Shown: piece after piece, positions 1 to 64,000 of the stretch | How the letters are laid out: the number at the start of each line of letters is the position of its first letter | Numbering within the stretch: the stretch's first letter is position 1 | Assembly (NCBI GenBank): GCA_037443365.1 | Contig: JBBIOM010000004.1 | Span: 56,272 to 120,271, forward strand | Origin: Armatimonadota bacterium | Lineage (GTDB): Bacteria > Sysuimicrobiota > Sysuimicrobiia > Sysuimicrobiales > Humicultoraceae | Reading direction: 5' to 3' | Length of the DNA stretch: 64,000 bases | Made by a program: the position numbers and the translations under genes | Notes under the pieces: model-generated | Seen by the model: only the letters and a program-made list of their open reading frames with translations | Told to the model about the DNA's origin: nothing | The model's database searches: none

Positions 1-2264
1 TGGTACTCGGCACCGGTGCCGCGGGTGCGCTGGCGGCGGCCTCTGCGCCCAGCCTGCTGCGCCGGTTCTTGCCGCCTCGCCGACGCTTCTGGTACCAGAA
101 CGCCACGACCGCCATCCCGACCGTGTGCGAGATGTGCCTGTGGCGGTGCGGCGCCATCGCACACGTTGCCGACGGCCGCGTGTGGAAGATTGACGGGCAT
201 CCCGACAACCCCAAGTCCAATGGTCGGCTGTGTGCGAGGGGCTTGGGAGGCCTGGGCGAGCTCTACGATCCCGACCGGCTCAAGAAGCCCCTGATCCGCA
301 CCGGGAAGCGGGGCGAGGGGACGTTTCGAGAGGCGTCCTGGGACGAGGCGCTCGACCTGTCGGCCAAGGCGCTGCTGGAGATCAAGGAGCAGTACGGTCC
401 CGAGGCCGTCGCCTTCTTCGGGCACTATGCCGGGGACAAATGGTTCGTGGACTACCTGGCGCCAGCCTGGGGGTCTCCCAACGCCGGCAAACCCTCCGTA
501 GCCCTGTGCACCACGCCCCGAGAGGTCGCGAGCAACCTGACCTTCGGCAGGCCGATTGGTGGCCACGAGCCGGTGGACTGGGACGATGTCCGCTACCTCG
601 TGCTTTTCGGCACCCATATCGGCGAGAACGCCCACAACACCATGATGCAGCAGTTCGCCGCAGCCCGGGCCCGGGGCGCCAAGGTCGCTGTCGTGGATCC
701 TCGCTTCTCCACGGTGGCCTCTAAGGCCGACCGGTACCTGCCGATCAAGCCCGGCACCGACACCGCGCTGCTGCTTGCCTGGATGCACTGGCTCATCGCC
801 CGCGGCCACTACGACGCTGATTACATAGCGCGGTACGCCGAGGGCTTCGACAAACTTGCCGAGCACGTGAAGCCCTTCACGCCGGAGTGGGCCGCGAAGA
901 TCACCGATCTACCGGTCGAGCAGGTCGTGGAGGTCGCGAAGGACCTCTGCCGCTATCGGCCGCAGGCGGTCCTGGTGCCCGGCCGGCACGTGGTGTGGTA
1001 CGGCAACGACACCCAGCGGATGCGGGCGCTGTACCTGGTCAACATCCTGCTGGGCAACTACGGCCGGCGCGGCGGGTTCTACATCGCGGAGTCGCCGTAC
1101 ATCGAGGACTACCCGCTGCCGCCGTTTCCTATCGGATCCGAAGCGGGCGGCTGAGCAGGTCCTGCGCCCTCCGGTCCGGAGGGCCCCTCAGATCGGAAGC
1201 CGCGCGCCGACGGGCAGGGAGCGCGGTTCCTGCGGGGCGGCGTCGCCATCCAGGAACTGGTCGAGCCCATGGTCTCGGGCCAGCCGTACCCGATCAAGGG
1301 CCTGGTGAGCTACGCCGTCAACCTGTTCCACACCCTTCCGAATCCGGCACGCACACGCGAGGCCCTGGAGCGGCTCGACTTCCACCTGGCCATAGACATC
1401 CTGCCGCAGGAGCACACGCGCTGGGCCGACGTCGTGCTCCCCGAGTGCACCTATCTCGAGCGCTACGACGACCTCATCACCGTGGCCCACAAGCGGCCCT
1501 TCATCGCGCTGCGGCAGCCTGTCGTTCAGCCCATGCACGACACCAAGCCGGGCTGGTGGATCGCCCGCGAACTGGGGCTCCGCCTGGGGCTGGAGCAGTA
1601 CTTCCCCTGGAAGACGATCGAGGAGTACCTGGAGCAGCGCCTCAACTCGGTGGGCCTCACGCTGGAGGAGATGAAGCAGAAGGGCGTCAGCATCCAGAAG
1701 GGCCGGCCGTACCTGGAGGACTGGGAGGGGAGAGGGACGCCCTTCAAGATGACCGGGGGCAAGATCGTGATCTACTGCGAAGAACTCGCGAAGGCTGGGC
1801 ACGATCCGCTGCCCCGCTACGAGCCGACCCCCGAGCCCCCAGAAGGGTACTTCCGGCTCATCTATGGCCGCGCGCCCGTCCACACTTTCGCGCGCACGCA
1901 GAACAACCCGGTGCTCGCCCGGCTGATGGCCGATAACGAGGTCTGGATCAATCGCGAGGCGGCCGCCGATCTCGGCCTCGCCGACGGTGATCGCGTCATG
2001 CTGGTCAACCAGGATGGCGCCAGGAGCGGGCCGGTCAGGGTGCGGGCCACCTCGCGCATCCGCAGGGACTGCGTCTACATGGTGCACGGTTTCGGCCACA
2101 ACGCCCCTGGGATGCGCCGGGCCCACGGTCGAGGGGCCAGCGATACGGCACTGCAAACCCGTTATGCCATCGACCCGATCAGCGGTGGAGCCGGGTTGCG
2201 AGTCAACTTCGTCCGGCTGGAGCGGGGCAGCCGCACATCGCACCGCGCGGCCGGGAGGGCGTAG
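1..2264 (+). CDS. psrA: Polysulfide/thiosulfate reductase-type molybdopterin catalytic subunit (PsrA/PhsA family), 5' truncated by the window, with an in-frame TGA at 1152-1154 read as probable selenocysteine
   Basis: ORFs 69..1154 and 1269..2264 are in the same frame, with no stop between 1155 and 1268. Motifs: Fe-S CEMCLWRC...C, Mo-ligand region SVALCTTPREVA, ADVVLPECTYLER and a C-terminal molybdopterin-binding domain. The hydrophobic signal-like segment VLGTGAAGALAAA lies at the window edge. Confidence 0.9.
1151..1191 (+). promoter_or_regulatory. Bacterial SECIS-like hairpin after the in-frame UGA
   Basis: Stem GCCCTCC (1166-1172)/GGAGGGC (1178-1184) with loop GGTCC starts 11 nt after the UGA. 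CTGAG (1151-1155) can pair with CTCAG (1187-1191). Confidence 0.75.
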
Positions 2265-2267
2265 GCG

Positions 2268-2840
2268 ATGGCGCGCTTTGGGATGGCGGTGGACCTCGAT
2301 CGGTGCGTCGGTTGTCAGGCCTGCGCGGTAGCCTGCGCTGTGGAGAACGAGGTTCCCGAGGGCTTCGCGCGCCGGAGGGTAGGCGAGGTGGTCGCCGGTT
2401 GGGACCTCGACGACCTGCGTCTCCAGTTCCTGCACATGCAGTGCTACCACTGCGCCAACCCCCCCTGCATCCTGGTCTGCCCCACCGGCGCGACCTACAT
2501 CAACCGCGACGGCCTCTGCCTTGTGGACTACAACATCTGCATCGGCTGCCGGGCATGCGTCTCCGCCTGTCCCTACGGGATGCGCTACCCGCATCCGCGC
2601 GGCTTCGTGGACAAGTGCTCCATGTGTGACCACCGGATCCACAGCGACCGTCATCCGGCCTGCGTCGAAGCGTGCCCCGCAGGAGCACTGGTCTTCGGTG
2701 ACCTCGACGACCCGAACAGCGCCATCAGCCAGGCCGCCGCCGCGGCAAGCCGCGTCGAGGCAGACCGCCCAGAGACCGGCGCCCGGCCCAAGTTCCTCTT
2801 CCTCAACGCCCGGGTCAGTCCGCAGGAGGTGCGTCGGTGA
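2268..2840 (+). CDS. psrB: 4Fe-4S electron-transfer subunit (PsrB/NrfC/DmsB family)
   Basis: Four Cys clusters: CVGCQACAVAC, CYHCANPPCILVCP, CIGCRACVSACP, CSMC...CVEACP. Confidence 0.92.
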   Translation: MARFGMAVDLDRCVGCQACAVACAVENEVPEGFARRRVGEVVAGWDLDDLRLQFLHMQCYHCANPPCILVCPTGATYINRDGLCLVDYNICIGCRACVSACPYGMRYPHPRGFVDKCSMCDHRIHSDRHPACVEACPAGALVFGDLDDPNSAISQAAAAASRVEADRPETGARPKFLFLNARVSPQEVRR

Positions 2841-3763
2841 TCGAACTTCGCGACTCGGTCCTCAACACAACACTCCATCTGTGGGGCTGGGAGGTGGCGG
2901 TCTACCTGTTCCTGGGCGGCCTGGCAGCCGGGCTGCTGATCTTCGCCTCATCGGCGCACCTGGCCGGCCGTCGGCGGGAGTACTACCCAGCGGTCCGCGC
3001 GGCGACGCTGTGGACCCCGCCGATCATCCTGGTCGGCTTGGTCTCCCTCTGGCTCGACCTGGGCAGCAAGTGGAACCCGTTCTGGTTGTACCTGACCTTC
3101 CGGCCGTTGAGCCCGATGTCGTGGGGCGCCTGGATCCTGATCGCGGTGCTGCTCACCTCCTCGCTGGCCTCGGTCCCGGCGATCGCCGCACGAGGGGCAT
3201 GGCCATGGCATCGGTCGAGAACAGCCCTAGACCGCCTCGCGCGATGGGTGGGGCCGCGCGTGCGCACGCTCTCTTGGTGGAATCTTGGCATGGGCGTGGC
3301 CCTGGGGGTCTATACCGGCGTCCTCCTCGGGACCATGGTCGCGCGCCCGGCGCTCAACAGCCCGCTGCTCGGCCCGCTGTTTCTGGTCTCCGGAGCATCT
3401 ACCGCCGGGGCCCTGATCGTGATCCTCATCCCCGGCGGGCCGTGGGGTCGCCTGCTGACCCGTGCCGAGGTGGCAGTGAAACTGATCAAGTTCTCGATGC
3501 TCGGGCTGTATCTGGTTGGCCTGGCGACCTCCACCGCCTATGCACAGGCCGCCGCCGCCACGCTGGTAGCCGGTGCCTGGGCCTGGGTATTCTGGCCGGT
3601 CGTCGTGGTGGCAGGCGTGCTGGCGCCTCTGGGGATCGCGCTGGCTGAGATCGTCACACACCGTGTCAGCCGCGCCCTGGCACTGCTATCCAGTTCGATG
3701 GTCCTGGCAGGCGGGCTGGCTCTCAGGATCGTGCTGGTGTACGCCGGACAGCGCGGATTCTGA
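2837..3763 (+). CDS. psrC: NrfD/PsrC membrane anchor subunit
   Basis: WGWEVAVYLFLGGLAAG, DLG, SPMSWGAW and YTG motifs; about 8 TM helices; overlaps the psrB stop. Confidence 0.9.
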   Translation: MIELRDSVLNTTLHLWGWEVAVYLFLGGLAAGLLIFASSAHLAGRRREYYPAVRAATLWTPPIILVGLVSLWLDLGSKWNPFWLYLTFRPLSPMSWGAWILIAVLLTSSLASVPAIAARGAWPWHRSRTALDRLARWVGPRVRTLSWWNLGMGVALGVYTGVLLGTMVARPALNSPLLGPLFLVSGASTAGALIVILIPGGPWGRLLTRAEVAVKLIKFSMLGLYLVGLATSTAYAQAAAATLVAGAWAWVFWPVVVVAGVLAPLGIALAEIVTHRVSRALALLSSSMVLAGGLALRIVLVYAGQRGF

Positions 3764-3866
3764 ACCGCGAAGGGAGGGAGACAGACTACTACCCGCATCC
3801 AGTTCGTCACGTGAAGGCCGCTCGTGAACGAGCCCGACAACAACCATGCTTCAGGGAGGGAGTTTG

Positions 3867-4316
3867 ATGAAGAGAGCACACCTGGTCATTCTCGGCCTGG
3901 CCATCGCCATGGTCGTGGCAGCGCCGGCCGTCAGCAGGGAGTGGATCGAGCGGCCGTTCGTGACAGCCGCCGAGCGGATGCTGGCGACAATGCCGGCCGA
4001 CTTCTTCCAGATGGATCCGACGGCTGTCCAGCGGCTGATGGAGACCGCTCAGCCGCTGATCCTCGACGTGCGTGAGAAAGCGGAGTGGGACGCCGAGCGC
4101 ATCGCCGGCTCGGTGCACGTGCCGATCCGCGAGTTGGCCAAGTTCATTGACAGGCTGCCCGACAGCAGGGGTGCACCGATCGTGGCCGTGTGCAAGATCG
4201 GCTACCGCGGCGGGATCGCCATGACGATGCTGCGCATGTGGGGGTACACCAACGTGCGCGCGATGCGCGGCGGGCTCGACGCCTGGAAGGCCGCCGGGCT
4301 GCCCGTGACCAAGTAG
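3867..4316 (+). CDS. Secreted rhodanese-domain sulfurtransferase
   Basis: Signal peptide, LDVRE motif, active loop VCKIGYRG, C-terminal GGLDAWKAAGLPV; SD GGGAG. Confidence 0.88.
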   Translation: MKRAHLVILGLAIAMVVAAPAVSREWIERPFVTAAERMLATMPADFFQMDPTAVQRLMETAQPLILDVREKAEWDAERIAGSVHVPIRELAKFIDRLPDSRGAPIVAVCKIGYRGGIAMTMLRMWGYTNVRAMRGGLDAWKAAGLPVTK

Positions 4317-4349
4317 CACCGGGCCCGGGACATAGGATCGTCCAACACC

Positions 4350-4386
4350 GCGGTCCCGGGAGGGTTCCTCCCGGGACCGCCCCTTT
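4350..4386. terminator. Strong hairpin between convergent genes (probable terminator)
   Basis: GCGGTCCCGGGAGG-GTT-CCTCCCGGGACCGC forms a 14-bp perfect stem, followed by a short T run. Confidence 0.65.
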
Positions 4387-4401
4387 GCGCGACAATCCGT
4401 G

Positions 4402-4854
4402 CTAGATCCTGATGTCAACGATCGCCGAGACGCCCACTCCCTGCACGCGCCGCAGCGACTCCCATGGCTTGAGGTTGTCCACGGGCACCAGCGCCTTGAT
4501 GCGGAACGCCGCCTGGAAGTCCGCCTCAAGCATGGCCACGGCCTGCACGCGGTCAACCGCGGTCTTGGGCCCGGCGACCTGGGCGGCCCCCACGTACGCG
4601 CCCCCGGGCGAGGACGTGCCGATTGCGATGCTCAGGATGGGCACGACCTTCGTTTGCTCGCGCACCGCCACGCCGCGGTTCTGCAGGAGGTCGTTGATGA
4701 ACGAGTTGATCTGGGGAGCGAACGTGCGCACGGCGTACCCGATGCCCAGCGTCTTGATGATGCCGAATATGTCCTGCCCGCTGACACCGACGGCCGTCAC
4801 CCCGACAAGTGCCGCCACCGCAAGAATCACCGTCCCGGCGCGTGCCATTCGCAT
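4402..4854 (-). CDS. Hypothetical exported protein
   Basis: SD AGGAGG, N-terminal signal peptide, protein-like composition. Confidence 0.75.
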   Translation of the reverse strand: MRMARAGTVILAVAALVGVTAVGVSGQDIFGIIKTLGIGYAVRTFAPQINSFINDLLQNRGVAVREQTKVVPILSIAIGTSSPGGAYVGAAQVAGPKTAVDRVQAVAMLEADFQAAFRIKALVPVDNLKPWESLRRVQGVGVSAIVDIRI

Positions 4855-4985
4855 TGTTCGCCTCCTGACGCCCGAGGTGCGCGGGTTTGTTGTGGTTCTC
4901 TACCGGTGTTACGCAGCGCGGCCGCGGCATGTTCCCGAGGCCGTGCGGATCAACAGCAAGCACCCTGCTGTGGTAGCATGATGGG

Positions 4986-7646
4986 GTGACCCGCGATTCC
5001 TCGCTCACACCGATGATGCGCCAGTATCAGGAGCTGAAGGCCCGCCATCCGGGCGCGCTTCTCATGTTCCGGCTGGGCGACTTCTACGAACTGTTCTTTG
5101 ACGACGCGCGGGTGGCGGCGCGTGAGCTCGAGATCGTGCTGACCTCGCGCGAGGTGGGCAAGGGGCGGCGCGTGCCGATGTGCGGGGTTCCCCACCACGC
5201 GTTGACCGGCCACCTGGCGCGGCTAGTGGAACGCGGGTACAGGGTGGCCATCTGCGACCAGGTCGAGGACCCGCGCAAGGCCCGTGGGCTGGTTCGACGG
5301 GAAGTGACGCGCGTCGTGACGCCCGGCACCGTCATGGACGCCGCGCTGCTTCCGGCGCGCGAGCATCGCTATCTGGCTTCGTTGGGGGGCGGCGATGGCG
5401 CCTGGGGGCTGGCCGCGGTGGATCTCTCTACCGGCGACTTCCTGGCGACGGAGATTCGGGGCCCGGACGCGGACCGCCGCCTAGCCGACGAGTTAGCCCG
5501 GCTGGATCCGCGCGAGATCCTGGTCCCCGCCGGCGCTGTCCCGTCCGGCGGGGAAGGTGGGGCGGAGCAGATCGCCTCGGGCCGGTGGACGCAGTACGAC
5601 GCCTGGCGCTTCGATCCCGGGGTGGCGCGTCGGGCCCTGCGCGAGCACTTCGGCGTTGCCACGCTGGATGGCTTCGGCTGCGAGGGGCTGGCCCTGGCCA
5701 CGTCCGCGGCCGGCGCGCTGGTCGGGTACCTCCGGGGGACGCAGCAGGGTCCGCTTGCGCACCTGCGCGGTCTTCGCGTGTACTCCAGCGAGTCGGTCCT
5801 CGACGTGGACGAGATAACGCGCCGGAACCTCGAGCTCCTGCGCGGGCGCGGCGACGGCGGCACCCGCCACACCCTGATCGGCGCGCTGGACGAAACCGCG
5901 ACCGCCATGGGCGGGCGGCTGCTCAGGGAGTGGCTGCTGCGCCCGCTCGTTGAGCCGGAAGGCATCGCGTCCAGGCACGCCGCCGTGGGCGCCGCGCTTG
6001 GGGAGCGCGGACGCAGGGAGACCGTGCGCAAGACGCTGCGCGCGATGCCTGACATCGCGCGCCTGGTGGGCAGGATCGGCCACGGGTCGGCAGGGCCCCG
6101 CGACCTATGCGCCCTGCGCGAAGGGCTCAATCTGCTCCCGGCGCTGCGCGCGGAGGTGGAACGCCTGCCCGACGCGCGCTTTGCCCGCCTGGCAGGGGCG
6201 ATGGACCCGCACGCCGATGTCGCTGATCACATCGCCAGGGCCCTCGTGGACGATCCCCCAGCCGGGTTGCGCGACGGCGGGTTGATCCGGGAGGGGTACG
6301 ATCCGGCGCTCGATCGGCTCCGCGAGGCCGCCTCGGGCGGCAAGGCCTGGATAGCCGGCCTGGAGGCCTCCGAGCGCGAGCGCACCGGCATTCGCTCTCT
6401 GCGCGTGGGCTTTAACAAGGTCTTCGGGTACTACATCGAGGTCTCCAACGCCAACCGTCACCTGGTGCCGGAGGAGTACATTCGCAAGCAGACGCTGACC
6501 GGCGCCGAGCGCTACATCACGCCCGAGATGAAGGAGCGCGAGGCCGCCATCCTGGGAGCCGAGGAACGCATCGCCGCGCTCGAGCTCGAGCTGTTCGCCG
6601 CGCTGCGCGGGTCGGTGGCCGGCCGCGCCCACTCCCTGCTGGAGGCGGCCGCGGCGCTGGCCGAGGCCGATGTGCTGCTGGCGCTGGCCGAGGGCGCAGA
6701 GAGGTGGGGCTACGTCAGGCCGGAGATCACGGCCGAGCCGGTGCTCGATATCCGTGAGGGAAGACACCCGGTCCTGGAGCGCCTGCTGGAAGGCGAGCGG
6801 TTCGTGCCCAACAGCCTGAGCCTGGACGTGCGCGACCGAGGGCTGCTGATCGTCACGGGCCCCAACATGGCGGGCAAGAGCACGCTGCTGCGTCAAGCGG
6901 CGCTCATCACGATCATGGCGCAGATGGGCTCGTTCGTCCCGGCCGCCTGGGCGCGCATCGGTGTAACCGACCGGATCTTTACGCGGGTGGGCGCCACGGA
7001 CGAAATCGCCTCGGGCCGGAGCACCTTCCTGGTGGAGATGCAGGAAGTGTCGCGCATACTGCACGGCGCCACCGGGCGCAGCCTGATACTCCTGGACGAG
7101 GTCGGGCGCGGAACGAGCACCTACGACGGCATGAGCCTGGCCTGGGCCGTGGTCGAGTACCTTCACGACCGCATCGGCGCGCGCACGCTGTTCGCCACGC
7201 ACTTCCACGAGCTCACGGAGCTGGCGGAGATGCTGCCCCGCGTGCACAACATCGCCATGCAGGTGCAGGAGCAGGGGGAGCGGATAGTGTTCCTCCACAC
7301 GGTGGCCGAGGGGCGGGCCGACCGGTCGTACGGCATTCACGTCGCGCGACTGGCCGGAATCCCAGACGAGGTCATCGCGCAGGCGCGCCGCATCCTGGCG
7401 CAGCTCGAGGCGGCCGCGGCCCGACCCGGCGAGGCCGATGCCCCGCCCACGCCCTCGCGGGCGCGGCGGTCCAGGCAGTTGCCGCTGGCCCTCGAGCTCG
7501 CCTCCCCCCTCGAGGAGGAACTCCTGGACCTGGCCGTCGAGACCATGACCCCGCTGGAGGCGCTGCGGGTTTTGGCTGACCTGCGCGAGCGAGCGCGCGT
7601 GCGGCGCTCCGGATCCTCGGACCGCCGCGAACGGCGCCTGCAATGA
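4986..7646 (+). CDS. mutS: DNA mismatch repair protein MutS
   Basis: TPMMRQY, GDFYELF, TGPNMAGKST, DEVGRGTST, FATHFHEL. Confidence 0.97.
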   Translation: MTRDSSLTPMMRQYQELKARHPGALLMFRLGDFYELFFDDARVAARELEIVLTSREVGKGRRVPMCGVPHHALTGHLARLVERGYRVAICDQVEDPRKARGLVRREVTRVVTPGTVMDAALLPAREHRYLASLGGGDGAWGLAAVDLSTGDFLATEIRGPDADRRLADELARLDPREILVPAGAVPSGGEGGAEQIASGRWTQYDAWRFDPGVARRALREHFGVATLDGFGCEGLALATSAAGALVGYLRGTQQGPLAHLRGLRVYSSESVLDVDEITRRNLELLRGRGDGGTRHTLIGALDETATAMGGRLLREWLLRPLVEPEGIASRHAAVGAALGERGRRETVRKTLRAMPDIARLVGRIGHGSAGPRDLCALREGLNLLPALRAEVERLPDARFARLAGAMDPHADVADHIARALVDDPPAGLRDGGLIREGYDPALDRLREAASGGKAWIAGLEASERERTGIRSLRVGFNKVFGYYIEVSNANRHLVPEEYIRKQTLTGAERYITPEMKEREAAILGAEERIAALELELFAALRGSVAGRAHSLLEAAAALAEADVLLALAEGAERWGYVRPEITAEPVLDIREGRHPVLERLLEGERFVPNSLSLDVRDRGLLIVTGPNMAGKSTLLRQAALITIMAQMGSFVPAAWARIGVTDRIFTRVGATDEIASGRSTFLVEMQEVSRILHGATGRSLILLDEVGRGTSTYDGMSLAWAVVEYLHDRIGARTLFATHFHELTELAEMLPRVHNIAMQVQEQGERIVFLHTVAEGRADRSYGIHVARLAGIPDEVIAQARRILAQLEAAAARPGEADAPPTPSRARRSRQLPLALELASPLEEELLDLAVETMTPLEALRVLADLRERARVRRSGSSDRRERRLQ

Positions 7647-9334
7647 GCCGGATTCGTGTGCTGGAGAGATCGGTCGCCGAGCGGATCGCAGCGGGTGAGG
7701 TGATTGAGCGGCCGGCCTCGGTCGTCAAGGAACTGGTGGAGAACAGCCTGGATGCGCGGGCCGGCACGATCACGGTGGAGATCGAGGGCGCGGGCCTCCG
7801 TCTGATCCGCGTGACAGACGACGGTGAGGGGATCCCTTCCGACCAGGCGGGCCTTGCGTTCGAGCGATTCGCCACCAGCAAGATCACAGGCGTTGAGGAT
7901 CTGGAGCGCGTAACGAGCCACGGTTTCAGGGGCGAGGCCCTCCCCAGCATCGCGGCGGTCTCACGCGTGACGCTGACGACCCGCACGCATGACGCTCCCA
8001 GCGCGGTGCGCGTAACGATCGCCGGGGGCGAACTCCTCGCAGCCGGCGCGCAGGGCGCGCCGGTCGGCACAGCGGTCGAGGTGGTCTCGCTGTTCTACAA
8101 CACCCCGGCCCGCATGAAGTTCCTGCGCTCTCCCGCGCGCGAGGGGGCGCTTGTCGCCGAGGCACTGCAGCACGCGGGGATGGCGCACCCGGAGGTGTCG
8201 TTCCGGCTCGTGGCGGACGGCCGCGAGGCCGCGTGGTGGCCGCGCGCGGAGGCCGCCGAACGCGTGGCAGAACTGATGGCAGCCGGCAGCCTCGAGGAGT
8301 TGATCCTGGCCCGGGGCACCGTGCCCGGGGGCGCCTTCCGCGCGTGGCTGGCTCGCCCTGAGCGGGGTCGGCCCAACCGGGCCGGCCAGCACCTGTTCGT
8401 CAACCGGCGTCCTGTAAGCAGCGCCATGCTGCGGAAGGCCGTGGAAGTGGGCTACGCGCAGCTGATGCCTGTCGGCCGGTTCCCGGCCTTTGCGCTCTTC
8501 TTGGAGATGGATCCCGCGGCGTTGGACGTCAACGTTCACCCCCGCAAGATGGAGGTGAGGTTCAGGGACGAGCCTCGCCTGTTCGGCGCCGTGGCGCATG
8601 GCATCCGGGAAGCGCTGCTCGCCAGCCCGCTGATTCGAAGCGCGCCTCTGCCAGCCCCGTCAGGGCCGCCCGTTGGCGTCGAGGTCCGCGCGCTGCTGCC
8701 AGAGGCATGGGAGGCCGCGGCGCGCGAGACCGCCGCGACCTACGCTCCAGGCACATACCGGCGCCTGCCCGCGCTGCACCCGATCGGGCAGCTGCTGGGC
8801 ACCTACATACTGGCCGAGGGAGAGGCCGGCCTCTACCTGATTGACCAGCACGCCGCGCACGAACGCGTCCTCTACGAGCGCCTCATCGCAGCCCGCCGCG
8901 CCGGCACCGTCGCAAGCCAGGGTCTGGTGGTGCCGCTGACCGTGGAGCTCGCTCCAGCGCAGATGGCACTGCTGGCCGGTTACACCGAGCGTCTCGCCGA
9001 GATGGGATTCCAGGTCGAGCCGTTCGGCGCCAGGACCGCGATCCTTCGGGCGGCACCCGCAGGGCTCCCGGGCGAGGGAGGCACGCACCTCCTGCTGCGC
9101 GCGCTCTCAGGCCTCGAGGACGCCAGGGAGGGGGAGGACCCCTCGGAGAGGATAGCCATCGCCGCGGCCTGCCACAGCGCGATCCGCGCCGGCGACCGCC
9201 TGTCTCCGGTGGCGATTTCGACGTTGCTCGCCGACCTCTGCGCGGCCGAGGATCCCTACACGTGCTTCCACGGCCGCCCCACGATCATCGCGCTGCCCCG
9301 CGAGCAGATCGAAAGATGGTTCCTGCGGGGGTAG
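7643..9334 (+). CDS. mutL: DNA mismatch repair endonuclease MutL
   Basis: IAAGEVIERPASVVKELVENSLDA, GFRGEALPSI, endonuclease motif DQHAAHERVLYE. Confidence 0.97.
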   Translation: MSRIRVLERSVAERIAAGEVIERPASVVKELVENSLDARAGTITVEIEGAGLRLIRVTDDGEGIPSDQAGLAFERFATSKITGVEDLERVTSHGFRGEALPSIAAVSRVTLTTRTHDAPSAVRVTIAGGELLAAGAQGAPVGTAVEVVSLFYNTPARMKFLRSPAREGALVAEALQHAGMAHPEVSFRLVADGREAAWWPRAEAAERVAELMAAGSLEELILARGTVPGGAFRAWLARPERGRPNRAGQHLFVNRRPVSSAMLRKAVEVGYAQLMPVGRFPAFALFLEMDPAALDVNVHPRKMEVRFRDEPRLFGAVAHGIREALLASPLIRSAPLPAPSGPPVGVEVRALLPEAWEAAARETAATYAPGTYRRLPALHPIGQLLGTYILAEGEAGLYLIDQHAAHERVLYERLIAARRAGTVASQGLVVPLTVELAPAQMALLAGYTERLAEMGFQVEPFGARTAILRAAPAGLPGEGGTHLLLRALSGLEDAREGEDPSERIAIAAACHSAIRAGDRLSPVAISTLLADLCAAEDPYTCFHGRPTIIALPREQIERWFLRG

Positions 9335-10281
9335 ACGCCCTCGATCGCCTTGCCGTGCTGTGCGGCCCCACCGCGGTGGGCAAGACCGCGGTGAGCGTCG
9401 CGCTGGCCGAGCGCCTGGATGCCGAGGTGATCGCGGCCGATTCCCGCACCGTCTACCGGGGGGCCGACATCGGCACGGCCAAGCCGACCCCGGATGATCG
9501 CCGGCGTGTACGGCACCACCTGCTCGACGTCGTGGATCCGAAGGAGGCGTTCACCCTGGCCGACTACCAGCGCCTGGCTTACCAGGCGCTGGTCGAGATC
9601 CGCGGGCGAGGACGCCTGCCACTCCTGGTCGGGGGGGCAGGGCTCTACATCCGCGCGGTTGTGGACGGGTTCTCCCTCCCGCCGGTACCTCCGGACCACG
9701 CACTGCGCGCGGGGCTGGAGGCCGACGAACGAGTGCACGGTCCCGGGCACCTGCACGCGCGCCTCGCCGCCCTTGATCCGGTCGCGGCCTCCCGCCTTCA
9801 CCCGCGCAACCTGCGCCGCATCATCCGCGCGCTCGAGGTCGTGCTGCGCACCGGCCGCCCGATCTCGGAACAGCAGCGGCAGGACGGGGTTCGCCCCGGC
9901 GCCCTCTCGATGGTGGGGCTCACGATGGAGCGTGGTGTGCTCTATCGCAGGATCGACGCGCGCGTCGAGGCGCAGATGGCTTGCGGGCTGGAGGAGGAGA
10001 CCCGGCGCCTCTTGGAGCAGGGAGTACCCCTGACCTCTTCGCTCATGCGGTCGCTCGGGTACCGCGAGATGGCCGCCCGTCTCGCGGGCGCCTGCGACAC
10101 CGCACATGCCGTCCGGCTCCTGAAGCGCAACACCCGCCGCTACGCCAAGCGGCAGCTCACCTGGTTTGGGCGCGACGCAAGGATCCAGTGGGTGGATTCA
10201 ACAGGTCTTCCGCCCTGGCACTTGGCCGAGCGCGTGCATGGTATCATGATCTCAACACTTCGTGCAGGCAGGGAGGCGTGA
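9316..10281 (+). CDS. miaA: tRNA dimethylallyltransferase
   Basis: GPTAVGKT, DSRTVYRGADIGTAKP, TRRYAKRQLTWF; start approximate. Confidence 0.95.
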   Translation: MVPAGVDALDRLAVLCGPTAVGKTAVSVALAERLDAEVIAADSRTVYRGADIGTAKPTPDDRRRVRHHLLDVVDPKEAFTLADYQRLAYQALVEIRGRGRLPLLVGGAGLYIRAVVDGFSLPPVPPDHALRAGLEADERVHGPGHLHARLAALDPVAASRLHPRNLRRIIRALEVVLRTGRPISEQQRQDGVRPGALSMVGLTMERGVLYRRIDARVEAQMACGLEEETRRLLEQGVPLTSSLMRSLGYREMAARLAGACDTAHAVRLLKRNTRRYAKRQLTWFGRDARIQWVDSTGLPPWHLAERVHGIMISTLRAGREA

Positions 10282-11438
10282 TGCGGTCAGCGCGAGTCCA
10301 GCGAATCGGCGCTTACATGTTCGCCGACCTCGATCGCAGGCAGGCGGAGTTGCAGGCCAGGGGGGTGGACGTCATCAATCTCGGCGTGGGCGATCCCGAT
10401 CTGCCCACCCCGTCCCACATAGTCCGCGCGCTCGAGGAAGGCGCGCGGGATCCGGTCACCCACCGATACCCGCCGTACCGCGGAGCGGCGCAGTTGCTGC
10501 GCGCGGCGGCCGACTGGATGGGTGCGCGGTTCGGGGTGAAGGTGGATCCCGAGCGCGAGGTCCTGGTGCTCATCGGCTCGAAGGAGGGCCTGGCGCACCT
10601 GCCCTGGGCGGTGATGAACCCCGGGGAGGTCGCACTGGTACCTGACCCGGGGTACCCGATCTACCGCTCCTCGGTGATCCTGGCCGAGGGGGAGCCGGTA
10701 GCGGTGCCGCTGGAGGCCGGCCAGGGGTTCCTGCCCGACTTCGGGCGCATCCCCGGGCACGTCCTGGCACGCGCGCGGCTGCTCTTCCTCAACTATCCCA
10801 ACAACCCCACGGGCGCAACCGCAGACCTAGAGTTCTTCGCGCGCGCAGTCGAGTTCGCGCGGGCCCACAGGCTGCTCGTCGTGCACGACAACTCCTACTG
10901 CGAGATCGCCTACGACGGCTACAGGCCCCCGAGCATCCTGCAGGTGGACGGTGCACGCGAAGTGGCGGTAGAGATGTACTCGCTGTCCAAGTCGTTCAAC
11001 ATGACCGGGTGGCGTGTTGGGTTCGCGGTCGGGAACTCCGAGGCGGTGGACTCCCTGGGCATGCTCAAGACCAACGTGGACTCCGGGGTCTTCCAAGCCG
11101 TGCAGCATGCCGCGGTGGCTGCGCTCAACGGACCGCAGGACGTGATCGAGCCCACGCTCGCGACCTATCGCGCGCGCAGGGATCGGCTCGTCGCGGCCCT
11201 GCGCGCGGTCGGGTGGTCGCCGCCAGTGCCCAGGGCGACGCTGTACGTCTGGATGCCGACCCCAGGCGGCGTCCCGTCCGCGGACTTCGCCGCCGAGGTC
11301 CTGGAGCGTACCGGCGTGGTGATCACCCCCGGAAGCGGATACGGCGCTTGCGGCGAGGGGTATGTGCGCCTCTCGCTCACCACCCCGGACAAACGGCTGG
11401 ATGAGGCGCTTGGGCGCATTCGGAAGGCCTATGGATAG
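10281..11438 (+). CDS. dapL: Class I PLP aminotransferase, LL-diaminopimelate aminotransferase-like
   Basis: LGVGDPDLPTP, LIGSKEG, NYPNNPTG, SLSKSFNMTGWRVG. Confidence 0.8.
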   Translation: MRSARVQRIGAYMFADLDRRQAELQARGVDVINLGVGDPDLPTPSHIVRALEEGARDPVTHRYPPYRGAAQLLRAAADWMGARFGVKVDPEREVLVLIGSKEGLAHLPWAVMNPGEVALVPDPGYPIYRSSVILAEGEPVAVPLEAGQGFLPDFGRIPGHVLARARLLFLNYPNNPTGATADLEFFARAVEFARAHRLLVVHDNSYCEIAYDGYRPPSILQVDGAREVAVEMYSLSKSFNMTGWRVGFAVGNSEAVDSLGMLKTNVDSGVFQAVQHAAVAALNGPQDVIEPTLATYRARRDRLVAALRAVGWSPPVPRATLYVWMPTPGGVPSADFAAEVLERTGVVITPGSGYGACGEGYVRLSLTTPDKRLDEALGRIRKAYG

Positions 11439-11462
11439 GCCGCAGCAGGTGAGGGGGTCGGG

Positions 11463-13292
11463 ATAATCGCCGGCATCTGGGGACTGCCTCGCAGCGCGTC
11501 GCCGACCCACCGCCGGATGCTGGAGGCACTCACAAGGCGCAGAGCACCGGTGAACCGCCTGGCCGGCGCAGATGTCGTCGAGATCCTCGCGCACCTGGCC
11601 CACGCGATGCGCCGCGAGGTGGGCGTGCTCCTGGACCGCAACGGCGCGGTGGCGCACGGGATCGTAAGCCGGCGCTGGCAGCCCCTCGCCGAGGAGATGG
11701 CCCGGCAGGCAGGGGAGCGCCGGGCCTTGCTGCGGTACGTTGAGGCGCACCCTCACTCCGACGGCCGGCCCGACGAGGGCGACGCCCAGGCCCTGGAGCG
11801 TCTCGGGCTGGATCTGGTGGTCACGGTGGGAACCAGCCGCGGCCGCCCGACCGGCTTCTGGCTCCTCGAGCACGCCCGCGCCGGAACTGCCCAGGGCCGC
11901 GCCGCGACGAGCGTGGGCGGTCCATACGCGCTCGACTTGCTCGACGAGATGGAGCTGGGGCCGCTCGTACGCGCGGCCGACGCCGCCCGACGGCGGTCCG
12001 GCGCGCGCCCGACGACCGCCGCGCGTCCGGAGCGCGCGGTCCTGATCGCCCTCGACCGTTCAGGCGACGCGGCCGCCTCGCTGCAAGAGCTGCGCAGCCT
12101 GGCCATCACGGCCGGCGCAGACCCGGTCGCTGCAGTGATCCAACACCGCGCGCGCCCCAGCCCGGGGCGCTATCTGGGAAAGGGCAAGGTGAACGAGGTC
12201 CTGCGCGCCACCGAGGCGCAGAGCGCCGATCTCGTGGTGGCCGACGACGAGCTCACCCCCGTGCAGCAGCGCACGCTGGAGGACGATCTCGGGGTGAAGG
12301 TGCTGGACCGCACCGCGCTCGTGCTCGACATATTCGCGCGCCGCGCCCGCAGCCGCGAGGGACGGCTGCAGGTCGAGCTCGCGCAGCTCAGTTATCTGCT
12401 GCCGCGCCTGACCGGCCGCGGGGTGCTTCTCTCGCGGCTGGGAGGCGGAATCGGCACGCGCGGCCCAGGCGAGACGAAGCTGGAGGTGGATCGCCGGCGC
12501 ATCCGCGCGCGGATCACCGAGCTGACGCGCGAGATCGAGGACATTCGGCAGCACCGCCAGCGGCAGCGCGGGCCGCGACGCGACGCCGCCCTGCCCCAGG
12601 TGGCGATCGTGGGCTACACGAACGCCGGCAAGTCCACGCTCCTCAACGCGCTCACCGGAGCCGGGGCATTCGTGGAGGACAAGCTCTTCGCCACGCTGGA
12701 CCCGATGGTGCGGCGCCGGGTGCTGCCCGACGGACGGCCGATTGTCCTGGCCGACACGGTAGGCTTCATCCGGCGGTTGCCCACCCAGCTGGTCGCGGCG
12801 TTTCGCGCCACGCTGGAGGAGGTGGTGCAGGCCGACCTGCTGTTGCACGTGGCCGATGCCAGCCATCCTGACTGGCCGGCTCAGGTGCGGGTGGTGGAGG
12901 AGGTCCTGGCCTCGCTGGGAGCCGGAGGTCTTCCCGCGATCCTCGTCCTGAACAAGACCGACCTGCTGCCCCCAGAAGAGGTCCGCTCGCTGATCGCCGC
13001 GCACCCACACGCGGTGTGCGTCTCAGCGGCGCAGGGCCGCGGACTGCCCGAACTGCTCCTGGCAGTCGAACGGTACCTACCCGAGCCGTGGGTGAGGGTG
13101 CGCCTGCGCGTGCCCTACCCCAACGCGCGGCTCGCGGCGCAGATACACGCCCAGGGGAGGGTGCTCCAAGAGAGTTACGGGGAGGAGGGGGTCCTGATCG
13201 AGGCCGAGGTCCCTGGACCGCTCGCGGTGCAACTGCGCACGCTGCGGAACCCTAGGCGGAGTGCGCGAGCGCGCCGGAGGGCGTCAGACTAG
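11463..13292 (+). CDS. hflX: GTPase HflX, long form with an N-terminal extension (start possibly ATA/ATC at 11463/11466; first ATG at 11517)
   Basis: GGGIGTRGPGETKLE, GYTNAGKST, DKLFATLD, DTVGF, NKTD. Confidence 0.93.
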   Translation: MIAGIWGLPRSASPTHRRMLEALTRRRAPVNRLAGADVVEILAHLAHAMRREVGVLLDRNGAVAHGIVSRRWQPLAEEMARQAGERRALLRYVEAHPHSDGRPDEGDAQALERLGLDLVVTVGTSRGRPTGFWLLEHARAGTAQGRAATSVGGPYALDLLDEMELGPLVRAADAARRRSGARPTTAARPERAVLIALDRSGDAAASLQELRSLAITAGADPVAAVIQHRARPSPGRYLGKGKVNEVLRATEAQSADLVVADDELTPVQQRTLEDDLGVKVLDRTALVLDIFARRARSREGRLQVELAQLSYLLPRLTGRGVLLSRLGGGIGTRGPGETKLEVDRRRIRARITELTREIEDIRQHRQRQRGPRRDAALPQVAIVGYTNAGKSTLLNALTGAGAFVEDKLFATLDPMVRRRVLPDGRPIVLADTVGFIRRLPTQLVAAFRATLEEVVQADLLLHVADASHPDWPAQVRVVEEVLASLGAGGLPAILVLNKTDLLPPEEVRSLIAAHPHAVCVSAAQGRGLPELLLAVERYLPEPWVRVRLRVPYPNARLAAQIHAQGRVLQESYGEEGVLIEAEVPGPLAVQLRTLRNPRRSARARRRASD

Positions 13293-13901
13293 GCGCCTGA
13301 GCAAGGCGATCGCCTTGCCCTCAATGATGACGCCATCGGCGTAGGTCGGGGCCATGGCCGCGTTGGCCGGCTGCAGCCGGATCCGGCTGCCCTCGCGGAA
13401 GAACTGCTTCACCGTCGCCTCATCCCCCAGTCGCGCCACAACGACGTCGCCGTTTGCGGCGGTGGGCTGGCGCCGCACGACCAGGAGGTCGCCTTCGAAG
13501 ATGCCGGCCTCGATCATGCTGTCCCCGCGCACGCGCAGCAGGAAGGCCTCATCCCCGCCCGTCCACGCGGCAGGGACCGGCACGTAGTCCTCGATGTTCT
13601 GATCCGCGAGAATCGGCTCGCCTGCGGCCACGCGCCCCACCAGCGGCAGGGCGACCCCTGACTGAGGCCTGCCTGAGCCGGCGACGCCGCGGCGCAGTTC
13701 CAGGGCGCGCGGCTTGCTGGGATCGCGACGTATGTATCCCTTGCGCTCGAGCGCGGCCAGGTGACTGTGGACGGTCGAGCTGCTCGTCAGTCCCATGGCC
13801 AGCCCGATCTCGCGCACCGAGGGCGGATACCCGCGCGACTCCACGAACCGCACAACGAACGCGAGGATCTCCTGCTGTCGCTTCGTGAGCCCGGACGCCA
13901 T
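13284..13901 (-). CDS. lexA: SOS repressor LexA
   Basis: GYPPSVREI wHTH, VAAGEP cleavage site, GDSM (Ser) and TVK (Lys). Confidence 0.96.
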   Translation of the reverse strand: MASGLTKRQQEILAFVVRFVESRGYPPSVREIGLAMGLTSSSTVHSHLAALERKGYIRRDPSKPRALELRRGVAGSGRPQSGVALPLVGRVAAGEPILADQNIEDYVPVPAAWTGGDEAFLLRVRGDSMIEAGIFEGDLLVVRRQPTAANGDVVVARLGDEATVKQFFREGSRIRLQPANAAMAPTYADGVIIEGKAIALLRRLV

Positions 13902-13930
13902 GGCCGCCTCCTGGAGAGATCCTGGCTATG

Positions 13931-13969
13931 ATGATAGCAGACCCGGGCCCGCATGCAAACACGCGTTCG
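13931..13969 (-). promoter_or_regulatory. lexA promoter overlapped by a Gram-positive-type SOS box
   Basis: Minus strand CGAACGCGTGTTTG (13969-13956; GAAC-N4-GTTY) overlaps -35 TTGCAT; -10 TATCAT at 13936-13931. Confidence 0.7.
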
Positions 13970-14000
13970 GTGCTTGTGGGCCCAGGGGCGACCCCGGATT

Positions 14001-14028
14001 ACTTCGCATAATGTCTCTTATGTTAAGT
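14001..14028. other. dif: dif chromosome dimer resolution site (XerC/XerD)
   Basis: ACTTCGCATAA-TGTCTC-TTATGTTAAGT has the 11-6-11 dif architecture with a near-canonical XerD arm. It is an AT-rich intergenic spot at the gene-orientation switch. Confidence 0.88.
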
Positions 14029-14126
14029 TACGAGGAGAACGGGCGGCCGGGGCAACGGGCACGCGAAACTGCGTCCCTCCACTCCCGCGGTGATCGGCCC
14101 GCGCCGTCCTGCTAGCACCCGATCTG

Positions 14127-14918
14127 CTAGCGCCCGACGAAGCGGGGCGGGCGCTTCTCGAGGAAGGCGGCCAGGCCCTCGGCGTGGTCGGCGGTCTCTC
14201 CGGCCATCCCCTGCAGCAGGGCCTCGTTCGCCAGCGACTCCTCCAGCGAGGCGCTCTGGCTCACGTTGAGCGCGCGTTTGGCCAGGCCCAGCGCGCGCGT
14301 GGGTCCCTCGGCCAGGCGCGAAGCCAGGGCAAAGGCCGATGCCGCCAGGTCCTCGTGCGGAACCACGCGCGTCACCAGTCCCAGCCGGAGGGCCCGGGCG
14401 GCATCAATCGCCTCGCCCTCCAAGGCGGCCTCCAGGGCCCAGGCCATCCCTATCAGGCGCGGCAGGAGAAAAGTCGCTCCCCCATCCGGGATCAGGCCGA
14501 TTCGCGCGAAGCCCAGCACGAAGGATGCGCGGTCCGAGGCGACGCGCAGATCGGCGGCCATGGCCAGACTGAAGCCCGCACCGGCCGCGACGCCGTTGAC
14601 CGCAGCCACCACCGGCTTTTCGAGCATGCGCAGCCCGGCGATGATCGGGTTGAGGCGCGTGCGCACAATCGCGCCGTAGGAGACACCGGCGGCCGCCGAG
14701 CGGTCGCGCAGGTCCTGACCGGAGCAGAACCCCTTCCCGGCGCCGGTCAGAACGAGGCAGCGCACCTCCGGGGAGCGCTGCGCCAGGTCCACGACCTCGA
14801 CTAGCTCGGCCGCCATCTGCTCGTTGAGCGCGTTGAGCCGGTCGGGCCTGTCAAGCGTCACGGTCAGGACGCCGGCTTCGTGTGCCGTGATTAGCGTGCC
14901 GTGGGTGGGAAGCCGCAC
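14127..14918 (-). CDS. Enoyl-CoA hydratase/isomerase (PaaG-like)
   Basis: LDRPDRLNAL, FCSGQDL, GVAAGAG, GLIPDGG, AFLEKRPPRF; GTG start inferred. Confidence 0.88.
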   Translation of the reverse strand: MRLPTHGTLITAHEAGVLTVTLDRPDRLNALNEQMAAELVEVVDLAQRSPEVRCLVLTGAGKGFCSGQDLRDRSAAAGVSYGAIVRTRLNPIIAGLRMLEKPVVAAVNGVAAGAGFSLAMAADLRVASDRASFVLGFARIGLIPDGGATFLLPRLIGMAWALEAALEGEAIDAARALRLGLVTRVVPHEDLAASAFALASRLAEGPTRALGLAKRALNVSQSASLEESLANEALLQGMAGETADHAEGLAAFLEKRPPRFVGR

Positions 14919-14952
14919 GTGAGTCCCTCGTGTGGTGCGCGGCCAGGCCCTG

Positions 14953-15726
14953 TCAGCGGCCCTTCCAGGCCGGCTTGCGCTTCTCCAGGAAGGCCTGGAT
15001 GCCCTCGGTCTTATCCTCTGTGGCGAACAGCAGGTAGAACACCTTGCGCTCGTAGTCGAGCCCGTCCTCGATCGTGGTGTCGAAGGCCTTGAGAATCGCA
15101 TCCTTGGCCAGCGCCACGGCCACGGCGGGCTTCGACGCGATCTGGGCGGCCAGGGCCTTGGCCTCGTCCAGTACTGCCTCGTCGGGCACCACCCTTGTCA
15201 CGAGGCCCATGGCGTGCGCCTCGGCCGCGGAGAACGCGCGACCGGTCAGTATCAGTTCCATCGCCCGCGCCTTTCCCGCGGCGCGCGTGAGGCGCTGTGT
15301 GCCGCCCGCGCCGGGAATGATCCCTATGTTGATCTCGGGCTGCCCGAACCGGGTCCCCTCACCCGCGATGATCATGTCGCAGGCCATGGCCAGCTCGCAG
15401 CCGCCGCCCAGGGCAAATCCCCGCACCGCGGCGATGATCGGCTTAGAGAACTTGCGCACGCGCTCCCACTGCGTGAACCTGTACCCGGTGAGCATCTCCA
15501 CCGGGGTGGCCGATGCGAACTCGTTCACGTCGGCGCCCGCGGCAAACGCGCGCTCGCCTCCTGCCAGCACCACGCACCTGACCGCGTCGTCGCACTCAAG
15601 AACGTCCAGCGCGCTTGCCAGCTCGTCCATGGTCGCCCTGTCGAGGGCGTTGAGCACCTTGGGGCGGTTCAGCGTGATCACCGCCACGCCTTCGCTTGAG
15701 TCCACTAGGATGTTGCTGTAGGCCAT
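14953..15726 (-). CDS. Enoyl-CoA hydratase (PaaF/crotonase)
   Basis: AFAAGADV, ALGGGCELA, FGQPEI, PGAGGTQRL. Confidence 0.92.
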   Translation of the reverse strand: MAYSNILVDSSEGVAVITLNRPKVLNALDRATMDELASALDVLECDDAVRCVVLAGGERAFAAGADVNEFASATPVEMLTGYRFTQWERVRKFSKPIIAAVRGFALGGGCELAMACDMIIAGEGTRFGQPEINIGIIPGAGGTQRLTRAAGKARAMELILTGRAFSAAEAHAMGLVTRVVPDEAVLDEAKALAAQIASKPAVAVALAKDAILKAFDTTIEDGLDYERKVFYLLFATEDKTEGIQAFLEKRKPAWKGR

Positions 15727-15755
15727 GGTTTCGCCTCCTGAATCGGGGGACGTTG

Positions 15756-16382
15756 CTACCGGATGATGACCGCCGCGTACCCGGCGGCGCGGAGCCTTTC
15801 GGCCAGTTGCTCGGCAAGGACCCGATCGCGAAACGCGCCCACCCTCACCTTGAACAGGCCTTCCTCCGGCACGATGTAGGGACTGAATCCCGACATGCGC
15901 AACGCCCCGGCGAGCGTCTCCGCGTTGTCGCGGTGGGCAAACGCTCCTGCCTGCACCCTGTACAGAACGGCGGCCGCAGGCGTGGCCGGCGTCTCCGGCC
16001 CGGGCGCGGGCGTCCTATCAACGGGCGGCGGCGTCCGGTCCGCGTGCGGCTGGGTTTCCTCAGCGCGCGGCGTGGCGGCTGGAGGTGCCGGCTCCGGCGG
16101 GCGGAGCGTGGGTGCAGGCGGACTCGGCTCTGGGAGGCGAGGTGTCGCTACGCCGGGCTGCGGCGGCGGCACGGTGGGTGGAGGCGGCAGCGGCGGAGCA
16201 GCAGGAGCCCGAGGCGCTCCCCCGGGCAGCGGCGCCGGAGGCGGCGCCGGGACAACCCTCTCCGCCCCAGGAGCCCTGGGCCGTCCGCCGATGTACCTCT
16301 CGCCCACGAAGTATCCGACGACGAGTGAGCCGACGAAGAGGACGACGATTATCAAGCCTACCAGCAGCGAATTCGCTCGCAC
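15756..16382 (-). CDS. SPOR-domain cell-division protein
   Basis: N-terminal TM helix, Pro-rich linker, C-terminal YRVQAGAF...FKVRVGAF. Confidence 0.85.
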   Translation of the reverse strand: MRANSLLVGLIIVVLFVGSLVVGYFVGERYIGGRPRAPGAERVVPAPPPAPLPGGAPRAPAAPPLPPPPTVPPPQPGVATPRLPEPSPPAPTLRPPEPAPPAATPRAEETQPHADRTPPPVDRTPAPGPETPATPAAAVLYRVQAGAFAHRDNAETLAGALRMSGFSPYIVPEEGLFKVRVGAFRDRVLAEQLAERLRAAGYAAVIIR

Positions 16383-16427
16383 AGTCGGGCACTTCGGCGG
16401 GAGCCGGCGAACTCCTCCGGCGCAGGC

Positions 16428-19091
16428 TCAAGACGGCGCCCGCCCCAGGTCCCTGGCGTACCCTTCGAGGGCCTGCCGGCGCTCGAGCAGCTCGCGTTCG
16501 CGCCGGTGCTCCTCCTCCACCACATCGGGAGGCGCCTTGGCCAGAAACGCGGCATCGCCTAGCCTGCGCCTGATTCGCTCCAGGTCCGCCGTCACCCGGG
16601 CGAGGTCTGATCGCAGGCGCTCGCGCGCCTTTCCCCGTGCGGCCTCCGCCACGGTCAGCCTGATGCCGATCCCGCGCGCCACCGTGCCCACGGCACCCGA
16701 GGCGAGGTCCCCTCCTCCCTCCCCCACGATTGATACGCCTGGGGCCCGCATGAGCGCGCAGAGGTACTCGTGGTGCGCCTCCAGGAGGCTCCGTGCCTTC
16801 TCGTCGGCCTGCAGCACCGGGGCGCCGGCGGCGGCCGGCGAGAGGCCCAGGTCGGCGCGCAGCGAGCGCACCGCCCGCACTACTGCCACAAGGGTCTCGA
16901 CCTGTGCCTCTGCCACCTGGTCTTGCTCGATGCCGCTGGCATCGGGCCACGCCGACGCGACGATGCTTCGGCCCTCGTGGGGAAGCGACTGCCAGATCTC
17001 CTCCGTGATGTGCGGCATGATGGGATGGAGCAGCCGCATCGTCCCCTCCAGCACGGTCCACAGCGTCTGCTGTATCGCCTGACGGCGAGAGGGCGTCAGG
17101 TCTTCCCGGTAGAGGTCCACCTTGGCAAACTCCAGATACCAGTCGCAGTACTCGGACCAGATGAACTCGTACAGCCGCCGCGCCGCCTTGTCGAAGTCGT
17201 AGGCCTCGAGCATCGCCGTGACCTCGCCGGCGAGTCGGCCGTAGCGGCCGAGGATCCACCTGTCGAAGGTCCCCGGCGCGCCCTCGATGGCGCCAGCGGA
17301 CGGCCCGAACCCGTCCAGGTGCATCCGCACGAACCGCGCGGCGTTCCAGATCTTGTTGTTGAAGTTCCGGATGTCCTCGAGCATCTTCTCGCCGAAGCGC
17401 AGGTCCTGCTGCCCCTGCGAGCAGCGCAGGATGAGCGCGCAGCGCAGCGCATCGGCGCCGTACCCCTGTTCCACGTAGTCCAGGGGATCCAGCCCTGTGC
17501 CCAGCGACTTGCTCATCCGCCGGCCCTCCAGGTTCTGCACCATGGGGTTGATGTAGACGTCGGAGAACGGGACGTCGCCCATGAACTCGAGCCCGAACAT
17601 GATCATCCGGGCCACCCAGAGGAAGATGATGTCCCGCCCGGTCGCGAGCACGCTGGTCGGATAGAAGTAGGCGAGGTCCGGGGTCTTGCCCGGCCAGCCG
17701 AGCGTCGCAAACGGCCACAGCGCGGACGAGAACCAGGTGTCCAGAATCTGCTCCTCCTGGCGCAGATCCCCCCCGCCGCACTCGGGGCACCGATCGGGAG
17801 GGGTGCGCGAGGCGATCTGGTGGCCGGCCGCGCAGTGGTACACGGGAATGCGGTGCCCCCACCAGAGCCGCCGGCTGATGTTCCAGTCGTGGATGCCCTC
17901 CATCCAGTCCAGATAGACCCGGGCCCACCGCTGTGGGTGAAAGCGCACCCGTCCCTGGCGCACCGCCTCGATCGCCGGCGCGGCAAGCTCGTTCATGCGG
18001 CAGAACCACTGGTCGGTGATGTACGGCTCGAGCACGGTTCCGCAGCGCCCGCACGTTCCCACGCTGGTGGTGTAGGGCTCCTGACGCTCCAGCAGCGCCG
18101 TCGCCGCGAGGTCGCGCGCCACCGCCTCCCGGGCTGCGAACCGGTCCATGCCTGCGTAAACGCCCGTCTCAGCGGTCATCCGGCCGGCCTCGTCGAGGAC
18201 CACAAGCACCGGCAGGCCGTGCTGCGCGCCGATCTCGTTGTCGAGCGGATCGTGACCAGGGGTGATCTTCAGCGCGCCGGTGCCGAACCCCGGATCCACC
18301 CGGGCGTCGGCGATCACCGGCACGCGACGGTTGACGATCGGCACCAGCACCTCCCCCCCCACCCGGCCGCGGTAGCGCGCGTCGTCGGGGTGCACGGCCA
18401 CGGCCACATCCGCGAGGATCGTTTCGGGGCGCTGCGTGGCGATGGTGATCCCCGCCGTGCCGTCGGCGCCTGGATACCGCACGTACCACAGGGAGCTCGT
18501 CACAGACTGGTAGTTCACCTCGAGGTCGGACACGCTCGTGAGGTCCTTCGGGCACCAGTTGATCATGCGCTTGCCGTAGTAGATGTATCCCTTGTCGTAG
18601 AGGCGCAGGAAGCACTCGATCACGGCGTTGTAGTAGTTCGGGTCCATGGTGAAGGTCACGCGGTCCCAGTCGCAGCCTGACCCCATGCGACGGATCTGGG
18701 AGTAGATCAGCTCCCCGTATTTCTCTTTCCATTGCCAGGCGAACTCGAGAAAGCGCTCACGCCCGAGGTCAAAGCGGGTCTTCCCCTGCTTCGCCAGCTC
18801 CCGCTCGATGACCACGTGCGTGCCGATGCTGGCGTGATCGGTGCCAGGCAGCCACATCGCGTTGTACCCCTGCATGCGGCGCCACCGGGTGAGCAGGTCC
18901 TGCACGGCGTGGTTGAGGGCGTGCCCCATGTGCAGGGTTCCCGTGATGTTGGGCAGGGGCATCATGATAGTGAAAGGCGTTCGGGCAAGGTCTACCGGGG
19001 CGTGGAAGCAGCCCTCATCCAGCCACCCCTGGTATCGCCGCGGCTCCACATCCATGGGATCATACGGGACTGCCCGCGCTTCATTCGCCAT
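16428..19091 (-). CDS. valS: Valine--tRNA ligase
   Basis: PNITGTLHMGH, GTDHA, DWNISRRLWWGH, LDTWFSS, RMSKS; SD GGAGG before the ATG at 19091. Confidence 0.97.
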   Translation of the reverse strand: MANEARAVPYDPMDVEPRRYQGWLDEGCFHAPVDLARTPFTIMMPLPNITGTLHMGHALNHAVQDLLTRWRRMQGYNAMWLPGTDHASIGTHVVIERELAKQGKTRFDLGRERFLEFAWQWKEKYGELIYSQIRRMGSGCDWDRVTFTMDPNYYNAVIECFLRLYDKGYIYYGKRMINWCPKDLTSVSDLEVNYQSVTSSLWYVRYPGADGTAGITIATQRPETILADVAVAVHPDDARYRGRVGGEVLVPIVNRRVPVIADARVDPGFGTGALKITPGHDPLDNEIGAQHGLPVLVVLDEAGRMTAETGVYAGMDRFAAREAVARDLAATALLERQEPYTTSVGTCGRCGTVLEPYITDQWFCRMNELAAPAIEAVRQGRVRFHPQRWARVYLDWMEGIHDWNISRRLWWGHRIPVYHCAAGHQIASRTPPDRCPECGGGDLRQEEQILDTWFSSALWPFATLGWPGKTPDLAYFYPTSVLATGRDIIFLWVARMIMFGLEFMGDVPFSDVYINPMVQNLEGRRMSKSLGTGLDPLDYVEQGYGADALRCALILRCSQGQQDLRFGEKMLEDIRNFNNKIWNAARFVRMHLDGFGPSAGAIEGAPGTFDRWILGRYGRLAGEVTAMLEAYDFDKAARRLYEFIWSEYCDWYLEFAKVDLYREDLTPSRRQAIQQTLWTVLEGTMRLLHPIMPHITEEIWQSLPHEGRSIVASAWPDASGIEQDQVAEAQVETLVAVVRAVRSLRADLGLSPAAAGAPVLQADEKARSLLEAHHEYLCALMRAPGVSIVGEGGGDLASGAVGTVARGIGIRLTVAEAARGKARERLRSDLARVTADLERIRRRLGDAAFLAKAPPDVVEEEHRRERELLERRQALEGYARDLGRAPS

Positions 19092-19104
19092 CTGCACCCC
19101 TCCG

Positions 19105-19343
19105 AGAAACAACGACGCCGCTCGCCAAGGGCGAAGCGGCGCTCCGCGGTACCACCTTGATCGCCGGGGGACCGGCTCTCGCTCCCGCGCTATCGGGCGG
19201 GCCCGGCGATCCTTGCGCCGCCGTTGCGGCGGTTCAGACCGCGGCTTGGGGGCGACCTTCCGCCGGCCCGACCCCGGGAGGCCTCGCACCCAGTGGGCCT
19301 CCCTCTCTCCTGGCGCTGCCGGCGTACTCCTCCCCTTCTTCGC
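19105..19343 (-). ncRNA. T-box riboswitch (Val specifier) upstream of valS
   Basis: Stem I GA/AGUA/AG motifs, specifier GTC (19256-19254), T-box AAGGTGGTACCGCG (19158-19145), then a terminator hairpin with GTTGTTT. Confidence 0.9.
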
Positions 19344-19381
19344 GCGAACGTTCTAATACTACCACCGGACCCGCGACCGGT

Positions 19382-21829
<2,448 letters not shown>

Positions 21830-21915
21830 GCCTTCCTCCTCGAATGCAGCCTAACCATGAAACGAACGTTGGCAGGCATCTGTTCCCACGCCGCGGTGGA
21901 TCCCGCCCGCGGGGC

Positions 21916-23169
21916 CTAGGACGCTGGCTTCTCCACGGCCTGCGCTGCCACGTCGCCGGCGGTGAGCAACAGCGGCCCCTTCCTGTACAGCACCGCCTCC
22001 TCGGTCACGAGACAGCGCCGGACGTCCCCCCTGGACGGGATCTCGAACATTATGTCAAGCATCGTCTCCTCTATCACCGTGCGCAGTCCCCTGGCGCCGG
22101 TATGCCGCGTCATCGTCTCGCGGGCTATGGCGCGCAGCGCCTCGTCGGTAAACTCCAGGTCAACACCGTCCATCTCGAAGATGCGCTGGTACTGGCGCAC
22201 GAGCGAGTTCTTGGGCTCGACCAGCACGGCCACCAGGTCGGACTCATCGAGGGGATCCAGGGGCACGATCACGGGCAGCCGTCCGATGAACTCGGGAATC
22301 AACCCGTACCGCAGCAGGTCCTGGGGCATGATCTGCCTGAGGAGCTCGGCCAGGTGCTGCTTGCTGCGCGGCTCGACCTGGGCCCCGAACCCCATGCTGG
22401 TCTGCCGGACGCGCGATTCGATAATGCGCTCGAGGCTCTCGAAGGCGCCGCCGCAGATGAAGAGGACGTTGCTTGTGTCGATCTGGAGGAACTCCTGGTG
22501 CGGGTGCTTCCTCCCCCCCTGGGGTGGGACGTTGGCTGTAGTGCCCTCGAGGATCTTGAGCAGGGCCTGCTGCACGCCCTCGCCGGACACATCGCGCGTG
22601 ATCGAGGGGTTCTCGCTCTTGCGCGCGATCTTGTCCACCTCGTCTATGTAGATGATCCCTCGCTCGGCCTTCCTGATGTCCCCGTCAGCAGCCTGGATCA
22701 GGCGAAGCAGGATGTTCTCAACATCCTCTCCGACGTACCCGGCCTCGGTCAGCGACGTCGCGTCGGCAATGGCAAACGGGACGTCGAGAATCCTGGCCAG
22801 GGTCTGCGCCAGCAGCGTCTTGCCGCAACCCGTGGGCCCTATCAGGAGGATGTTGGACTTCGCCAGCTCCACCTCGCAGGGGCGGCGGTTGCCCACGCGC
22901 TTGTAGTGGTTGTAGACCGCTACCGAGAGCGCCTTCTTGGCGCGGTCCTGCCCGACGACGTACTGGTTCAGGGCCTGGTGGATCTCGCGGGGCTTGGGGG
23001 TTGGGCGGGCGGTCGGCCGCCGTTCCTCGCCGGCCAGTTCCTCCTCGACGATCTCGTTGCACAGCTCGATGCACTCGTCGCAGATGCAGACCCCGGGTCC
23101 GGCCACGAGCCTGCGCACCTGGTCCTGGGTCTTCGCGCAGAAGGAGCAAACCATCCTGGACGAACTCAT
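21916..23169 (-). CDS. clpX: ClpX ATPase
   Basis: CSFC...CICDEC zinc finger, [21 protein letters not shown] loop. Confidence 0.97.
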
Positions 23170-23771
23170 CAGCGCTTGTCCTTCGCCCGTTCGCGCGGAA
23201 GGATGACGTCGTCAATGATACCGTACTCCCTGGCGTCCTCGGCGCTCATCCAGAAGTTACGGTCGGTGTCTCGCTCGATCCGCTCCAGCGGCTGGCCTGT
23301 GTGGTGCGAGAGGATCTCGTTCATCAACGAGCGCATCTTCAGGAACTCCCTGGCCTGGATGTCTATGTCCGAGGTCGTGCCCTGGGCTCCCCCCCACGGC
23401 TGATGGATCATGATGCGCGAGTACGGCAGCGAAGATCGCTTGCCCTTGGTGCCGCCCGCCAGGACGACGGCTCCGCCGCTGGCGGCCAGCCCGACGCAGA
23501 TCGTGGCGATGTCGGGCCGGACGTACTGCATCGTGTCGTATATCGCCAGGGAGGCGATCAGGTCGCCGCCCGGGCTGTTGACGTAGAGCATGATGTCCTT
23601 GTCGGGGTCCTCCCCCTCCAGGTAGAGGAGCTGGGCGATCACCAGGTTGGCCACGTCGTCGTCAATGCCGCCGCCCAGGAAGATGATGCGCTCCTTGAGC
23701 AGGCGTGAGTATATGTCGTAGGCGCGTTCTCCACGCGGCGTCTGCTCGACAACCATCGGGATCAGGGTCAT
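23169..23771 (-). CDS. clpP: ClpP protease subunit (Asn at the catalytic Asp position)
   Basis: [47 protein letters not shown]. Confidence 0.95.
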
Positions 23772-25033
23772 GCGGTCTCCCGTCCTTCCTCGGCCCTGGC
23801 GCGCTCGATCAGGGTGGCCACCGTCTTGCGGCGACGCAGCATCGCGATCATGGTCTCGCGCCGCCCCTCGGAAGCCAGCCACTCCCTGACCCGCCCGAGG
23901 TCCCAGCCCAACTCGTGCGCGACCTTCTCCTCCTCGACCGCTATCTCCTCTTGCGTGGGCTCAGCGCCCTCGCGTCGCGCGATCTCGTCCAGCACGTGCC
24001 GCAGACGCAGCCGGCCCTCGGCTCGCGGGCGCAGCTCCTCGCGCAGACCGGCCATGTCCTTCTCCGCGGTCTGCAGGTAGCGGTCCAAGGAGTACCCCCG
24101 CCTCTGCAGCGATTCCCGGAGATCGGCGACCAGATGCTCGATCTCGCGTTCCACAAAGCTGGTCGGCAGCTCGACAGAGGCGCCCTCCACCACCCTTGTC
24201 AGGACCTGCTCTTCGTAGGCCGCGCGGGCCTGGGCCTCTGCCTCGGCCTGAAGACGGCTGCGAATGCGGTCGCGCAGCTCCTCGACCGTGGCAGCATCGC
24301 CCACGGACCGCGCGAAGGCCTCGTCGAGAGCCGGGAGCTCCCGCCGCTTGACGTCGGCAACCGTGGCCACGAGACGCCCTGTCTCGCCGACGATCGCCGA
24401 GCGCTCATCTCCGGCGGCAGCGCCAACCAGCGCCTCCTCCACTTCAGCGGGGAAGACGCCGGCGCCCAGTTCGACCAGCACCTCGCGGCCGGCCTGGAAC
24501 CGATCAGTTCCCTCCACGACCGTCGGCCGGATCAGGACGAAGTCGCCGGCCGCGGCCCGGGCACCGGGGGCGGATACCAGGCGTCCGCGTCGTCGGCGCA
24601 ACTCCTCTATGGCCGCGTCAACCTGCCCCTCGGCCAGGACCGGCGGATCGAAGGGAACCCGCACCTGCGCGTAGGCGCCCGGGTCTGCCTCCGGGTATAT
24701 GTCCACGCTGACCACGAAGCGCAGGGGTTCCTCTTCTTCGAGCCGTGGGGCCGAGATCTCTGGCCTGGAAACAGGCACCACCCCTACCTCCGCAACCGCC
24801 CTGGGATAGGCGGACTCAACAAGGATCGCAATCGCCTCCTCGTAGAGCTCGTCGCGGCCCACGTACCGCTCCAGCATCGCGCGCGGGGTCTTGCCCTTGC
24901 GGAAGCCAGGTACCTTTACGCGCCCGGCCAAGCGCGCCGTCGCCGCGCGCACCGCCGCGGTGACCTCCTCGGCCGGAATCTCGACATCGAGCACGGCGCG
25001 GCTAGGCGGCTCGCGCCTCCAATCCACCTTCAT
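23768..25033 (-). CDS. tig: Trigger factor
   Basis: [10 protein letters not shown] ribosome-binding motif; tig-clpP-clpX-lon synteny. Confidence 0.93.
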
Positions 25034-25066
25034 CACAGACCTCCTGGCCGGTGCACGGGGTTCGAT

Positions 25067-25153
25067 TGGTGCGGGCGGAGGGACTCGAACCCCCACCGGC
25101 TTGCGCCGACCAGATCCTAAGTCTGGCGCCTATGCCAGTTCGGCTACGCCCGC
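25067..25153 (-). tRNA. tRNA-Leu(TAG)
   Basis: GCGGGCGTAGCCGAACTGG...CCAGACTTAGGATCTGG, long variable arm, GGTTCGAGTCC, encoded CCA. Confidence 0.95.
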
Positions 25154-25178
25154 GGAGGAATCATGCCTTCTTCGACCG

Positions 25179-25254
<76 letters not shown>

Positions 25255-25326
25255 ACGATCGTACCCGATCTATTATACCGGAGCCGTCCGCCCTGTCCAG
25301 GCCACGCGAGCACGCCGCGCGTACGA

Positions 25327-26460
25327 TCACGGGCAGTGCAGCCGCGTCAACTGCGGGTGGCGCTCGGTGATCAACTTGCGGTAGATGTCGTTGACCTCAC
25401 CGTAGCGGCGCTGCGCCAGGTCGTCGTCGTAGATCGTCTTGATCGGGCGCTCGAAGAATGACCGCATGCCGCAAAAGGTCGCGGCCGCCTCGGCCGGGGA
25501 GCCCGGCGGGCCCTCCATCCTGAACCTGGGCAGGATCGGGAACAACCCGTGCCCTACGAGGCCACGCTGCCCATCGTCCGACAGCAGGTACTGCAGGAAT
25601 GCCCTGGCGGCGCGCGGGGAACGCGCGCCGGCGATCACGGCCGTGGGCGCCGGGGAGATCCACGCGTACGGAGGGCTCGCAAAACGCAGATCGTACCCGG
25701 CCAGCACCTCCTGAAACGCCATGTAGCTCAGCACGCCGAAGCCCACCGCGAACTCCCCCCGCGCCACGAAGGTGGGTACGTCTCGGCTGCGCGTGACGAA
25801 GAGGCCGGTGTTGGCCCCCACGCGTTGAGCCCACTCCCAGCCCCTCTGCCAGCCACGCAGCTGGAGAATCACCTCCAGCGACGCGTGGTGCGAGCCCGAG
25901 CGGTCAGGGGTGGTCTGGACGATCTGCCCCTTCAGGCGGCAGTCCGTCAGGTCGTCCCACCCTGCCGGAGGGTCGGCGCCGATGCGGCGCATGAGCCGTG
26001 GGTGGTGGACGATGCCGGCCGCGGTCAGGGCCGTGCCCACCCAGACGCCGCCCTCGTGCCGCAGCGGTATCGCACGGGGTTCACCGATGCGCGCCGGGAT
26101 CTCCCGGACCACGCCGTCGGGCATCTCGTGCGGTAAGAGCAGGCGGCGGTCGGCCAGGTCGTCGAGCAGTTCGGCCTCGCCCGCCCACAGCAGGTCGGCT
26201 TCGGGGCGGCCCTTCCACTCGATTATGCGCGCGTAGGCCGCAGGCGATCCCGAGGAGACGATGATCGGCCGCAGCGGATTCCCGAACCGTCGCCGCGCGT
26301 GCTCGGCGAAGCGCTCCGCCGTGGCATCGGCCACCTCGCGCGGTATGGGCGTAATGATGACCAGGCGGTCTTCTATCAGGGCTTGCCCGGCGCCCGGTCC
26401 GGGGGCGAGGGCAACGAGCACGGCGATTGCTACGGACAGGCTGAGCGCACGTCGCGACAT
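25327..26460 (-). CDS. ABC substrate-binding protein (Fe3+/AfuA/thiamine-like family), paralog of 58018-59154
   Basis: Signal peptide, PEADLLWAGE, WDDL, TPDRSGS, VARGEFAVG, LSDDGQ. Confidence 0.85.
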   Translation of the reverse strand: MSRRALSLSVAIAVLVALAPGPGAGQALIEDRLVIITPIPREVADATAERFAEHARRRFGNPLRPIIVSSGSPAAYARIIEWKGRPEADLLWAGEAELLDDLADRRLLLPHEMPDGVVREIPARIGEPRAIPLRHEGGVWVGTALTAAGIVHHPRLMRRIGADPPAGWDDLTDCRLKGQIVQTTPDRSGSHHASLEVILQLRGWQRGWEWAQRVGANTGLFVTRSRDVPTFVARGEFAVGFGVLSYMAFQEVLAGYDLRFASPPYAWISPAPTAVIAGARSPRAARAFLQYLLSDDGQRGLVGHGLFPILPRFRMEGPPGSPAEAAATFCGMRSFFERPIKTIYDDDLAQRRYGEVNDIYRKLITERHPQLTRLHCP

Positions 26461-26552
26461 CGTCCTTGCTCCTTTGCGGCGCAAAGCAAGAGACGCCCGA
26501 CTGTGGGCGTCCCTGGGGCCTGCCGAACGCGCCAGACTACCGCGGCCACCAC

Positions 26553-26592
26553 CTCATACGGGCTGTACCGTCGACCCCGGAATTCCACCGGG
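26553..26592 (-). ncRNA. 3' half (P5-P6) of an FMN-riboswitch-like aptamer
   Basis: CCCGGTGGAATTCCGGGGTCGACGGTACAGCCCGTATGAG resembles the RFN 3' consensus CCGGTGNAANTCCGGNGCCGACGGTNANAGTCCGGATG. No 5' half is present. Confidence 0.55.
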
Positions 26593-26600
26593 CCACGCCC

Positions 26601-26629
26601 AGCATACGACCTCCCGGGGCGCCTGGCAA
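26601..26629 (-). promoter_or_regulatory. Sigma70-type promoter for the SBP gene
   Basis: TTGCCA-17 nt-TATGCT on the minus strand. Confidence 0.6.
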
Positions 26630-26651
26630 CCACCTGGCAGCGGCGCTCGCC

Positions 26652-27509
26652 CTACTTATCGGACTCCACCAGGCCCTTCACGAACCAGCGTTGCATGATG
26701 ACGACCACCGCGACCGGCGGCAGCATCGCCATCACCGCCGTGGCCATGATGAGGTTCCAGTCGTTCTGCGCGTCCCCCACGCCTATCATCTTGGTAATGC
26801 CGATAACAATGGTGTTCATCTCCTTGCTGGTCGTGATCAGCAGCGGCCAGAGGTACTGGTTCCAACCGTAGATGAACAGGATGACGAAGAGCGCGGCGAT
26901 GGTAGTGGTGGACAACGGCATCAGGATGCTCCAGAAGAACCGCATAGGGCCCGCGCCATCCATCTTCGCCGCGTCCACCAGCTCGTCGGGAACGGTCAAG
27001 AAGAACTGCCGGAAGATGAGCGTGGCGGTTGCTGAAGCGACAAGGGGCACGATCAACCCCTGGTACGTGTTGAGCATGCCGAGGTTGGAAATCACGGCGT
27101 AGGTGGGGATGATGCGCACTTCGACCGGCAGCATCAGCGTGATGAAGATCATCCAGAAGAAGAACATGCGGAGCGGAAAGGCGAAGAACGCAACGGCGAA
27201 CGCCGAGATGATCGAGATGGTGATCTTACCGGTCGCGATCACAAGCCCCATGATCAGGCTGTTCAGCAGCATGCGCCGGACCGGCGCCGCGCCCTTGACC
27301 CGTGTCCCCTCGCCCGAAGTCCACGCCTGGCTGTAGTTCTCGATCGCATGCGGTCCGGGCCGGAGCGGCATCTCGCCGCGCGCGATGGTCCCCACGTCGT
27401 ACGTCGAGCCCATGAGCGCGACGAAGACGGGAAACACGAAGATCGCAACCCCCAGGAGCAGGATCAGGTGCGCCTGCCAGCCCCTGCCGAAGCGCGACGC
27501 CCGAACCAT
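26652..27509 (-). CDS. ugpE: sn-glycerol-3-phosphate ABC permease UgpE
   Basis: FITLMLPVEVRI, ASATAT, DAAKMDGAGP, FIYGWNQYLWP, MQRWFVKGL. Confidence 0.92.
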   Translation of the reverse strand: MVRASRFGRGWQAHLILLLGVAIFVFPVFVALMGSTYDVGTIARGEMPLRPGPHAIENYSQAWTSGEGTRVKGAAPVRRMLLNSLIMGLVIATGKITISIISAFAVAFFAFPLRMFFFWMIFITLMLPVEVRIIPTYAVISNLGMLNTYQGLIVPLVASATATLIFRQFFLTVPDELVDAAKMDGAGPMRFFWSILMPLSTTTIAALFVILFIYGWNQYLWPLLITTSKEMNTIVIGITKMIGVGDAQNDWNLIMATAVMAMLPPVAVVVIMQRWFVKGLVESDK

Positions 27510-28390
27510 CAGTAGTGCACCCTCCGTTCGATGTATCGGAACTGCATGGCGGTCAGGGTGATTACAACCAGCAAGAGGATCACCGACTGCGCCGAGGAGC
27601 CACCGAGATCGAGGTTGACGACGCCGTCCACGTAGACCTTGTAGATCAAGGTCTCGGTGGCCTTGGCGGGACCGCCACGCGTGAGCGAGTGGATCACGCC
27701 GAATGTGTCAAAGAAGGCGAATATCACGTTGACGACGATCAGGAAGAACGTCGTCGGGGAGAGCAGCGGGAAGATGACCTTCCAGAACCGCTGCCGGGGC
27801 GTAGCCCCGTCCACCGAGGCGGCCTCGAGCACTGACCGTGGAATTGATTGCAGTCCCGCCAGGAAGAAGATGAAGTTGTAGCTGACCTGCTTCCATGCGG
27901 CCGCCAGGATGACCAGCAACAGCGCATGGGTGCCGTTGAGCGTGTAGTCCCAGTGGATGCCAACCTGGTTGAGCGTCCGCCCCAGGATGCCGATCGTCGG
28001 GTGGAAGATGAACAACCACAGCGACGCGGCCACGGCGGGGGCCACCGCGTAAGGCCAAATCAGGAGGGTCTTGTAGACGCCGGCGCCGCGGATGGGTTTG
28101 TCGGCGGTCACTGCCAGTAGCAACCCCGAGCCCATCGCCAGCAGGATCACCGCCCCCGAGAACAAGATAGTGTTCCCCACGGCCTGCAGGTAGGCGTCGT
28201 CGCTGAGAACGTACGCGAAGTTCTCGAACCACACAAACGCCGTGCGCGTGCCAAACGGGTTCTGCCGCAGCAGCGACTGGGCGACGGCCTGACCGGCTGG
28301 CCAGAAGAAGAACACGATGGTAATCGCCAGCTGGGGCGCCAGGAGGACGTAGGGCAGGACCTTGTTGTTGAAGATCGAGCGCTTGGTCAT
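27509..28390 (-). CDS. ugpA: sn-glycerol-3-phosphate ABC permease UgpA
   Basis: [48 protein letters not shown]. Confidence 0.92.
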
Positions 28391-28403
28391 CGCATGCTTA
28401 CAG

Positions 28404-28450
28404 GCTCAGACCCGGCCTCACCGCGCGACACGGGGAGTCCGGGTCTGAGT
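28404..28450. terminator. Intercistronic hairpin after ugpB
   Basis: GCTCAGACCCGG ... CCGGGTCTGAGT inverted repeat between ugpB and ugpA. Confidence 0.45.
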
Positions 28451-28474
28451 CCATGGTCTGGTTGCGCGCCTCAC

Positions 28475-29854
28475 CTACGGGGCGTTGGCCCGCTCAAAAC
28501 GTCGCAGGACCTCGTTGCTGCGGCGGGTCGCGGCGTCCATCGCCTGCTTCGCCGTCTGCGTCCCCTGAAACGCCTTCTCCCACTCCTCGTAGAAGATCAC
28601 CCGGATCTCAGGCATGTTCCCCAACCGCAGCCCCATGGTGTTCCGAGTAGGCCGCGACCTGGTCAGCTGCTTGAACGGGATGTCCGCGCCGGGGTTCGCC
28701 TGCCAGTACCCCAGTGCCTGGACGAGCGTCATGCCCGGGAAGGTGATCGGCACGAACCCGGTCTCCATGTGCCACTTGGCAACGATCTCGGGCTGGCTGA
28801 TGAACTTGAAGAACTCTGCCACGGCCTTGTACTCGTCGGCGGTCCGCCGCGGGCTGGTCATGGCCCAGAACGACGCGCCGCCGATGATCGAGTTCTTGGG
28901 CGCACCCTTCACGTCGTCGTAATAGGGGAGGTAGGTCACACCCCACGAGAACTTCGCCTCGCGGATCACCCGTGCGCGCAGCCCGGACGAGCCATGGATG
29001 ATGGCGCACTCGCCCGAGGGGAACAGCGCGTCGCCTGCGGAGTCGCGGCCGCCGTACTTAAACGTTCCCTCGCGGTGCATGTCCATCAGGGTCTGAAGGT
29101 GCCGGACGTGGAGCGGGCTATTAGTCTGCATCGCGGTGTCCATGCCCTCGAACCCGTTCATCTTCGTCGCCAGCGGCACATCGTGGATGGCGCTGAAGTT
29201 CTCGAGGTTCGTCCACGTTGGCCACGCCATGGTGAACCCGCAGGGAGCGGCGTTGGTCTGCCTGATGCGCGTCGCGGCGGCCCGCAGCTCGGCCCAGGTC
29301 TGCGGCGGCTTCTCCGGATCCAGGCCCGCCCGCCGGAAGGCGTCCTTGTTGTAGAACGTGATCGGGGTCGAGCTGTTGAACGGCATCGAGATCATCTTGC
29401 CGTCCGATGAGCTGTAGTAGCCCCGCACCGCCGGCAGGTAGATGCTCGGGTCGAAGGAAACACCGGCCTCCTTGAACAGCTGGTGGACCGGCTTGATGGC
29501 GCCCTGGGCAGCCATCATCGTGGCCGTCCCTACCTCGAACATCTGAACGATGTGGGGCGCGTTCCCCGCGCGGAACGCGGCGATAGCCGCCTGCATCGTC
29601 TCGGGGTACGCCCCCTTGAAGGCCGGGTTCACGCGGTACTTCGTCTGCGAGTTGTTGAAGTCAAAGGCGATGCCCTCGAGGATGTCCCCCAGCGGCCGTG
29701 TGAGGCCGTACCAGAAGTCCACTGTGACGCGCCCTCCGGGCACTTGCGCGACCAACGTCGGGGAGAAACCCGCCCCGGCCGGGAGCGATCCGGCAAACGT
29801 CCCGCCGCTGACCAGCGCGAGGACGAGGATGATTCCCATCAGCACTCTATTCAT
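28475..29854 (-). CDS. ugpB: sn-glycerol-3-phosphate ABC substrate-binding protein UgpB
   Basis: IAAFRAGNAPHIVQMFEVGTATMM, PFNSSTP, NSIIGGASFW. Confidence 0.92.
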   Translation of the reverse strand: MNRVLMGIILVLALVSGGTFAGSLPAGAGFSPTLVAQVPGGRVTVDFWYGLTRPLGDILEGIAFDFNNSQTKYRVNPAFKGAYPETMQAAIAAFRAGNAPHIVQMFEVGTATMMAAQGAIKPVHQLFKEAGVSFDPSIYLPAVRGYYSSSDGKMISMPFNSSTPITFYNKDAFRRAGLDPEKPPQTWAELRAAATRIRQTNAAPCGFTMAWPTWTNLENFSAIHDVPLATKMNGFEGMDTAMQTNSPLHVRHLQTLMDMHREGTFKYGGRDSAGDALFPSGECAIIHGSSGLRARVIREAKFSWGVTYLPYYDDVKGAPKNSIIGGASFWAMTSPRRTADEYKAVAEFFKFISQPEIVAKWHMETGFVPITFPGMTLVQALGYWQANPGADIPFKQLTRSRPTRNTMGLRLGNMPEIRVIFYEEWEKAFQGTQTAKQAMDAATRRSNEVLRRFERANAP

Positions 29855-29921
29855 TACCCGTCGCCTCCTGTGATAGTTGTAGGTGCCTTGTTCGCCCGGC
29901 GACCGCATCTTACCTTCAGGC

Positions 29922-30944
29922 TCAGGTGCGCAGCTCGGGCGTCTTGTGCCGCTTCAGGATCTCGATCGTCTCGGAAATTGGCAGCGCCGGCATCACATGC
30001 CCGTGGCGGCCCGTCGTGGTCTCGGCTGCGAACAGCGCGTCCAGGATCGCCTCCTCGGATGCCTCCACCGCCGCGCGGAAGAGCAGGTTCAAGGCGTCGC
30101 GCCCCTGGGGCTCCTGGCGCGGGCTGGTCGAAAACGCCACTGCCAGGTCGCCGCTGGTATGTCCGCTGATGGCGCCGGTGCGGGCCATGCCCATGAAGCA
30201 CCGCCAGGCGATCCGGCGCAAATCCAGCGCCGAGAGCGGGGCGTCGGTGGCGACGACAAAGACACACGAGCCGCGCTCGGACGGCTGGGCCACGGCGGTC
30301 AGCTCGCGTCCCACGGCCACCCCGTTCACTATCAGGTCGCCGGGGAACCCGAAGTTGGGCACCGCAAGGACGCCGAGGATGAAGCCGGGCCCGGCCAGCA
30401 CGCGCGAGGCGCTCCCAACCCCAGACTTGAAGCCCTGGCATCGCATTCCAACGCCGGCGCCCACGCAGCCCACCTCGACCGCTCCGTCCCTGGCCGCGGC
30501 AATCGCTGCCAGCACGTGGCCCTCTCCCACGGCGCGCGCAGGGGCGTCGCTCAGGTAGCCGTCGAAGCACTCGAGCACAACCGGGTTGACCGTCTCCTTG
30601 GTACCTATCTGTGGGTCTTGCCCAATCATGTAGGTGATCAGCGCGTCGGCCACGCGTGGCACGTTCAGGGTGCTCGTGAGCAGAATCGGCGTCTCGATCG
30701 TGCCCAGCTCATCAACCTGCATGAGGCCGACCGACTTGCCGTAGCCGTTGAGCACGGCTGCGGATGCGGTCACCTTCGTGCCGTAGAGGTCCCCCGCGCG
30801 CGGCACCACGGCCGTGACACCCGTCCGAAGGTTGCCGGTTCGCAGCGAGGCGTGTCCCACGCGCACCCCGGGGACGTCGGTAATGCCCGAGTTCGGCCCA
30901 GGGGGCAGGACGCCAATGTTGATGAACTGCCTGACGCGCGGCAT
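29922..30944 (-). CDS. P1/DmpA-family aminopeptidase
   Basis: ITDVPGVRVGH, NGYGKSVG, VGAGVGM, GS cleavage site GSCVFVVATDAP, SGD. Confidence 0.88.
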   Translation of the reverse strand: MPRVRQFINIGVLPPGPNSGITDVPGVRVGHASLRTGNLRTGVTAVVPRAGDLYGTKVTASAAVLNGYGKSVGLMQVDELGTIETPILLTSTLNVPRVADALITYMIGQDPQIGTKETVNPVVLECFDGYLSDAPARAVGEGHVLAAIAAARDGAVEVGCVGAGVGMRCQGFKSGVGSASRVLAGPGFILGVLAVPNFGFPGDLIVNGVAVGRELTAVAQPSERGSCVFVVATDAPLSALDLRRIAWRCFMGMARTGAISGHTSGDLAVAFSTSPRQEPQGRDALNLLFRAAVEASEEAILDALFAAETTTGRHGHVMPALPISETIEILKRHKTPELRT

Positions 30945-30963
30945 CAGGACGCCGCGGCTCCTG

Positions 30964-31956
30964 TCACGCCCTCCACCCCTGCAGCGCGCGCACGTAGTTC
31001 CCTCTCTCGAATGCCCCGGGGTCTGGGCAGCGGGCCAGGCTCATGCTTCCGCGCATCTGGCGAATCGACTCGTACTCGTGCGCCTCCATCCAGGACTCGG
31101 CCTCTGTGCGCACGGTGCGGAGGTGCTGCGGACCGCGCGCCAAGAGGGCCGAGACCATCTGCACCGCGTCCGCCCCGGCCATTATGGCCTTGATGGCGTC
31201 GGTGGCGGTGTGGACCCCTCCGCTGGCGGCCAGCGACGCCCGGGTGTTTCCGAACAGAACCGCAAGCCACCGCAGGCGCAGCAGCAGCTCGGAGCTCGTG
31301 GACAGCTCCAGGCGCGGAACCGCCTCCAACTGCTCCACGTCGATGTCAGGCTGATAGAAGCGATTGAAGAGAACCAGCCCATCGGCGCCGGCCGCCGTCA
31401 GATCGTCTGCCAGGTTTGCCACGGATGAGTAGAACGGAGACAACTTCACCGCCAACGGCACAGTGGCAACCTGCTTCACCGAGCGCACTATGTTCAGGAC
31501 GTGTTGCTCGACGGCGCCCCCGGTCTCCCGCGGATCGGTGGCGACGAAGTAGACATTGAGCTCGATGGCATCCGCGCCCGCCTGCTGGATGTGGCGCGCG
31601 TATTCGATCCATCCCCCAAGGGTGGACGCGTTCAGCGAGGCGATGACAGGAACGCCAACCGCGGCCTTGACGCGGGCCACCTGCTCCAGGTACTGCTCGG
31701 GGCCGAGCGCGTACTCGCCGGGACGTGGGAAGTAGGAGAGCGCCTCGGCGAAGGATTCGGCGTGCGCCTCGATGTGGTGGGTCGCCGTGAACCGCTCCTG
31801 GTCTATCTGCTCCTCGAACAGGGAGTGCATGACGATCGCGGCCGCGCCCGCATCCTCGAGGCGCCTTACCGCGTCCAGATCGTGCGCCAAGGGTGAGGCG
31901 CCGGGCATGAACGGATGCGGGAGATCTAGCCCCAGGTAGGTTGTGGAGAGATCCAC
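30964..31956 (-). CDS. Dihydroorotate dehydrogenase-like flavoprotein
   Basis: DLSTTYLGL, SLFEEQI, ELNVY, AVKLSP, LFNRFYQPD, FERGNY; GTG start inferred. Confidence 0.85.
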   Translation of the reverse strand: MDLSTTYLGLDLPHPFMPGASPLAHDLDAVRRLEDAGAAAIVMHSLFEEQIDQERFTATHHIEAHAESFAEALSYFPRPGEYALGPEQYLEQVARVKAAVGVPVIASLNASTLGGWIEYARHIQQAGADAIELNVYFVATDPRETGGAVEQHVLNIVRSVKQVATVPLAVKLSPFYSSVANLADDLTAAGADGLVLFNRFYQPDIDVEQLEAVPRLELSTSSELLLRLRWLAVLFGNTRASLAASGGVHTATDAIKAIMAGADAVQMVSALLARGPQHLRTVRTEAESWMEAHEYESIRQMRGSMSLARCPDPGAFERGNYVRALQGWRA

Positions 31957-31990
31957 TACGCCACCCCCATTCGCGCTCTCGCCAGACCTC

Positions 31991-34900
31991 CTACTCCTCG
32001 CCGGCCGCGGTGACGATCGCCTCCTCGGCAAGCGCCGGCCTGGCCATGAGCTCGTAGAGCCTGTAGCGCGCCTTCACATCGCCGCGGGCCGCCTCGAGCA
32101 GCTCGCGCGCCCTGACAGGATCGATGCCCTCAACCATGCGGAACCGCGTCTCGTTGTAGAGGAACTTCGCCAGGTCGCCCTTGGGAGGGCCCGAATCCAG
32201 CTGGAGCGGGCTCTTGCCCTCGCCCAGGCGCCGCGGGTCATACCTGATCAGCGGCCAGTAGCCGGTCTCCACGGCGAGCTTCTGCTGCTCCAATCCCATG
32301 GCCAGGTCGTATCCATGGGCAATGCACGGGCTATAGGCGATGATCAGGGAGGTTCCGGGATATGACTCCGCCTCGAGGAAGGCGGTGACCGTCTGGGTGT
32401 CCTTGGCGCCGAAGGCCACCCGCGCCACGTAGACGCTGCCGTAGGTCATCGCCATCATGGCCAGGTCCTTCTTCGCGATGGGCTTGCCGGCCGAGGCGAA
32501 CTTGGCGACGGCGCCTCGCGGTGTAGCCTTGGACTGCTGGCCGCCGGTGTTGGAGTAGACCTCGGTGTCCAGCACCAGGATGTTCACGTCGCGGCCCATG
32601 GACAGGACGTGATCGAGTCCTCCGTAACCGATATCGTAGGCCCACCCGTCCCCGCCCATCACCCAGACGCTCTTGCGCACGAGGTAGTCGGCGACGGCCT
32701 CCAGTCGGCGCGCGTCCGGCGTGCGCAGGCCCGACAGCTTCTCGCGCAGCAGGCTCACCCGCTCGCGCTGGGCGGCGATCCCGGCCTCGCTCGACTGGTC
32801 GGCCCCAAGGATCGCGTCGGCAAGGACCGAGCCGATCTGCGGCGCGAGCGCCAGCACCAGGGCTTCGGCCTGTCCGGCGAGCGAGTCTATTGCCAGGCGA
32901 AACCCGAATCCGAACTCGGCGTTGTCCTCGAACAGCGAGTTGGACCAGGTGGGGCCGCGCCCGCTGGGGTTCGTGGTGTAGGGCGTCGTCGGAAGGTTGC
33001 CGCCGTAGATGGATGAGCACCCGGTCGCGTTGGCGATCAGCAGGCGATCGCCGAATAGCTGGGAGAGCAACTTGACGTAGGGGGTCTCACCGCAACCCGC
33101 GCAGGCGCCCGAGTACTCGAACAGAGGGGCCAGGAACTGCGACCCCTTGACGTCCAGCTTGAGCTGGCCCCGATCAGGATCCGGCAGCGACAGGAAGAAC
33201 TTCCAGTTCTCGCGCTCGGGCTCCCTGAGCGGGATCTGGGGAGCCATGTTGATCGCCTTGCGCTTGGGGTTGGTCTTGTCCTTGACAGGGCATGCCATGA
33301 CGCACACGCTGCACCCGGTGCAGTCCTCGGGCGCAACCTGCAGGGTGTACTTGGATCCCTTGACCTCCTGGCTGCGGAAGCCGGTGGACTTGAAGGTAGG
33401 CGGCGCGTCCTTCAGGAGATCAGGATCGTAGTACTTCGCGCGTATGGTCGCGTGCGGGCACACGATGACGCACTTGTTGCACTGGATGCAGATGTCGGCC
33501 TCCCACACGGGGATCTCCAGGGCGATGTTCCGCTTCTCCCACTGGGTAGTCCCGATCGGCCAGGTGCCGTCCACGGGAAAGGCGCTGACAGGCAGCAGGT
33601 CGCCGTTGTTGGCGGTGAGCGTCCCGATCACGTTCCGCACGAACTCAGGGGCCTCGGGAGAGATCACCGGGGGCAGCGACTTCGTGGCGGTCACCCTCTC
33701 GGGCACCTTCACCTGGTGGAGGTTGGCAAGCGTCTCATCCACCGCCTGCCAGTTCCGGCGGACCACATCGTCGCCCTTCCTTCCGTAGGTCTTGACGATG
33801 GACTCCTTGATCTTCTCGATCGCCTCGTCGCGCGGCAGCACTCCCGAGATGGCGAAGAAGCAGGTCTGCATGATCGCGTTTATGCGCCCGCCCATGCCGG
33901 TACTGCGTGCAACCTCAACGGCATCGATGGTGTAGAATGCAAGCTTCTTCTGGATGATCTGTTCCTGCACCTCGCGCGCCAGGTGATCCCAAACCTCCTC
34001 GGGCCCGTACGGCGCGTTGAGAAGGAAGGTCGCGCCGGGAACGGCATACCTCAGAACATCGTACTTCTCCATCAGGACGAACTGATGACACGCCACGAAG
34101 TTCGCGTTCTTAACCAGGTACGCGGACTGAATCGGCCTGGGACCGAACCGCAGGTGCGAGATGGTGACCGCGCCCGACTTCTTTGAATCGTACACGAAGT
34201 ATCCCTGGGCGAAGTTGGGCGTCTCCTCGCCGATTATCTTGATCGAGTTCTTGTTTGCGCCCACCGTGCCATCGGCGCCCAGGCCGAAGAAGATCCCCCT
34301 TGAGACGTCGTCCGGCTCGATGTCCAGGTCGCGGTCAAAGGGCAACGACAGGCCGGTCACGTCGTCCGTGATTCCGACGGTGAAGCGTGGCTTCGGCGCT
34401 GCCGCCGCCAACTCGGCGAACACCGCGACGACCATCGCAGGGGTGAACTCCTTGCTGGCCAGGCCGTACCTACCGCCGATCACCAAGGGGGATGCGGCGA
34501 ATCGGGCGAGGCCCTGCACACAGGCTTCGCGAAGGGCCGCCACGACGTCCATGTAGAGCGGTTCCCCGGGAGCCCCGGGCTCCTTGGTCCGGTCGAGCAC
34601 CGCGATGGCCCGCACCGACGCAGGCAGGGCTTCCACGAACGCCCTGACCGAGAACGGCCGGTACAGGCGGACCTTCAGCACGCCGACCTTCTCCCCGCGC
34701 GCGAGCAGCCAGTTCACGGTCTCGTGGGCCGTTTCGGCCCCGGATCCCATGAGCACGATCACCCGCTCGGCCTCGGGATGGCCGACGTAGTCGAAAAGGT
34801 GGTAGCGCCGGCCCACAAGGTCCCCGAACTGATCCATGGTCGCCTGCACCACCTCAGGACATGCCTCGTAGAAGCGGTTGCAGGCCTCCCGTCCCTGGAA

Positions 34901-35587
34901 GAAGGCGTCGGGGTTTTGGGCCGTTCCCCGCAGCACGGGGCGGTCCGGCGTCATGGCCCGGCGTCGGTGGGCCTCGACCAGGTCGGCAGGCAGCAGCGCG
35001 CGCAGGTCGTCGTCACCCAGCTGCTCGATCTTGGCCACCTCATGCGAGGTGCGGAAGCCGTCGAAGAAGTGCAGGAAGGGCACGCGGGCGCGCAGCGTCG
35101 CCGCCTGGGAGATGAGCGCGAAATCGTGGGCTTCCTGCACCGAGTTCGACGCCAGCAGCGCGAAGCCGGTCTGACGGCAGGCCATCACGTCCGAGTGGTC
35201 GCCGAAGATCGAGAGCGCGTGCGTCGCCAGCGTCCTCGCGGAGACGTGAATCGCAAGGGGAGTCAGCTCGCCGGCGATCTTGTACATGTTCGGGATCATG
35301 AGCAGCAGACCCTGGGAGGCGGTGAACGTGGTCGTCAGGGCTCCCGCCTGCAGGGAGCCGTGCACAGCACCGGCAGCCCCTCCCTCGGACTGCATCTCGA
35401 CGACCTGGGGTACCGTGCCCCAGATGTTCGGATTGCCCAGGGCCGCCCACTCGTCCGCAAACTCGCCCATCGGTGAAGACGGCGTGATCGGGTAGATGGC
35501 TATGACCTCGTTGACACGATACGCGGCCGAGGCGGTCGCCTCGTTCCCGTCAACGGTTACTGTCTGGCGCTGTGTGCTAGCGGCCAT
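31991..35587 (-). CDS. nifJ: Pyruvate:ferredoxin/flavodoxin oxidoreductase (single-chain)
   Basis: DGNEA, YPITPS, EMQSEGGAAG, two CxxCxxC ferredoxin motifs, GACAGCGE, GGDGWAYDIG. Confidence 0.96.
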   Translation of the reverse strand: MAASTQRQTVTVDGNEATASAAYRVNEVIAIYPITPSSPMGEFADEWAALGNPNIWGTVPQVVEMQSEGGAAGAVHGSLQAGALTTTFTASQGLLLMIPNMYKIAGELTPLAIHVSARTLATHALSIFGDHSDVMACRQTGFALLASNSVQEAHDFALISQAATLRARVPFLHFFDGFRTSHEVAKIEQLGDDDLRALLPADLVEAHRRRAMTPDRPVLRGTAQNPDAFFQGREACNRFYEACPEVVQATMDQFGDLVGRRYHLFDYVGHPEAERVIVLMGSGAETAHETVNWLLARGEKVGVLKVRLYRPFSVRAFVEALPASVRAIAVLDRTKEPGAPGEPLYMDVVAALREACVQGLARFAASPLVIGGRYGLASKEFTPAMVVAVFAELAAAAPKPRFTVGITDDVTGLSLPFDRDLDIEPDDVSRGIFFGLGADGTVGANKNSIKIIGEETPNFAQGYFVYDSKKSGAVTISHLRFGPRPIQSAYLVKNANFVACHQFVLMEKYDVLRYAVPGATFLLNAPYGPEEVWDHLAREVQEQIIQKKLAFYTIDAVEVARSTGMGGRINAIMQTCFFAISGVLPRDEAIEKIKESIVKTYGRKGDDVVRRNWQAVDETLANLHQVKVPERVTATKSLPPVISPEAPEFVRNVIGTLTANNGDLLPVSAFPVDGTWPIGTTQWEKRNIALEIPVWEADICIQCNKCVIVCPHATIRAKYYDPDLLKDAPPTFKSTGFRSQEVKGSKYTLQVAPEDCTGCSVCVMACPVKDKTNPKRKAINMAPQIPLREPERENWKFFLSLPDPDRGQLKLDVKGSQFLAPLFEYSGACAGCGETPYVKLLSQLFGDRLLIANATGCSSIYGGNLPTTPYTTNPSGRGPTWSNSLFEDNAEFGFGFRLAIDSLAGQAEALVLALAPQIGSVLADAILGADQSSEAGIAAQRERVSLLREKLSGLRTPDARRLEAVADYLVRKSVWVMGGDGWAYDIGYGGLDHVLSMGRDVNILVLDTEVYSNTGGQQSKATPRGAVAKFASAGKPIAKKDLAMMAMTYGSVYVARVAFGAKDTQTVTAFLEAESYPGTSLIIAYSPCIAHGYDLAMGLEQQKLAVETGYWPLIRYDPRRLGEGKSPLQLDSGPPKGDLAKFLYNETRFRMVEGIDPVRARELLEAARGDVKARYRLYELMARPALAEEAIVTAAGEE

Positions 35588-35772
35588 GCAAGACCCTCCT
35601 CGCCTTCCAGGCGACCCCTTCACCCGGCTCGTTGCGGGCGGCTGACGGACGGCTCTGGGGCGACTACCCGGTGGGACCGTCCCGACATCCAGGCTAGTAG
35701 GAGAAGACCGGTATCGGTATCCGCCCGGCACCCGATATGATACGCAACCGAAAGCAGCGTCGTGACAGCCCC

Positions 35773-35848
35773 TGGAGCGCCCGGAGGGATTCGAACCCCC
35801 GACTTGCTGGTCCGAAGCCAGCCGCTCTGTCCCCTGAGCTACGGGCGC
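35773..35848 (-). tRNA. tRNA-Arg(TCG)
   Basis: GCGCCCGTAGCTCAGGGGACAGAGC-GGCTGG-CTTCGGA-CCAGC...GGTTCGAATCC...CCA; anticodon UCG. Confidence 0.92.
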
Positions 35849-35910
35849 GTCCCGCAGCGAGTATAGCACAGGACCGGGCCCATGCAGATAGTGAGAAGAA
35901 CCGATAGATG

Positions 35911-36456
35911 CTACCGCTCCAGGGCCGCCTCCACTGCTCGGAACCACTCCTCGGGCGCGGTCACGACACCGGGGAACTTGCGCACAACGCGGCCCGCGGC
36001 GTCTATGAAGAAGGTCTCGGGGACGCCCGTGAGGCCGTATGCCCTGTAGACCGTGTTGTCCTTGTCACGGACGACAGGATAGGTCGTCCCGGTCTCCTCG
36101 AGGAAGCGCAGGGCCGAGGGCGCGAGATCCTGCACATTGACGCCCACGACCACCACTCCCCGCTCCCTGTAGCGGCGCCACGTGGACTCCAGGGCAGGCG
36201 CCTCATCGCGGCACGGCGCGCACCAGGACGACCAGAAGTTCAGCACGACAACACGCCCGCGCAGGGCCCCCAGATCAAGCGCCCCTGAAGTGTCCAGGCG
36301 CGGTAGCGCGAACGTGGGCGCCGCAGGCCTCTCCCCCCTGGTCAGGGCAACGGTCAACGAAGCCGGCCGGTTGCTTCGCAGGGTTGCGAACGCGAGCAGC
36401 GCAAGGAAGACCGCGAGGCTGCCCAGCACGACCGCCTGGCGCCGTCGAGCGCCCAT
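35911..36456 (-). CDS. TlpA/ResA-family membrane-anchored thiol-disulfide oxidoreductase
   Basis: N-terminal TM helix, VLNFWSSWCAPC, GVPETFFID. Confidence 0.9.
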   Translation of the reverse strand: MGARRRQAVVLGSLAVFLALLAFATLRSNRPASLTVALTRGERPAAPTFALPRLDTSGALDLGALRGRVVVLNFWSSWCAPCRDEAPALESTWRRYRERGVVVVGVNVQDLAPSALRFLEETGTTYPVVRDKDNTVYRAYGLTGVPETFFIDAAGRVVRKFPGVVTAPEEWFRAVEAALER

Positions 36457-36472
36457 CGGCTCAGGTCCGAGC

Positions 36473-36679
36473 CTACTCCACGGGATACCCGGCGGCCCGC
36501 AGCGCCTCGCGGATGCGCGCCTCGTCCAGCGCCGTCGGATTGAACTCCACCAGGACCTTCTTGGTCAGGGCGCTCGCCTCGACACTCGCGATGCCGGGCA
36601 GCCCTGACAGAGCGCTGGTCACGGCCCGCACACACCCGTCACAATGGATCTTGGGCACATTGAAGGACTTCGTGTTCAT
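36473..36679 (-). CDS. copZ: Copper chaperone (HMA domain)
   Basis: IHCDGC, C-terminal AGY; follows copA. Confidence 0.88.
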
Positions 36680-39141
36680 CGGCTCGCGAAACCTCCTGTC
36701 GGGATGGTGCCTGCGGGCCTGTATCCCCGGAGCCGCAGGCTGTTGCCGACGACCGTCACCGAGCTGAATGCCATGGCCAGCGCAGCCAGGGCCGGGTTCA
36801 GCATCACGCCCAGAACAGGATACAGCACCCCGGCGGCCACCGGAATCAGGGCGACGTTGTAGGCGAATGCCCAGAACAGGTTCTGGCGTATGGTTCGCAT
36901 CGTCCTGCGGCTAAGCGCAATCGCCGAGAGGACACCGCGCAGGTCGTCCCCGATCAGCACGATGCCGGCCGACTCGATGGCGACGTCGGTCCCGGCCCCA
37001 ATCGCGATGCCCAGGTCCGCGCGCGCCAGGGCCGGCGCGTCGTTGATGCCGTCGCCCACCATGGCCACGACATGCCCTTCCCGCTGCATGGCGCCGACCT
37101 GGGCAGCCTTCTCGTCCGGCCTGACCTCGGCCAGAACGCGGTCTACCCCTACCTGCGACGCGATCGCCTCGGCGGTGCGCCGGTTGTCCCCGGTGAGCAT
37201 CACCACCTGGAGCCCCATGCCGCGGAGCGCTGCCACGACTTCCCTGCTGGCCGGCTTCAGGGTATCGGCCACGCCGATGACGCCGGCCGCCTGCCCGTTC
37301 ACGGCCACATGCATCGGCGTCCTACCTTCCTCCGCCAGGCCGGCCGCGCGCGCGTCCAGGACCGCCGGCGAGATCCCGTGGCGCAAGAGCAGCACGGCGT
37401 TGCCCACAAGGACCCGCTGCCCGTCCACGGTCGCCACTATGCCCTCGCCAGGGATGGCCTCAAACGCGGCGGGCTCGCCGAGGTCTATCCCGTCAGCGCG
37501 CGCACGGGCGACGATTGCCTCGCCGACGGGATGCTCGCTCCCGCGCTCGGCCGTTCCGGCCAGACGGAGCAGCGTGCCCGCATCGAACCCTTGGCCCGGG
37601 AGGATGTCGGTCACGGCGGGCGTCCCGCGCGTGAGCGTGCCCGTCTTGTCGAGCACGACGGCGGTGATGCGGTGTGCGGTCTCCAGGGCCTCGCCGCCCC
37701 GAATGAGGATCCCGGCCTCGGCTCCCCTCCCGGTTCCCACCATGATCGCCGTAGGGGTGGCCAGCCCCAGCGCGCACGGGCATGCAATGATGAGCACAGC
37801 CACGAAGCCGACGAGCGCATAGGTCAGCGCGGGTTGCGGGCCGAACCTCAGCCATGCAGCCGCGGTGATCAACGCGATCACGATCACGACGGGCACGAAG
37901 TAGGCGGCCACACGATCGGCGAGGCGCTGAATGGGCGCCTTGCTGCCCTGGGCCTCCTCGACCAGCCGGATGATCTGCGCCAGGGCGGTATCGCGCCCCA
38001 CCTTCGTGGCGCGGAACCGGAACGTTCCGGTGCGGTTGAGCGTCGCGCCTATGACCGCGCCGCCAGCGGCCTTCTCCGCGGGCATGGACTCCCCGGTTAT
38101 CATGGATTCGTCCACCGTGGAGAACCCGTCGAGCACGACCCCGTCCGCGGGGATCTTCTCCCCCGGGCGCACGACCACGACGTCGCCCGCCTGCACGTCC
38201 TCAACCGGGACGTCGGTCTCGGATCCGTCCCGCACCACGCGGGCGGTCCGAGGCTGCAATCGCATCAGACGGCGGATGGCGTCACCCGTGCGGCCTCTGG
38301 CGCGGGATTCCAGATAGCGTCCGAGCAGAACGAAGACGATGATTATCGAGGAGGTCTCGAAGTAGACGGACGGCGCGATGGCCCCACCCGCGAACCACCC
38401 CGGGAAGAAGGTGGCGGCGACGCTGTACAGGTACGCCGCCGAGGTGCCCACCGCGATGAGCGTGTTCATGTCGGCCGTTCCGTGCCTGGCCGCGGCCCAC
38501 ATCCCCCGGTAGAATCGCCAGCCGGCCCAGATCTGCACCGGGGTCGCCAGGACGAACTGCACCACCCAGTTGTGAAGCAACGCGGGCGCCGGGACGCGCA
38601 CTCCCATGTGGGGCAGACTGCCCCAGAGAATGGGGAGGCTCAAGGCCGTCGCGCCGATCAGGCGCGTGAGCAGAGCGCCCTGCTCACGCGCCCGGCGCTC
38701 GGCCTCGCGGTCGACGCCCCTCTCCTCGGGGGTCAGCGGCTCGTAGCCCGCGCTGCGCACCGCGCGCTCCAGATCGCCGGACGCGGCGACGCCGGGGATG
38801 AACTCGACCGTCGCCTGCTCGTGCGCCAGGTTCACCGAGGCAGCCAACACACCGTCCACCGCGAGCAAGGCGTCCTCGACGCGGCCGACGCAGGAGGCGC
38901 AGGACATCCCGGCAATGGGAATGACGGCTCGCTGGCTCGGAACCTCGTAGCCGACCCTGCGCACGGCCGCGGCCAGGTCGCCCACGGTCACCTGGCCTGG
39001 ATCGAAGGAAACCGAGGCGCGCTCCGAGGCAAGGTTGACCTGCGCCGCGACCACCCCGGGAGTCCGGCGCAGGGCCCCCTCGACCCTGGCGACGCAGGAG
39101 GCGCAGGACATCCCCTCCACAGGCAGCGCGAGCCGCTTCAT
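36676..39141 (-). CDS. copA: Cu(I)-translocating P1B-type ATPase
   Basis: Two GMSCASC domains, [29 protein letters not shown] and MAFSS. Confidence 0.96.
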
Positions 39142-39148
39142 CTCAACG

Positions 39149-39490
39149 TCAGTGTCTGCGCGCGCGCCCAGCGCCGGCCGGCCGGACCCGGCTTGACGTC
39201 TTGAAGACCTCAAGCAGCTCCGCAATGGTGCGCTCGCGCACGCGCGCGTTACTCGAGCGTATCGCGGTCGTTGCACAGTGCTCCAGGTGGTCCTCGAGCA
39301 GCATGGAGTTCACCTTGTCCAGGGCACGTTGTACGGCCTGAACCTGCCGTATCACGTCGATGCAGTAGGCGTCTTCCACCACCATGCGTTCTATCCCGCC
39401 CACGTGCCCGGCGATGCTGCGAAGACGCACCAGTATCTTCCGGCGCTTGCCGGCCGATCCGTGCTTCACCGCTGGCACAACGGTCTCCAC
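39149..39490 (-). CDS. csoR: CsoR-family copper-sensing repressor
   Basis: [14 protein letters not shown]...HLEHC (Cys-His-Cys). Confidence 0.9.
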
Positions 39491-39514
39491 GGGGTGCTCC
39501 TCCTCGCCTAATGT

Positions 39515-39539
39515 ACCCCTCCCCCCATGGGGGAGGGGT
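39515..39539. promoter_or_regulatory. Probable CsoR operator
   Basis: Inverted repeat ACCCCTCCCCC-CAT-GGGGGAGGGGT with C/G tracts directly upstream of csoR. Confidence 0.6.
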
Positions 39540-39712
39540 TCTCATTCAGAGTAGTCCACCCGTGTGGCAATGTCAACGGGCGCGCGCTCTGCACCGGCCT
39601 CCCTGCGGATGGCTGCACCGCGCGGGTCACCTCTGCCCGTGGTGACAAGGGCCTGCCTTTGCGAGAGAATGAAGAACGACACCGCCAGCAGACACCGGGA
39701 GCGTGGAGGACC

Positions 39713-41164
39713 ATGGGCCAGAACACCCCCATTACGGTCGCGCACGGAGATGGCATCGGCCCAGAGATCATGGCCGCCACCCTTCTGGTATTGGGCGCGG
39801 CAGGCGCCCGAATTGACGTCGAGACGATCGAGATCGGCGAGAAGGTCTTTCTGCGCGGCAGGAGCAGCGGCATCGAGCCGGAGGCGTGGGAATCGCTCCG
39901 GCGCACGCGCGTCTTCCTCAAGGCGCCGATAACGACCCCGCAGGGAGGCGGCTACAAGAGCCTCAACGTGACCACGCGCAAGATGCTGGGGTTGTACGCC
40001 AACGTGCGGCCGTGCGTGGCCTACCACCCGTTCGTGGAGACGAAACATCCTGGGATGGACGTGGTGATCGTACGCGAGAACGAGGAGGACCTCTACGCCG
40101 GCATCGAGTACCGCCAGACGGACGACGTCTATCAGGCCCTGAAGATCATCTCCCGGCCCGGAACCGAGAGGACCGTGCGCTACGCCTTCGAGTACGCGAT
40201 GAGGCACGGGCGCAGGAAGGTCACGTGCTTCACGAAGGACAACATCCTCAAGATGTCCGACGGGCTGTTCCATAAGATCTTCGACGAGGTGGGCGCGCAG
40301 TACCCCGCCCTGGAGAAGGAGCACTGGATAGTTGACATCGGGGCCGCCAAGCTGGCCGATACCCCGGAGGCGTTCGACGTGATCGTGCTGCCCAACATGT
40401 ACGGCGACGTTCTCTCGGACGTGGCCGCGCAGATAGCCGGCTCGGTGGGGCTGGCGGGCTCGGCGAACATCGGCGACCGGTGCGCCATGTTCGAGGCGAT
40501 CCACGGCTCCGCGCCCCGCCGCGCGGGTCAGGACATCGCCAATCCATCGGGCCTGCTGTTGGGAGCGGTGATGATGCTCGCGCACATAGGACAACCGGAT
40601 GTGGCCGAGCGCGTGCACAACGCCTGGCTGCGCACGATCGAGGACGGCGTGCACACCTACGACATCTACGGCGATGGCGTCAGCAGGGAGAAGGTCGGCA
40701 CGACCGGATTTGCCCGGGCCGTCGCCGACCGCCTGGGGCAGGAACCCAGACGGCTCAGGGCGGCCAGGTACCAGGCGGCGAGCAGTGAAAGAACCGAGTT
40801 CGCCCCACTCCCACGGCGCATTGCGAGGAAGGAACTCGTGGGGGTGGACGTCTTCATTCACTGGCGCGGCGGCTCATTCGAACAGCTCGGCGAGCGGATT
40901 CAAGCCCTGGCCGGAGGGGATCTCCATCTCGGCATGATAAGCAATCGTGGCGTCAGGGTGTACCCGGGCGGCTTCCCTGAGACGCTCTGCGTCGACCACT
41001 GGCGGTGCCGCTTCCTGTCACGCACCGAGGGCGGTGGCGTCACGCACGCCCAGATCGTCGCGCTGCTGCAGAGAATGAGCAACGCGGGCCTGGACTACAC
41101 CAAGACCGACAACCTCTACACGTTCGACGGAGAGCCGGGGTACTCGCTCGATCAGGGCGAGTAA
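39713..41164 (+). CDS. icd: Isocitrate dehydrogenase (long form with C-terminal domain)
   Basis: GDGIGPEI, KAPITTPQGGGYKSLNV, RENEEDLY, EAIHGSAP; SD GGAGG. Confidence 0.92.
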   Translation: MGQNTPITVAHGDGIGPEIMAATLLVLGAAGARIDVETIEIGEKVFLRGRSSGIEPEAWESLRRTRVFLKAPITTPQGGGYKSLNVTTRKMLGLYANVRPCVAYHPFVETKHPGMDVVIVRENEEDLYAGIEYRQTDDVYQALKIISRPGTERTVRYAFEYAMRHGRRKVTCFTKDNILKMSDGLFHKIFDEVGAQYPALEKEHWIVDIGAAKLADTPEAFDVIVLPNMYGDVLSDVAAQIAGSVGLAGSANIGDRCAMFEAIHGSAPRRAGQDIANPSGLLLGAVMMLAHIGQPDVAERVHNAWLRTIEDGVHTYDIYGDGVSREKVGTTGFARAVADRLGQEPRRLRAARYQAASSERTEFAPLPRRIARKELVGVDVFIHWRGGSFEQLGERIQALAGGDLHLGMISNRGVRVYPGGFPETLCVDHWRCRFLSRTEGGGVTHAQIVALLQRMSNAGLDYTKTDNLYTFDGEPGYSLDQGE

Positions 41165-42285
41165 GACGTCGTGCTGATAAGTATGTCCCCGCTTACGGTT
41201 GAGAGATCGAGGTTCGCCTCGCCCGAGGCGTGCACGCCCAGAAGCGACCTGCCCCCACGCTGCACCTGCCCCAGGCCCCCGTGGGCGTGGATCTCACCCG
41301 AGGCCACATGCGCGCTGACGCGGCACCCCGCGCGCGGGCCGAGGCGGACGGTGAGATCGCCCCGGACTGTGGCAACCCTGGAGGCCGTCCCGGCAAGAAA
41401 CTGATCCACCTCCACCTCCGCGTCGCCGCGGACCGTCGAGAGGTCCAGCGTGAGCGGGCCGACGGGACGCCTCAGCGCAAGGTCGCCCCTCTTGGAGTTG
41501 GCCGAGACACGCCCGCCCGCGGCTTCCACCTCAATGTCACCGCGAAGCGTGCGCAGATCCAGATCGCCCGCGACTCCCCTAACCAGCAGGTCGCCCTTGA
41601 CCTGCGCGACCGACGCCGGGGTCTGCGGGGGGAGCGCAATGTCGAAGTCCACGCGCACCCTACGCGGCACGGCGCCCTCGCTCGGCGACACCCGGATGAC
41701 GAACTCGTTCCCCTCCGGCCCGGCGACGATGCGCACGCGATCCCTTGCGATCGCCGCGGCTGCCTCGTCGTGCCCCCATGCCCGGATCGAAGCCCGCGCG
41801 TGCATCTGGCCGTCGGCGCTGGCCGTGATCCGGGTGTCTCCCCAGAGGTTGTGGATGCAGAGCCGCTGCCCGGGCGCAAGGGAGGCGTCGTGTGCCCAGG
41901 CACCGGAAGCGCCGGCCATCCCCCAGAGCCCCTCGATGGCCTCGGCGATGCGGAACCTGATCCCGTGGCGCCGGGCCTCGCGTACGGCGCGGCGCACCTC
42001 GCCGCGGGCGCGTCGCACGTCCATCCTGGAACGCTGCAGGGACTCGCGCACGGTGTCAGCCGACTCGCGCACGGTGTTGACGATGCCGTCGATGTCAATG
42101 CTGGCTATGATCTCCTCAATCAGTCCCTTGAGATCATCGCGCGGGGGCGCCTCGGCCTCCGGTGCGGCGTCCGCGGCGAGCCCCGGGTGTTCCTCGCCCA
42201 AAGCATCGAGGAGAGCCTCGGCCTCCTCGACAGTGATCCGGCCTGACTTGAGCATGCGCAGCACGCGCTGCCGTTCCTCGTCCAC
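41152..42285 (-). CDS. DUF4097-type beta-repeat protein with an N-terminal SHOCT-like motif
   Basis: EERQRVLRMLKSGRITVEEAEALL; repeated T-x-(R/S)-G-D beta repeats. Confidence 0.75.
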   Translation of the reverse strand: MDEERQRVLRMLKSGRITVEEAEALLDALGEEHPGLAADAAPEAEAPPRDDLKGLIEEIIASIDIDGIVNTVRESADTVRESLQRSRMDVRRARGEVRRAVREARRHGIRFRIAEAIEGLWGMAGASGAWAHDASLAPGQRLCIHNLWGDTRITASADGQMHARASIRAWGHDEAAAAIARDRVRIVAGPEGNEFVIRVSPSEGAVPRRVRVDFDIALPPQTPASVAQVKGDLLVRGVAGDLDLRTLRGDIEVEAAGGRVSANSKRGDLALRRPVGPLTLDLSTVRGDAEVEVDQFLAGTASRVATVRGDLTVRLGPRAGCRVSAHVASGEIHAHGGLGQVQRGGRSLLGVHASGEANLDLSTVSGDILISTTSYSP

Positions 42286-42384
42286 AGCAGTCCCTCCCAG
42301 CGGTTCGGGTCAGTGGTTCGGCGCTTCGAGAAGAACCTCGGGCCCTGCAACGGCAACGCCGAGCCGCACCAGGGCCCTCATCGC

Positions 42385-42846
42385 TCAACCTCCCTGCTCG
42401 GGCCTGCCCGGCTGCCGCAGCATCCTAGCCGCCTCGGCAGGGGTCAGGGTCCCGGCCTCGAGCATGTCCATGATCTCCCTCCGGCGCTGGAGGACGGCGC
42501 CACTATCCTCCTCAGGCCCGGCGGACAGACCCAGCGCCCCGAGCACCGCGTCAAGGCGGCTACGCACGGTCGGGTACGAGATGCCCAGTTCGCGCTCCAC
42601 CCTGCGGATGTTGCCCCGGGATCGCAGGAACGCCTCAAGGAAGGCGGCCTGGTCCGGTGAGAGCCGGGCAAACCGCGAGCCCCTGAACCTTCCCTCCACG
42701 GCGGTAGAGCAAGTTGCGCACTCGAGGCGCACCACGCACAACTCGCCGCCGCAGGCAGGGCATGCGCCAGGCACTGCAAGGATGCAGCGCATGCCTGCAG
42801 GCTCGGTCCGGGCCTCGCCACCCCCACGATCGCGCGTCTCAAGCAT
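42385..42846 (-). CDS. DUF2089-type Zn-ribbon/HTH protein
   Basis: CPACGG...CATC, RGNIRRVERELGISYPTVRSRL, SHOCT-like tail; start uncertain (42846 or 42792). Confidence 0.82.
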   Translation of the reverse strand: MLETRDRGGGEARTEPAGMRCILAVPGACPACGGELCVVRLECATCSTAVEGRFRGSRFARLSPDQAAFLEAFLRSRGNIRRVERELGISYPTVRSRLDAVLGALGLSAGPEEDSGAVLQRRREIMDMLEAGTLTPAEAARMLRQPGRPEQGG

Positions 42847-43090
42847 GTCACCAAGCCCCCACGAACATGTGATGTTCAATCTCTAGGGCCCCATATTCAA
42901 TCGTCATATCCATAATATTAACACGAATATTAAATAATGTCAATAGTCGAGGCACAAAGTTCAATCGCGGAAGCGGAGTCCACAAAGATCGGGCGTGGGG
43001 CGGCCAGTTGCGCGCCTGGACCCGCGGCCGCCCTGCAAAGGGAAGTGGCGATCCCCATCGCGAAGATGCCGAGTCATAGGCCTCCTGGGG

Positions 43091-43975
43091 ATGGTCATGC
43101 GACGCGCGTGGGGAGTGATGAACAAGGCCGGGCTGCTCCTGGGGGTGGCCCTCGTACTCGGGGCCCAGCCGGCTGCCGGAGGGGCGCGAGGCGCCGTGGG
43201 CGTGGACCTCCTCCGGACATCGGTGCGCCAGGGCGAGGTGCTGCGCCTGACCCTGCGCACGCCCTCGCCGGCGACCCGGGCCGAGGTCCGCTTCGCCGGG
43301 CGGCAGTGGCCCATCTACCCCGTGGGCAGGGGCGAGTGGCGCACGATCCTTGGCACGGACCCCAGTACCCCGCCGGGCCGTCACACCCTGACGGTCAAGG
43401 CGCTCTACTCGGGAGGTGCCGTACACATCACGCACAAGGCCCTGACCGTTGTCCGGGTGGCCTTCCCCAGGCGCGAGATCGTCTTCGATCCGGCGCTGGC
43501 GCCCCTATTGGCGCCCGAGGCAGCGGAGCGTGAGCGAAGGAAGGTGGCCGAGGCCCTTCGCACCCTTCATCCGCAGCAGCTCTGGACCGATCCGTTCATG
43601 ATGCCTCTTGCTGGGAAGGTGATCTCGGCCTACGGTACCCTCAACGTATATCATGGGCAAGCCAGGGGATTCCACGGGGGAGTGGATATCCTGGCGCCGG
43701 AGGGCACCCCGGTTCGGACGGCCGGGGATGGCATAGTGCGCCTGGCCGGGCCCCTCCCGCTCAGCGGCCAGGCGGTGCTGGTTGACCACGGGCTCGGGGT
43801 GGTCACCTCGTACCTGCACCTGTCAGAAGTCGGCGTGCGCGCAGGGGAGCGGATCAGAAGGGGACAGGTCCTTGGCCGCGTCGGGAGCACAGGGCTTTCA
43901 ACCGGCCCGCACCTGCACTGGGGAGTGCGGGTGAACGGGGTCAGGGTTGACCCGATACCGTGGCTGGGGCGGTGA
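43091..43975 (+). CDS. M23-family peptidoglycan endopeptidase
   Basis: Signal peptide, HGGVD, YLHL, STGPHLHW; start 43091 or 43118. Confidence 0.9.
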   Translation: MVMRRAWGVMNKAGLLLGVALVLGAQPAAGGARGAVGVDLLRTSVRQGEVLRLTLRTPSPATRAEVRFAGRQWPIYPVGRGEWRTILGTDPSTPPGRHTLTVKALYSGGAVHITHKALTVVRVAFPRREIVFDPALAPLLAPEAAERERRKVAEALRTLHPQQLWTDPFMMPLAGKVISAYGTLNVYHGQARGFHGGVDILAPEGTPVRTAGDGIVRLAGPLPLSGQAVLVDHGLGVVTSYLHLSEVGVRAGERIRRGQVLGRVGSTGLSTGPHLHWGVRVNGVRVDPIPWLGR

Positions 43976-43999
43976 TCGTCCGGTGCCTGGCCCTGGATG

Positions 44000-44365
44000 C
44001 TACTTGACGGTATAGAGCACGGCCAGCACCGGGGTTGACGACGGCACGGTCAGGCACCCTGCGGAGGCCATGGCAGCGTAGTCCGAGGCGCTGCGCGCCA
44101 GTTCGATAGCGCGGTAGTCCGCCGACGTGAGGGAGTGGTTGGGATCAAGTGAGGCGTGCTCGAGCGCATCGGACAGGGCGACGACCCCCATCATGAACGC
44201 GGTGCGCTCGGCTGATGCCATTCCGCCCCAGACCGAGCAGGAGTAACCCCGCACACCAGACTTCATGGCGTACTGGGCGATGGGGTTGGTCAGTTGCGCA
44301 GTCACCGCGGCTGCCGCAAGCACAACCACCAGGGGCAGGAGCAGGGCGAGAGAAATCCACCGCAT
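44000..44365 (-). CDS. Small hypothetical secreted protein
   Basis: SD AGGAGG, signal peptide MRWISLALLLPLVVVLAAAA, two Cys. Confidence 0.6.
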   Translation of the reverse strand: MRWISLALLLPLVVVLAAAAVTAQLTNPIAQYAMKSGVRGYSCSVWGGMASAERTAFMMGVVALSDALEHASLDPNHSLTSADYRAIELARSASDYAAMASAGCLTVPSSTPVLAVLYTVK

Positions 44366-44502
44366 CGAAGGCCTCCTTGGGTTTGTTTCGTGCAGCTTGT
44401 CTTGCTCGGGCGATGCGCGTGCAGATCGGGGATAAGAGAGGGGTACGAGAGGATGCGAATCCGGCACGAAGGCCACAGCACTCGCTCCGTCGTCGTTCCA
44501 GC

Positions 44503-44579
44503 TGGTCGGGCCGGGGGGACTTGAACCCCCGACCTCCTGAACCCCATTCAGGCGCGCTACCAAGCTGCGCTACGGCCCG
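44503..44579 (-). tRNA. tRNA-Pro(GGG)
   Basis: CGGGCCGTAGCGCAGCTTGGTAGCGC...CTGAATGGGGTTCAG...GGTTCAAGTCC...CCA. Confidence 0.95.
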
Positions 44580-44643
44580 ACGTCCAGCGCCAAGTATAGC
44601 ACTCGGCCGGGCGGCCTAACAACCGATCCGGGCAACCGCCGGG

Positions 44644-45258
44644 CTACTTGCCGGCAACGTGCCCTGGCCTGCCCGTGATCCGCAGTTCCTCCCCGCGCAG
44701 CAGTCGGCCGATGTTGGCACGGTGACGCCAGAACGCGAAGATCACGATGGCGACGCCGAAGACCAGGTGCGCGCGAGGCTCGGATCTAAGGTGCATCACC
44801 ACAGGGACCGACAGGACTCCCAGCAGGGAGGCGAGCGACGCGAACCGGGTAGTCAGGACCACGACGATCCAGACCCCGGCGGCGATCAGGCCGGCCTGTG
44901 GGGAAAGCGCCAGCAGCACACCGTAGGAGGTGGCCACTCCCTTGCCTCCGCCACCGCGCAGAAAGGGCGACCAGTTGTGCCCTGCCACGGCCGCTAGGCC
45001 TGCGGCGATCGCCGCAGCCGGCTCCAGCCCCAGGCGCCCCGCGACGACAACGGGCAGGAAGCCCTTGAGCAGATCCAGGACCAGCACGGCGGCCCCGGCG
45101 GCAGGGCCTGCCACCCGAAAGACGTTGGAGGCCCCAATGTTGCCGCTGCCCGCCTTGCGGAGGTCTCCTCCGGTGAGGACGCGCACCACCAGGAGACCGA
45201 ACGGGACGGCGCCCAGCAGATAGGCGCCCAGGATGACCGGCAGAGCAGCGCCTGTCAC
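44644..45258 (-). CDS. plsY: Glycerol-3-phosphate acyltransferase PlsY
   Basis: YLLGAVP, GSGNIGASN, DLLKG, GHNWS, GGKGVAT, HRANI. Confidence 0.95.
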   Translation of the reverse strand: MTGAALPVILGAYLLGAVPFGLLVVRVLTGGDLRKAGSGNIGASNVFRVAGPAAGAAVLVLDLLKGFLPVVVAGRLGLEPAAAIAAGLAAVAGHNWSPFLRGGGGKGVATSYGVLLALSPQAGLIAAGVWIVVVLTTRFASLASLLGVLSVPVVMHLRSEPRAHLVFGVAIVIFAFWRHRANIGRLLRGEELRITGRPGHVAGK

Positions 45259-46613
45259 GCGGACCCCTCCTCCCCTCTGCGCCGCCGAAGCACGAGCCGC
45301 AGCGGCGTACCGGTCAGGTCGAACGCCGTCCGGATCGCCCGCTCGAGATACCGCTGGTAGGCCTGCGTCATCCTGGCGGGGTCGTTGACGAACAGCAGCA
45401 CCGTGGGCGGGCGCGTCGCGGGCTGCGTGGCGTAGAACACCTTGAACCGGCGCCCGGAGGAGTCCGCGGGCGGCTCTCTGCTGGCCATCGCGTCACCCAG
45501 GACCCTGTTCAAGGTGCCTGTGGCGATGCGGCCGCGATGTGCCTCTGCCACGCGCGCTGCGACCTCGAACAGTTCGGCGATCCCCCATCCCCGCGTTGCC
45601 GAGACAGGGAGCATCGGGGCATAACCGATGAAGCGCAAGGCCCGCCGGGCGGCTTGCTCGCGCAGCCGGTCGGGTGCGGGCGAGGAGGCAACGCGATCCC
45701 ACTTGTTCATTGCCACGACGACTCCGCGCCCGGCATCGGCGATCGCGCGGCCGATGCGCTGGTCCTGATCGGATGTCGGCTCGGAGGCGTCCAGCACCAG
45801 CACGGCCACGTCGGAGCGCGCGATTGCGGCGCGGGTGCGGCCGGCGCTGTAGGCCTCGACCGGTGCTGCGATGCGCGCGCGGCGCCGCAGGCCGGCGGTG
45901 TCCACGAGCACGTAACTCCGGCCGCCGCGCTCGCAGGGAGTGTCAACGGCGTCGCGCGTGGTGCCCGGCGCAGCATCCACCACGACGCGCTCCTCGCCCA
46001 GCAGTGCGTTGACCAGTGACGACTTGCCCACATTGGGCCGGCCGACTACGGCCACGGCTATCGGCTCCAGAGCCGCGACCCCTTCTTCGGGCAGCGGCCC
46101 CTCGGCCGGGAGGAGGGCCACCAGCGCGTCCAGCAGATCGCCCGTCCCGCTACCGTGGAGGGCCGAGACCGCGAAAGGAGCCCCGAGCCCCAGCTCGAAG
46201 AACTCGGCCGCCGCGATCTGCAGAGCCGGCCCGTCAACCTTGTTGGCCACTACCAGAACCGGGATGCGCGCGCGCCGTACGATCTCGGCGATGTCGCGGT
46301 CCTCGGCCAGGACGCCGTCCTGCGCATCCACCACGAACAGGACCAGGTCGGCCTCCTCGATGGCGGCGTCGGACTGCGCCCGAACCCGTGCCTCGAGGCC
46401 CTCCGCCGGGGCCGAGCGGAGCCCGCCCGTGTCCACGAGCGTGAACCTCCGCCCGCTCCACTCGGCCGTCGCGTATAGCCGGTCCCGGGTGACGCCCGGT
46501 TGGTCTTCCACGATGGCGCCCCGCCGCCCGGTCAGGCGGTTGAACAGGGCGGACTTGCCCACGTTGGGCCGGCCGATAATGGCGACGAGCGGCATCGCGG
46601 CGCGAGGGGTCAT
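45255..46613 (-). CDS. der: Ribosome biogenesis GTPase Der
   Basis: Two GRPNVGKS G-domains (GVTRD and GTTRD) plus a KH-like C-terminus. Confidence 0.96.
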   Translation of the reverse strand: MTPRAAMPLVAIIGRPNVGKSALFNRLTGRRGAIVEDQPGVTRDRLYATAEWSGRRFTLVDTGGLRSAPAEGLEARVRAQSDAAIEEADLVLFVVDAQDGVLAEDRDIAEIVRRARIPVLVVANKVDGPALQIAAAEFFELGLGAPFAVSALHGSGTGDLLDALVALLPAEGPLPEEGVAALEPIAVAVVGRPNVGKSSLVNALLGEERVVVDAAPGTTRDAVDTPCERGGRSYVLVDTAGLRRRARIAAPVEAYSAGRTRAAIARSDVAVLVLDASEPTSDQDQRIGRAIADAGRGVVVAMNKWDRVASSPAPDRLREQAARRALRFIGYAPMLPVSATRGWGIAELFEVAARVAEAHRGRIATGTLNRVLGDAMASREPPADSSGRRFKVFYATQPATRPPTVLLFVNDPARMTQAYQRYLERAIRTAFDLTGTPLRLVLRRRRGEEGSA

Positions 46614-47479
46614 GGAGCCGGCTGGGCAGCCTGCCCCGGCGCGGCCCCAATAGACCGGAGCCGCTCGACCACCTCGGCGATGATCCAGTCAGGCGTACTG
46701 GCGCCGGAAAGCACGCCCACGCATCCGACGCCGTCGAACCAGGCCGCGACGATCTCGCGCGGGCTCTCCACGTGATAGGTAGGAAGCGAGCGAGCGCGGC
46801 CGATCTCAGCCAGGCGCGTGGTGTTGCTGCTGCGGTGCCCGCCGACTACGACCAGGGCGTCCACTGCCGCGACGATGTCCCTGGCCTCATCCTGCCGGAC
46901 GGTGATAGCCGGGCACAGCGTGTTGAAAACCCTCAGCTCTCGCGTCCGCGCCACGAGGTCGCCTACGATGTCCCGGAAGTTGTCCACGGACTGCGTGGTC
47001 TGGGAGATCACGCCGGCCCTGCCGCGCAGGCGCACCGCCGCGGCCTCCGCGCGGCTGTGCACCACGGTCAGGCGATCGCCCAGCGCTTCCTTGAGGGCAA
47101 CCATCTCCGGGTGCCCGTGATCGCCCACCGCGATCACCTGGTAGCCCTCCTCGGCCAGGCGGGAGGCAAGCGAGTGCGCACGCGTGACCACCGGACAGGT
47201 GGCGTCCACGACAATCATCCCGCGCGCCCTGGCGGCCTCCAGCACCGCCCGCTCCACCCCGTAGGCGGAGACGACGAAGGCCTCGCCGCGCAGATCGTCC
47301 AGGCCCTCGGCCACCTTCAGGCCGGCCTCCTCGAGCCGGCCCACTACCTGAGGGTTGTGTATGAGCGGGCCCCAGGTCCAAACACCCCCGGTGTACACCC
47401 GCAACGCGGCCTCGCACATCTCCACCGCGCGCCTTACCCCGCCGCAGAACCCCTGATGCCTGGCAAGCACTACCTCCAA
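46610..47479 (-). CDS. ispH: 4-hydroxy-3-methylbut-2-enyl diphosphate reductase
   Basis: GFCGGV, DATCPVV, HPE, SQTT, NTLC, SSNT, GASTP; TTG start inferred. Confidence 0.94.
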   Translation of the reverse strand: MEVVLARHQGFCGGVRRAVEMCEAALRVYTGGVWTWGPLIHNPQVVGRLEEAGLKVAEGLDDLRGEAFVVSAYGVERAVLEAARARGMIVVDATCPVVTRAHSLASRLAEEGYQVIAVGDHGHPEMVALKEALGDRLTVVHSRAEAAAVRLRGRAGVISQTTQSVDNFRDIVGDLVARTRELRVFNTLCPAITVRQDEARDIVAAVDALVVVGGHRSSNTTRLAEIGRARSLPTYHVESPREIVAAWFDGVGCVGVLSGASTPDWIIAEVVERLRSIGAAPGQAAQPAP

Positions 47480-47660
47480 GCCACACCCCGAGTACAAGCG
47501 TTCGTTATCCGAGGATATCAGACCCAACTAGCGCGCACAATCGCGCCTCAGGCACGCACGTCACTCAGGCGCACCACACCCGAGAGGGACTGCGCCCTGC
47601 CCCGGTGAAATGATTGGCATCGGCTCCATGGAAGGCACAAGAACAAGGGGGGTATCTGAC

Positions 47661-48674
47661 ATGGCGAGGATCACGGCAGTCGCGTTGACCGTGCTGCTGC
47701 TCGCAGGCCTGGTGACCACCGTCCCATCCCAGGCGGGCCCTGCCCCGTGGCGGCCTGCGCGCGCGATCACCATAATCGTTCCCTGGGCCGCCGGCGGATC
47801 CACGGACATGACCGCCCGGATCATGGCCAGCCAGATGGAGAAGCCGCTCGGCCAGAAGATCGTCATCATCAACAGCCCGGGCGCCGGCGGAGCGATAGGC
47901 ATGAAGGAGGCCTGGGACCGCCCCCGTGATGGCCTCACGTGGACCGCCAACTCCAGCACCGCAGCCATCAGCTACGCGGTGCTCGGGCAGCTCGACCTGA
48001 CCCACAGGGACTGGCTCTACTTCTACTCGCTCTACGCGCCCAACGTGATCGCGGTGCGCGTCGATTCGCCGATCAAGGACGTCCGGGGCCTTGTTGACGC
48101 CATGAAGGCACGGCCCGGCGCGGTCACAGTCTCGACAGCGGGCGCTGGCAGCTCCGGCCACCTGGCCGCCGAGACCTTCCGGCTGGCCGCGGGTACGACC
48201 TACCGTCACATCGCCTATGCGGGAGGGGCTCCTGCCGTGGTGGCGGCCGTGGCCGGCGAAGTGGAAGTGGTGATGCAGCTGTCCATGGAGGCCGCGGAGA
48301 TGCTGCGGGCGAAGCGGCTGCGCGCCCTTGCGGTGATGTCGAGCACCCCGCTCGAGCTCGACGGCTACGGAACCATCCCCGCGATCACGACCTTCATTCC
48401 CGCCTTCCCTGAGACCGGTTCGTACTTTGGGGTCATGGTCCCCAAGGACCTGTCAGGAGCGGTCGTCGCGGCGATTGACGAGGCGTTCCAGTTCGCCGCG
48501 GACACGTTCACGTTGCGCAGCTTCGCCAAGCACGTGGGCACGGCGCACGCCTCCCTGTCCGGGAAGCGCGCGTCCGACGTGACCGAGGCCAAGGCCAGAC
48601 GCGTGGCCTGGACGCTGTTCGATGCGGGGCTGGCCAGGCGATCTCCCGCGGACCTGGGCATTCCGAAACCGTGA
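47661..48674 (+). CDS. Tripartite tricarboxylate transporter substrate-binding protein (TctC/Bug)
   Basis: IIVPWAAGGSTD, PGAGGAIG, YAGGAPA. Confidence 0.9.
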   Translation: MARITAVALTVLLLAGLVTTVPSQAGPAPWRPARAITIIVPWAAGGSTDMTARIMASQMEKPLGQKIVIINSPGAGGAIGMKEAWDRPRDGLTWTANSSTAAISYAVLGQLDLTHRDWLYFYSLYAPNVIAVRVDSPIKDVRGLVDAMKARPGAVTVSTAGAGSSGHLAAETFRLAAGTTYRHIAYAGGAPAVVAAVAGEVEVVMQLSMEAAEMLRAKRLRALAVMSSTPLELDGYGTIPAITTFIPAFPETGSYFGVMVPKDLSGAVVAAIDEAFQFAADTFTLRSFAKHVGTAHASLSGKRASDVTEAKARRVAWTLFDAGLARRSPADLGIPKP

Positions 48675-49207
48675 CCCGCTTGCTAGCGGAAGCCGCCTCT
48701 GGGCCGGGGCGCGACGGACAACCCCCCCCGGCCCACAAGGCGTCCACGTCCTCGGTGGTTGACCTGGCAGCCGGTCTGGCGCTGGGCGCCCTCTCCCTGG
48801 TCTTCCTGATTGGGGCGCTGCGCATGCCGACGCAGACCTTGCACTGGACCTGGCTGAATGCGCCAGGGCTGGTGCCTGCCGTCCTCGCCGCCGCGCTGCT
48901 GGCCCAGGCCCTGTTCCTCGCTGCCAGGGGGGCAAGACGCCTGGGCATACGCCGCCAGGGGACGGCCTGGCATACCGCGGCGGTGCGGTGGGGAGCAGGG
49001 CGCGTCGCCCTAACGCTGGCCTCTGCCCTCGCCTTTGCGCTCCTGCTGGGACGCATGCCGTTCGCGGTCCTCACCGCCATCTTCGTCTTCTCCATGACGC
49101 TGGCATTCAAAGGGGCGAGCGTGTGGAAGGCCGCGGTATCCGCGCTCATCACCGCAATCGCGGTGACCTGGATCTTCACGCGCCTCTTCCTGGTCCCGCT
49201 GCCTTGA
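48671..49207 (+). CDS. TctB-family small membrane subunit
   Basis: About 4-5 TM helices; C-terminal FLVPLP; position in the operon. Confidence 0.8.
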   Translation: MTRLLAEAASGPGRDGQPPPAHKASTSSVVDLAAGLALGALSLVFLIGALRMPTQTLHWTWLNAPGLVPAVLAAALLAQALFLAARGARRLGIRRQGTAWHTAAVRWGAGRVALTLASALAFALLLGRMPFAVLTAIFVFSMTLAFKGASVWKAAVSALITAIAVTWIFTRLFLVPLP

Positions 49208-49211
49208 ACCC

Positions 49212-50732
49212 ATGACACCCTGGACGCTGCTCGTTGAGTTCACACGATTGCTGGCAAACCCGATGATGCTGGGGCTGGTGCTTCTGGGCGGGCAGATCGG
49301 CATCATCTTCGGCATGCTCCCTGGCCTGACGGCCACGATGGCGCTCTCGCTGCTCACGGGCCTGACCTTCGGGCTCCCGGTTGACTACGCGATCGCGGTG
49401 CTCTTCTCCACGTACGTGGGCGCGATCACGGGCGGCAGCCGATCAGCGGTGCTGATAAACATCCCAGGCACACCGGCGCAGGCGGCGGTGTGCCTGGATG
49501 GCTACCCGCTGTCAATGCAGGGGCGTGCCGCTCAGGCGATCGGCCTGTCGGTCACGGCTTCCACGCTGGGGACGCTCTTCGGGGTGTCAATGCTGGCCGT
49601 CCTTGCGCCGCTGCTGGGACAGATAGCCCTCAAGTTTGGAAGTTGGGAGTTCTTCTGGCTGGCGATCTTTGGGATCACGATCGCCGGGAGCCTCACCGCG
49701 CCCGCCGACCCGATCAAGGGTTGGATGGCCGGGTTCCTGGGCCTGCTGCTTGCCACGGTCGGCCTGGACGGCATCCACGCGTTCCCACGGTTCACGCTGG
49801 GCCGCGTCGAGCTGCAGGGTGGGTTCGCGCTTATCCCGGTACTGGTCGGCGCCTATGGGATGGGCGAGGTGCTCGGCGTGATGCGGCGCGACGAACGGCT
49901 CGTGGTCCAGACGCGCCTGGATCGTGTCCTGCCGCGCGTGCGCGAGGTGCTGCATCACTGGCGGCACATCCTGCGCTCGGGGCTCATCGGGACGGTGATC
50001 GGCGTCATCCCCGGCGTAGGCGAGGACATCGCCTCGTGGGTCTCCTACGACACCGCCAGGCGCACCAGCAGCAACCCCGACCAGTTCGGGAAGGGCTCGA
50101 TTGAGGGGCTGATTGCCGCCGAGACCGGCGACAACGCCTGCATAGGCGGCGCTACGATCCCGGTGCTCACGCTGGGCGTGCCGGGCAGCGCGCCGGCCGC
50201 AGTGCTGCTGGCCGCGCTCACGATCCACGGCATGCAGCCCGGCCCGCTGTTGGCCCTCAAGCACCCGCACGTGATCGCTGAGATAGTGGCCATCTTCGTG
50301 GCGGCCACGCTGGCCGTGTTCATCCTCAGTCTAACGCTCGTGCGACCGATGGTGCGGATCCTGCTGGTCCCGCGCCAGGCGTTGATGCCCATCGTCTACG
50401 TGCTCGCCGTGGTGGGTAGCTACGCGATCGCGGCGCGGAAGTTCGATGTGTACGTCATGCTGGGATTCGGGGTGCTGGGGTTCCTGATGCAGTCAGCCGG
50501 ATTCCCGGTTGCGCCGCTAGTGCTGGGGTTCATACTCGGGCCCATGGCAGACGACAACCTGCGGCGCGCGCTCACGCTCACCGCGGGTGATCCTGCGCCC
50601 TTCTTCACGCGTCCGATCTCAGCCATACTCGTGGCCCTCTCCGCGCTGACCGTGCTGAGCAGGACCCCCCTACCCCGATGGCTGGGCGACAGGTTCCGCG
50701 CCCTGCGCGAGCGACCAGGAGGTGTAGTCTAG
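49212..50732 (+). CDS. TctA-family large membrane subunit
   Basis: GMLPGL, INIPGTP, DGYP, AAETGDNA, TLGVPG, PGPLL. Confidence 0.92.
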   Translation: MTPWTLLVEFTRLLANPMMLGLVLLGGQIGIIFGMLPGLTATMALSLLTGLTFGLPVDYAIAVLFSTYVGAITGGSRSAVLINIPGTPAQAAVCLDGYPLSMQGRAAQAIGLSVTASTLGTLFGVSMLAVLAPLLGQIALKFGSWEFFWLAIFGITIAGSLTAPADPIKGWMAGFLGLLLATVGLDGIHAFPRFTLGRVELQGGFALIPVLVGAYGMGEVLGVMRRDERLVVQTRLDRVLPRVREVLHHWRHILRSGLIGTVIGVIPGVGEDIASWVSYDTARRTSSNPDQFGKGSIEGLIAAETGDNACIGGATIPVLTLGVPGSAPAAVLLAALTIHGMQPGPLLALKHPHVIAEIVAIFVAATLAVFILSLTLVRPMVRILLVPRQALMPIVYVLAVVGSYAIAARKFDVYVMLGFGVLGFLMQSAGFPVAPLVLGFILGPMADDNLRRALTLTAGDPAPFFTRPISAILVALSALTVLSRTPLPRWLGDRFRALRERPGGVV

Positions 50733-50734
50733 CA

Positions 50735-51919
50735 ATGGTCAGAATCGGCATGGCAGGCGCAGGCTTCGTCGCCGACATCCACGCGCACGCGTTGAAGAGC
50801 CTGGAGGGCCGCGCAGAACTCCGCGCCGTCTGCGCGGCCCGCCCGGAGCGCGCCGAGGCGTTTGCCCGTAGGTTCGGTATCGCAGGAATCCTCCCTGACT
50901 ACGAGGCGCTCCTGGCGCGGGACGACATCGACGCGGTGGATCTGTGTGTGCCCAACCACCTGCACGCGGAGATGGCGATTGCCGCGGCGCGCGCGGGCAA
51001 GCACATCATCGTCGAGAAGCCACTGACAGGGTACTTCGGCGAGGACTCACCCGAGGAACAGGTCGGCGCGACGGTACCGCGCCTCCACATGTGGGCCAAG
51101 GCCCGCGCGAACGCCCGAGGCGTGCTGGACGCCGTCGCCGCGGCCCGCGTACGCCTCTGCTACGCCGAGAACTTCGTCTACGCCCCGCCGGTCGCCAAGA
51201 TCAGGCGGTTCATCCGCCGGTGCGGCGGGGCGATCCTCGACCTGCGCGCCGAGGAGAGCCACTCGGGATCGCACGCGGCCTACTCGCGGCGATGGCGCAC
51301 CTCCGGGGGCGGGTCGCTCTTGAGGATGGGCTCGCACCCGGTGGGCGCGGTGCTGCACCTGAAGGCCTTCGAGGGGCAACTGCGGACCGGGGTGCCGGTC
51401 CGTCCGGAATGGGTGACCGCTGAGACCGCGCGGCTCACGGCCACGGACGTCTTTCGCGGTCTCCCTGAACGCTACGTCGTGGACGCCTGGGAGGACGTCG
51501 AGGACTGGGCGGTCGCGGTCATCGGCTTCGGCGACGGCACGCGCGCAACGGTCTTCTCGACCGACGTCTCGTTGGGCGGCGTGAAGAACACCGTGCAGGC
51601 CTACATGTCCAACGCGGTGCTGTGCGCCAACATCAACCCCAACAGTTCGGTTGTGACCTACGCGCCCGACGGGCGCATCCTGGAAGGCGAGTACATCGCC
51701 GAGAAGGTCGAGACCAGCGCGGGCTGGCAGTTCGTGTCCCCGGACGAGGACTGGATGCGCGGATACCCCCAGGAGATGGCCGACTTCGTGAACGCGGTCT
51801 CCAGCGGGGCGGAGCCGCTCTCAGGGCCTGAGCTGGCCTACGACGTGGTGGACGTAATCTACGCCGGTTACCTGTCGGCGGAGCAGGGCCGGCGGGTCGC
51901 GCTCACGGAGGTGCCGTAG
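50735..51919 (+). CDS. Gfo/Idh/MocA-family NAD(P) oxidoreductase
   Basis: GAGFVA, VPNHLH, GKHIIVEKP, GGGSL. Confidence 0.88.
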   Translation: MVRIGMAGAGFVADIHAHALKSLEGRAELRAVCAARPERAEAFARRFGIAGILPDYEALLARDDIDAVDLCVPNHLHAEMAIAAARAGKHIIVEKPLTGYFGEDSPEEQVGATVPRLHMWAKARANARGVLDAVAAARVRLCYAENFVYAPPVAKIRRFIRRCGGAILDLRAEESHSGSHAAYSRRWRTSGGGSLLRMGSHPVGAVLHLKAFEGQLRTGVPVRPEWVTAETARLTATDVFRGLPERYVVDAWEDVEDWAVAVIGFGDGTRATVFSTDVSLGGVKNTVQAYMSNAVLCANINPNSSVVTYAPDGRILEGEYIAEKVETSAGWQFVSPDEDWMRGYPQEMADFVNAVSSGAEPLSGPELAYDVVDVIYAGYLSAEQGRRVALTEVP

Positions 51920-53559
51920 TGCATACCCTCTCGCGCGCAGAGGCGCTCCGAGCGCTGGAGCAGGGGGTCGAGGTGCTGGTGATCGGCGGCGGGATCACGG
52001 GCGCTGGCGTGGCGCTGGACGCGGCATCGCGCGGGTACACCGTGGGGCTGGTGGAGCAGGCCGACTACGCCGGCGGGACCAGCAGCCGCTCGACCAAGCT
52101 CGTGCACGGCGGGATCAGGTATCTGCCCCAGGGGCACCTGGCCCTGGTGCGCGAGGGGCTGCGCGAGCGCGGCCGCCTGCTGCGACTGGCGCCCTACCTC
52201 GTGCGTCCCCTCTCGTTCGTGGTGCCGATCTACGCTGGGCTGCGCCGCCCCCTGGGCGTGCGGGTCCCCCCACTCCTGCGGCCGCTCGCGCCGCTGGGGA
52301 TCCGTATGGGCCTGGCGGCCTATGACATGTTCGCCAGGGACGCGCGTCTTCGCCACCGGGCGATCTCGCGCGCGCAGGTGGAGCACGACGTGCCCGACCT
52401 CAACCCTGACGGCCTGCGCGGCGCCCTGATCTACTACGATGCACGCGCCGACGACGTCAGGCTGACGCACGCGGTCCTGGCCACGGCCAGGGCGCTTCGC
52501 GCCGTGACCTGCAACTACGCCGCGGTAACGTCGCTGCGCCGCCAGGGGAATCGCATCAACGGCGCCACGGTCGAGGACCGGCTCACCGGGCGCGTCTTCG
52601 AGGTGAGCGCCCGGCACGTGGTGAACGCCACAGGGATATGGGGAGAGCAGGTCGCCGGGCTGGACGCGACGCCTGAGTTCCGCATCCGGCACAGCAAGGG
52701 AGCCCATCTGGTCCTGCGCCCGGGCGCGGTTGCGCACGAGGGCGCCCTCGTGATACCCGAGACCGACGACGGGCGTCTGGCGTTCATAGTGCCCTGGGCC
52801 GGCCGCCACGTGCTGGGCACGACCGACGACGCCTACGAGGGCGACCTGACCTCGCCGCAGGTCACCGGCAGGGACGTTGACTATCTGCTGGATCACGCCA
52901 ACCGGTACCTGCGCCGGCCGCTGACCAGAAACGACGTGACCGCGGCCTTTGCCGGCATCCGGCCGCTGGTGGCCGCGGCCTCCGGGCCGACCTCGGTGAT
53001 GGGGCGCGATCACCACGTCGCGGTCTCACCGGGAGGGCTGGTGAGCATTGTGGGCGGAAAGCTGACCGGCTACCGCGCGATGGCCGAGGACACGGTGGAC
53101 GCGATCGCCTCGCGGGACGGCCTGCGCCGGCCATGCCGCACGGCCGGGCTGCCGCTTGCCGGGACAGCCGGGCTGGAGGAGGCCCGCTACGCCCTGCTCG
53201 CCTCGGGACTGGGCGCTGACCAGCAGGCGCACCTGCTCGAGGGCTACGGGGCGCGGAGCATGGAGCTGCTAGATCTCGTGCGCGCCGATGAGTCGCTGGC
53301 CGGTCGGCTCGTCCCGGGCCTGGCCGTCACCTCTGCCGAGGTGGCATACGCGTGCAGGGCCGAGCAGGCCGCGACACTCTCCGACTGTATGTTCCTGCGC
53401 ACGCGCCTGGCGGTGATAGACACCCAGGCGGCCGACACCGCGGTCGAAACCGTGGCCGCGCTGATGGCACGCGACCTGGGCTGGGACGCCGCCGAGGCCC
53501 TCCGCCAGCGGGAAGCCTGGGAGGAGCAGCGCGAGCGCGCGCAAAGACGCCTCTCCTGA
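51919..53559 (+). CDS. glpD: FAD-dependent glycerol-3-phosphate dehydrogenase
   Basis: VIGGGITGAG, GTSSRSTKLVHGGIRYL, GTTD, GGKLT. Confidence 0.9.
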   Translation: MHTLSRAEALRALEQGVEVLVIGGGITGAGVALDAASRGYTVGLVEQADYAGGTSSRSTKLVHGGIRYLPQGHLALVREGLRERGRLLRLAPYLVRPLSFVVPIYAGLRRPLGVRVPPLLRPLAPLGIRMGLAAYDMFARDARLRHRAISRAQVEHDVPDLNPDGLRGALIYYDARADDVRLTHAVLATARALRAVTCNYAAVTSLRRQGNRINGATVEDRLTGRVFEVSARHVVNATGIWGEQVAGLDATPEFRIRHSKGAHLVLRPGAVAHEGALVIPETDDGRLAFIVPWAGRHVLGTTDDAYEGDLTSPQVTGRDVDYLLDHANRYLRRPLTRNDVTAAFAGIRPLVAAASGPTSVMGRDHHVAVSPGGLVSIVGGKLTGYRAMAEDTVDAIASRDGLRRPCRTAGLPLAGTAGLEEARYALLASGLGADQQAHLLEGYGARSMELLDLVRADESLAGRLVPGLAVTSAEVAYACRAEQAATLSDCMFLRTRLAVIDTQAADTAVETVAALMARDLGWDAAEALRQREAWEEQRERAQRRLS

Positions 53560-53593
53560 CCCTCCTGTCGGGGGCGGCGCCTGCGCGGAAGGG

Positions 53594-54337
53594 TCAACTG
53601 CGGAGGCGTCCGCGCGCCTCCATGACGCCGCGCAGCCGGTCGGGGTAGTTCGTCATGACGCCGTCCGGCGCCACGTCCAGAACCAGGTTCATGTGTGCGG
53701 GATCGTCCACGGTCCAGGCCTCCACGCACAGGCCTGCGGCGTGCGCGGATGCTACCAGTTCCGGCGTCAGGAAGGCCCAGTGGACGTGCAGGGCGTCCGC
53801 GCGCGCGTCCCGAGCAACCCCAACCGGGTTCACGAGCCGGCCGACGAACAGCACGGCCGTGCGCAGCTCGGGCGCGCCCGGCTTCAGTTCCAATAGCACC
53901 GGGTGATCAAACGAGGACACGGTGACGCCGTCGTGCCCGGCCGCGCGCACCTCGGCGGCCACGCGGGCGGCGATCCCGGGGTAGTATATCGGGCCGTTCT
54001 TCACCTCCACGATCACGCGCACCGGACGCAGCAGATCCAATGCCTCGGCCAGGGTTGGCACTCGCTCGCCCGCGAATCGCTCACCGAACCACCGTCCCGC
54101 GTCCAGGTGCCGCACCGCGGCCAGGGTCTGGTCCCTGACGAGCCCGCTTCCGTCCGTCGTTCGGTCCAGCACGTGGTCGTGGATCACCACGGGCTCACCG
54201 TCGCGGGTCAGGTGAACGTCCAGTTCGACCGCGTCCACGCCCATCTCGAGCGCGCGCCGGAAGGCGGCGAGCGTGTTCTCCGGCGCATCCCCTGACGCGC
54301 CGCGGTGCGCAACCACCCGGATGGCATTGCGGTTCAT
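53594..54337 (-). CDS. Glycerophosphodiester phosphodiesterase (GDPD, cytoplasmic)
   Basis: AHRGAS, PENT, ELDV, HD, SSF, WTVD, TNYPD. Confidence 0.92.
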   Translation of the reverse strand: MNRNAIRVVAHRGASGDAPENTLAAFRRALEMGVDAVELDVHLTRDGEPVVIHDHVLDRTTDGSGLVRDQTLAAVRHLDAGRWFGERFAGERVPTLAEALDLLRPVRVIVEVKNGPIYYPGIAARVAAEVRAAGHDGVTVSSFDHPVLLELKPGAPELRTAVLFVGRLVNPVGVARDARADALHVHWAFLTPELVASAHAAGLCVEAWTVDDPAHMNLVLDVAPDGVMTNYPDRLRGVMEARGRLRS

Positions 54338-54346
54338 CTTCTCACC

Positions 54347-55147
54347 TCAATCCGGCAGCAACTGGTCGAGCCGCTCGAGCACGTAGTCCGGCTGCGGGTC
54401 CGCCGCCAGCGCGGCGTCGCGCGAGGTCGCTCCGGTCAGCACCAGAGCGGTGGCCATGCCAGAGGCCCGCCCCATTGCTATGTCGGTCTCCAGCCGATCG
54501 CCCGCGATCAGGCTCTCGCCCGGCGGAACCCCCAGGCGCTCGGCCAGCACGCGCCCCATGATCGGCGAGGGCTTGCCTACCACCTCCTCCACCCGGTGCC
54601 CTGTGGCGGCCTCCACCGCGGCGATCACCGCGCCGCAGTCGGGCAGCCCGCCCTCTGGCGTGGGGCAGTAGGCGTCGCGGTTCGTGGCCACGAACCGCGC
54701 ACCTGCCCTGATCGAATCAAAGGCCACCTGGAGCTTGCCGTAGTCGAAGGTGCGGTCGAAGCAGGCCACGACGATCTCCACCTCGCCAGGGCGGTCGGTG
54801 AGCACAAACCCGGCCGATGCCAGCTCGGAGCGCACCGAGGGCTCCCCGATGACGAAGAGCCGGGCGCCAGGCGCCGTCTGTGACAGGTGGCGCACCAGCA
54901 CATACGAGGAATTCACCACGCGGTCAGGCTCGGTGGGAATCCCAAGGCCCGTCAGTTTAGCGGCGTAGTCCTGGCGCGTGTACAGAGGGTTGTTGGACAG
55001 GAAGACAACCGGCCTTCCGGCAGCGCGCAGGGATCTCACGGCTCGCCCTGCGCCGGGTAGCAACTCGCCTCCGAGATAGACCGTGCCGTCCAGGTCGAGG
55101 GCGTACCCGGCGTAGAGGCAGTCTGGCCGCCGCAACACGTTGCGCAA
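54347..55147 (-). CDS. HAD-IIA (NagD-like) phosphatase
   Basis: DLDGT, SNN, GKP, GDRLETDI; TTG start inferred. Confidence 0.9.
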   Translation of the reverse strand: MRNVLRRPDCLYAGYALDLDGTVYLGGELLPGAGRAVRSLRAAGRPVVFLSNNPLYTRQDYAAKLTGLGIPTEPDRVVNSSYVLVRHLSQTAPGARLFVIGEPSVRSELASAGFVLTDRPGEVEIVVACFDRTFDYGKLQVAFDSIRAGARFVATNRDAYCPTPEGGLPDCGAVIAAVEAATGHRVEEVVGKPSPIMGRVLAERLGVPPGESLIAGDRLETDIAMGRASGMATALVLTGATSRDAALAADPQPDYVLERLDQLLPD

Positions 55148-55148
55148 C

Positions 55149-56867
55149 CTACCCCCCGCCTGAGCCAAACAGCCCACCCATCCGTGCGCCGGTGAGCCGG
55201 TAGACAGCGTACAGCGTGACCGCGCACAGCAGAATCAACACGAAGCCGAGCGCGGCGGCCTGCCCGATTGTGCCCGAAGTGTAGAACGTGAAGATGCCCA
55301 CGGTCATGGTCTCCCATCCGGGTAGAACCAGCAAGATGGTCGCGGCCGCCTCCTGGAGGGCGAACATCAGCGAGAAGAGGGCGCCGGCCAGCACCCCCCG
55401 CCAGATGAGCGGGAGCGTGATGTCGAAGAACGTCCGCAGGCCCGAGGCGCCCACGCTGGCGGCCGACTCCTCCATGGAGCGGTGGAGACCGAGCAGCGAG
55501 GCGTACGTCGCGCGCACGGTGTAGGGCATCCGGCGCACCGCCAGCACGAGCGGCATGATGATCCACATGCGGCTCAGCACAAGGCCGATCACCGGCAGCG
55601 GGAAGTGAAACGCGCGGATATAGGCGATCCCCATCGCGGTTCCGGGCAGGGCCAGGATGAGGGTGACCACGGAGTCAATCAGCCCCCTCCCGGGCAGGGT
55701 GCTACGCGCAAGCACCCACCCGATGGGAACACCGACCGCCAGGATGATCAGCACCGCGAGCGCGCTCCAGCGCAGTGTGTTGATCAGGTAGATGGGCGTC
55801 AGGTGCAGCACCTGGTCGAGGTGCGCCAGCGTGAACCGGGTCGGAAACGGCGTCAGAGACCAGGCCTTCCCGAAGGCCGCCAGGGTCACGCCCAGGTACG
55901 GTAGGAACGCCACGGTCAGGACCGCCACGAAGAACGCCGGGGCCAGCACCGCGGCCACACCCCGCAGGGGGCGCCGCTCCACGGCGCGGTAGGAGACGAC
56001 CGCGTACTCCCGCAGCCCCACGATGCGCCGGGCGATGACCAGGAAGATGATCGCCATGACGGCCATCAGCGCGCCGATGACGATGCCCATCTTGAACAGG
56101 CGGTTGTCGATGTACTGCACGATGTTCAGATAGGCCTGCGACGCTATCAGGTCCTGCATCCCCACGACGAGCGGCGTGGCGAAGTCCGCAAACGCCAGGA
56201 TGAACACCAGCGTTGCGCCCGAGATGAAACCCGGAGTGACGAGCGGAATGGTGATGTCGCGTATCTTGCGTAGGCCGCGCGCGCCCATCGCCTCGGCGGC
56301 CTCCTCGAGAGAGGCGTCGAGCTTGCTGAGGCCGTCCACCACGTTGAGCGTGATCAGGGGGAAGTAGTGCATGATCATTGCCAGCAGCACGCCGTGCCAG
56401 CCGTAGATGAAGTTGATCGGCTTGGTGAGGCCGAAGTAGTCCATGAGGATGACGTTGACCGTGCCCGCGCGGCCCAGTACGAACACCAATCCCATGATGC
56501 CGACCAGCGGGGGCATGATGATGGGCAGGATGGTCAGGTAAGAGAAGGTCTCGCGCCCGGGGAAGTCGTAGCGCACGAGCAGGAAGGCCGCCAGGAATCC
56601 TATCACAACGCAGCCGACGACCGTACCGGCTGAAACTATGAGCGAGTTCACGAGCGCCCGCCGGTAGAATCCATCGGTGGCGAAGTCTCGAATGAAGGCC
56701 AGGGTGAACTTCCCTTCCTCGGTTGTCGCCGCGTCCACGAAGAGGCGCCACAACGGAAAGGCGATGAACAGGAAGAGGAACACGTATAGCGGGAAGGCAA
56801 GCACCAGGGCGGGCACGCGCGGTCGCGCCGCCCGGGCTGCCGCCACCCGAACGCCCGGCGGCGTCAT
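55149..56867 (-). CDS. ABC permease, FbpB/AfuB-type with duplicated domain
   Basis: Two EAA loops (LEEAAEAMGA, MEESAASVGA), ADFATP, about 12 TM helices. Confidence 0.9.
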   Translation of the reverse strand: MTPPGVRVAAARAARPRVPALVLAFPLYVFLFLFIAFPLWRLFVDAATTEEGKFTLAFIRDFATDGFYRRALVNSLIVSAGTVVGCVVIGFLAAFLLVRYDFPGRETFSYLTILPIIMPPLVGIMGLVFVLGRAGTVNVILMDYFGLTKPINFIYGWHGVLLAMIMHYFPLITLNVVDGLSKLDASLEEAAEAMGARGLRKIRDITIPLVTPGFISGATLVFILAFADFATPLVVGMQDLIASQAYLNIVQYIDNRLFKMGIVIGALMAVMAIIFLVIARRIVGLREYAVVSYRAVERRPLRGVAAVLAPAFFVAVLTVAFLPYLGVTLAAFGKAWSLTPFPTRFTLAHLDQVLHLTPIYLINTLRWSALAVLIILAVGVPIGWVLARSTLPGRGLIDSVVTLILALPGTAMGIAYIRAFHFPLPVIGLVLSRMWIIMPLVLAVRRMPYTVRATYASLLGLHRSMEESAASVGASGLRTFFDITLPLIWRGVLAGALFSLMFALQEAAATILLVLPGWETMTVGIFTFYTSGTIGQAAALGFVLILLCAVTLYAVYRLTGARMGGLFGSGGG

Positions 56868-57943
56868 GCCCGGGGCTCCCTGGGGAAGACCAGCGCGGAG
56901 GCCGCGGTGAATCCCACCACGATCTCTCGACCCGCCCCCAGGAGCGTGTGGCGCCGGGGATCGTGGACGTCCACCAGGAGCACCACCCCGTCGCCGGCAT
57001 CCACCTCGTAGCGGATGACGTTGCCCATGTACTGCGACACGGCGACGCGCCCGCGAACGGCGACGTCTGCGCTGCCCGCATCCCCGACAAGAGTCAAGTT
57101 CTCGGGCCGGATCGCGACGACGGCCGCGCTGCCCACAGACAGCGTCCCGACTCCCCTTCCGCGCAGGACCCCGGCAGGGGTCTTGAGGGCGACCATCCCG
57201 CCACAAACCTCCGTCACCTGGCCGGCCACCAGGTTGTTGGTGCCGATGAAGTCGGCCACGAAGAGCCCGGCTGGCTGCTCGTAGAGTTCGACCGGCGTGC
57301 CTATCTGCAGCACGCGGCCCGCGTCCATTACCGCGATGCGGTCCGAGAGGACCATCGCCTCCTCCTGGTCGTGGGTGACGTAGATCGTCGTGATGTGCAG
57401 GTCCTGCTGCAGCCGCCGGATCTCGCTGCGCAGCCTGGCCCGCACCTTCGCGTCCAGGTTGCTGAGCGGCTCGTCCAGCAACAACACGCGCGGGTTGAGC
57501 ACGAGCGCCCGCGCCACCGCCACCCGCTGCTGCTGGCCCCCGCTGAGCTGGCCCGGGGTGCGGGACTCCAGTCCCTGGAGGCCCACCTGCTCGAGCGTGC
57601 GCAGGACTCGGGTTCTTGTCTCGGCCGGGGGCGTTCGCTGGATCTTGAGCCCGTAGGCGACGTTCTCGAAGACCGTCATGTGCGGCCAGAGCGCGTAGTT
57701 CTGAAACACGATCCCGATCCCTCGCTCGGCGGGCGGAACGCCGTTCATCGGCACCTCCCCGAAGAAGACCGCGCCATCGTCGGGATCGTAGAAACCGGCG
57801 ACGATGCGCAACGTCGTCGTCTTGCCGCATCCCGAGGGCCCCAGCAGCGTGAAGAACTCGCCCTCTTCTATGGTGAGCGAGACGCCGGCCATCGCCTCGA
57901 CCGTCTTGAATCGCTTGACCAGGTCAACCAGGCGTACCTGCAT
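56864..57943 (-). CDS. ABC ATPase (FbpC/PotA family)
   Basis: GPSGCGKT, LSGGQQQR, LLDEP, VTHDQEEA, TOBE tail. Confidence 0.95.
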   Translation of the reverse strand: MQVRLVDLVKRFKTVEAMAGVSLTIEEGEFFTLLGPSGCGKTTTLRIVAGFYDPDDGAVFFGEVPMNGVPPAERGIGIVFQNYALWPHMTVFENVAYGLKIQRTPPAETRTRVLRTLEQVGLQGLESRTPGQLSGGQQQRVAVARALVLNPRVLLLDEPLSNLDAKVRARLRSEIRRLQQDLHITTIYVTHDQEEAMVLSDRIAVMDAGRVLQIGTPVELYEQPAGLFVADFIGTNNLVAGQVTEVCGGMVALKTPAGVLRGRGVGTLSVGSAAVVAIRPENLTLVGDAGSADVAVRGRVAVSQYMGNVIRYEVDAGDGVVLLVDVHDPRRHTLLGAGREIVVGFTAASALVFPREPRA

Positions 57944-57962
57944 CCAGATTCACTCCTTCACG

Positions 57963-58000
57963 GAGAGGCCGGGAGAGGACGCCCTCTCCCGGCCTCCTCT
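57963..58000. terminator. Intercistronic hairpin after the SBP gene
   Basis: GAGGCCGGGAGAGG...CCTCTCCCGGCCTC inverted repeat. Confidence 0.5.
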
Positions 58001-58017
58001 TTCGCCCCAGGCGGGTC

Positions 58018-59154
58018 CTACGGGCAATGCAGTCTCTGCAGATCCTTGTGCCGCTCCAGGATCAACTTGCGGAACACGTCGTTGACCTCGCTGTAGCGCT
58101 TCTCGGCCACGTCGTCGTCGTACACGTTGCGGACGGGCTTGTCGAAGAACGAGCGGGCGCCGGCGAACTCGGCCATGCGCTCCATGGGCGAACCCGGAGG
58201 CCCTTCCAGCCGGTACTTGGGCGCGATCCCGAACTGCCCGCGCGACATCATCACGCGCTGCCCCTCGTCGCTGAGCGCGAACTGGATGAACGCCCTGGCA
58301 GCCCTGATACTCCTGGACCCGGCCAGGGCCGCCAGCGGCTCAGGAGTCACGAACCCGGCGGTCGGGGTCACGTACTTGAGATCGTGCCCGCCCAGCACGT
58401 CCTCGAACGCCATGTAGGCCGGCACCGCGAAGCCAACCGCGAACTCGCCCTTGGCCACGACCGTGGGCACATCGCGGCTGCGGGCCACGAACATGCCGGT
58501 GTTGGCACCCAGCCTCTGCGCCCACTCCCATCCCTTCTGCCAGCCCAGCATCTGCAGTATCACCTCATAAGAGGCGTGGTTGGAGCTCGACCGGTCAGGT
58601 GTGCACTGCGCCACCTGCCCCTTGAGGCGGCAGTCGAGCAGGTCGTCCCAGTCGCGGATCGCCTCCATCCCCACGCGCCTGAGGAGGCGCGGGTGCCAAA
58701 TCAGCCCGTAGGGCGTCAGGCAGCAGCCCACCCAGAAGCCCTTGGGGTCCTTGAGCCGGATGGTCTTGGGAGCCCCGATTGTGGCCGGTATGTCGCGCAG
58801 GATCGCATCGGGCACCTCGTGAGGCACCAGCAACCTGCGGTCGGCCAGGTCATCGAACAGCGCGGGCTCACCGCCCCAGAAGACGTCCGCCTCGGGCCGG
58901 CCGCCCCACTCGCGGATGCGGCCGTAGGCCACCGGGGTCCCCGCCGAGACGACGGTCACGCGCACGGTGACCCCAAACTGCCGGCGCGCAAACTCCGCGA
59001 AGGCCGCCACGGTGGGGTCTGCCACGGTGCGCGCCACGGGCGTGATCAGCACGAGCCGGTCCTCAATGGTCGCCTGTGCCTGGGTCGGCCCCACGTAGAC
59101 GGCCGTCAGTGCCAGGCAAACGGCGATTGCGACGATCAGCATGGTCCGGTGCAT
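58018..59154 (-). CDS. ABC substrate-binding protein (Fe3+/AfuA-like family)
   Basis: Signal peptide, PEADVFWGGE, WDDL, TPDRSSS, VAKGEFAVG; first gene of the ABC-HAD-GDPD operon. Confidence 0.88.
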   Translation of the reverse strand: MHRTMLIVAIAVCLALTAVYVGPTQAQATIEDRLVLITPVARTVADPTVAAFAEFARRQFGVTVRVTVVSAGTPVAYGRIREWGGRPEADVFWGGEPALFDDLADRRLLVPHEVPDAILRDIPATIGAPKTIRLKDPKGFWVGCCLTPYGLIWHPRLLRRVGMEAIRDWDDLLDCRLKGQVAQCTPDRSSSNHASYEVILQMLGWQKGWEWAQRLGANTGMFVARSRDVPTVVAKGEFAVGFAVPAYMAFEDVLGGHDLKYVTPTAGFVTPEPLAALAGSRSIRAARAFIQFALSDEGQRVMMSRGQFGIAPKYRLEGPPGSPMERMAEFAGARSFFDKPVRNVYDDDVAEKRYSEVNDVFRKLILERHKDLQRLHCP

Positions 59155-59261
59155 GCTCAAGATACCTCCTCTCGGTGTCCTGCACTTGCGCCCCCAGGCA
59201 TGACTACTTCAACCTCTGCTCCCGTATCTCCTTGGCCGTTTCCCAGAGCAATTCCGGGCGT

Positions 59262-59606
59262 CTAGGCCGGCCCAGGCTCCAGCAGGCAGATCACGCGCGC
59301 GACAACCGCGGCCTCATCGAGCCCGGCGATCGCCTCGCGCCCACCCAGGATGAATACCGGGTAGCGACGTGGGCGGTAGCGGATGACGCGGGCAAACCAC
59401 ACCAGCGAGAACGGCTCAATCAGGTACACGGCTATTCGATCACCGAAGTCCTGGTGCAGGCGGTCAAGCAGTGCGAACAGACGGTAGGATTCGCCCCCTG
59501 AGGCCGGGGATCGCCCTGCAGACGGGTGTGGGGAGGTGCCGCCCGACAGGCCGCGCGCCAGGACCTCGATTACAAGCGGACGAGCCCTGCCGCAAGATGA
59601 CGCCAT
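59262..59606 (-). CDS. Hypothetical protein (possibly a thioredoxin-like fold without CxxC)
   Basis: SD AGGAGG; C-terminal YPVFILGG pattern; fills the intergenic gap. Confidence 0.5.
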   Translation of the reverse strand: MASSCGRARPLVIEVLARGLSGGTSPHPSAGRSPASGGESYRLFALLDRLHQDFGDRIAVYLIEPFSLVWFARVIRYRPRRYPVFILGGREAIAGLDEAAVVARVICLLEPGPA

Positions 59607-59705
59607 GCAGGTAGACTCCTCCTGGCACCCCCGCAACTCCTGCTGGCAGGAGTTGCAGAGGTTTCCTTGTATTCACCATCCGTTGCCCAACGCCAGAGCC
59701 GAGGC

Positions 59706-60590
59706 ATGTACATGCGCGCACACGCCATCATAAACCCCATCGCCGGCCGCGACCGCGGCATTCGTGCCTGGGCGCGGGCCAGACCCGTCCTGGCCGAAGC
59801 CGGTTGGAAGATCACCGCAAGATTCACAGAGTGCCGGGGACAGGCCGTGGAGCTCGCCGCAGACGCCGACGCCGATGTGGTCCTGGCCGTCGGCGGGGAT
59901 GGCACCGCGCAAGAGGTGGCCAACGGGCTGCTGCGACGCTCCCGGCCCCCGGTCATGGGCGTGATACCCGTGGGAACAGGCAACGACTTCGCACGCGCGC
60001 TGGGGCTGCCGCGCGATCCCGCTGCCGCGGCAGGCATGCTCCTGACCGCTCGTCCGAGGCTCCTCGATGTCGGCGTGGTCAACGACCGGTACTACCTGAC
60101 GGTTGCCGGAGCCGGCTTCGACGGCGAGGTCGCGCGCCTGGTGAACGCCTGGCCCAAGGTGCTGGGCGGAACCGCCACGTACGTGCTGGGCATCCTCAAG
60201 ATGCTCGTGGTCTACCGCCCGGTGGAGGTCGAGCTCGCGGTTGACGGCGTCTTGGAGCGCGAGCGGCTCTTCCTGATCGCGGTGGGCAACACCGCCTGGA
60301 ACGCCGGGGGAATGTGGATCGTCCCGCCCGCGCGCCCGGACGACGGCATCCTGCATGCCGTGATCGCAGGGCCCCTCACCCGGATTGAGACGCTCATGGT
60401 GCTGCCCGGGGTCTACTCGGGCCGGCACCTCAAGCACCCTAAGGTGCGCCTGACACAGGGCAGGGAGATAACCGTCACCAGCGCCACACCGCTGTCAGTC
60501 CAGGCCGACGGTGAGGCAATCGGGACTCTTCCGGCCACGTTCCGGATACACCCGGCCGCGCTCCAGGTCCTGTCCCCCGCAAGCATGTAA
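59706..60590 (+). CDS. Diacylglycerol kinase-family lipid kinase (YegS/DgkB)
   Basis: INPIAG, GGDGT, GTGNDFAR, GAGFDG, DDG, QADGE. Confidence 0.92.
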   Translation: MYMRAHAIINPIAGRDRGIRAWARARPVLAEAGWKITARFTECRGQAVELAADADADVVLAVGGDGTAQEVANGLLRRSRPPVMGVIPVGTGNDFARALGLPRDPAAAAGMLLTARPRLLDVGVVNDRYYLTVAGAGFDGEVARLVNAWPKVLGGTATYVLGILKMLVVYRPVEVELAVDGVLERERLFLIAVGNTAWNAGGMWIVPPARPDDGILHAVIAGPLTRIETLMVLPGVYSGRHLKHPKVRLTQGREITVTSATPLSVQADGEAIGTLPATFRIHPAALQVLSPASM

Positions 60591-60698
60591 CCCCTGCTCT
60601 TTCGTGCACATCCAGGACCATCCACGCTAAACAGGACTAAAAAGAGCCTGTTCTTGGCATATAGAGTACTCAGGAGAGCACATCTCCGGGAGGATGCC

Positions 60699-60950
60699 GT
60701 GCAGGAGCGCAGACCGACCATCATGACCGTGCCGGAGGTCGCCCGGTACCTGCGTGTCCATGCCATCACCGTCTACCGGATGATTCGACAGGGCGAACTC
60801 CCCGCTATCCGCGTGGGACGGGGCTGGCGGTTCAAGAAAGAAGACATCGAGCGCTGGCTGCAAGAGCACGAGGCCAACTCCCACGGGCAGTTCCCCACGC
60901 GCAGCCTGCCGCGCGCGCGTGTCAAGAGGAAGTTCCGTGTCTCCCGCTAG
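60699..60950 (+). CDS. Excisionase-like (HTH_17/BldC-type) DNA-binding protein
   Basis: MTVPEVARYLRVHAITVYRMIRQGELPAIRVGRGWRF; SD GGGAGG. Confidence 0.85.
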   Translation: MQERRPTIMTVPEVARYLRVHAITVYRMIRQGELPAIRVGRGWRFKKEDIERWLQEHEANSHGQFPTRSLPRARVKRKFRVSR

Positions 60951-62649
60951 CCAGGGCCCGCCCATCTCTACCCAGAAGCGGCTCGGAGAGCTGCTGGTCG
61001 AGGCCGGCCTCTTGACCCAAGAGCAGCTGGATGAGGCGCTGGCGGAGCAGGCCAAGACCGGGCAGCGCCTGGGACAGGTGCTTATCGGGCGCGGCCTGGT
61101 GACGAAGCATGCCATCGGCCAGGTGCTGGGCGCGCAGCGGGGCAACCCCTACGTCAACCTCGCCACCACCCCGATCGACGAGCAGCTGCTGCGCAGCATC
61201 CCGCTGTCGGTGATCACCGAACTGCGGGCGGCGCCCTTCGCTCGTATCGGGCAAGACGTGCACGTGGCCATGCCCGACCCAAACGACGTGATGGCCATAG
61301 ACCGGATCTCGGGTCTCCTGCGCGCGCGCGTGCGGCCCTTCTTCACCACGGAGCGCGACTTCGAGTGGCTGCTGTCCACACGCTTCAACGTCGCGCAGAC
61401 CGTGAGCGACGACCTGGAGGCCGCCGGGGCCGCGAACGGCGCCGAGCCCGAGTTCGCCACGGTCGTGGCCGGCGACTCACCGCTCGACCCGCCGGTGGTG
61501 CGCCTGGTGGACTCGGTGATCCAGGGCGCGGTGCGCGACGGCGCCACCGACATCCACATCGAGCCGCAGGCCGACGGAACCGCCGTGCGCTACCGCATAG
61601 ACGGCATCCTGCACGACAGGGCTCGTCTGCCCCGCGGCGTGGGCGGCGCGGTGACCACGCGCATCAAGGCCCTGGCCGGCATCGACATCGCCGAGCGGGT
61701 GCGCCCACAGGACGGCCGGCTGCAGTACGAGTTCGGCGGCCGCGAGCACGATCTGCGCATCGCCTCGGTCGGATCCACCTTCGGGGACCGCGTGACCGTG
61801 CGCGTGCTCGACAAGCACCGCGTGCTGCTGGGCCTGGAGCGGCTGGGCCTCCTTCCCGACCAGGAGGCGCTGCTCGAAGGGCTCCTGGCCAAGCCGTACG
61901 GGATGATACTCGTCACCGGGCCAACCGGCTGCGGCAAGACGACAACCCTGTACGCCTGCCTCAACCGGATCAACGAGCGCACGCGCAACATCATGACGAT
62001 CGAGGACCCTGTCGAGTACCACCTGGAGGGCATCACGCAGATAGCCGTGCGATCGAGGATGGCGGTCTCCTTCGCGGCAGGACTGCGCGCCATCATACGT
62101 CACGATCCCGACGTGGTGATGGTGGGAGAGATCCGCGATCCCGAGACCGCGCAGATCGCGGTCCAGGCCGCCCTCACGGGTCACCTGGTGCTCAGCACCC
62201 TGCACACCAACGACGCCGCCGGAGCGGTCGTGCGACTGATCGAGATGGGCGTGGAGCCGTACCTGATCACCTCCACGCTCCTGGCCTCTATCGGGCAGCG
62301 CCTGGTCCGGACGCTGTGCCGGGCCTGCCGCCGCGCCTGCGAGGCCACACCGGATCAGGCCCGGGAGCTGGGGCGGGCCGACAACCAGGCGCCCACCCTG
62401 TGGGAGCCAGGAGGCTGCTCGGAGTGCGGGCATCTTGGCTACAGGGGACGCGCGGGCGTGTTCGAGATAATGCGCGTGACCGACGGGATCCGCGACCTGA
62501 TCCTGCAGCGGCGTCCGGCCACGACGATTCGCGACGCGGCACGGCGCGAGGGGATGCGGGCCATGGACGAGGCCGGCGTGGCCAGGGCGCTGGATGGCAC
62601 GACCAGTCTGGAAGAGCTGCGCCGCGTCGTCTTCGCTGGGATTGACTGA
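60937..62649 (+). CDS. pilB: Type IV pilus/T2SS assembly ATPase with an N-terminal MshEN domain
   Basis: RLGELLVEAGLL...[40 protein letters not shown], CxxC pairs. Confidence 0.93.
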   Translation: MSPASQGPPISTQKRLGELLVEAGLLTQEQLDEALAEQAKTGQRLGQVLIGRGLVTKHAIGQVLGAQRGNPYVNLATTPIDEQLLRSIPLSVITELRAAPFARIGQDVHVAMPDPNDVMAIDRISGLLRARVRPFFTTERDFEWLLSTRFNVAQTVSDDLEAAGAANGAEPEFATVVAGDSPLDPPVVRLVDSVIQGAVRDGATDIHIEPQADGTAVRYRIDGILHDRARLPRGVGGAVTTRIKALAGIDIAERVRPQDGRLQYEFGGREHDLRIASVGSTFGDRVTVRVLDKHRVLLGLERLGLLPDQEALLEGLLAKPYGMILVTGPTGCGKTTTLYACLNRINERTRNIMTIEDPVEYHLEGITQIAVRSRMAVSFAAGLRAIIRHDPDVVMVGEIRDPETAQIAVQAALTGHLVLSTLHTNDAAGAVVRLIEMGVEPYLITSTLLASIGQRLVRTLCRACRRACEATPDQARELGRADNQAPTLWEPGGCSECGHLGYRGRAGVFEIMRVTDGIRDLILQRRPATTIRDAARREGMRAMDEAGVARALDGTTSLEELRRVVFAGID

Positions 62650-62662
62650 GGTGGAGCGGACC

Positions 62663-63868
62663 ATGCCGGCTTACGCGTACACAGGCAGGGACGGCACCGG
62701 CGTTCCGGTCAGGGGTGTAATCGCGGCCGAGGACGAGGCGGTTGCCAGCGCCCGGCTGCGAGGGCAGGGTCTGTTCATCACCTCGCTGCGGCCCAGGACC
62801 CGGTGGGCGGCTGTCGGGATGCGCCGGCGGCGCCCTGGGCTGGAGGAGGTGGCGGCCTTCACCTACCACCTGGCCGGGCTCGTGGCATCGGGCATCCCGC
62901 TGCTCCGTGGCCTGGAGGTGGCCCGTGAGCAGGAGGAGGACGGCGTCCTGCGCGATGTGATCGGCGAGCTGCGCATCGGCATCGAGGCAGGGCAGAGCCT
63001 GTCGGCCGCGATGGGCGACCATCCCGAGATCTTTCCCCCGGTCTATGTCGGAATCGTCCGCTCGGGCGAGGCGGGTGGCGTGCTCGATCAGGCCCTGCTC
63101 CGCCTGACCGACTACCTCGACCGCGAGGTAGCGCTGAGGCAGAAGGCGCGCTCAATGGCCCTCTACCCGGCGTTCGTGCTCGTCCTGGCCGGCGTGGTCG
63201 TGACCGTGTTCGGCATGTTCGTGATCCCCGCGTTCGAGAAGGTCTACCGGTCGGCCGGGGCTCCGCTCCCGCTGGCCACCACGGTTCTGATCGGGTTCAG
63301 CCGCCTCTTGCGGGCCTACTGGCTGCCCGGCCTGCTTACCGCTGCGGCCGCGGCCTGGGCACTGGCCTCCACGGGATTGTGGGCGAGGCTATCGGCCGCA
63401 GGCACGCGCCTGCTCGGCCGGATCCCTCGTGTGGGCGCGGTGGTGCGGCTCGTGCGCGTCAACCGCTTCCTGCGGACGTTTGCGGCCATGTACGCCAGCG
63501 GCGTGCCGGTGATGATGGCGCTGGACATCACGGCCGGGTCGGTCTTCGAGCCCGAGGTCACGGCAGCGGCCGGGTATCTCAAGGAGAGGATCGCCTCCGG
63601 TGGGCGCCTGAGCGAGGCGATGCGCGGGGTGGCCCTCTTCCCGCCCATGGTGCACCGAATGACCGCGATGGGCGAAGAGTCGGGCCGCCTGGACGAACTG
63701 ATGCGCCGGACGTGCGACCTGCTCGACCGCGAGATAGATTTCGCGATCAAGCGCCTGGTGACGCTGGCCGAGCCACTGCTGACCCTGGCGTTGGGCGGAG
63801 TCGTGGCGGCGATCCTGCTGGCCCTGTATCTTCCGGTCTTCGGGCTGCCCCGGGCCATCCTGCGATGA
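62663..63868 (+). CDS. pilC: Type IV pilus inner-membrane platform protein (PilC/GspF)
   Basis: SGIPL, GEAGGVL, YP, GEESGRL, LAEP, YLPVF. Confidence 0.92.
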   Translation: MPAYAYTGRDGTGVPVRGVIAAEDEAVASARLRGQGLFITSLRPRTRWAAVGMRRRRPGLEEVAAFTYHLAGLVASGIPLLRGLEVAREQEEDGVLRDVIGELRIGIEAGQSLSAAMGDHPEIFPPVYVGIVRSGEAGGVLDQALLRLTDYLDREVALRQKARSMALYPAFVLVLAGVVVTVFGMFVIPAFEKVYRSAGAPLPLATTVLIGFSRLLRAYWLPGLLTAAAAAWALASTGLWARLSAAGTRLLGRIPRVGAVVRLVRVNRFLRTFAAMYASGVPVMMALDITAGSVFEPEVTAAAGYLKERIASGGRLSEAMRGVALFPPMVHRMTAMGEESGRLDELMRRTCDLLDREIDFAIKRLVTLAEPLLTLALGGVVAAILLALYLPVFGLPRAILR

Positions 63869-63922
63869 GAAGCAAGGTGTAGGGCACGAAACGTAAGGAA
63901 AAACAACTGGAGGTGAAAGGCA

Positions 63923-64000
63923 ATGAAGAAGAAGCGCAAGGGTGAGGAAGGCTTCACCTTCGTCGAGGTCCTGGCGGTGATCCTGATCCTCGGGGTCCTG
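63923..64000 (+). CDS. Type IV pilin (3' truncated by the window)
   Basis: SD GGAGGTG; class III signal MKKKRKGEEG|FTFVEVLAVILILGVL. Confidence 0.9.
   Translation, partial: MKKKRKGEEGFTFVEVLAVILILGVL

Follow-up and report, generated by a model that had tools for sequence, protein, structure and literature searches.

A putative selenocysteine outside the molybdenum-ligand position in a Thermus-type PsrA of a Sysuimicrobiota bacterium

The psrA locus and its in-frame TGA

The window (the whole stretch of 64,000 nucleotides that was analysed) is part of a genome whose metagenome-type assembly has 69 contigs, and it opens within a Thermus-type psrA gene that is otherwise complete, but is split by a single in-frame TGA into two parts lying in the same frame. 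The features of the locus are the following:

1..1151, + strand: psrA, 5′ part, with its ATG 25 nt before the window start and the Tat motif SRREF
1149..1201, + strand: possible extended SECIS, in which a lower stem GGCU/AGCC predicted by RNAalifold takes in the U of the UGA
1152..1154, + strand: in-frame TGA of psrA, putatively read as Sec; residue 384 of the translation P0001, about 393 of the full precursor, aligned with Cys388 of Thermus PsrA
1155..2264, + strand: psrA, 3′ part, in frame past the TGA, with the stop TAG at 2262–2264
1166..1184, + strand: SECIS-type apical hairpin, 7-bp stem 1166–1172/1178–1184, loop GGUCC at 1173–1177
2268..2840, + strand: psrB, four-cluster iron-sulfur subunit (DsrO/TtrB/NrfC-type models, all under their cut-offs)
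2837..3763, + strand: psrC, NrfD-type membrane anchor (NrfD model 98.7 bits, under its cut-off)

That two psrA halves stand in frame around one TGA, as the original prediction had proposed, is borne out by the read-through, which runs as ...PFPIGSEAGG-U-AGPAPSGPEGPSDRKPRADG...AIQELVEPM as far as the TAG. The expected division of the gene by annotation is also found, as the deposited forms of P0142, of P0159 and of 119 relatives among the 120 listed are only about 400 aa long, and 119 of the best 120 protein-database matches of P0142, the truncated N-terminal half, end in ...GG at this very column.

The protein carries the Tat motif, the four cysteines of the FS0 cluster (C42, C45, C49 and C77 of P0001), the predicted molybdenum ligand Cys169 (SVALCTTPRE) and the fold of chain A of the solved Thermus thermophilus structure (2VPW), while a four-cluster ferredoxin and an NrfD-type anchor adjoin its gene, all of which characterizes a PsrA of the Thermus type within a PsrABC neighbourhood. 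Among the closest known systems is Thermus PsrABC (2VPW-2VPZ): PsrA is 62% identical to it over 718 residues (Foldseek TM 0.89/0.91), the FS0 cysteines, the ligand (Cys173 there) and the AGGC loop are the same, and psrB followed by psrC is a shared order; the difference lies in Cys388, which is replaced here by the UGA. The Thermus AGGC named in the original prediction is present in 2VPW chain A as PAAGGCSGPS at the aligned place. The Salmonella-type thiosulfate reductase PhsA (NCBIfam NF012032) was tried as an assignment and rejected, with 512 bits for psrA against a cut-off of 694.

As had been anticipated, the ligand is an ordinary Cys and the putative Sec lies elsewhere, 215 residues downstream of Cys169, so that it is not a ligand-position Sec of the FdhA/FwdB type. 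The flexible Gly/Pro loop that was likewise proposed is compatible with the AlphaFold model, in which residues 381–408 have a pLDDT below 50, a value that constitutes weak evidence of flexibility.

Cysteine and TGA at one column in two clades

The column of the TGA is occupied by Cys in all the 23 aligned homologues, picked among 120 listed, with identities of 58–84%, and Trp, Arg or Gly, any of which would have spoken against a Cys/Sec exchange, never appear there in aligned loop-bearing homologues. Around it, the loop keeps a Gly-rich pattern (...AGG-U/C-[ASG]G...). Homologues at 50% identity or less are without the entire loop, and thus the basic molybdenum reaction of the family cannot depend on the residue; in ArrA (6CZ7) there is no Cys at the aligned place. 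Apart from the molybdenum ligand and the four FS0 cysteines, the aligned homologues contain no second invariant Cys that might serve as a partner.

Within the phylum, the psrA gene was found in 7 of 94 genomes, with TGA at the column in five of them (G000, G014, G022, G029 and G013, that of this bacterium included) and TGT in the other two (G002 and G041); two more TGA copies of this clade, which we call clade A, lie on metagenome contigs (L030 and L031). The single TGA recorded for G041 and the single TAG recorded for G002 are terminal stops and not the column. In all seven TGA forms of clade A the 40 codons past the TGA are open and RADG...FLRG...QEL.EPM is kept, and in the four other phylum genomes and the two metagenome contigs the TGA is accompanied by the hairpin with compensatory changes in its stem, as the prediction of a conserved element demanded. 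Independent assemblies also agree on the bases: contigs from four other runs (three studies) cover 1152–1154 and keep the TGA, no difference being listed.

A second clade, clade B, is made up of Chloroflexota and Anaeromyxobacteraceae; its TGA stands at the same column, but the hairpin that follows is a different one. The loop is present in 47 of the 80 genome loci kept, and in these the column is TGT or TGC in 41 and TGA in six (L038, L043, L045, L046, L047 and L050). The hairpin of this clade is conserved within it (for example GAGGCA-GGUC-UGCCUC), although its stem hardly covaries, its covariation score being reached by 163 of 500 shuffles. A long read-through frame exists in 13 of 13 TGA forms (seven of clade A, six of clade B), and the tree places the two Sec clades apart, with support of 100 and 95, each being sister to groups that have only Cys.

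The hairpin and the selenocysteine machinery

The original prediction of a 7-bp stem with a GG-initiated loop, 11 nt downstream of the TGA, was confirmed, and the stem would extend to 8 bp if G1173–C1177 also closes. Counted from the TGA, positions +12..+18 pair with +24..+30 and the loop GGUCC begins at +19. This register is identical to that of the fdhA gene of the same genome, where the TGA stands in the ligand motif CARV-U-HAPS, +12..+18 pair with +24..+30, and a loop with the same start, GGUCU, begins at +19. Hairpins of 7 bp with a 5-nt loop starting in GGU occur 115 times in 4,434,638 genome positions (2.6e-5 per position); five of these are preceded by a TGA at 11 nt, where about 1.2 would be expected, and only two of the five, fdhA and psrA, have long read-through frames.

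In clade A, 98% of the 49 cells of the apical stem are paired, compared with at most 61% in slid controls, and there is covariation, as one pair is found in four forms (AU, CG, GU and GC) and another in two (CG and UA), giving a score reached by 3 of 500 shuffles. The claim that the UGA itself pairs in a lower stem stands in part: RNAalifold predicts pairing with its U for all seven TGA-bearing relatives, but this stem barely covaries, and the middle stem of the extended element is weak in this genome, with two of its five pairs broken.

Global folding did not discriminate. The fold energy of the 91-nt stretch around the TGA was not separable from that of shuffles (z = 0.35, in DNA of 69% G+C), and the minimum free energy of the 54 nt past the codon did not separate TGA from Cys forms, for which reason the specific local hairpin alone is informative. 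An Rfam search of 1100–1300 gave only chance matches on the minus strand, and no SECIS family was among them. Moreover, the hairpin is still intact in the Cys (TGT) relative G002, and unrelated hairpins are present in two other Cys forms (L068 and L075); consequently, in DNA so rich in G+C, a hairpin by itself is not diagnostic.

A search for the genes of selenocysteine insertion, which the original prediction called for, found them in the genome: selA (517 bits), selB (335 bits), selD (380 bits, itself with one in-frame TGA) and a tRNA-Sec (70.9 bits, anticodon tca). In this genome only, selA, selB and the tRNA-Sec lie some 3–8 kb upstream of psrA; in G002, G013 and G022 the sel genes and psrA are on separate contigs, and in G014 they share one contig, with about 1.9 Mb between them. 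This nearness, not being conserved in the relatives, was dropped as support. In G029, which is 72% complete, only a partial selA was found; in the second clade, selA was found in four of the five TGA genomes tested, and none turned up in the Anaeromyxobacteraceae MAG with L038.

Reading of the codon and possible role of the residue

The recoding signature is present at this locus and is conserved in its relatives, with the marks by which bacterial selenoproteins are recognized: (i) a column shared by UGA and Cys; (ii) a downstream stem with a GGU loop; (iii) the sel machinery; (iv) and finally, a conserved UGA followed by an open frame. Judged from the sequences, psrA is very probably one intact gene in which SelB reads the internal UGA as Sec by means of the hairpin, and the TGA almost certainly encodes Sec at a conserved Cys that is not the molybdenum ligand. 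SelB would be guided by the hairpin 11 nt downstream to insert Sec at the UGA, and the product would be a Tat-exported PsrA of the Thermus type, the predicted catalytic subunit of a PsrABC quinol:polysulfide/thiosulfate-type reductase, in which the molybdenum ligand would stay Cys and Sec would replace a second, clade-invariant Cys in the Gly-rich loop.

Since Sec/Cys exchange marks redox-active residues, this Sec could act as a nucleophile on the S–S bond of the sulfur substrate, or as a carrier of sulfane sulfur (as a selenenyl-sulfide), the sulfur then being passed to, or resolved at, the Mo-Cys centre. A persulfide or polysulfide shuttle arm is a plausible job for the residue. The flexible C-terminal Gly-Cys-Sec-Gly arm of thioredoxin reductase is a comparable case, in that a Gly-flanked Sec on a flexible segment could move to and fro from a buried redox centre to the substrate, although there it belongs to the tail of a flavoenzyme and has an adjacent Cys, whereas in PsrA the loop is internal and no Cys neighbours the putative Sec. 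A parallel in mechanism alone, inferred on the PsrA side, is MccSep/ExtKL of Geobacter sulfurreducens, a periplasmic pentahaem selenoprotein that reduces polysulfide; its metal centre has a Cys ligand, its essential Sec is a separate and mobile residue, and it has relatives of the Cys type (PMC13510729). The likeness extends to a metal-ligating Cys (haem-ligating in MccSep) with a separate Sec, but the folds are unrelated, and MccSep has c-type haems instead of the Mo-bisPGD of PsrA.

In other words, the residue of the loop, which would be Sec in this protein and is Cys388 in that of Thermus, might be a second catalytic centre of the Thermus-type polysulfide reductases: on a swinging Gly-rich arm, it would cleave the sulfur chain or capture it, as a selenenyl-sulfide or persulfide, and then hand the sulfur on to the Mo-Cys. 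Such a mechanism would have two sites, Mo and Se, and would have converged with the haem/Cys/Sec arrangement of MccSep. This reading is offered tentatively, as one with rather less than even chances, and the same caution covers, jointly with it, the independent recruitment of selenium to the loop residue at least twice. No assigned role for Thermus Cys388 was found in the searchable open literature, and the Psr structure is noted to have been solved without substrate (PMC12949373).

Another possibility, unlikely though it has something in its favour, is that Sec is inserted, but serves regulation or protection as a redox switch, or pairs with the Mo-ligand Cys in the resting state, rather than acting as a nucleophile on the substrate. 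The loop is an accessory insertion, missing at 50% identity or less and hence dispensable for the core reaction, and in a tungsten formate dehydrogenase of the same superfamily non-ligand cysteines form a disulfide switch for protection from oxygen; entries of its C872A variant are among the Foldseek matches. However, the invariant Cys with which such a switch would pair is missing, the ligand and the FS0 cysteines aside, and the expense of Sec would seldom be worthwhile for a switch, although it is present in two clades.

That the TGA should be a true stop, whether in a pseudogene or in a split gene whose second polypeptide starts anew at the ATG at 1269, is highly improbable. The short proteins deposited for P0142, for P0159 and for all but one of the 120 relatives listed agree with it, but in each of two separate clades the stop would coincide precisely with the codon of an invariant Cys, with an open and conserved frame downstream, a hairpin that covaries and long read-through frames in every TGA form, and a restart at 1269 would remove the conserved RADG...QELVEP segment. 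Scarcely more can be said for a selenium-free decoding of the UGA, be it by a near-cognate tRNA for Cys or Trp or through an altered genetic code: the product would still be functional, Cys being the normal residue, but the Sec machinery is complete, the hairpin is of the type of the bacterium's own fdhA, and TGA also ends genes in this genome, fdhA among them. A sequencing or assembly error for TGT or TGC, for which the metagenome-type assembly in 69 contigs and the TGT of the closest relative (G002) might be adduced, can practically be dismissed in view of the same TGA in five genomes, two metagenome contigs and the contigs of four further runs (three studies).

Returning to the insertion of Sec at the loop Cys, related selenoproteins are the Sec-containing formate dehydrogenases and FwdB, which share with PsrA the superfamily and the fold, and the psrA hairpin is of the type found in the bacterium's own fdhA; the difference is that their Sec is the Mo/W ligand (U-H-x-P), while that of PsrA would lie in a clade-specific loop. 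To our knowledge, selenium in the DMSO-reductase superfamily has hitherto been known only as a ligand of Mo or W. In their survey of this superfamily, Wells et al. (2020; PMC7331816) report that they found no member whose Sec is anywhere but at the ligand position, and PsrA/PhsA is absent from a table of selenoprotein families of 2026, although the supplements of the selenoproteome and Sysuimicrobiota papers could list the gene.

Selenium away from the ligand position of PsrA, in at least two lineages, would thus represent a new kind of site for the superfamily, and would add one family to the surveys of selenoproteomes; the psrA forms with TGA are routinely deposited as truncated or split proteins. 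Unless the read-through is recognized, a respiratory PsrA would be counted as broken when the metabolism of Sysuimicrobiota and Anaerolineae is reconstructed. Finally, as Sec/Cys exchange is a reliable flag of reactive cysteines, Sec at a conserved non-ligand Cys points to Cys388 of the crystallized Thermus PsrA and, with it, to an unrecognized second reactive site in an enzyme of known structure.

The psrA reading frame and its in-frame TGA

The gene that opens the psr operon consists, as originally predicted, of two halves with a single TGA between them, frame 3 being open on both sides of it:

Window start to 2264, + strand: psrA read-through frame (frame 3, one frame throughout; TGA 1152-1154; TAG 2262-2264)
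2268-2840, 3′ of psrA: four-cluster ferredoxin
2837-3763, 3′ of the ferredoxin gene: NrfD-type anchor

The ATG lies 25 nt 5′ of the window start and gives MRVSRREFM..., with a twin-arginine signal; within the window the read-through protein (P0001) has 753 residues. It shares 62% identity over 718 residues with chain A of Thermus thermophilus PsrABC (PDB 2VPW-2VPZ), and its AlphaFold model superposes on 2VPW chain A with TM 0.89/0.91. Since its score with the PhsA model of NCBIfam is 512 bits, under the cut-off of 694, identity with Salmonella-type PhsA was dropped and the protein assigned to Thermus-type PsrA. The operon is followed in the window by mutS (4986-7646) and mutL (7643-9334); the ORFs at 3807-4556 (-) and 4399-4989 (+) are without a Pfam match.

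The TGA aligns with Cys388 of 2VPW chain A, where the AGGC expected for Thermus is indeed found (PAAGGCSGPS), and in an alignment of the query with 23 homologues (58-84% identity, chosen from 120 listed) this column is Cys in 23/23, with the motif [AS]GGC. The Mo ligand, Cys173 of 2VPW chain A, corresponds to Cys169 of P0001, an ordinary Cys of the TGC/TGT type, as had been foreseen. The Gly-rich loop that carries the column Cys is an insertion present only in relatives of ~55% identity or more, and is missing from ArrA and from the representatives whose identity is no higher than 49%; across the loop-bearing clade, this is the only further conserved Cys besides the Mo ligand and the four of the iron-sulfur motif FS0.

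Sequencing error is contradicted by Logan contigs of subsurface and hot-spring metagenomes, from four further runs in three studies, which span 1152-1154 at 93-98% identity and retain the TGA, with no listed difference at that codon or inside the stem and with flanking differences at 1148, 1160 and 1185: the TGA is not an artefact. That standard annotation would misread such a gene is borne out by the deposited relatives. Two representatives in a 1.84-billion-protein library, P0142 (401 aa) and P0159 (273 aa), have the C-terminus ...GGAGG directly before the column, and of the best 120 matches to P0142 in a 5.8-billion-protein collection, 119 (about 340-411 aa) terminate ...GG at it, many on contigs far exceeding gene length (up to 418 kb), and named, where at all, molybdopterin-dependent oxidoreductase or thiosulfate/polysulfide reductase chain A. 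The Sec form is accordingly common, and databases truncate it systematically.

The hairpin and the Sec machinery

The 7-bp stem with a GG-initiated loop, noted 11 nt after the TGA, is present, and its register is identical to that of a hairpin (loop GGUCU) in fdhA of the source genome (G000):

Window 1166-1184, + strand: psrA hairpin (+12..+18 paired with +24..+30 after the UGA, loop GGUCC)
G000 C2:62282-65476, - strand, outside the window: fdhA (Mo-ligand motif CARV-U-HAPS, its U being an in-frame TGA)

Among the 4.43 million positions of G000 there are 115 hairpins with 7 bp and a 5-nt loop beginning GGU; a TGA lies 11 nt upstream of 5 of them (~1.2 expected), and of these 5 only fdhA and psrA sit in long read-through frames. 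The sites at C3:29697, C10:6539 and C39:7090, of the same geometry, were judged to be chance, their frames being short and of low complexity. Global folding energy was uninformative in this 69% G+C DNA, and an Rfam search gave no match.

The complete set of Sec genes sought in the genome was found:

3-8 kb upstream of psrA, same contig: selA (517 bits), selB (335 bits) and tRNA-Sec (70.9 bits, anticodon tca)
G000 C21:18065-18988, - strand, away from psrA: selD (380 bits)
G000 C4:53900-57700 (L013 2062 to L021 1474), just 5′ of the window, between tRNA-Sec and psrA: HAMP/HisKA_3 histidine kinase, LuxR-type response regulator and weak receiver-like ORF

The selD gene has one in-frame TGA of its own (...VACAG-U-ASK...) and is therefore of the Sec type; the fold downstream of it is unlike the fdhA/psrA hairpin. 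The kinase, response regulator and receiver-like ORF may regulate the psr operon. The nearness of sel genes to psrA was given no weight, because the adjacency is not kept in relatives.

Conservation and history of the Sec and Cys forms

In the phylum Sysuimicrobiota, psrA was found in 7/94 genomes (E <= 1e-100), the column being TGA in five (G000, G014, G022, G029, G013) and TGT in two (G002, G041); metagenome contigs add four distinct copies, with TGA in L030 and L031 and with Cys in L029 (= L033) and L032. Among these relatives, selA and tRNA-Sec were found in G002, G014, G022 and G013, and G029 (72% complete) has tRNA-Sec plus a selA fragment only. In this group (clade A), the 40 codons past the TGA are open and RADG...FLRG...QEL.EPM is kept in 7/7 TGA forms.

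The hairpin proved to be conserved among them: in the seven distinct TGA sequences, 98% of the 49 stem cells are paired, against at most 61% in slid controls, the score of the stem is matched by 3/500 shuffles, and compensatory pairs occur (one AU/CG/GU/GC, another CG/UA). The covarying bases fall in codons of variable residues (P/A/T/L and G/V/S/A), from which the protein sequence appears to yield so that the RNA stays paired. As to the claim that the UGA itself pairs in a lower stem, RNAalifold, which recovers the apical hairpin independently, predicts middle and lower stems with the U of the UGA paired, but these two stems hardly covary, and in G000 the middle one is weak. Taken at the level of sequence, a signature of UGA recoding in psrA is shown.

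The perfect 6-7 bp GGUCC hairpin is still there in G002, of the same genus (TGT; L022 2650-2709), so that it is possible without a TGA, and is lost in G041 and L032 (both TGT). This pattern fits recent Sec-to-Cys changes, that of G002 looking like a very recent one.

A scan of species-representative genomes with the alignment kept 80 loci from a set of at least 588 relatives; as it ranked by tblastn, genes that look broken may be under-represented. Of the 80 loci, 47 have the loop, with TGT or TGC at the column in 41 and TGA in 6, the latter from five MAGs of Chloroflexota/Anaerolineae and one of Anaeromyxobacteraceae (the TGA forms of clade B). These six share a different hairpin ~6 nt further downstream (e.g., GAGGCA-GGUC-UGCCUC), with 88% of cells paired and hardly any covariation, and selA was found in 4/5 of their genomes tested. 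The Anaeromyxobacteraceae sequence (L038) is nested among those of Chloroflexota, which suggests lateral transfer; a search of this MAG for selA (E <= 1e-20) gave no match. In two Actinomycetota Cys loci (L068:1413-1472 and L075:3527-3586), a perfect 7-bp hairpin, GCCGAGC-UUCC-GCUCGGC, stands ~24 nt past the Cys codon and could be chance or a relic.

For a maximum-likelihood tree of 55 read-through proteins the column was masked (X); the rows outside this tree are loop-less loci, duplicates (L029, L037), one with the column uncovered (L036) and two Cys loci missed by the pattern (L049, L077). Clade A (7 Sec + 4 Cys, support 100) and clade B (6 Sec + 1 Cys, support 95) separate, each sister to Cys-only groups. 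At least six state changes are needed, at least four of them forced by well-supported branches, a count that is unrooted and gives no direction; as the outgroups are all Cys, gains of Sec from Cys, followed by reversions, are suggested.

Precedents and the possible role of the loop residue

Wells et al. (2020; PMC7331816) report having found no DMSO-reductase family member with Sec off the ligand position. Term searches of a 2026 review with a table of prokaryotic selenoprotein families (PMC13188914) gave no entry for PsrA, PhsA or polysulfide; the single occurrence of "molybdopterin" concerns MoeB, and FdhA and FwdB are the molybdoenzymes in the rows retrieved. Term searches of the deep-Sep, GOS selenoproteome and Sysuimicrobiota papers and of the Haft 2022 preprint gave no mention of Sec in PsrA/PhsA, nor was a report of it found, judged by listings, in the main texts of the open-access literature on polysulfide and thiosulfate reductases (PsrA, PhsA) and selenoproteins.

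The existence of loop-less homologues indicates that the column residue would be accessory to the Mo chemistry. In the AlphaFold model, pLDDT is below 50 for residues 381-408, which fits a mobile loop and could also come from the shallow 24-row alignment. The 2VPW chain in Foldseek has 734 residues vs 765 in the sequence, leaving at most 31 unmodelled, about the length of a signal peptide, and the loop may therefore be ordered in that crystal.

The main rival explanation of the residue's role is that of a redox switch. The role we favour, by analogy, is that the Sec or Cys of the loop would be a sulfane-sulfur nucleophile or carrier, for which a second precedent is Sud, the sulfur-carrier protein that serves Wolinella Psr. 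The main precedent for a nucleophile or carrier is MccSep, in which, as described in PMC13510729, a metal-ligating Cys acts with a separate essential Sec in polysulfide reduction, an arrangement to which the Mo-ligating Cys and the loop Sec of PsrA may be likened.
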